From a virus (Duplodnaviria > Caudoviricetes), in IMG/VR virus record IMGVR_UViG_3300025103_000123, positions 1 through 27,595 of that record: a stretch of 27,595 bases of DNA; one strand, 5' to 3'. The position numbers and the translations under genes are program-made. The notes under the pieces are model-generated. The model was given only the letters and a program-made list of their open reading frames with translations, was not told where the DNA came from and did no database searches. Below are positions 1 to 27,595 of the stretch, piece by piece. How positions within the stretch are numbered: the first letter of the stretch is position 1; every line of letters begins with the position of its first letter.

Positions 1-397
1 TAATAAATAGCCTAAACAGCTAGCCCCCTAGGGCTTGATTTAGCCCCCCAAAATTGGGGGGCTTTTTCTTTGCCCAATTTTTAGCCCCTATTGACCTAGT
101 AGAAACTTAAATCGGCTCTCAGTGGCGAATTCTGGCGCTTAAATCTCTCGGGAGTGTCTTTATACCTTTCGGGTAACTTGCATGCACTCAGCAAGCACAC
201 AGCCCCTATTACGTCGATTTTCTGATCTGCTCACTACTACAGTAGCAAGACCCAAAAAGCCCCCAAAGCCCCCAAACCGAAAAGCTAAATCGTGTCAGTT
301 AGCCTACCCACTTGACAGCCTCGAAAAGACTCATTTTGAAAAATTTTTTGATCTGAATTTCTCAAACAAGCAGAGCTTAATCCACTGGAGTTCGTAG

Positions 398-521
398 ACA
401 AAAAACAGAATGTTTTTTGTACAGGAAGATTTATGTATAAGAATATATATATACGTTTAGTATATATATATTTTATACATAAATCACGCGTGGTGGTGCG
501 CACACACATATGTATGTGCAC
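398..521. repeat. Cluster of palindromes in the non-coding left region
   Basis: 398-420 is a perfect 10-bp stem ACAAAAAACA-GAA-TGTTTTTTGT. 428-485 is a 26-bp AT-rich stem with one bulged G. 496-521 is an imperfect GTGCGCACACA/TGTATGTGCAC stem. Confidence 0.85.
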
Positions 522-615
522 ATGAACCGAGCCGATTTTTGCCCCAATTTTTCACCGATTTTTGCCGAAATCCCTCTTCAGAAGAACTCTTAACATCTTC
601 ATCAGTCAAAACAAT

Positions 616-671
616 ATCTATCTTAGGACTTTCATCGCTTCGCTTTGAAGATGAAAGGTCCCAAGACAGAT
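616..671. repeat. Early intergenic hairpin element, copy 1 (diverged)
   Basis: Stem ATCTATCTTAGGACTTTCATC...GATGAAAGGTCCCAAGACAGAT with apical GC-TTC-GC at 637-643. Confidence 0.7.
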
Positions 672-702
672 AAATGGGCCGAAACGGAAACGGAGCAGCG
701 AA

Positions 703-1011
703 ATGAATGACAAAAACTTGAACGAAATAACGGATCAAATTGCTAACGGCTTGTATGAGCTTAGTTATTTCAGTAATACAAGAAGTCATATGGATAACTG
801 GTTTGAGTTACTAAATGTAGTAATTGAAAAACTACAAGATATGCATGGTGAATTTGATGGATTTGATATCGAAGCCGAAGTTAATTTTGTAGGAAAAGCC
901 ACAAATGGACCTAGTTATGAATTTATTGGAGATATGTCGATTGATGAATACGGAGTGATTACTTGTATAGATTGTTTAGAACCTATAGACGAGTGTACAC
1001 ACGCATCTTAA
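703..1011 (+). CDS. Hypothetical acidic early phage protein
   Basis: 102-aa ORF with GGAG upstream; its last codons and stop lie inside the repeat TACACACGCATCTTAA. Confidence 0.7.
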   Translation: MNDKNLNEITDQIANGLYELSYFSNTRSHMDNWFELLNVVIEKLQDMHGEFDGFDIEAEVNFVGKATNGPSYEFIGDMSIDEYGVITCIDCLEPIDECTHAS

Positions 1012-1085
1012 TCAAAATAAATCATAAGAACTCTCTAAATCTTTTTTCCATCCCTACGGTCTGTAAATGAAAAAAAGATAGAGAG
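996..1085. repeat. Early intergenic hairpin element, copy 2
   Basis: TACACACGCATCTTAATCAAAATAA followed by a pyrimidine/purine stem (1031-1085) with core CATCCCTACGGTCTG. Confidence 0.85.
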
Positions 1086-1107
1086 AACAGCGGAAACGGA
1101 GTGAAGC

Positions 1108-1260
1108 ATGGCAAGCAAAACAATCACAATCGATTTAACACCGAATTGGGAAAACATCATAAGAGCTATGGAAATGTCTAAAGCAACTATGACTGCTAAA
1201 CAGTGGGAAAAGAGTGCAGAAAAAAGAGTAATGGATGAATGTTTAAAGAGTAGAGGGTAA
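1108..1260 (+). CDS. Small hypothetical protein (50 aa, MASKTITIDL...), absent from the ORF track
   Basis: Translated by hand; GGAG lies upstream of ATG 1108 and the ORF fills the gap before ORF 1265. Confidence 0.65.
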   Translation: MASKTITIDLTPNWENIIRAMEMSKATMTAKQWEKSAEKRVMDECLKSRG

Positions 1261-1264
1261 GCAA

Positions 1265-1741
1265 ATGACTAAGAATTTTGAAGATAGTTACTGGAAAAAT
1301 CACCACCGAAAGCTGATACAGCTTCGAGCTGAAATGAAAAATCACCGACTTGGTGACGAATGGACTAACAGTCCATTTGAAGATGAACTAAAAACCACCG
1401 AAGAAGTTATTGCCTATAGGCAAGAACTGAAAGAAGAAAGATTGATTGGCGATTTCGGCAGCCTTTATGAAGTACCTAGACATGATTGTAATTATTGCAA
1501 AGGATATCTATTCCCAAATGGATATTTTATGAGTGTTATATCTTTCCATTGTTCTTATGTTAGTGCTTATGGAAATGAAGATCAGCCATATGAAATAGCT
1601 ATAAGAGTAGATTCTACTGGTGATTTTGTTCATTTAGATGGTTATGACTACCGTCATGACGATGTTCTTGGTTACCTCCCCTTAGAAGATGTCGCTGACA
1701 TCTTTTACCAAACGAGAGACTTAGCTACACACACATCTTAA
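1265..1741 (+). CDS. Hypothetical early phage protein
   Basis: 158-aa ORF with GAGGG upstream; it ends in the repeat TACACACACATCTTAA. Confidence 0.75.
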   Translation: MTKNFEDSYWKNHHRKLIQLRAEMKNHRLGDEWTNSPFEDELKTTEEVIAYRQELKEERLIGDFGSLYEVPRHDCNYCKGYLFPNGYFMSVISFHCSYVSAYGNEDQPYEIAIRVDSTGDFVHLDGYDYRHDDVLGYLPLEDVADIFYQTRDLATHTS

Positions 1742-1814
1742 TCAAAATAATCATTAAAGAAAACTCTCTCCTTTTTCCCATCCCTTCGGTCTGTAGATGG
1801 AAAAAAGAATAGAG
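1726..1814. repeat. Early intergenic hairpin element, copy 3
   Basis: 24 of 25 nt identical to 996-1020, then a stem with core CATCCCTTCGGTCTG. Confidence 0.85.
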
Positions 1815-1833
1815 CAAAAGCGAAAGGAAAAGC

Positions 1834-1962
1834 ATGGAGCCAGAAATTGACGGTTTAAACGAAATCTTCCACTGTGAAGAGAGTGGAAAGTGTGATTGCT
1901 GTGAAGCAATTTTCTTACCAACCGATTGGACTGATTCAGTCCTAGCTGAAGAAAGGATGTAA
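1834..1962 (+). CDS. Small Cys-rich hypothetical protein (42 aa, MEPEIDGLNE...), absent from the ORF track
   Basis: Translated by hand; GAAAGGA ribosome-binding site upstream. Confidence 0.55.
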   Translation: MEPEIDGLNEIFHCEESGKCDCCEAIFLPTDWTDSVLAEERM

Positions 1963-1997
1963 AGATGGATTAGGAATTGAAAATCTGAAAGACGTGG

Positions 1998-2079
1998 ACA
2001 CACTCTAAATCAATCAAAAAGAATATCTTATCAATCTCCCTCATCCCTACGGTCTGAGAATGAGGAAGATTGAAAGATA
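1998..2079. repeat. Early intergenic hairpin element, copy 4
   Basis: ACACACTCTAAATCAATCAAAAA followed by a stem (2024-2079) with core CATCCCTACGGTCTG. Confidence 0.8.
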
Positions 2080-2099
2080 AAGTGAAACGGAGAAACGAA

Positions 2100-2360
2100 A
2101 TGGCAATGACAAGAAAGCACTATCAAGCAATCGCTGAAGCACTTGGAGAAGTTCATGCTATTAAACTTGCTTTTAGCTATAACTCCAATCCAAAATTAGC
2201 TCTTGAAGGAGCTATTACTGGAATAGCTGACAGATTGGGTTCCATATTTGAAGCAGACAATCCCAATTTTGATTGGGATCGCTTTAAATCAGCTATCGAA
2301 AAAGAGTTTGATGAAACTATGGAAAGACTTCCGTACAACAGCAGCAACTGGCAGTTTTAA
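2100..2360 (+). CDS. Small phage protein of the MTRKHY...DNPxFDxxRF type
   Basis: The motif pattern resembles widespread small phage hypotheticals; start moved to ATG 2100 after GGAG. Confidence 0.75.
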   Translation: MAMTRKHYQAIAEALGEVHAIKLAFSYNSNPKLALEGAITGIADRLGSIFEADNPNFDWDRFKSAIEKEFDETMERLPYNSSNWQF

Positions 2361-2388
2361 AAAAAAAGCAATCTTGAAAGGATTAAAT

Positions 2389-2709
2389 ATGACCTACCAA
2401 ACATACAGAATTTACACTCAAGACTTAGAGAATTACGACACTGATTGTGTCGTAAATGAAGGGATTTGGAAGGCTAAAGGTGGAGATACATACAAAGTTA
2501 CAGTGCCAGAGGGTTTTAGGGCTAGAAATAATGCTATGGCTCTTGTTTCACAAGAACTAATTATCAACGGCGGCTTTGTTCAATACATTTCTCTGGTAGA
2601 AAGATGTGACAATGATTGGATTCCATCTAATGACTGTAATGCTGACCCTTGTAGAGATGAATATTGTGTAGAAGATGATAAAAGATTGAAAATTATTTCA
2701 ATCAAATAG
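2389..2709 (+). CDS. Hypothetical protein
   Basis: Start moved to ATG 2389 after the GAAAGGATT RBS. Confidence 0.7.
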   Translation: MTYQTYRIYTQDLENYDTDCVVNEGIWKAKGGDTYKVTVPEGFRARNNAMALVSQELIINGGFVQYISLVERCDNDWIPSNDCNADPCRDEYCVEDDKRLKIISIK

Positions 2710-2799
2710 ATTTGTTGAACCACTACGATCCATAACTTCGGTTGTGAATCGTGTTGGCTTTACAAACGTTAAAGTCAGGCAAAGAAAGGATGCGGTTAC

Positions 2800-3336
2800 G
2801 TGACTAACCCATTAAACAACTCATGGTATTCAACTGGAACCAACAAGTATTCCATACTGGATGAAGTAGCTACAGCTACAGATACGCGTGAGTCAGTAGT
2901 TCAAAAAGAAGTCGAGACAATCTTGGCTAGTAGTGAGTGTAAACACTCAGTTATGGAAGTTATGGTTGATATGAGCAGCGTTTGGATGTTCGCGTCAACT
3001 AAAGCTGACGATCTAACCTCATCTCTTAGAGAGATAGAAGGATCTATAGACTCTATAGAAGATGTAATTGGTGGTGGTGATTATGATGTTGATTGGTATG
3101 ACAGTGGTGATGAAGTAAAAATTACTGTTAGTAAATATGATGGTAGTGATGACGCAGAAGCATATATCAATGACGCAAGAACTGAAATTAATGATTTGAT
3201 TGGTGAAATTCACCAACAATTAAGCGATATTCGTCAAGAAGATATTGATCCAGAAAACATCTACCACCTATGCACAGAGTGTAGAGCTACATTCAATCAC
3301 GAAGAAGTTAAGTATGTAAAGGAGGCTCAGGCATGA
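2800..3336 (+). CDS. Acidic hypothetical protein with C-terminal CxxC
   Basis: 178-aa ORF with GTG start and GAAAGGA RBS. Confidence 0.75.
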   Translation: MTNPLNNSWYSTGTNKYSILDEVATATDTRESVVQKEVETILASSECKHSVMEVMVDMSSVWMFASTKADDLTSSLREIEGSIDSIEDVIGGGDYDVDWYDSGDEVKITVSKYDGSDDAEAYINDARTEINDLIGEIHQQLSDIRQEDIDPENIYHLCTECRATFNHEEVKYVKEAQA

Positions 3337-3419
3337 TTGCACTTATATTATTACCAATAATTGCCCTATCTCTGATAGGGCTGGTCAGTGAGTTCATCCG
3401 AAACGATTTGGAGCAGTAA
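3333..3419 (+). CDS. 28-aa single-helix membrane peptide (MIALILLPIIALSLIGLVSEF...)
   Basis: AAGGAGG RBS and ATGA overlap with the upstream stop; translated by hand. Confidence 0.55.
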   Translation: MIALILLPIIALSLIGLVSEFIRNDLEQ

Positions 3420-3420
3420 C

Positions 3421-3477
3421 TACTCTCTAACTCTTTATCCCTGAACGAAGTGAAGGGAATAAAGAGTAAAGAGAGTA
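3421..3477. repeat. Early hairpin element, inverted-orientation copy
   Basis: Stem TACTCTCT..CTCTTTAT.CCCT / AGGG.ATAAAGAG..AGAGAGTA with apical AC-GAA-GT at 3445-3451. Confidence 0.7.
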
Positions 3478-3555
3478 AGAGAAAGGAAAGCCGATAAGCT
3501 AACGACCCTAGCGTAAACAAAAAACTAAACACAATTTTTGAAAGGATTGTAAACA

Positions 3556-3963
3556 ATGGCAAACAGAGTAGATTTTAGTACAGAGACCGTAGGAAAAATG
3601 TTGAAGGCAGCAGCGAAAGCAGCTCACAAAAACATAAATGCCCACACACCTATGAACAGACCAAAGATGGTTCGTTCAGTGTGGTTCAACAGAGGCTATG
3701 CAGCAGGTGTAGCCGCAGCTACAGCTGAGGCTGAGAAAAAGTTTCGAGTTGGAGACAAGGAGCTTGTAGCTCCTGATGGTGAACCGATTGTGGTTCAGCT
3801 TACAGACTCAATGGAGTCTGTTGAGCCAGAGATTGATGTCGTTGATGTCGTTGATACAACGGCAGATGAGGGAGCCATCATAGATGAGGATGACCAGAAG
3901 AGACTGTTAGATATCCTAGCAGCTTTTGGCAAAGCCAACGGCCTTGACCCCATCAAGGCATAA
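3556..3963 (+). CDS. Hypothetical protein with basic N-terminus and acidic C-terminus
   Basis: 135-aa ORF with GAAAGGATT RBS. Confidence 0.75.
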   Translation: MANRVDFSTETVGKMLKAAAKAAHKNINAHTPMNRPKMVRSVWFNRGYAAGVAAATAEAEKKFRVGDKELVAPDGEPIVVQLTDSMESVEPEIDVVDVVDTTADEGAIIDEDDQKRLLDILAAFGKANGLDPIKA

Positions 3964-4002
3964 CAGGGACTTAAGCGTAAGTGTGTCATGCGAATGGCAT
4001 AC

Positions 4003-4031
4003 TTGCGCTTAACTTTCCGACAGTGTATAGT
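4003..4031 (+). promoter_or_regulatory. Possible sigma70-type promoter
   Basis: TTGCGC-17 nt-TATAGT about 20 nt upstream of the DUF932 start; the -35 box overlaps the 3971-4012 hairpin. Confidence 0.4.
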
Positions 4032-4051
4032 TAATCTTGAAAGGATTACAA

Positions 4052-5122
4052 ATGACAACAGCACAAACACATGTAATGACAGTCCCACAAATCACCGATA
4101 GGCTAACAGCGTTAGCTGATTTTCAGCAGAGTTGTGTCGATATGGTAGTACCATCTCATTCAATCACCGCTCAGGTGGGGCAAATTGGAGAGGCTTATGA
4201 GCCTCTTATCAATGTAAATCTAGGCATCGGAGATGCCTCGCAGTTCTTGGTTCACATACAGGACCATGCACATAATCAAATCTTCCAAACTGGTACTGAT
4301 ATCGGTCTCCACTATGGGAGAAAGCTGCTTACAGCACCAGACTTATGGGCTACCAATGTGAATCATTGGTTAAGACAGAAAGACGAAGACACTTCGTATC
4401 TCTTAAGAACCAGAAAAGATTTCTTACGATCTTTTCTGAGTTCTCGATACAAGATCGTAAACAATTACGATGTAGCGTTAACGACGCTACAAAAAGCGAC
4501 TACAGTAGGAGCTTTTCCACACCGATTTGATGTATCTGATACTCACATGAGGCTCACATACTTAATGCCAAATCGAACCGTTGACTTGAATGACGGGGAC
4601 ACACACACATTCGGATTCAGAGTAAGCAACTCTGAGGTAGGCATGGGTGCTGTAGATGTGAAGCCATTCTTGTTTCGTTGGGTTTGTACCAATGGTTTAA
4701 TCATGGGTACTAAGGAAGTTAAACAGGGTGCTATGCACAAAGTACATAGAGGCTCCGACTTACCGTTAGGTCAGTTGTCTAGTCGTACAATCCTAAAGCA
4801 AGCAGAAGTAATTCTCAGCGAAGCTGAAGATGCCATTGAAGGTTGCCTTAGTGATGAGATGTTTAACACATGGAAGCGACAGCTTGAGGCTGCTAATGAA
4901 ACAGCTTTAGCTGACGAGCCAGTCAAAATTCTAAAAAGAACTAAGTTCTTTACGGAAGCTGAGTCTACCAACATCTTGTATGAGTTAGCACAGGCGCAGC
5001 AAACAGTATTCGGTATGGTGCAGTCGATGACAGCTACAGCCCGTAACATGCATAGCGACAGGCGGCATGAGGTTGAGACTTTCGCTGGAAAGTATCTCAA
5101 CGAGTTAGTGCCAGTTCGATAA
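4052..5122 (+). CDS. DUF932/DUF945-family phage/plasmid protein
   Basis: Hallmark motif NSEVG...PFLFRWVCTNGLI and FLSSRYKIVNN; start at ATG 4052 after GAAAGGATT. Confidence 0.8.
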   Translation: MTTAQTHVMTVPQITDRLTALADFQQSCVDMVVPSHSITAQVGQIGEAYEPLINVNLGIGDASQFLVHIQDHAHNQIFQTGTDIGLHYGRKLLTAPDLWATNVNHWLRQKDEDTSYLLRTRKDFLRSFLSSRYKIVNNYDVALTTLQKATTVGAFPHRFDVSDTHMRLTYLMPNRTVDLNDGDTHTFGFRVSNSEVGMGAVDVKPFLFRWVCTNGLIMGTKEVKQGAMHKVHRGSDLPLGQLSSRTILKQAEVILSEAEDAIEGCLSDEMFNTWKRQLEAANETALADEPVKILKRTKFFTEAESTNILYELAQAQQTVFGMVQSMTATARNMHSDRRHEVETFAGKYLNELVPVR

Positions 5123-5124
5123 AC

Positions 5125-5181
5125 CAACTACTACTCTCTCACCCCTCGACCGAAGGGAGAGGGGTAGAGAGAGAGTAGTTG
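5125..5181. repeat. Early hairpin element, inverted-orientation copy
   Basis: Stem CAACTACT..CTCTCTC.ACCCCTC / GAGGGGT.AGAGAGAG.AGTAGTTG with apical CC-GAA-GG at 5150-5156. Confidence 0.75.
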
Positions 5182-5279
5182 AGAGCTGGTAAAGGGGCTG
5201 AAGCAGCGCAGTTGTATGCCAACGAGCACCGTGTTTCAGTCTCTCTACCAACACTCAACTGTTGGAGAAAGGATTGCTA

Positions 5280-5453
5280 ATGCAATTAGCAGGGAGATGG
5301 GACTGTGAAGAATGCGGTACGCCATACGATGGGAATCAAGACCCCGTGTGTACGTGCGATGACATCACTGACCCAGATCTAAAGTCGCTGTTAAGCGAGT
5401 GGTATGAGAATGCAGATGAAGAATGGTATCCAGAAGGGAGTGCGAGTGGATAA
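5280..5453 (+). CDS. Small zinc-ribbon-like protein
   Basis: WDCEECG...CTC motif; GAAAGGATT RBS before ATG 5280. Confidence 0.6.
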   Translation: MQLAGRWDCEECGTPYDGNQDPVCTCDDITDPDLKSLLSEWYENADEEWYPEGSASG

Positions 5454-5922
5454 AACAAATCCGATATTCACTGACGATGATACGCATACGTCAGATGATG
5501 AGGTAGCAGAATACATATGTATAGGAGGCGAGTCTTGGGGTGTAGGTCATACACCTAAGCAAGCTATAGATGCTGCGAAAAAAGCAGGGCTAGATAGAAA
5601 GTCTGACGTGTGGGCTGTATGGGAAAGCCTTATATCTCACGGGAGGATTAGGTTGATAGCCGAAACCAAATCTATAACAGTAGTTCCACCTATAGATATG
5701 GATTGGGATGAGTCTTTGTTTTGGGAATCTAAGTATAAACCTGCGCGATTGCGAATGATTGCGTGTAGTTCTAAGTTTTCTGTTCGGATAATACGAGTAC
5801 GTACTAACCGAATTGAACGAGAACTCCGCAGGAAAATGCAGCTACAAGGGATAGATATAGATCCAACACAAGCCATAGAAGCAGTTGAAGAACTCTTGAA
5901 GGGAGACGCGAATGGAGATTAG
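5446..5922 (+). CDS. Hypothetical protein
   Basis: Long ORF; likely GTG start at 5446 after GGGAG. Confidence 0.7.
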   Translation: MDKTNPIFTDDDTHTSDDEVAEYICIGGESWGVGHTPKQAIDAAKKAGLDRKSDVWAVWESLISHGRIRLIAETKSITVVPPIDMDWDESLFWESKYKPARLRMIACSSKFSVRIIRVRTNRIERELRRKMQLQGIDIDPTQAIEAVEELLKGDANGD

Positions 5923-6166
5923 TGTGAACTCTACAACGCAGAAACGTGTGACATACGACACGAATCATGTGTTGAAAGGTGAGAAGGAAAGCTCTGATAG
6001 GTATCTGTCAGTGCATATCAACTCACCCACTGTAGCTGAACTACTAGATATCTTACGTGTAGCAGCGGAAGAAGTAGGCGGTGACGCAGTGGTATGGAGT
6101 CAAATTTCAGACTCAAATAGGTGGTATATAACCTGCCGTGAGAGAACGGAGTTTGATGATGCCTAG
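5912..6166 (+). CDS. Hypothetical protein
   Basis: 84-aa ORF with GGGAG RBS, coupled to its neighbours. Confidence 0.7.
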   Translation: MEISVNSTTQKRVTYDTNHVLKGEKESSDRYLSVHINSPTVAELLDILRVAAEEVGGDAVVWSQISDSNRWYITCRERTEFDDA

Positions 6167-6575
6167 ACAATTACATAAATTAAATCTAGACATAGTGCTA
6201 CCTGTAGAAATGGAAGTTGACGATATCGTAGAACTGTTTGAGCAGAGCTTCGATGTATGGTTAGCTGAGACATTTAACGGAGCAGTAGTGGGTGTAGATT
6301 TACACATGCCAGTAGCAGGACATGGCTGGAGAGAACGGTATCGTACAAATGTACGCTTAATGCTCACAGCACATCTTGATTCATGGCAAAAAACTCTGGA
6401 GAACTATAACGCAGGAAGCATGACACTAGGTAACACAGCTAAGTTATGTGGAGTCTCTCGGACTGCGGTATACCACTGGATACAAAGTAATAAATTGACA
6501 GGGCATAAGAACATAGAAGGCGAGTGGATGATTGACACTCAAGAACTAGATGCACTGGCGAAGGAAGGATCGTAG
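6156..6575 (+). CDS. Protein with C-terminal excisionase/MerR-like HTH
   Basis: MTLGNTAKLCGVSRTAVYHWIQSNKL...GEWMID is a typical HTH_17 pattern; the start may be 6156 or 6159. Confidence 0.75.
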   Translation: MMPRQLHKLNLDIVLPVEMEVDDIVELFEQSFDVWLAETFNGAVVGVDLHMPVAGHGWRERYRTNVRLMLTAHLDSWQKTLENYNAGSMTLGNTAKLCGVSRTAVYHWIQSNKLTGHKNIEGEWMIDTQELDALAKEGS

Positions 6576-7004
6576 ATGGCTGAGAAAATTGAGCCGAAAG
6601 TAAACACAATAACCTTTGGGATTGAGGGTATTCCATACTCACAAATCACACTGGATGCGAGTGACCCTGATGGTGGTATAGCTACCGCCTTGTCATGGCA
6701 CATTGCATACACTGATGCGTTTGATGAAATTCAAGCAGCTCAGACAGGAGCGCAAGAGATTGTAGCCCAACAAGATGCACAAGCTGTGGAACCACAGGCC
6801 GAAGGCGGTCACATGGTACAGGAAGCGGTGGCTCTTGGTGGTGAGGAACGATGTCCCGATCACCCAGACCGTGACCCGAAGCCTAGCCAATACGGTGGTA
6901 CATTCTGTACGTTCCCATTTAATCCACCACAAAAGGTTGAGTACCCTGACGGAACCGTTAAGGTAGTTAAGTTTTGTACGTGGAAAAGTCAGGTGAAGTC
7001 ATAA
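6576..7004 (+). CDS. Hypothetical protein with C-terminal Cys/His cluster
   Basis: 142-aa ORF with CPDH...FC...FC and an AAGGA RBS. Confidence 0.7.
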   Translation: MAEKIEPKVNTITFGIEGIPYSQITLDASDPDGGIATALSWHIAYTDAFDEIQAAQTGAQEIVAQQDAQAVEPQAEGGHMVQEAVALGGEERCPDHPDRDPKPSQYGGTFCTFPFNPPQKVEYPDGTVKVVKFCTWKSQVKS

Positions 7005-7228
7005 TGAGAACGCAACGTGAGATTATTCTCAAGGTTGTGTCTCAGTCTGCTGAGCCTGTCCCATCATGGAATCTACAGAAGGTAGATACATTTTGGGGTT
7101 GGCTTGGTACGTCTGGTGACCGAGTAGCTCGGTTAATGGCAGAGAATGGTGAGCTTGAACGAGTACGGAAAGGTAAATATGTGTACTACAGTGTGCCACA
7201 ACCATCCAAACAACAGCGATTGTTGTAA
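7004..7228 (+). CDS. Small winged-helix-like protein
   Basis: TAATG coupling; RVARLMAENGELERVRKGKYVYY resembles a wHTH wing. Confidence 0.6.
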   Translation: MRTQREIILKVVSQSAEPVPSWNLQKVDTFWGWLGTSGDRVARLMAENGELERVRKGKYVYYSVPQPSKQQRLL

Positions 7229-7478
7229 GCCTGTAGAATCACCGTTACAGAAAGGGTTGCGCGAACGCAGAGAACGCATCGCTCATCTACCTGAGTTAGC
7301 TAGGTATGAGTACGTATGTGATGGTTGCGCTCGGTTTGTCTGGACTGATGGGTCTAGTCAATTCCTTTCCGAAACAGATACACCGTGTAGATGCATGGGT
7401 ACAGTACAGGAGGACATACCTGTGCCTACTGACGAACCTGTGCAAGAAAGTGAGAGTACTGAATGGTGGAGAAAATAG
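7146..7478 (+). CDS. Hypothetical zinc-binding protein (start uncertain)
   Basis: YEYVCDGC...CRC motif; fills the gap before the helicase. Confidence 0.5.
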   Translation: MVSLNEYGKVNMCTTVCHNHPNNSDCCKPVESPLQKGLRERRERIAHLPELARYEYVCDGCARFVWTDGSSQFLSETDTPCRCMGTVQEDIPVPTDEPVQESESTEWWRK

Positions 7479-8785
7479 AGTACGAGCGAAACCCTGACGG
7501 GTTATCGTACACGGAAGAACTTGAGGGAGGCGAAGCCTTACTGAAGTTCAAGGCCGAGAAGATTAGACTGGAAAAGACAGGCGCACATGCTGAGGTACAG
7601 ATACTTATAAATGATGTACTCTTAGCAGCCGACCAGTTTAACCTGAGTCGTCTAGACCCTAGACAACGCATGGCTAACAAGGCACACAAGCAACTGAATA
7701 CAGGCAAGACTGAGCTGATAAGCGCAGCCGCACTGAACCATAGGTTTGATGAGTTTTGTATCGGATTGTGGGATGCGAATAGCGCATCCACATTAGCAAG
7801 TTGGGTGAACATTGACGGTGAACTCTCTTTACCAGAGTACATAGTCAATCCATTCCTGTTAGCTAATGGTGCAGGAACCATCTTGTATGGGGAACCTGCG
7901 AAGGGCAAGTCATGGTTCACCATGATGCTTGCTCAAAGCATTCAACACAACATCGAGTATGTATTCGATGTACGTGGTAAACGTAATGTCATCTTTGTGA
8001 ATCTTGAACGAGATGAAGATGGTGTCATACGTAGGATGCGAGCGGTGAACAGGGCATTGGGACTTGATTACAATCAAGAACCACTGATGATTAACCGCAA
8101 GGGCTGGACATTAGAACGTGTAAAGAACAGCATCGAGAAAAGTATTGAGCACCACAATGCTGAGCTAGTGATACTAGATAGTATCAGTCGTGCAGGATTG
8201 GGACTCACTAACGATGAAGATGCGAATGCAATCATGGATCACTTGAACTCGTTAGGCGTGTCATGGCTAGGGATAGCACATACACCTAAGAGTAATACCG
8301 AGACTGTGTTTGGTTCTCAAATGTTCTTAGCTAGTGCTGACGTAGTATGTCAACTGACAACTGAGGAACAATACCAACACAATAAACTTGGATTGGCATT
8401 GCAAATCACAAAAGCAAATGACATCCCGAAGGTGAAGCTACCTATCTGGGCTATGGAGTTTGATGACTACGGTATACATACCATGCGTGAAGCATACGAC
8501 GGTGAGTTCTTGGAGCTGACTGAGTTTGCTACATCACGCAAAGAAAAAGTCATAGAGTTCCTACGTGAGAACGGACCATCAACAGTGAAAGATATTTCAG
8601 CGTCGATGTCTATTCATAGGAGCACTGCAAGTGGCTTGCTCTCAGGTAACCCTGAGTTTGTAGCACTTGAACGTGATGGCAAGGAACAGATATACGGACT
8701 GACCAGTTTGCATCAATCATCAGCGCCAGCGCCTATTGATTATGACAAAGGGTATGAACGTAGTGTGCAGCAAAGTAGCTTCTAA
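7463..8785 (+). CDS. RecA-fold/AAA_25 (RepA-like) replicative helicase with C-terminal wHTH
   Basis: Walker A GEPAKGKS, Walker B LVILDS, IAHTPK motif, and C-terminal ENGPSTVKDISASMSIHRSTASGLL. Confidence 0.85.
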   Translation: MVEKIEYERNPDGLSYTEELEGGEALLKFKAEKIRLEKTGAHAEVQILINDVLLAADQFNLSRLDPRQRMANKAHKQLNTGKTELISAAALNHRFDEFCIGLWDANSASTLASWVNIDGELSLPEYIVNPFLLANGAGTILYGEPAKGKSWFTMMLAQSIQHNIEYVFDVRGKRNVIFVNLERDEDGVIRRMRAVNRALGLDYNQEPLMINRKGWTLERVKNSIEKSIEHHNAELVILDSISRAGLGLTNDEDANAIMDHLNSLGVSWLGIAHTPKSNTETVFGSQMFLASADVVCQLTTEEQYQHNKLGLALQITKANDIPKVKLPIWAMEFDDYGIHTMREAYDGEFLELTEFATSRKEKVIEFLRENGPSTVKDISASMSIHRSTASGLLSGNPEFVALERDGKEQIYGLTSLHQSSAPAPIDYDKGYERSVQQSSF

Positions 8786-8903
8786 GTGTTGAGTCGAACT
8801 CGATACGACTACTATCGAGTATAATAGTACCAACACTTACGGTCAAGCGTAGTGTATTGACTGTGTGAGTTTCGCTTAAGGCTCAACTCAACAGTAAATA
8901 GAG

Positions 8904-9218
8904 GTGTATATGAAAAGGTCTCCGTTAAAAAGGACAGGTAAACTTCGGTCTCGGTCTAAGAAAACTGAGGTGAAGTACAGGGAACGAAGAAAAATAGTTT
9001 CTGAGTTACTCAGTACCCGTACTAAATGTGAAGCTGACATAAAAGGAGTGTGCAGTAACAGGAGCGTGGATGTGCATGAGGTAAAAACACGGGGGCGTGG
9101 AGGCAGCATACTAGATGTAGATAATCTACGTTGTGTCTGTAGACCATGCCATACGTGGATTACTGAGCATCCAAAGGAATCACATGAGTTAGGTCTGGTA
9201 GTACATGCATGGGAGTAA
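8904..9218 (+). CDS. HNH endonuclease
   Basis: C...C..DVHE...RGRGG...DNLRCVCRPCH motif; the start may be 8910. Confidence 0.85.
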   Translation: MYMKRSPLKRTGKLRSRSKKTEVKYRERRKIVSELLSTRTKCEADIKGVCSNRSVDVHEVKTRGRGGSILDVDNLRCVCRPCHTWITEHPKESHELGLVVHAWE

Positions 9219-9220
9219 GT

Positions 9221-9637
9221 ATGGGATACCACAAGAATAAAGAAGTCGATAAAGAATCTGAGTTTGTGCCAAAGCGCAAAAAGATTAATCGGAATAACCG
9301 AAGGAGAGGAAAGGAGTATGAGCGTAGAGCCGCAGCCATCGTGGGAGGGAAACGAAACCTCGACAAATCCCGACCGCACACAGATGTCGAAACGGTGGAT
9401 ACAGTGTACGAGATTAAGTCAACTCAACAATCAGTACCCAACTGGTTGGAGGGGGCATACAAGCAGCTCGCACTGGCGGCAAAAGAATCGGGGAAGGTAG
9501 CAGGGGGAGTCATCAAGGTCTGGACTAGCGGAGCTAAGTCTCGGTTCTTTTTGATTACAGAAATCACAGATACACAGAAAGGATTATGTGATGGCAACGA
9601 ACGGAGTGGGTCTGGAGACCCTGAGATCCCTAGTTAG
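9221..9637 (+). CDS. PD-(D/E)XK nuclease, Holliday-junction-resolvase-like
   Basis: RRGKEYERR...DVET...YEIKS pattern; GGGAG RBS precedes ATG 9221. Confidence 0.65.
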   Translation: MGYHKNKEVDKESEFVPKRKKINRNNRRRGKEYERRAAAIVGGKRNLDKSRPHTDVETVDTVYEIKSTQQSVPNWLEGAYKQLALAAKESGKVAGGVIKVWTSGAKSRFFLITEITDTQKGLCDGNERSGSGDPEIPS

Positions 9638-10115
9638 AGGGATACTGAATGAGCGAGATGAGGTGTATGCACCTGACCTTGCTAAAGAATTAATGGCTAC
9701 TCATGGTGATACAGACTGGTGGACATCTCTTAAAGATGATGTGTTCGACAATGCTGTATACAGCGAAGTAGTAAAAGTGATAGGCGCACAACGTAGAGCA
9801 GGACAGAAAACTGTGTACGGTGACAGGGCTATCACTGCAAACAAGATGGTAGACCGCATAGAAAAGATGCGCACCTCTCGTATGGGTGGCATGGAATGGA
9901 TTGGGGATAGGTACAAACGCATTAGTGAAATGACTAAGGCCGATGTCTATTCAGCAGCAGAGTTACGACGAGAACGTGGTGACCTACACAGTAGGTATGC
10001 AATGTTCTGGGAAGCTCTCGCAAGGAAGATGGATGATTCACAAGTAGTATCTGATATTGCTAGTGAAGAAGACCTCGACGCACTAAACGAATTAGTCACA
10101 GGAAAGGAAGACTAA
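9588..10115 (+). CDS. Hypothetical helical protein directly upstream of the Cas7-like gene
   Basis: 175-aa ORF with GAAAGGATT RBS; 4-nt gap to the next gene. Confidence 0.75.
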   Translation: MMATNGVGLETLRSLVRGILNERDEVYAPDLAKELMATHGDTDWWTSLKDDVFDNAVYSEVVKVIGAQRRAGQKTVYGDRAITANKMVDRIEKMRTSRMGGMEWIGDRYKRISEMTKADVYSAAELRRERGDLHSRYAMFWEALARKMDDSQVVSDIASEEDLDALNELVTGKED

Positions 10116-10119
10116 AACA

Positions 10120-10959
10120 ATGGCAGGTATATTCGCGAAGAAGGCAAACATTTGGAACCACTACAAGGTAACTATTTCATTACGTGAAAAGCTCATGGGT
10201 GGTGTACCAAAAGACCCGAAGATTATTGAGGGTTGGTTGAAAACAAAAATGGGAACTTCCAATGAGGAAGAAACCAAACAACAGCTGTATAACACATTGC
10301 TTGAGCTAGGCTATGACCTAGCTAAGCGTGAGGAATACGAAGATGAGAAGGGATTAGAGCGACTCATTGACATGCAGAACGATGCATCAAGTGACCTCGC
10401 TGCCGTCAAGAATACAAACGGGTTCAAGTTTGATGAGCGTGGTTTGTACATAGAAGGGCGACAACTAAAAGCAGCACTCAAAGAATCTACAAACATTCTA
10501 TGGGGTGGTGTACGTACTGGTCCTACGAAGAAAGGATTCAAGAGCTTTATCTCAGAACGCCTGATGGTCATAGAGGACAAGGTGTATCTAGGGATACAAG
10601 AACCTGATGGTATCGAGACTGTGATAGGTCACGTTACTGGACCACAAGGTCCACGTAGTACATTAGGCTACTCGGAGTATGCGTATCGACCAACCTTAAC
10701 ATTCCACATTAAAGAGTTGAAAGTACTTCAGACTGGACAAAAGTTAAACGATAAGGGTGGACAACCTGCGTTAACACTTGACCAATACGGAGAACTGCTG
10801 ACTTGTATGGAAGAACAGGGCATCGGAGCTATGCGCTCTATGCAACATGGTCGCTTTGATACGATGGCACTTGAGCCAGTAAGCATAGACGATGTACCAG
10901 AGACATCTGGTATCGTTGCCGAAGCAGAGAAGGTGGTGCTCGAAGCAGCTAAGTCCTAA
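10120..10959 (+). CDS. Stand-alone Cas7-group RAMP (RRM-fold) protein
   Basis: N-terminal strand YKVTISLREKLMGG, RAMP-like LYIEGRQLKAALKE (compare PxIPGSSLKGxxR), and C-terminal Gly-rich loop GIGAMRSMQHGRF (compare GxGxxRSxGxGrf). Confidence 0.8.
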   Translation: MAGIFAKKANIWNHYKVTISLREKLMGGVPKDPKIIEGWLKTKMGTSNEEETKQQLYNTLLELGYDLAKREEYEDEKGLERLIDMQNDASSDLAAVKNTNGFKFDERGLYIEGRQLKAALKESTNILWGGVRTGPTKKGFKSFISERLMVIEDKVYLGIQEPDGIETVIGHVTGPQGPRSTLGYSEYAYRPTLTFHIKELKVLQTGQKLNDKGGQPALTLDQYGELLTCMEEQGIGAMRSMQHGRFDTMALEPVSIDDVPETSGIVAEAEKVVLEAAKS

Positions 10960-10963
10960 CATA

Positions 10964-10992
10964 ATGGGGAGGGGGCATACCCCCCTCTCCAT
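10964..10992 (+). other. GC-rich hairpin between the Cas7-like stop and the array
   Basis: ATGGGGAGGGGG-CATAC-CCCCCTCTCCAT forms 12 bp with one G-U pair and has no U-tract. Confidence 0.8.
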
Positions 10993-10993
10993 A

Positions 10994-11438
10994 CCGACAA
11001 AACACTACATAACTTGACTGCGCAGAACTACACATAACGACAAAACGCTACCCGCCGTCACTCAACTAACCGACAGAACGCAACGCGCCGACATTCATCT
11101 AAACTCTACACGCCGACGGAACGAGACCGCACCACACACTCAACGGCACAGTACTGGTCGACAGGACGGAACCAGACAGCACGAAACGGTATTCCCCTAA
11201 TCACCACCTACCGACTATTCGGTACGCGTTCTCACGGGTCAGAACATATTGACGAAACCAAACAAAACGGAACTAGCCTCTCCGACTATCCGACCCCTGC
11301 CCTCACGGAACATTACTCATCGACATTACTCACCGTCACCTGTCGGATCATTTCGACACTCCAATGCGAGACACGTCCTGTCCATACCATACCTACCGAC
11401 CTTACACTCCCCATCGCCTCCTTCCATCCCGACAATAC
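10994..11438 (+). ncRNA. Putative guide-RNA array: 11 full units plus 1 partial unit of YCGAC-(NNNAC)n-NNN
   Basis: Unit starts are 10994, 11037, 11070, 11113, 11158, 11211, 11249, 11282, 11320, 11353, 11396 and 11429. By hand count 66 of 69 internal pentamers end in C and the other 3 end in T. The RNA role and strand are inferred. Confidence 0.8.
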
Positions 11439-11469
11439 AGGATAAAATATGTACAGAAAGGATATACAT

Positions 11470-12351
11470 ATGAAGGTAACAAACAGGCTGAATTTACCAC
11501 AGCCAATAGTAGAAGTACTAGCATCAGATAACTACTCGAAGGGTAGTGCTGACTTTAGTGCAACAGAACTCATAGATTCACCTCGTGTGAAGCAGCTTAC
11601 AAAGCGACACTATGAGGACATCACAGTAGACTGTGCTGATTTGCTCTATCAGTTTGATGGCAAGGCAGTGCATTCATTACTGGAACAAGCCGAAGTCTCA
11701 GAAGACGTAGGCTTGATTGAGAAACGCCTTGAAGTACAGGTGGGTACGTACACTATCTCAGGGGCTATCGACTACTACGATGTGAAGCGCGGAGTCATAC
11801 AAGACTACAAGCGTGTGTCCACATGGGAAGTAGTCATGGGTATCAAGGAAGAACGAGAGCAGCAACTCAACATCTATGCTCACCTAGCTAGAGAGAATGG
11901 TTGGGCAGTTAATGGGCTAGAGATTGTATATCTGTTCCGTGACTGGTCTGAAGCCAGAGCTACTCGTGAGAAAGATTACCCACAGGACAGGGCGCAGCGT
12001 GTAGACATACCACTGTGGTCAGCATCAAAAGCTCAGGAGTATTTAGAATGGCGTGTCAATCTACATGCTCAAGCATCTGAAGAATCTGATACCAATCTAC
12101 CTCTATGCCTACCACATGAGAGATGGGAAGAACCCACTACCTATGCGGTAATGAAACAAGGACGCAAGAGTGCAGTACGCGCGACAGATGAGAAGGGGGA
12201 TAAGTTTCTCTCTCAGGAAGCAGCTACTACATGGATGAACTTGAATGTAAAAACTCGTTCAGACCATCATGTAGAGACTCGCATAGGTGAGCCACGCAGA
12301 TGTCTCAAGTACTGTAACGTAGCTTCGTTCTGTAATCAATGGAGTGATTGA
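11470..12351 (+). CDS. Cas4-like PD-(D/E)XK exonuclease
   Basis: IEKRL..ISGAID..IQDYK..QLNIY motifs and C-terminal C-x3-C-x5-C; start at ATG 11470 after GAAAGGA. Confidence 0.85.
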   Translation: MKVTNRLNLPQPIVEVLASDNYSKGSADFSATELIDSPRVKQLTKRHYEDITVDCADLLYQFDGKAVHSLLEQAEVSEDVGLIEKRLEVQVGTYTISGAIDYYDVKRGVIQDYKRVSTWEVVMGIKEEREQQLNIYAHLARENGWAVNGLEIVYLFRDWSEARATREKDYPQDRAQRVDIPLWSASKAQEYLEWRVNLHAQASEESDTNLPLCLPHERWEEPTTYAVMKQGRKSAVRATDEKGDKFLSQEAATTWMNLNVKTRSDHHVETRIGEPRRCLKYCNVASFCNQWSD

Positions 12352-12477
12352 CTGTGAGAGGCAGGTAAACATTTGACTATCGCGGTGGCGATACCTCTCA
12401 CACCCAACCAGAAAGGATTGCAAGTAGTGGTGTAAAAGGCAACCACACTTAACAACTAGTTCTAATATAGCAGGTTT

Positions 12478-12550
12478 TTAGTGGAGGGGGGAATGGGTGG
12501 AGACCAACCCCCTCCACTAAGCACTGAAGACAGGCTAGAGGGTAGCCTGT
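12478..12550. terminator. Hairpins at the convergence of the two transcription arms
   Basis: 13-bp stem TTAGTGGAGGGGG/CCCCCTCCACTAA (12478-12520) and 8-bp stem ACAGGCTA/TAGCCTGT (12530-12550); no clear U-tracts. Confidence 0.5.
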
Positions 12551-12569
12551 AAACATAATAAACTATGTG

Positions 12570-12668
12570 TTACTTTTTTGCTTTAGCTTTCTTGGGTTTA
12601 GGTGCATCATACACAGCAGGTACACCTACCGCACTTGCTTTCTTGCCGTTCTTTTCGATACTAGCCAT
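12570..12668 (-). CDS. 32-aa Lys-rich peptide (MASIEKNGKK...KKAKAKK)
   Basis: Translated by hand; TAATG-coupled to the holin with an AGGAG RBS. Confidence 0.55.
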   Translation of the reverse strand: MASIEKNGKKASAVGVPAVYDAPKPKKAKAKK

Positions 12669-12928
12669 TACTTCTTCTCCTTTTTCATAAATCGACCTGT
12701 CTTTGGGTCGCGCTTTAATGTTACTAGACTAGCAGAATCATCTCCCACTAGCTTCTGAGCTACACCTGACTTAACAACACTAGCAAAAGCACTGACTACT
12801 ACTGTAGCTATCAGAGCCATAGCATCCATGTCTATATCAGCGATGCTCATACCTGCCGTCACCCCCACCGCAGCTTGCACTGCGGTTGACGCGGCACGTT
12901 CCAAAATATCCCTATATTCTTCGTTCAT
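12668..12928 (-). CDS. Holin (r1t-like)
   Basis: LERAASTAVQA motif, hydrophobic helices, basic C-terminus, and position next to the endolysin. Confidence 0.65.
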   Translation of the reverse strand: MNEEYRDILERAASTAVQAAVGVTAGMSIADIDMDAMALIATVVVSAFASVVKSGVAQKLVGDDSASLVTLKRDPKTGRFMKKEKK

Positions 12929-13566
12929 TAGTTCTCCATATCATCTACTAGCCCCATTGCAGAATCAAACGCATCCTTTAACGCGCTTTGAGCAGCATCT
13001 ATCTGATCCATAGATGTCTGTACTTGATCCATTAAGGCTAATTGCTGTTTATTAACATCGCCTGTAGGCGGTTCCCCTAGAAACTTAAAGGCATCGTTCA
13101 GCCCTTTAGACCTAGAGAAGTACGGGTTATCTGCTACCGTACAGCCCCAATGTAAATGGGGTCCAGTTGATTGCCCTGTAGAGCCAATCTCTCCTATTTG
13201 TTGTCCGACACTGACGGATTCAGAGCGGCGGACACTCGGCGCGGCATTGAAATGAGCGTATAAAGTGTACCCAATAAGACCACCAGTGCTGTCATTGTGA
13301 CGCAGGAAAACAGAGTTACCAAAGATAGCCGCCACATTTTTCCTCCACGCGACTGTTTCTTCAGTCGTGAATACATCATTAACTACTCCATCCATAGGTG
13401 CGTACACAGGTGTTCCGATAGGAGCAGCAATGTCATTGCCCGAATGCCCCTTACCTGAACTTAGTTCAGGTCTTAAAACACCGTAGAAACTTGATACAGT
13501 TCCGCTTACAGGAAAGCCAGAGTACGTTAATCCATCTAAAGTTCCTGCGAAATTTAGTCTTGCCAT
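12928..13566 (-). CDS. M23 peptidase endolysin
   Basis: HSGND (HxxxD), TLYAH and STGPHLH (HxH) motifs. Confidence 0.9.
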   Translation of the reverse strand: MARLNFAGTLDGLTYSGFPVSGTVSSFYGVLRPELSSGKGHSGNDIAAPIGTPVYAPMDGVVNDVFTTEETVAWRKNVAAIFGNSVFLRHNDSTGGLIGYTLYAHFNAAPSVRRSESVSVGQQIGEIGSTGQSTGPHLHWGCTVADNPYFSRSKGLNDAFKFLGEPPTGDVNKQQLALMDQVQTSMDQIDAAQSALKDAFDSAMGLVDDMEN

Positions 13567-13639
13567 CTTCTATCTCCAATCCCCATTCTATAATTATTAA
13601 TAGCAGTAATACAACCAGTAGCCATTCGATACACGACTC

Positions 13640-13999
13640 CTAGCTCTTTAATGTTTTAGTCCCACCATAGTATTCCACAGCATGACCATTCTCTATTAAC
13701 GCGTCGTTGAGATTCACTCCGTCGCAAATCAATTCTCCCAAAATTCTCCCGTACTTTCCCCTCCCATGACTCACCAGTATTATTTCCTCAGCCTCAGATA
13801 CCATGTGCTTGGTGAATTCCTTTGCTAGTAATCCTTTGGCCTTGATAGACAAATTTTTTGTCCTGCTCTCCCATGTGTCGAGTCCCATTAGTCTTATTCT
13901 TTGGCCTGATAACCACACATCGAACCCTAAATCTATATGCACATCCACTGTGTCGCCATCAACGACCCTGTCTAGAGTTACCTTATACTCATACATCAA
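13640..13999 (-). CDS. Thermonuclease (SNase-like) protein
   Basis: RVVDGDT, RIRLMGLDTWE and GKYGRILG motifs. Confidence 0.9.
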   Translation of the reverse strand: MMYEYKVTLDRVVDGDTVDVHIDLGFDVWLSGQRIRLMGLDTWESRTKNLSIKAKGLLAKEFTKHMVSEAEEIILVSHGRGKYGRILGELICDGVNLNDALIENGHAVEYYGGTKTLKS

Positions 14000-14268
14000 T
14001 CATCCCTCCTGCGTATATCAATCTCATTGCTAAACGCTTCAAATAATTTACCCAACCCCATCGATACAGGTAGGCTGAGAACCGCGAGCGCCGTCAAAAG
14101 CCCCTCAATATTTTGTAAAGTTTCTACGTTACCTGTAGCTGACCAGATAATCCTAGCTCCTAGAGCCAACCAAACCATGACTACGGGGACAAAGATGATC
14201 CCCACCAATAGCTGAACGCCTGTAATGGTAGTGCCACTACTGGTTTTTTTAGGCTCGTCATCTGTCAT
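13996..14268 (-). CDS. Two-helix membrane protein
   Basis: Two hydrophobic segments; start moved to 14268 after GGAG. Confidence 0.65.
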   Translation of the reverse strand: MTDDEPKKTSSGTTITGVQLLVGIIFVPVVMVWLALGARIIWSATGNVETLQNIEGLLTALAVLSLPVSMGLGKLFEAFSNEIDIRRRDD

Positions 14269-14830
14269 GGCAGCTCCAAGCGTCCCACCCTTGTATTTCC
14301 CAGATCTCATACGCGGCCTGTGCGTTGTCTACGGGTCTAAACAGGTGGTACTTTTTAGCCAGCTCAGGCCAGTACCCTGTGTTTATTTGAAACAACCCAA
14401 CGGAAATACCTGTCCCAATCCCTATGTCACCTATGGCATCTATCCTGCCTGAGCTTTCACACATCATTAGATCATACAGCTTCACAGCATAAAAGTCGTC
14501 GTAAAACCAACGGTCTATTTCTTCTACGTAGTACATATGTGCTGTTACATACGAACGCCAACTTGTTTGTGCTAATACGTTAAGCAATTCCCATCGAGAC
14601 AGAAAAATTAAATCATTCGCAGCAGTATCGGTAGAAAGAGTAATGTCTTTAGTCATCCTCGCACCTATACCCTCGCTGAGCGGCGTTACAGGGGCCATTA
14701 CGAAGGGTGTGTGTACTTGCACAATAGACGGAGGGGGTACTGCATACGATACATGCACCACATTAGGCAAGGTAGCTGGTAAGAGCATGAGCATACTCAA
14801 GGCAAGACCAGCGGCTATTACACGCTTCAT
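14258..14830 (-). CDS. Secreted lysozyme-like lytic transglycosylase (SLT/Rpf-like)
   Basis: Signal-peptide-like N-terminus; CESSG, GLFQIN and QGWDAWSC motifs. Confidence 0.8.
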   Translation of the reverse strand: MKRVIAAGLALSMLMLLPATLPNVVHVSYAVPPPSIVQVHTPFVMAPVTPLSEGIGARMTKDITLSTDTAANDLIFLSRWELLNVLAQTSWRSYVTAHMYYVEEIDRWFYDDFYAVKLYDLMMCESSGRIDAIGDIGIGTGISVGLFQINTGYWPELAKKYHLFRPVDNAQAAYEIWEIQGWDAWSCHDR

Positions 14831-14832
14831 TG

Positions 14833-15825
14833 TTACTTAACGGAAACGGGTGCTTCCGTATTTCCTGTGGCATTAAGCACTTGAATCTTGGTTGTGTTCG
14901 CGATTATGAAGCTCGGAGCGTCGATTCCTGTGCCGTCACCTATCTTACTAGAGCTAATCGTCAGAGTTCCCGCCTTAATATGGTCTAGGTCTATGCCACT
15001 TCCATACGCAGACACGTTAGATATGGTTAATGTACGGCACTGAGATGCAGCCGTAGCAGTGTGTATGAGTATCTTATCGAAGGAACCACTGGTGACCGCA
15101 GGTACTTTAACCGCCCCACGGGTGCTGGTGACTGTAATATCAAGCACCGCTGCGTTAAGTGTAGGCCCTACGGAGATACCGTCTGCCACATTATTAAGAA
15201 TATTTAGCGTAAATATCTCTGAGTTGGCTAGGCTAAACGTCTTAGCTTCTACACCTGTAATAATTATTTCATCACACTCTAAAAAGAATGCGTTTGAACC
15301 TGATGTGTCACCTAGTATTTGAATAGCAGCCGTACTCCCTAAGTTTGCCTTACCAATCTCTAGGTCCGTAATGCTAATGTCCGCAGCTCTAGCTCCACTC
15401 ATGTTGATCTGTAATGTATTTACCTGTAGCTCACGCTCTACAGATGACGTATTGTCTTCAAACGTCCACTCTTCCCCGACCTTAAGGGTCTGGTCAGAAG
15501 CTACCGCAGCTACATGATATTGCGCTGGCTCGGGGAAATGAGGTGCTGCTCTGGTAAACACGACTGACGTACCAATAGCAAAACCTGTAACTAACAGACC
15601 CACCCCAATTCCCCAAGTACCAACTTTCCACACGCCCCCCGTAATGTGTAGACCTTTAAGTGAAGCAACCCGCAGGTTGGGTGGCTGCCAACCGTTTAAT
15701 GACGGTAGGCGTACATTAATTTCAGGCGTTTTCCATTTAGGTGCACCGATTCTAATCGGTGGTAAGTGGACATCTTTAATCTGAAAAATCCTCTTAAAGA
15801 AAGAGGGCTTTTTATTCTCATCCAT
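14833..15825 (-). CDS. Membrane-anchored beta-rich hypothetical protein
   Basis: 330-aa ORF with one hydrophobic segment followed by a repetitive Ile/Thr/Ser-rich beta region. Confidence 0.7.
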   Translation of the reverse strand: MDENKKPSFFKRIFQIKDVHLPPIRIGAPKWKTPEINVRLPSLNGWQPPNLRVASLKGLHITGGVWKVGTWGIGVGLLVTGFAIGTSVVFTRAAPHFPEPAQYHVAAVASDQTLKVGEEWTFEDNTSSVERELQVNTLQINMSGARAADISITDLEIGKANLGSTAAIQILGDTSGSNAFFLECDEIIITGVEAKTFSLANSEIFTLNILNNVADGISVGPTLNAAVLDITVTSTRGAVKVPAVTSGSFDKILIHTATAASQCRTLTISNVSAYGSGIDLDHIKAGTLTISSSKIGDGTGIDAPSFIIANTTKIQVLNATGNTEAPVSVK

Positions 15826-16142
15826 CAGTCATCTTCCAAATCATCTACGCGATCTTCAAGATCCTCGATAGCTTCCTCTAGTTCAGATGAATCAAATGCT
15901 TTCCCCACTGTGTACATACGCGCCATCTCCTGAGTCATGGCGATCTTGTCTTTCAGTGCTTCAATGTCGTTTTGCAACACCGCAATGTCAACGGTGGTTT
16001 GTTCTTCCTGAATAACTCCAACGGTAGAGGACAGATTTCCAACAGTCGAATCCAACTGAGCCACGTACCAGATGATCCCGAATGCTTGAGCGATGATGGC
16101 AACTACAATGCCTATCGACATTTTGATGTTGCTGAAATCCAT
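15825..16142 (-). CDS. Membrane protein with coiled coil
   Basis: N-terminal TM segment IGIVVAIIAQAFGIIWYV, then heptad repeats. Confidence 0.7.
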   Translation of the reverse strand: MDFSNIKMSIGIVVAIIAQAFGIIWYVAQLDSTVGNLSSTVGVIQEEQTTVDIAVLQNDIEALKDKIAMTQEMARMYTVGKAFDSSELEEAIEDLEDRVDDLEDD

Positions 16143-16972
16143 TACGCATTCCTTGTGATTTTCATGTAGCTACCTACCAGTAGTGATGTGTTACTACCAT
16201 TCGCAGTGTTCTGCGCCCATTGGAAATTCAAATTCCCTGCTGTTGAACTGTTGTGAATTGTGGCAAATATAGGTACGACCACTTTGTTATCAGCACCCGT
16301 ACCCTGACCTGCCAAAGCCATTGTTTGAGTCTGGTCGTGCATGGAGTTGTAGGTTGTAATCGCTCCACCACCAGACGGAGCAGCCGCGTTAATTGCTGAC
16401 GATCCTGTCTGCCCCCATTCAATCGTGCAGCCTGATACCGATCCGATGTCCCACTTAAACTTTACGTCTGGTGTTGTACCTGATAGGTAGATCAACACAA
16501 ACTCAGCGACGTATGTAGCGTTTGCTACTAATGCAGTGGTGAAGTCCGCCAATGTGGTTAACGTAGCGGTGTTGTTAATCGTTTGCTCGGCACTAAGTAA
16601 TGCAAGATTAGTACTTGCACCGTCAGCTACTTCAACAATCTGTGTGCCATTCCCATATGCAAGAACATTTTTTGTAGAGTTATACTGTATATATCCTGCG
16701 TCTGTGGCAGATGGAGATGAACTACCAGTTATTACTAATTGTGTAGGAGTTACCGTACCGTTAGAACTAACAACAAGACTGTCAGTACCAGCCGAATTTT
16801 CTACAATCATCTTCCTTGCGCCACCTGCATCAGCTAAACGCATAGTTATGTCAGCTCCTGAAGTAGCTACGATAGTTGGAGCAAAGGTACGAGTTCCTTC
16901 CAACGCTTCCTTATATTGATTAAGGTCAGCAGCTAACGCTGTATCGCCCGCTGTAACATTAGATAAAGCCAT
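16142..16972 (-). CDS. Putative tail fibre or minor tail protein
   Basis: VTAGDTALAADLN-type N-terminus, Thr/Ala/Gly-rich, FQWAQN C-terminal motif, position in the tail module. Confidence 0.6.
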   Translation of the reverse strand: MALSNVTAGDTALAADLNQYKEALEGTRTFAPTIVATSGADITMRLADAGGARKMIVENSAGTDSLVVSSNGTVTPTQLVITGSSSPSATDAGYIQYNSTKNVLAYGNGTQIVEVADGASTNLALLSAEQTINNTATLTTLADFTTALVANATYVAEFVLIYLSGTTPDVKFKWDIGSVSGCTIEWGQTGSSAINAAAPSGGGAITTYNSMHDQTQTMALAGQGTGADNKVVVPIFATIHNSSTAGNLNFQWAQNTANGSNTSLLVGSYMKITRNA

Positions 16973-19056
16973 TAGCTATATATCCTTCCCGTGTTCCACG
17001 CACTTGTATCATAGATCAAAACCTCACCGATGTCAGTTAGCTGGTTGATTTCAGCGAATGACACGGTGTACACTTGCGTGTCTCGTCCATCTTGCGGAAT
17101 GACTCCAGAGGATCTTAAACTCAACATCTTAACTGAATACGTGCGATTAAAAATATCGGTTAAAGTAATCAGCCTGTTCGCTGAGTTAAACAAAAACTCT
17201 TCCGACACTTTTGCACCGTAACGAGATTTACCCCCGCCTTTAAGGGATAAGTCATCTGCAACCACAAAATCCATCTCAAACATCCTCCGCCGATCAGGTG
17301 CAATAGTAGTGTCTAATACAGCCGATTCAACAGATGCTACGTTTGTCCCACCTACAGGACGAGTCATTTTTAAAATGTATCTAATTTTATTAAATCTAAT
17401 TTCATTAGTAATATTAAACGTCGTATCGTTATCTGTAGATGTGCCTATAACTGTGCCCGTAATATCACCACGTTGAACATTTTGTTGAAATGTATCTTGA
17501 TAATCATCTGAATCTATTACATAACTTATAGTTGTAGGCGATGATTCATTAGACCCTCGTGATAATAATCTCGCTCCGTTAAGTAGCTTTGGCGATGATG
17601 CTTGCCCTACATCCATCCACGATCCTACTATGTATTGATTATCACTTGACTGAGCAAACTTATAATCAGGGTCAGTATCAGGTAGCATTCCCGTTTTAGG
17701 CAACACAATACCTCGAAGTGTTCCTGATGTGGGCGGGTTACTACCTGTTGCATCTGTGCCGTACAAAATCCATGAATTTGTAGACCCCAGAATGCTGCTT
17801 CCAGCTACATAAATCCCTTTAATTGCAGGAGTTTCAGTAAAAGTTAAGGTGTGCCAATTAGTTGTATTTGGTTGCCCTTTCATAATGTATGACACGCCTT
17901 GATTATTTACTAATGAAAAATATATCCAATCAGAATCGCCAGTAATTCCCGTAATGCGTCCATCTAACTCTTCAGTTCCAACCTGTGCTGCGCTAGGGGG
18001 CCACACAATAGTCAAAGAGTTATTTATTGCATCAATTTGTAGCAGCCTACGTCCATATTGTACGTAACATTTCCCATCAATCCACACATACGGACGAGAT
18101 CCATTACCTGCATTGACATCCCACACTTCATTATCACTGCGGCTTTCCCATACATTTAACGAATCGCTACCATCTGATCGCCAAATAGAATTTACTTTAA
18201 ATACATATATATAATTACCCACAACCTCTAACCCTGTCACCCAATCGTTAGTAGTTGTTCCCATAGCTATAGCATTAGACCACGCGCCACCAGTATTAGT
18301 TCCGTCAACATTTGTACGAAGCCTACCGTTTCCATCACACGACCACAGCACAGCGGCACTAGAAGTTTCTCCACGTATAACAAAAAACAATACTGCTGAA
18401 TTTGCTAATGTCGATTGGGTCCATGTAACTCCTGCATTAGTAGAGTAATAATAATTAACGGGAGCTTTGTTGCTTGTCTGAGCTACTGTTACAAACAATG
18501 TGTCATTAAAATCAATTATATCGCTGAAGTAATAACCATCCGCCAAAGCCATGTTAGTTTGCTCAATCCATAAATTAGATGCACTGTGGTAATACATTTT
18601 TCTACCACCAATAGCCCATAACCGACCAGACGATGGCGAATACATAAATTTAACTACAGGAGTTTTTGCATCTCCTTGAGTAAAAAAGTCACTTGACCCT
18701 ATTTGATAGTTTTGAAAATGGTATGGCCCTGCATACAAACGTCCTGCGTAGCTCGCATCCACACCCCTTGTAAACGAATATTTAGTAAGCGATCCTGCTT
18801 CTTCATACTCCACTGAGTTAAATCCGCAACCACCTTGCCATTCTTCATACGCTACTGGAATTTCTACTTCAATAGGCACAGAAGCGTAATCATATGAAGC
18901 AGTATTAAATTGTGGCGTAATTTGATCAGCTAAAGATGCTCGATACCCCATTATTCCTTCATGCTCGTGAAGCATAAAGCCAACTTTTTGGTTGTCTACT
19001 TCTAGGTAAACATCATATGGCGTATCTACGCGAGAGCCAGTACTAATAAGAGACAT
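16972..19056 (-). CDS. Putative tail nozzle/hub protein (beta-propeller-like)
   Basis: 694 aa, beta-rich, Asp-box-like YSTNAGVTW; synteny resembles podoviral tail tubular B / P22 gp10. Confidence 0.6.
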   Translation of the reverse strand: MSLISTGSRVDTPYDVYLEVDNQKVGFMLHEHEGIMGYRASLADQITPQFNTASYDYASVPIEVEIPVAYEEWQGGCGFNSVEYEEAGSLTKYSFTRGVDASYAGRLYAGPYHFQNYQIGSSDFFTQGDAKTPVVKFMYSPSSGRLWAIGGRKMYYHSASNLWIEQTNMALADGYYFSDIIDFNDTLFVTVAQTSNKAPVNYYYSTNAGVTWTQSTLANSAVLFFVIRGETSSAAVLWSCDGNGRLRTNVDGTNTGGAWSNAIAMGTTTNDWVTGLEVVGNYIYVFKVNSIWRSDGSDSLNVWESRSDNEVWDVNAGNGSRPYVWIDGKCYVQYGRRLLQIDAINNSLTIVWPPSAAQVGTEELDGRITGITGDSDWIYFSLVNNQGVSYIMKGQPNTTNWHTLTFTETPAIKGIYVAGSSILGSTNSWILYGTDATGSNPPTSGTLRGIVLPKTGMLPDTDPDYKFAQSSDNQYIVGSWMDVGQASSPKLLNGARLLSRGSNESSPTTISYVIDSDDYQDTFQQNVQRGDITGTVIGTSTDNDTTFNITNEIRFNKIRYILKMTRPVGGTNVASVESAVLDTTIAPDRRRMFEMDFVVADDLSLKGGGKSRYGAKVSEEFLFNSANRLITLTDIFNRTYSVKMLSLRSSGVIPQDGRDTQVYTVSFAEINQLTDIGEVLIYDTSAWNTGRIYS

Positions 19057-20423
19057 TACTGGTAAGGGCTACGAATCATAGGAACTTGCGGAATAATATA
19101 TCCCCATGCGTTTGTAGCATCCTTCTTTCTATCTATAATTTGAATTCGTCTAGCAATAGCTTCAAATTCTTCCGTTGTTAACCCTTCACGCTCAAATAAA
19201 ATTTCTGCCGCTGCGCCGTACAAAATTTGCGCACTTCCTTCATCAAGTTCCATAGTATTAGTACATTGAGTACTAGGAACTGTTCCTAGTGTAGATAAAT
19301 ACTGTCTGCCTACCATACGAATTTGCCGCCCCGCAACAGGAACCCATGCTAATTTTACGCGCTGTGTTGTAGCATCACGGCGTAGTAAATGCGCGTCTCT
19401 AAATGGGTACACGTCCTGTATAAGATTGGACTCCCCGTAGTAGAGCCATGCGCGGTTAAAGAATGCGGTCGCACCTGTAGTTCCGCCTGCCACAATTAAG
19501 GTCGCTGTCAACGTGGCGGCGTTCGTCGGAGAGATGTCTTTCTCTACCGTAAGCAGCTCCCAACCTGTCCCACCATGCAACGAAGAGGCAGTGTCACCAT
19601 CATCGTCAGTAAGCTGAATTCTGACCCCAGAGGTGTCCCGAGTATTCACCCACATTCCGAACGTCATGCGCCGTCCTGCGGCTTGTGAGGCTGTTATGGA
19701 CATACTGCCAACTGTTTGTGCCAGAGTACCAGTAGTGGCAGCAGCAGTAGAAAGCTTCATGCAGCTTGTGTCGTACTTTGGAATCAAGCGATCCGTGTTG
19801 GTTTGGCTGACTATCGTGGCTGTGGTGTTGCTCACCGTCCAGCTTGTAGTCGTATTGCCTACTGGATTACTTAAAACATTCCATTCAGGGGTAATTGATT
19901 GAGGATCTTCTACAAAAATATACATCGGGCCTGAACGAATATCAGGGTTCACATCATAGCTATCATTCAGCCCATCGGATGTAGTTGTATCGTCATAAAT
20001 CAACCTGAAAGCGTGTTCAAACACATCATCTCGTAATCGCGCTTCATCAAGACACTCGAACTTGAGCGACGGATCGTACCGATGTATCTGGTAATCCGTA
20101 CCACTAGCCACTGTTTCACTGAACGGTGGGTCAACAAACACAGTCCCTGTAGCAGACACAAACTGAGTAATGCGCCTTACATCGTATTGAAGATTCCCTG
20201 TACCTGTAATTCTGACATAGAAATCAATGATCTGGTCGTCACCAAAGCGAGCTAACGACGTGTCTACGAGCGTATTGAACGTACCTGACCCTGCACTCGT
20301 AGTCGTGTCCGCCCAATAATCGTTGATAAACTTACTGAACCCCACGAGAAGATCACACCCTGACGTTGTGGTGACCCCACTGGCGCTAGTCGGGAATCCT
20401 ATACCTACTGGACCCATTACCAT
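19056..20423 (-). CDS. Putative head-tail adaptor or tail protein with an inserted CBM-like domain
   Basis: 455 aa; central beta-sandwich-like segment (MTFGMWV...GWELLTV); located upstream of the nozzle candidate. Confidence 0.5.
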   Translation of the reverse strand: MVMGPVGIGFPTSASGVTTTSGCDLLVGFSKFINDYWADTTTSAGSGTFNTLVDTSLARFGDDQIIDFYVRITGTGNLQYDVRRITQFVSATGTVFVDPPFSETVASGTDYQIHRYDPSLKFECLDEARLRDDVFEHAFRLIYDDTTTSDGLNDSYDVNPDIRSGPMYIFVEDPQSITPEWNVLSNPVGNTTTSWTVSNTTATIVSQTNTDRLIPKYDTSCMKLSTAAATTGTLAQTVGSMSITASQAAGRRMTFGMWVNTRDTSGVRIQLTDDDGDTASSLHGGTGWELLTVEKDISPTNAATLTATLIVAGGTTGATAFFNRAWLYYGESNLIQDVYPFRDAHLLRRDATTQRVKLAWVPVAGRQIRMVGRQYLSTLGTVPSTQCTNTMELDEGSAQILYGAAAEILFEREGLTTEEFEAIARRIQIIDRKKDATNAWGYIIPQVPMIRSPYQ

Positions 20424-20432
20424 GTCAGGCTC

Positions 20433-20690
20433 CTATCGTCGCTCGTTATTTCTGTATGTATCAGAATTAAAATACGGGCGGTCATGAACCGTACCCAGCA
20501 AGTATTCCTCAGCCGTAGCAGAAATGAGTTCCCAATCATCATTTGTAATATCGGTACGCTCCCATGATTGCGTGGCGCTGTCTAAATCAGTCTCGGTTAC
20601 CGCCAGTTTTGTATCATCAAGGGACACTGTGTCTGAGTCCTTGAAGATCCACCGCAGTTCGCCCGAAACTTTCGATCTAATTAGTTTCAT
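20433..20690 (-). CDS. Hypothetical protein, possibly fibre-associated
   Basis: 85-aa ORF packed tightly after the fibre gene. Confidence 0.6.
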   Translation of the reverse strand: MKLIRSKVSGELRWIFKDSDTVSLDDTKLAVTETDLDSATQSWERTDITNDDWELISATAEEYLLGTVHDRPYFNSDTYRNNERR

Positions 20691-20693
20691 CGG

Positions 20694-23093
20694 CTATGCT
20701 CCTGACGCTGCTTGATTACCTGTACCCGTTATCAGTATTGCGGTCGCTGAAGTGGCGGTTCCGATCTTTCCGTAATTGGGTGATGTAGGTGTGGTCGAAT
20801 AAGCTCCTGCTGCCGTCAAATACACATCACTTCCTCGCGTTAGTCCGCTTACATCGGTATTAGTTCCACTGATAATTGTGATGGTTCCAGCCGAACCACC
20901 CGAAATAGCTGCCTCAGAAATACCAAAGAAATTTGGAGCTGTTGTCTGACCCGTGGGCATCGTGTAGATATTGCCCGTCCCGTCGTAACCGTTGCTGTTA
21001 TTCGCCCAACACACGATCATTTTTCCGCCTGTATATGGACCAACATTTTGCGCCGTACCGTTTGGACCCGTGCCTGTGGTGTAGTTATATATAAGGTCTT
21101 CACCCGCAAGCACGTATTCCATATTTTGCCCGATTCCTAAAGGTACGCCATGCACACTGTCGTCGTTACCCGTATAAGTTACATACAGATTTCCGCTGGT
21201 TTGATCCACCGCAAAATTCACTAATGGTGGGTAGCTGCTTGTTAAGTCTGTTTCACCACTAAATCCAAAAGGTCGAGATGCCGCAAAGTCAGTTCCACTT
21301 GTTAGTCGAAGCGCAATTACCACCGCTTCGTTATCAGTATTGCCACGATATCCAACATGAGTGAATTTGTTTACATCGTCATAATAAATTTGATGCGAGT
21401 GTGCCGTGGTGTTTTGAGGCGCAGTGACGTTGATATTCATTGGCCCTGCTGTAAGAGCGACCGTTGGGGTTGCATCTGTATAACTGTACGCCTCGGCTAT
21501 CAACATTTTACTTTTATGCGATACCCGAACAATTCGGTTGTTTTGGGAATCCCAATCGCAACGCGGATAATACGTGCTACTACGACCACCAGCCGCTGTA
21601 GTATTGCTCGCGGCAGTAGCTGTAATCGTTGAACCAGAAATAGTCAGTTTGTAAAAATCGGTCCGATATGAATTGTTAGAGTCAGTACAACAGGCGATGG
21701 CTCGACCGTCTGACTCACTAAAAATCACATTATTTTCGTGGTCGGACATACTTGAGGACCCTGTGCGGATACTTATAGGCGTTCCGTTATTTGTAACGCT
21801 TGTACCAGAGAACGTACAGGAAGCAACTTTATGGTCGTAGGTGCTCGCCTCTTTAGTGTAAATAACCCAGAGTTGATTCAATGTGGTGTCATACACCGCA
21901 TCTAAATTCTGACAATTCGTATAGGCAGACTCTAAAGCTAATGGTGTGCCCCATGTAATAGCCGAGCCTGATACAGATCCCATCGCTACAGTAGGCACAT
22001 CACCATTACCGATGTCAATATACGCAGTCCACACGTTTCCAGTATCAGGGTCGTATCCGCACGTTACCCAATTCACCCCGCCCGCTTCAAACAATGCACC
22101 CGTTGCAGGGCGCGAACCATCTGCGCGAGTGTCAGCAATCGTTGATACAGTGCCATCACTATTCAACGCAACTGCGACACCAGCACCAGATATAGCACCA
22201 GTCGCTGTCATTTCTTTTGTGCCACCACTCGCAGGAGCAGGAATAGCAGAGAAATTTGGAGCACTCGTCGCACCTTGCGAAGTGAGAACTTCTCCCGATG
22301 CCCCTAGAGGTAACTCTGTGATAGCCCCACTAGTATTGGAATAGAACACTTTGTTGTTGCCAGCGTCCAACATTGTGGCTGCGATCTGAGAGACCGTCGC
22401 GCTCTTGGTTACGTTAGAATCATCGACATCAGCGATGAGGAACTTGTCACCTTCTGCCAGAGTAGTAACTGCTGCTGCAGCGGCATTGACGCTGACATCT
22501 ACGTCGTTTGCGTCCACGTTGATAGCGTTACCAGCACCTACATTAAGAGTGACATCGCCCGATACGCCGCCGCCTGTAAGTCCGCTACCAGCGGTTACGC
22601 CTGTAATGTCACCAGAAGCCGTACTGACTTCCTGTGTGCCTGAGTTATTACGCCAGTAAAGCTTGTTGTCCGTGGTGTTGTACCACATATCACCTGTTTG
22701 CAGTGATGCGGGATCGCCACCTGAGCCGCGAGCCATGTTGAATCTGTCTGTGGCATCGACGGTAGTACCCGTAAGGGGTGCGTCTCCTGCGTCTAATACG
22801 CCGTAATCGGAACCGAGTTGTACGTTCCTCGTAGTAAATGTAAACCCTGTGAGGGTAGGAATAACTGTCACACGCTTTAATGCCACTGCGTCTGCACCAT
22901 TGAGGTATGCCTGTACCCAACCTGATGCGTCACTAATGAGAGGGTTGGCGATAGTTGTCCCGCCTGTAAGCCCTGCGTACATTGTCTGTGTGATATTGGT
23001 GGTAGTGTCTAATTGTGCGACCTGTATGCTCACACCAGATATCGGCACACCAGAACTGTCTAAAACTTGGTAGCGTAATGCTTGGCGAACCAT
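20694..23093 (-). CDS. Tail fibre / receptor-binding virion protein
   Basis: 799 aa, Gly/Thr/Ser-rich; GDMWYNTTDNKLY and GDITGVTAGSGLTGGG fibre motifs; AAGGAG RBS. Confidence 0.75.
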   Translation of the reverse strand: MVRQALRYQVLDSSGVPISGVSIQVAQLDTTTNITQTMYAGLTGGTTIANPLISDASGWVQAYLNGADAVALKRVTVIPTLTGFTFTTRNVQLGSDYGVLDAGDAPLTGTTVDATDRFNMARGSGGDPASLQTGDMWYNTTDNKLYWRNNSGTQEVSTASGDITGVTAGSGLTGGGVSGDVTLNVGAGNAINVDANDVDVSVNAAAAAVTTLAEGDKFLIADVDDSNVTKSATVSQIAATMLDAGNNKVFYSNTSGAITELPLGASGEVLTSQGATSAPNFSAIPAPASGGTKEMTATGAISGAGVAVALNSDGTVSTIADTRADGSRPATGALFEAGGVNWVTCGYDPDTGNVWTAYIDIGNGDVPTVAMGSVSGSAITWGTPLALESAYTNCQNLDAVYDTTLNQLWVIYTKEASTYDHKVASCTFSGTSVTNNGTPISIRTGSSSMSDHENNVIFSESDGRAIACCTDSNNSYRTDFYKLTISGSTITATAASNTTAAGGRSSTYYPRCDWDSQNNRIVRVSHKSKMLIAEAYSYTDATPTVALTAGPMNINVTAPQNTTAHSHQIYYDDVNKFTHVGYRGNTDNEAVVIALRLTSGTDFAASRPFGFSGETDLTSSYPPLVNFAVDQTSGNLYVTYTGNDDSVHGVPLGIGQNMEYVLAGEDLIYNYTTGTGPNGTAQNVGPYTGGKMIVCWANNSNGYDGTGNIYTMPTGQTTAPNFFGISEAAISGGSAGTITIISGTNTDVSGLTRGSDVYLTAAGAYSTTPTSPNYGKIGTATSATAILITGTGNQAASGA

Positions 23094-23111
23094 GTTATCT
23101 CCTTAGCTAAA

Positions 23112-23146
23112 AGAAGGGGAGTCCTCCCCAGTGAGTATCCCCTTCT
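23112..23146 (-). terminator. Probable terminator after the capsid genes
   Basis: Stem AGAAGGGG/CCCCTTCT followed by a short T-run on the - strand. Confidence 0.5.
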
Positions 23147-23160
23147 CATAGTTTAACGTA

Positions 23161-23538
23161 TTAACCCCAGTTAACTGGTAGCAAGAACGCAATCATCTTG
23201 GTATTGTTCCCAGCAGAGATTCCTTTAATAGTGGAATCATTCTGCTCGAAACGACCAGACTCAACCGTTACATACTTCACGTCATTCGCAGCCATAGTGA
23301 TAGACAGGTTGCCCTGACCCTGTACCTGCGCTGGTGGTCTGTCACCAGCCGTGATTGTTACGTTGTTCGCACCACCAGCAGAGTCAATAAACCCTAGAAG
23401 TACAGGTGAACCAACACCCGTCACATCCAAAGAGAATCCATCAGCCCCAGTGGCAATCGCGGTCCAAGCCGCAACTGGCAAATCCGCACTTGCTTCGTTA
23501 AGGGTTAGTTCTGTGAGTGTTACTGCTGTAACTGCCAT
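23161..23538 (-). CDS. Putative capsid decoration / minor capsid protein
   Basis: The real start is MAVTAV at 23538 after AGGAAAGGGG; beta-rich and directly after the major capsid gene. Confidence 0.65.
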   Translation of the reverse strand: MAVTAVTLTELTLNEASADLPVAAWTAIATGADGFSLDVTGVGSPVLLGFIDSAGGANNVTITAGDRPPAQVQGQGNLSITMAANDVKYVTVESGRFEQNDSTIKGISAGNNTKMIAFLLPVNWG

Positions 23539-23554
23539 TTGTCTATCCCCTTTC

Positions 23555-24403
23555 CTATACTGAAATACAGTCGGCGGTAGCCAACACGTATGGTCGCGTA
23601 ATTTTGTATCCGTAGAGGTGCAAGCCTTTAATAGCGTCAGAGAAGGCCGACTCAGGTCGGTATCCTTCAACACTATTAATCTGCTCTGCATAAGTAACAC
23701 CGTCTGCGTGACCAGCGATAACGTAATTTCGTCCTGCACCAGCAGAAGGAAGGTTGTTAGAAACAATAATCCTCATACCAGAAGCAGCACCGATGATTCC
23801 GTTCTCAAGGTCTTCACGGTTTGCTTGTGTACCGTATGACACGAAGTTAGCGTTTTTCTGTAACCAACCGTGATAAAACGGTGGGATTACACACCAACGG
23901 CCAGATCGTGGCACGTTGTTTTCGTCCAACTTCTGTGACAGATCAACAAGGTTCTCATACGCATCGACGTTACCTGTACCAATGGTCATGGCTCCGAGAG
24001 CGTTACCTGTGTCTACCTGTGCTTGCATTGCAGCCAACACCGAAACGTCAGCAGCATCTCCAAGACCCCAAGCTGCGTCACGCATGGCTACGTCCATCAA
24101 CGCACCATCGTCACGTACTTGCCTAGCGTCTACATCATCTACTTCAAATGCAAAGTACTTCGCCTGATCTATCGTGAGCACCTGTTGAGAATCGTCAAGA
24201 GTCTCAGGTGTGATAGCAGTTGTGTTCTTTACATAATCAGCAATAGTTACACGCCCGATTGATGTAATTCGGACGGTATCCCCCATCTGGTCTATGTCAC
24301 CTTCATAGTTTCGGTTACATAGGTTTACCGCAACGTGGGCATCGTTAAGATTTTCCAGTAGCGTTGCAGCCCATAATGAAGGAATAAATCTGTCTACAGA
24401 CAT
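23555..24403 (-). CDS. Major capsid protein (HK97 fold, P22-coat-like)
   Basis: FIPSLWA, NRNYEGDI..GDTVRI, LTIDQAKYFAFEVDDVD and LDENNVPRSGR motifs. Confidence 0.9.
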   Translation of the reverse strand: MSVDRFIPSLWAATLLENLNDAHVAVNLCNRNYEGDIDQMGDTVRITSIGRVTIADYVKNTTAITPETLDDSQQVLTIDQAKYFAFEVDDVDARQVRDDGALMDVAMRDAAWGLGDAADVSVLAAMQAQVDTGNALGAMTIGTGNVDAYENLVDLSQKLDENNVPRSGRWCVIPPFYHGWLQKNANFVSYGTQANREDLENGIIGAASGMRIIVSNNLPSAGAGRNYVIAGHADGVTYAEQINSVEGYRPESAFSDAIKGLHLYGYKITRPYVLATADCISV

Positions 24404-24422
24404 GATTTCTCCTAGCTAATAG

Positions 24423-25235
24423 TTAGCCACCTCGGAGAGCTTTCTGACGAATTTCTTTTGGAATCTTCATTAGCTCTTGCGGTGACATATTTTTCATTTT
24501 ATCTATAGTCAACACTGAACTACTTGTTGTTGCGCGTTCGGGAGAACCTGCGGCAGCTTCTTTACGTTGTGCTAATCGGGAATCAGAACCTTCAGACATA
24601 GTATCTATGTACTCCTTTGCGTTGGTAATAGCTTCTTCTAATGTACGCCCTTGTTGATCCCATATTGGCATCTTAGCGACTTCATCAGCAGATATACCCT
24701 TTGCTTCTGCATACCCATACACACGACTTGAGGCTTCCGACGCTCTGCGTTCGGCATCATTAAGTTGATCGTCAGTGACTTGACCAGCCACAGAGTCAGG
24801 AGATGCACTACTCAGTTCTTCTCTCAATTCATTCTTTGCAGAATTTAACGCGCGGGAATAAGTATCCTCTTGCCGTTGTTCGGCTAAAGCATTTTTCCCT
24901 TCATCTGACATTACATCGGATAATCCAACATCCATCAAACTACGTATACCTGCAATAGATTCTTGAGTATTTTCAAGATCTGATTTAGTGGCAAACTCAT
25001 CAAGCCTGTTTGTGAGGCGGTCTAGAGAACTAGTAGCTCGATTAGTGACGTGTTTACTGTCACTAAAATCTTTCTTTAGTTGGTCTAGCTGCGACTGTAA
25101 CGAGCTTATAAGTGTGGATGGATCTGGATCGGCTTGTACTTCAACGTCATCACTAAGAGCCGCTTGCGCATCGGTATCTTCAGTGACATCAGCTTCTGTA
25201 GTCCACTCGACTTGAGCATCTACTTCTTGCGTCAT
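24423..25235 (-). CDS. Capsid scaffolding protein
   Basis: Acidic coiled-coil protein directly upstream of the capsid gene; C-terminal KNMSPQEL; AAGGAGG RBS. Confidence 0.7.
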   Translation of the reverse strand: MTQEVDAQVEWTTEADVTEDTDAQAALSDDVEVQADPDPSTLISSLQSQLDQLKKDFSDSKHVTNRATSSLDRLTNRLDEFATKSDLENTQESIAGIRSLMDVGLSDVMSDEGKNALAEQRQEDTYSRALNSAKNELREELSSASPDSVAGQVTDDQLNDAERRASEASSRVYGYAEAKGISADEVAKMPIWDQQGRTLEEAITNAKEYIDTMSEGSDSRLAQRKEAAAGSPERATTSSSVLTIDKMKNMSPQELMKIPKEIRQKALRGG

Positions 25236-25297
25236 TGTTCCTCCTTAGAACATCTGTTTGCATAAGTTTATAAGTGGTTAGCTATGCCCGTCAACTA

Positions 25298-27595
25298 CTA
25301 GAACTTTCTCTTAGAGCGAGCCATTAGCTTACCTTGTGGTGTTACTGGAACTAAACCGCGTGTAATATACAACGCAACGTCTAAATCTGGATCTAATCTG
25401 CGTAATTGTTTACGCAATCTAGCACTCTCTTTGTCAATAAGTTTTAATTGTGCTGTTAATACATTAAGTTCGCCTTGACTTGTAGCAGTATTAATAGCCG
25501 TCACTAGCTCGTCATATGTATTAATTGGGTCCAGACCCCTAGCTGAAGCAATTCCACTTAGAACAGTTTTTCTTTTATCAAATGCTAAATCTAACTGATC
25601 CCAATACTCAGTTTCTTTATTAACGTAATTATCCATCCGTATAAACTCATGCAGTTCTTTAGGCCATTGTCCATAATTTAAATCAAAGAACTGGTCGAAT
25701 CTAGTTTGTTCATCTGGAGCTAATGATTCTCGTAATACAAATACGCGCTCATCTATTTGGTCCCAATTACGAATGTTACCTATAAGCAATGATGGGTCGT
25801 TTACTATGTCGTAGTATCTACCTACTGCACGTAATACAGGGTCTTCTGACTCAGCGTAATCTATACCTGCGGCGTTGTAATATGCTTGCTTAGTTACAGC
25901 TAGGTCATGTTTAATATTTCTAAACTGTTTGCCAAATTCTTCTCTAGGAATTTGACCAGACTCTACTAATATAGCTAACTCTCTAGCTTCTTCTGCCGCA
26001 GTAGCCTCAGCTTTGGTAGCGTTTACACGAAGAATAGCGTCCATATCACCGCGATCTGCTAGCGTCTGATTACGTGCATCAATGGCTCTTATAATTTCAG
26101 GGAATTCAGCTTCAACCTCATTTTTTTCTGTAGAAGTAAGCTCTTTCCAATCACGGCCATATAGCTGTTGAGACCTATCATCGCGACGTTCGTATGCTGT
26201 TACAGGTGCAGATTTAATACCTGTTATGTTAGAACCTACAGCTAATACGCTAGGACGAGTGTATGTAGATGGGTCTGAAATTGAAAATTCTGGGTCTTGC
26301 GCCACTTCATTCATTAAGTCTTGTACAGTAAACGGAGCTTGTTGTCTCATTAAGTTCCAAAACGATAGTCCAATAACTCTTGGATCAGATGTTCTAAAAT
26401 TAACCTCACCACCTGTAAATGTTTCTTCCATAATAAGATCAAACAATCGTCCCATAGATGGACTGGCTTTTGTACGTGCTAATCGCGTAGCTGCACTTGT
26501 AGGTCCTTCAGTTACAGCAGTCCCGAATAATGCTAGTAATGAATCCCATGAACCAAACAACGATACATCTTGTCCCTGAGTTCTTACTCGCATAAAGTTG
26601 GAATCCCAATGAGGTTTCCCTTCCATGTCGTACCGTATAGGACTCCAATCAGTTTCCTCACCGTTCATTTCGTTCAATCCCCATGTAGCTAAACTCATAA
26701 CTGCCATTGTGCGAACGATCATATCTCTAGCTAATGCTCCATCAGGACCATCTTTATACGCAGCCTTTTTAAGAATTGATAATTGAGAATTAAAATAACG
26801 TGGTGCAAAAAAGATTGCAGTTCCTAAATCTGAAGGTACACCTGCTTTAAATCCAGTAGCTTCGTTAATAGATTGAATCATATCTTCACGCGTGGCGATG
26901 TCTTTTCCTGACATCTGGCCTTGCAAACCTAATTTCTTAAACGCCCCTCTGTTTTGCGTTGCATTCTTATACATTTGTAATCGCAACAAGTTACCAGTAC
27001 GACTAAAGTGATGGTTCGACCATTTTGCACCTTTACCAATTACAGGTAAATTTGTAACTCCACCTTTAAACATGAACTCACCCATGTCATCTAGCTTTGC
27101 CCAATACCCTCCGTCTTTAATAAACGAGTCAATCATTTCAGCATGATCTACTATGAACCTGTCATAAAATCTAGGATTCTTTAATGCATATGATGAGATT
27201 GCAATCATTTTGGCTGAGCCAATAGGGTCCATACCTATTGCAAGAAGTCCTTGAATACCAATAGCCGAAAAGTCAAGGGTTGCCATGAGCGGTCGCGCAA
27301 AGTTATTAAATTTTCTGACTAATCCACCAATGCCCGTGTCATCAGCTACTTTTAAGTATCTGTTTATTTCGTCAGAAAATTCTCCCTCAAATGTTCGCCC
27401 TGAAAAAGTAAGATTATCAAGAGTACCTGTAGTTTCTCCTACTTGTTGCGCTTCTTCTTTAGCAGCATTGTATTTAGCCGTAGCTTCGTCTAATAACACT
27501 CGTTGTTTTCGTATATCAGCAATTGTTTGGTCATAACTTCTTGTCGACTCAGTACGTCTTAATGAATTTTCTTGATTTCGTAATGCAGTCGATAA
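25298..27595 (-). CDS. Large internal virion/ejection-type protein, 5' end outside the window
   Basis: The frame stays open from 27499 to the window edge (checked by hand); large helical protein in the structural arm. Confidence 0.65.
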   Translation of the reverse strand, partial: LSTALRNQENSLRRTESTRSYDQTIADIRKQRVLLDEATAKYNAAKEEAQQVGETTGTLDNLTFSGRTFEGEFSDEINRYLKVADDTGIGGLVRKFNNFARPLMATLDFSAIGIQGLLAIGMDPIGSAKMIAISSYALKNPRFYDRFIVDHAEMIDSFIKDGGYWAKLDDMGEFMFKGGVTNLPVIGKGAKWSNHHFSRTGNLLRLQMYKNATQNRGAFKKLGLQGQMSGKDIATREDMIQSINEATGFKAGVPSDLGTAIFFAPRYFNSQLSILKKAAYKDGPDGALARDMIVRTMAVMSLATWGLNEMNGEETDWSPIRYDMEGKPHWDSNFMRVRTQGQDVSLFGSWDSLLALFGTAVTEGPTSAATRLARTKASPSMGRLFDLIMEETFTGGEVNFRTSDPRVIGLSFWNLMRQQAPFTVQDLMNEVAQDPEFSISDPSTYTRPSVLAVGSNITGIKSAPVTAYERRDDRSQQLYGRDWKELTSTEKNEVEAEFPEIIRAIDARNQTLADRGDMDAILRVNATKAEATAAEEARELAILVESGQIPREEFGKQFRNIKHDLAVTKQAYYNAAGIDYAESEDPVLRAVGRYYDIVNDPSLLIGNIRNWDQIDERVFVLRESLAPDEQTRFDQFFDLNYGQWPKELHEFIRMDNYVNKETEYWDQLDLAFDKRKTVLSGIASARGLDPINTYDELVTAINTATSQGELNVLTAQLKLIDKESARLRKQLRRLDPDLDVALYITRGLVPVTPQGKLMARSKRKF

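Follow-up and report, generated by a model that had tools for sequence, protein, structure and literature searches.

The window, that is, the whole stretch of viral DNA analyzed here (27,595 nt; IMG/VR record IMGVR_UViG_3300025103_000123), is a phage contig that encodes a major head protein, a helicase/primase, and M23 peptidase/endolysin-like proteins. An array of pentamers lies beside a gene for a predicted RAMP protein that resembles the effector of VIPR, in which GGY/NN repeats guide a RAMP filament to DNA, with two bases pairing and one target base being skipped (bioRxiv 10.64898/2026.04.26.720920). The features of the locus are as follows:

9588..10115 (+), ORF of 175 aa immediately 5' of the RAMP gene, probably an accessory (vap-like) gene; phrog_4604 (unknown function)
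10120..10959 (+), RAMP (Cas7/Csm3-fold) protein of 279 aa, with helical insert, thumb, and G-loop in the predicted model; Vipr-like effector
10964..10992 (+), 12-bp hairpin between gene and array, likely a processing or terminator element
10994..11433 (+), array of 11 guide units, each (NNN-H-C)m, set off from one another by a 3-nt GAC phase shift; the + strand is the likely RNA
10999..11036 (+), unit 1: coding strand of a putative ribokinase gene 0.9–1.4 kb from tRNA-Met
11042..11069 (+), unit 2: tRNA-Met(CAT), D-stem to anticodon loop
11075..11112 (+), unit 3: D-stem and anticodon arm of a tRNA of uncertain isoacceptor type
11118..11157 (+), unit 4: 45 nt with a 2-nt slip; tRNA-Ala(GGC), D-stem to anticodon
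11163..11210 (+), unit 5: tRNA-Arg(CCT), spanning the D-loop and the anticodon arm
11216..11248 (+), unit 6: antisense to a tRNA-Arg 3' end, continuing beyond CCA into the flank
11254..11428 (+), units 7–11: no target found; units 8 and 10 common to distant phages
11449..12351 (+), exonuclease gene, phrog_2139 (E 7e-50) and phrog_1706 (E 4e-5), weakly Cas4-like

The array starts 34 nt past the 279-aa ORF. The hairpin between them folds at −23.3 kcal/mol on the + strand (z −3.8), with one G.U pair, and at −21.1 kcal/mol on the − strand (z −2.5); judged by eye, hairpins occur on the same side in many related arrays, and also 5' of the SUSP1 repeats. A second long G/C hairpin (12476–12520), again with no U-tract, lies between the converging early and late gene blocks. 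Relatives of the 175-aa ORF are found directly 5' of the RAMP gene in five of 26 loci; the ORF has no BLASTP similarity to SUSP1 vap1, and its neighbors in the ESM Atlas are unnamed viral clusters. The exonuclease is probably an ordinary neighbor, and adjoins the array in one of 26 loci, the 97% relative. Among the early genes is one for a DUF932 protein (4037–5122; E 2.5e-6; phrog_1362). A promoter scan found one promoter against 1.1 expected, which is the chance level.

Array grammar and related arrays

The array units are 43, 33, 43, 45, 53, 38, 33, 38, 33, 43, and 33 nt long, and the delimiters are CCGAC (seven times), TCGAC (three times), ACGAC, and TTGAC; both series reproduce exactly the hand parse of an earlier note made from the DNA letters alone. 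The quantization of lengths at 8+5n described there is borne out by 10 of 11 spacings being 3 mod 5, and is better expressed as 5m+3, a unit being m pentamers plus GAC. The earlier pentamer counts (69 in all, position 5 being C in 66 and position 4 being A in 45) are recovered by adding to the 62 full pentamers outside unit 4 the four in-phase pentamers of that unit (66/63/42) and the three that follow its re-phasing. Over the 62 pentamers outside unit 4, positions 1–3 are free, as had been claimed (information of 0.02, 0.02, and 0.04 bits), and positions 4 and 5 carry 0.52 and 1.72 bits, respectively. Position 5 is C in 59, T in three, and a purine in none; position 4 is A in 38, C in 11, T in 11, and G in two. 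In a comparison with shuffled sequences, the grammar parse of the array scored 78, compared with −4.2 ± 5.7 (maximum 21) for 2000 dinucleotide shuffles; the best other 440-nt segment of the contig without array overlap scored −22. Of the delimiter word CGAC and the phase reset, by which the note had marked the boundaries, the phase reset stands, but the word does not define a boundary by itself, since CGAC also occurs in phase inside units (11088 and 11290); the boundary is therefore the word together with a 3-nt phase shift.

An array is present, upstream or downstream of the RAMP gene, in 25 of the 26 sequences parsed (the window and 25 loci), using a parser that had no shuffled null and counting locus L039 (score 25.5) as having no array; near-duplicate or truncated loci (L001–L003, L007, L008, L011, L012, L021, L027, L030–L032, and L040) were left out of this parse. 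The C-rich strand is the gene-sense strand in 24/25 arrays, locus L038 (2055–2846) being the sole one with the array, located upstream, on the strand opposite the RAMP gene. In the four closest arrays, 10/11, 21/23, 7/8, and 17/24 unit lengths are 3 mod 5, with less regularity further out, and position 5 is a pyrimidine in 447/450 cases in the near clade. The array of L009 (the same as L004; 3857–4718), where the protein is 97% identical, has about twice as many units, few of them in common with the window, which suggests very fast guide turnover. The near-identical viral contigs L001–L003 have a 3-nt difference from the window at 11336–11338, affecting positions 2–4 of one pentamer of unit 9. 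The same three pentamers precede the last delimiter in 11396–11433 and in the last units of L004 and L006, as if the distal end were a fixed cap and not a guide.

Targets of the decoded units

When positions 1–3 of successive pentamers are joined gap-free, the resulting sequences are near-exact matches to chromosomal DNA of Dehalococcoidia (Chloroflexota), on both strands; because both DNA strands are matched, the target is DNA for at least some guides. A search with unit 2 matched 13 of 185,579 genomes, with about 17 chance matches expected. Five of these are Dehalococcoidia/Chloroflexota genomes matched at 18/18, in every case inside the tRNA-Met(CAT) gene, and the other 8/13 matches are not in tRNA. 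We infer that SAR202 is the label for the Dehalococcoidia group of these genomes. These host-like genomes (G001–G005) were picked for the unit 2 target, and the real host is not among them; thus, the tRNA-Met matches are circular, and the other matches are not. At E < 0.02, 8/61 units match in G002 (0.54 Mb) and 7/61 in G001 (1.80 Mb), compared with 0 and 1 for shuffled units; the 61 are the distinct units of four arrays, and the DNA covered was G002 except for about 1.06 Mb and G001 except for 0.1 Mb.

Unit 1 matches the ribokinase gene at 22/23 in metagenome contig L235 (19 of the letters being the search pattern) and at 20/23 in G005, and its homologue in locus L005 matches at 25/29. L235 also carries the tRNA-Met target, 1.4 kb from the ribokinase match. 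The other two of the three metagenome matches for unit 1 are not ribokinase and were rejected as chance. A unit of L004 matches a gene for a putative SDR at 20/20; the names ribokinase and SDR are provisional, coming from our motif reading of the translations. Unit 3 matches three tRNAs equally well, at 19/23: a second CAT tRNA, Arg(TCT), and Lys(CTT). For unit 4, the in-phase L004 homologue matches tRNA-Ala(GGC) at 17/17, and the window copy matches over the first five triplets and then slips; an antisense tRNA-Ala guide present in three relatives matches a displaced half of the gene at 17/17 and the intact gene at 16/17. Unit 5 matches tRNA-Arg(CCT) at 27/29, with one gap. At 11188–11192 in this unit, an extra target base falls where the scaffold C is T, an arrangement that is kept in L004, as if the non-standard scaffold accommodated a one-base bulge. 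Unit 6 matches Arg(GCG), and also its displaced 3' half, at 18/20; to Arg(CCT) it matches at 14/14 for positions 1–2 and at 3/6 for position 3.

Units 7–11 gave no target, a single 16/17 match of unit 9 being at the level of shuffles, and no self-target above 17/29 was found in the phage's own genome. There was no exact match to unit 5 in 185,579 genomes, and none to unit 6 within one mismatch in 99 genomes of the order. Viral scans with unit 5 (two-base rule), unit 8, and the tRNA-Met 3' end gave 0 matches each, and 0/326 segments from GC-rich relatives match the tRNA set. At the peptide level, the decoded units are too short for a search to discriminate, with the exception of the ribokinase guide. 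Two candidate readings were discarded: an integrase motif in one unit proved to be antisense tRNA-Ala, and for a J-domain in unit 8 the whole support was one 18/23 match. In G004, 0.7 kb downstream of tRNA-Met (L081:2246), unit 2 of L004 matches the start of an island gene at 14/14 on two bases and 17/20 overall; this is about chance for 59 units, and falls in the same hot spot.

The proposal of the earlier note that each array unit is one guide is well supported: the units have separate host targets, whole units are common to phages with RAMP proteins 46–49% identical, and strain exchange joints (11069, 11074, 11210, 11218, and 11282) fall at or near delimiters. The guide idea of that note thus holds, and its reading of the delimiter as a mark of RNA processing is a candidate; the VIPR system, the partner gene, and the targets had no place in it. 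By analogy with SUSP1 VIPR structures, one protein subunit would be expected per pentamer, giving 5–10 per guide (excerpt of bioRxiv 10.64898/2026.04.26.720927). A decayed microsatellite (already disfavored in the note), or a DNA array that binds protein and does not act as a guide, is barely conceivable: in line with such an origin, TRF sees a weak 33-nt duplication only, but matches of decoded units to host genes reach 20/20, the RAMP gene and array occur together in 25/26 sequences, and units are exchanged as modules.

The RAMP protein, the RNA strand, and the third base

The RAMP protein matches no Pfam family at E ≤ 0.1 and no PHROG family, and sequence comparison with the PDB gave only a weak match to the Csm4 G-loop (E 0.29). 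Its AlphaFold model (pLDDT 88; 119-sequence alignment) has a predicted RRM core, thumb, G-loop, and helical bundle, and its best structural matches are to Csm3, Cmr, and type VII Cas7 (Foldseek E 1e-6; VIA-align Z 12.2, rmsd 3.8, 163 aligned). A model of the SUSP1 family has the same order of elements, helical insert included, both models being predicted; hhalign of the RAMP family with the SUSP1 family gave a weak match (probability 36.7, pairwise E 3.6e-4, 136 columns including the G-loop). A tblastn search of 50,697 phage records found one Microcystis phage and did not find SUSP1. Microcystis phage Mae-JY09 (L236, 37713–38459) has a 46% identical protein encoded at the end of its linear record. 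The RAMP profile matches 1447 clusters at 50% identity, and has no match in 99 genomes of the host-like order.

The G-loop G-D-W-R of the SUSP1 family is aligned to G-A-L/M-R here, with SUSP1 D177-W178-R179 aligned to A237-M238-R239. The D177 column is D in 84/95 members of the SUSP1 family and A in 110/119 here; the W178 column is W/Y in the SUSP1 family and L in 97/119 here; and in the R179 column, R is kept (118/119 here). H17 (H in 88/95 of the SUSP1 family) maps by eye to G27/G28, where G occurs in 117–118/119. In SUSP1 Vipr, G1 is read by H17 and D177, G2 is read by R138 and W178, and Y3 lies in a purine-excluding pocket with R179 (excerpt of bioRxiv 10.64898/2026.04.26.720927). Judged from these alignments, both G1-reading residues of SUSP1 Vipr are lost here.

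The RNA is probably the gene-sense (C-rich) strand. In SUSP1, the repeats run in gene sense and a hairpin immediately precedes them; 24/25 arrays are co-oriented with the gene, and three abut its ribosome-binding site. On this strand, the pyrimidine of position 5 fits the Y3 pocket, of which the R is kept, and the free base falls in the G1 slot with the lost readers; the G.U pair of the hairpin is also on the + strand, and the Evo-PIN motifs include GAC/NN and CAC/NN (excerpt of bioRxiv 10.64898/2026.10.21.760802). In favor of the G-rich strand, this reads as a degenerate GGY/NN in which every unit would start with GGU, it fits the repeats YNNNG/NNNNG (bioRxiv 10.64898/2026.04.26.720920), and the mismatch types are C>T and A>G in six and T>C and G>A in two of 14. 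Folding of the array flanks on both strands gave no decision between the two, and no RNA run carrying the locus was found.

In another reading, the guide is the G-rich strand and the system targets RNA, pairing with tRNAs and mRNAs and shielding or cutting them as Csm3 does. The best structural matches are type III and type VII Cas7 proteins, most guides would be antisense to RNA on the G-rich strand, and SUSP1 VIPR can pair with RNA in vitro (excerpt of bioRxiv 10.64898/2026.04.26.720927). Against this, unit 6 and the antisense Ala guide have the opposite polarity, and unit 6 passes CCA into flanking DNA. Structured, modified tRNAs are also poor pairing partners, and we regard RNA targeting as highly improbable.

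The third base of the pentamer matches the target. A target step of 3 beats steps of 2, 4, and 5 when two bases are used (13 vs. 3, 7, and 4), and it is also best when three bases are used (22 vs. 13 and 9). In the nine accepted pairs, which were chosen with all three bases, positions 1, 2, and 3 match at 64/68, 62/68, and 55/59, respectively. A search on positions 1–2 alone gave 13 matches: five distinct unit–site pairs, at four tRNA/SDR sites, match at 25/28 at position 3, and the other six two-base matches do so at 9/39, which is chance (29/101 for shuffled units). In comparisons with distant phages (proteins 46–49% identical), positions 1–5 differ in 0, 1, 2, 13, and 1 of 40 pentamers drawn from eight hand-picked shared units in non-independent pairs; for these hand-picked, non-independent pairs, the difference in drift between positions 3 and 4 has a Fisher p of 0.003. 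Automatic pairing on positions 1–2 gives differences of 1, 3, 15, 25, and 4 of 81 for positions 1–5, with 8/15 of the position 3 differences coming from two pairs that probably have different targets; automatic pairing on positions 2–3 gives 2, 1, 3, 16, and 4 of 65. Array variants between close strains number 2, 1, 3, and 5 at positions 1, 2, 3, and 4 (3/11 at position 3). Position 3 favors G/C in the GC-rich relatives, and may therefore stay scaffold there. For the ribokinase target, codon wobble falls on position 2 and not on the skip position.

Because two G1 readers are lost at the slot of the free third base, this base could pair with the target base that SUSP1 VIPR skips, a possibility that we consider evenly poised. 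The alternative is ordinary VIPR chemistry, in which two bases pair and the third is flipped out; the third match would then be a relic of guide copying from the target in steps of three bases, like the flipped sixth base of class 1 crRNAs, which still matches, and so a trace of the acquisition process with no new pairing code. This would agree with the target step of 3 nt, as in VIPR, with unit 6 being perfect on Arg(CCT) by two bases only, with the somewhat greater variability of position 3 than of positions 1–2 among close strains, and with the presence in the model of the thumb and helical insert, which hold the skip base in SUSP1 (excerpt of bioRxiv 10.64898/2026.04.26.720927). However, position 3 is conserved in distant phages where position 4 drifts, the ribokinase guide is not wobble-aligned, and the G1 readers are lost; we rate a relic of copying as somewhat short of an even prospect.

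Integration sites and comparison with known systems

In the host-like DNA examined, 5/41 tRNA types, namely Ala(GGC), Arg(CCT), Arg(GCG), Arg(TCT), and His(GTG), have displaced 3' halves that start at positions 29–39 (anticodon arm); this count leaves aside a 5' piece of Arg(CCT) and a Val copy at the end of a contig. Three of the four secure tRNA targets have such halves (p 0.0036). Partial tRNA copies are a hallmark of tRNA-gene integration, and tycheposons use Ala(GGC), Arg(TCT), and one Met(CAT) (excerpt of bioRxiv 10.1101/2020.12.28.424599). For tRNA-Met, no displaced half was found in the host-like DNA examined; the DNA downstream of this gene differs among six loci, two of them with tandem 12-nt repeats, and the ribokinase gene borders the Met hot spot, with transcription running towards that hot spot. 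Neither the ribokinase target nor the SDR target is an att site. Inspection of the islands by eye revealed no integrase, and neither an integrase nor a satellite was recovered. A CC(T/A)T-N7-AAGG-like motif occurs 15–35 nt after CCA in 14/41 tRNA types, including 4/4 targets (p 0.01; host tRNA loci L054–L123); because it was defined after the data had been seen, the motif is kept only as a lead. Tandem 10–12-nt repeats lie behind some copies of this short palindromic motif, and strains differ in its presence or absence at Lys(TTT) and Arg(GCG); the motif probably marks integrative elements of this lineage.

As to purpose, we give occlusion of att sites roughly equal chances of being right or wrong; it would be the simplest extension of satellite blocking by SUSP1, with guides covering the att sequence itself. 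The main rival is host silencing, by which transcription roadblocks on tRNA genes, ribokinase, and SDR would shut off the host or steer its metabolism, the link to integration sites being incidental or arising from a stop to read-through into islands. VIPR is known to silence transcription (bioRxiv 10.64898/2026.04.26.720920), most targets here lie on the coding strand, enzymes make up two of them, and tRNA-Met and ribokinase are both transcribed towards one variable interval. On the other hand, there is no tRNA gene within the window, so the phage would depend on host tRNAs, and its codon use for Ala, Arg, Ile, and Lys is only modestly unlike that of the host; moreover, the best fit of the Ala guide is to the displaced half, which has no promoter, and the targets are enriched for att-bearing tRNAs. 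Host silencing is rather unlikely in our judgment, although by no means negligible.

Our preferred account, towards which we lean with some reserve, is that the locus encodes a divergent VIPR, with 11 guide units beside a Cas7-fold gene and triplets that spell gap-free host DNA, whose filament sits on tRNA integration sites and blocks rival elements. Each unit would yield one guide RNA, with one protein subunit holding each pentamer. The filament would bind double-stranded DNA at tRNA genes serving as integration sites and, once bound, block the excision or insertion of rival mobile elements. In the + register, the invariant C would occupy the pyrimidine pocket, position 4 a relaxed G2 slot, and the free third base the G1 slot. 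Read on either strand, the delimiter would amount to two scaffolds back to back without variable bases, and may break the 5-nt filament register, exposing the junction to cutting.

VIPR and non-GGY pentamer arrays are already in print. Relative to the VIPR texts, host tRNA genes at integration hot spots would be a new target class: the word tRNA is absent from the supplement of bioRxiv 10.64898/2026.04.26.720920 and from bioRxiv 10.64898/2026.10.15.759431, and no statement of a third base matching the target was found in excerpts of the VIPR preprints. The analysis also provides a decoding rule for non-GGY arrays, and such arrays could assign hosts to uncultured phages (here, Dehalococcoidia). 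VIPR has been proposed as the ancestor of class 1 CRISPR, and the excerpts of the VIPR preprints leave open how a skip code could become a contiguous code and how guides are written. Because the skipped base is matched and conserved here, and the residues that fix it in SUSP1 are lost, both questions are directly testable with one 279-aa protein and 33–53-nt guides. A broader scenario, which we offer tentatively and with more doubt than conviction, is that a VIPR lineage of 1447 clusters gave up the G1 pocket and pairs three of five guide bases with a gap-free target, as a living intermediate between the VIPR skip code and the contiguous class 1 code; a Chloroflexota phage would use it to park filaments on tRNA att sites, pinning down satellites and defence islands; register breaks would separate its guides, which would be exchanged as modules, and the exact triplet copies of host DNA would be the footprint of templated guide writing.

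As in VIPR, a phage-encoded, stand-alone RAMP protein with a helical insert is accompanied by one putative accessory gene and an adjoining 5-nt repeat array, there are 3 target nt per repeat, both DNA strands are targeted, and there is no self-target. The phage locus is likewise minimal, without a CRISPR array or cas operon (22 ORFs scanned; the exonuclease was the only weakly Cas4-like one). VIPR has alternative repeats (NNNGG, YNNNG, and NNNNG) and ‘staggered’ arrays, in which the end of one vrRNA is the start of the next (bioRxiv 10.64898/2026.04.26.720920); the reverse strand here is a degenerate G-D-N that fits YNNNG/NNNNG. The gene-sense scaffold, however, is N-H-C (two-base H-C) here and GGY in VIPR, the third target base is matched here (see the counts for accepted pairs and for the two-base search) and every third base is left unmatched in VIPR, and the G-loop is G-A-L/M-R instead of G-D-W-R. 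Targets also differ, being host tRNA genes, att-like halves, and core genes here, and coding sequence of rival phages or satellites there; furthermore, one guide here (ribokinase) is not wobble-aligned. Type II VIPR has 9–16 repeats and a structured 3' tail per vrRNA, whereas there are 5–10 pentamers and no tail between units here. Unlike in hammerhead-interspersed VIPR arrays, the units abut and leave no room for a ribozyme; Rfam found nothing in window positions 10000–13000 at E ≤ 5, nor in 20 related loci at gathering score.

Evo-PIN/COMPASS reports 21 period-5 clusters of non-canonical arrays, which lie next to Vipr-like folds, have GAC/NN and CAC/NN among their motifs, and may include this clade; in the excerpt, units are modeled as three fixed and two free bases, with no delimiter, guide boundaries, or targets given (bioRxiv 10.64898/2026.10.21.760802). 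SUSP1 VIPR stops satellite excision by silencing a recombinase gene, and the purpose proposed here would also be to stop the excision of a resident element; its guide lies at wobble-skipping positions of the recombinase gene, whereas the guides here lie on the tRNA att sequence, and the only guides against host DNA in that system are satellite decoys directed at REP elements (excerpt of bioRxiv 10.64898/2026.10.15.759431). Tycheposons are marine tRNA-integrating elements, some of them PICI-like, known from Prochlorococcus and other groups (excerpt of bioRxiv 10.1101/2020.12.28.424599); G001 and G002 have partial tRNA copies as in tycheposon-type islands, a sequence hallmark of putative elements at these Chloroflexota sites.

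With the class 1 Cas7 backbones (Csm3, Cmr, and type VII Cas7), the protein shares its fold (Z 10–12, predicted model), and the gap-free target is also shared. In contrast to class 1 CRISPR-Cas, the window has no direct-repeat/spacer array or multi-gene cas operon, and scaffold bases are interleaved after every three guide bases. The system works like VIPR but is not type II by scaffold, skip, or tail, and it is likely a member of the VIPR family.
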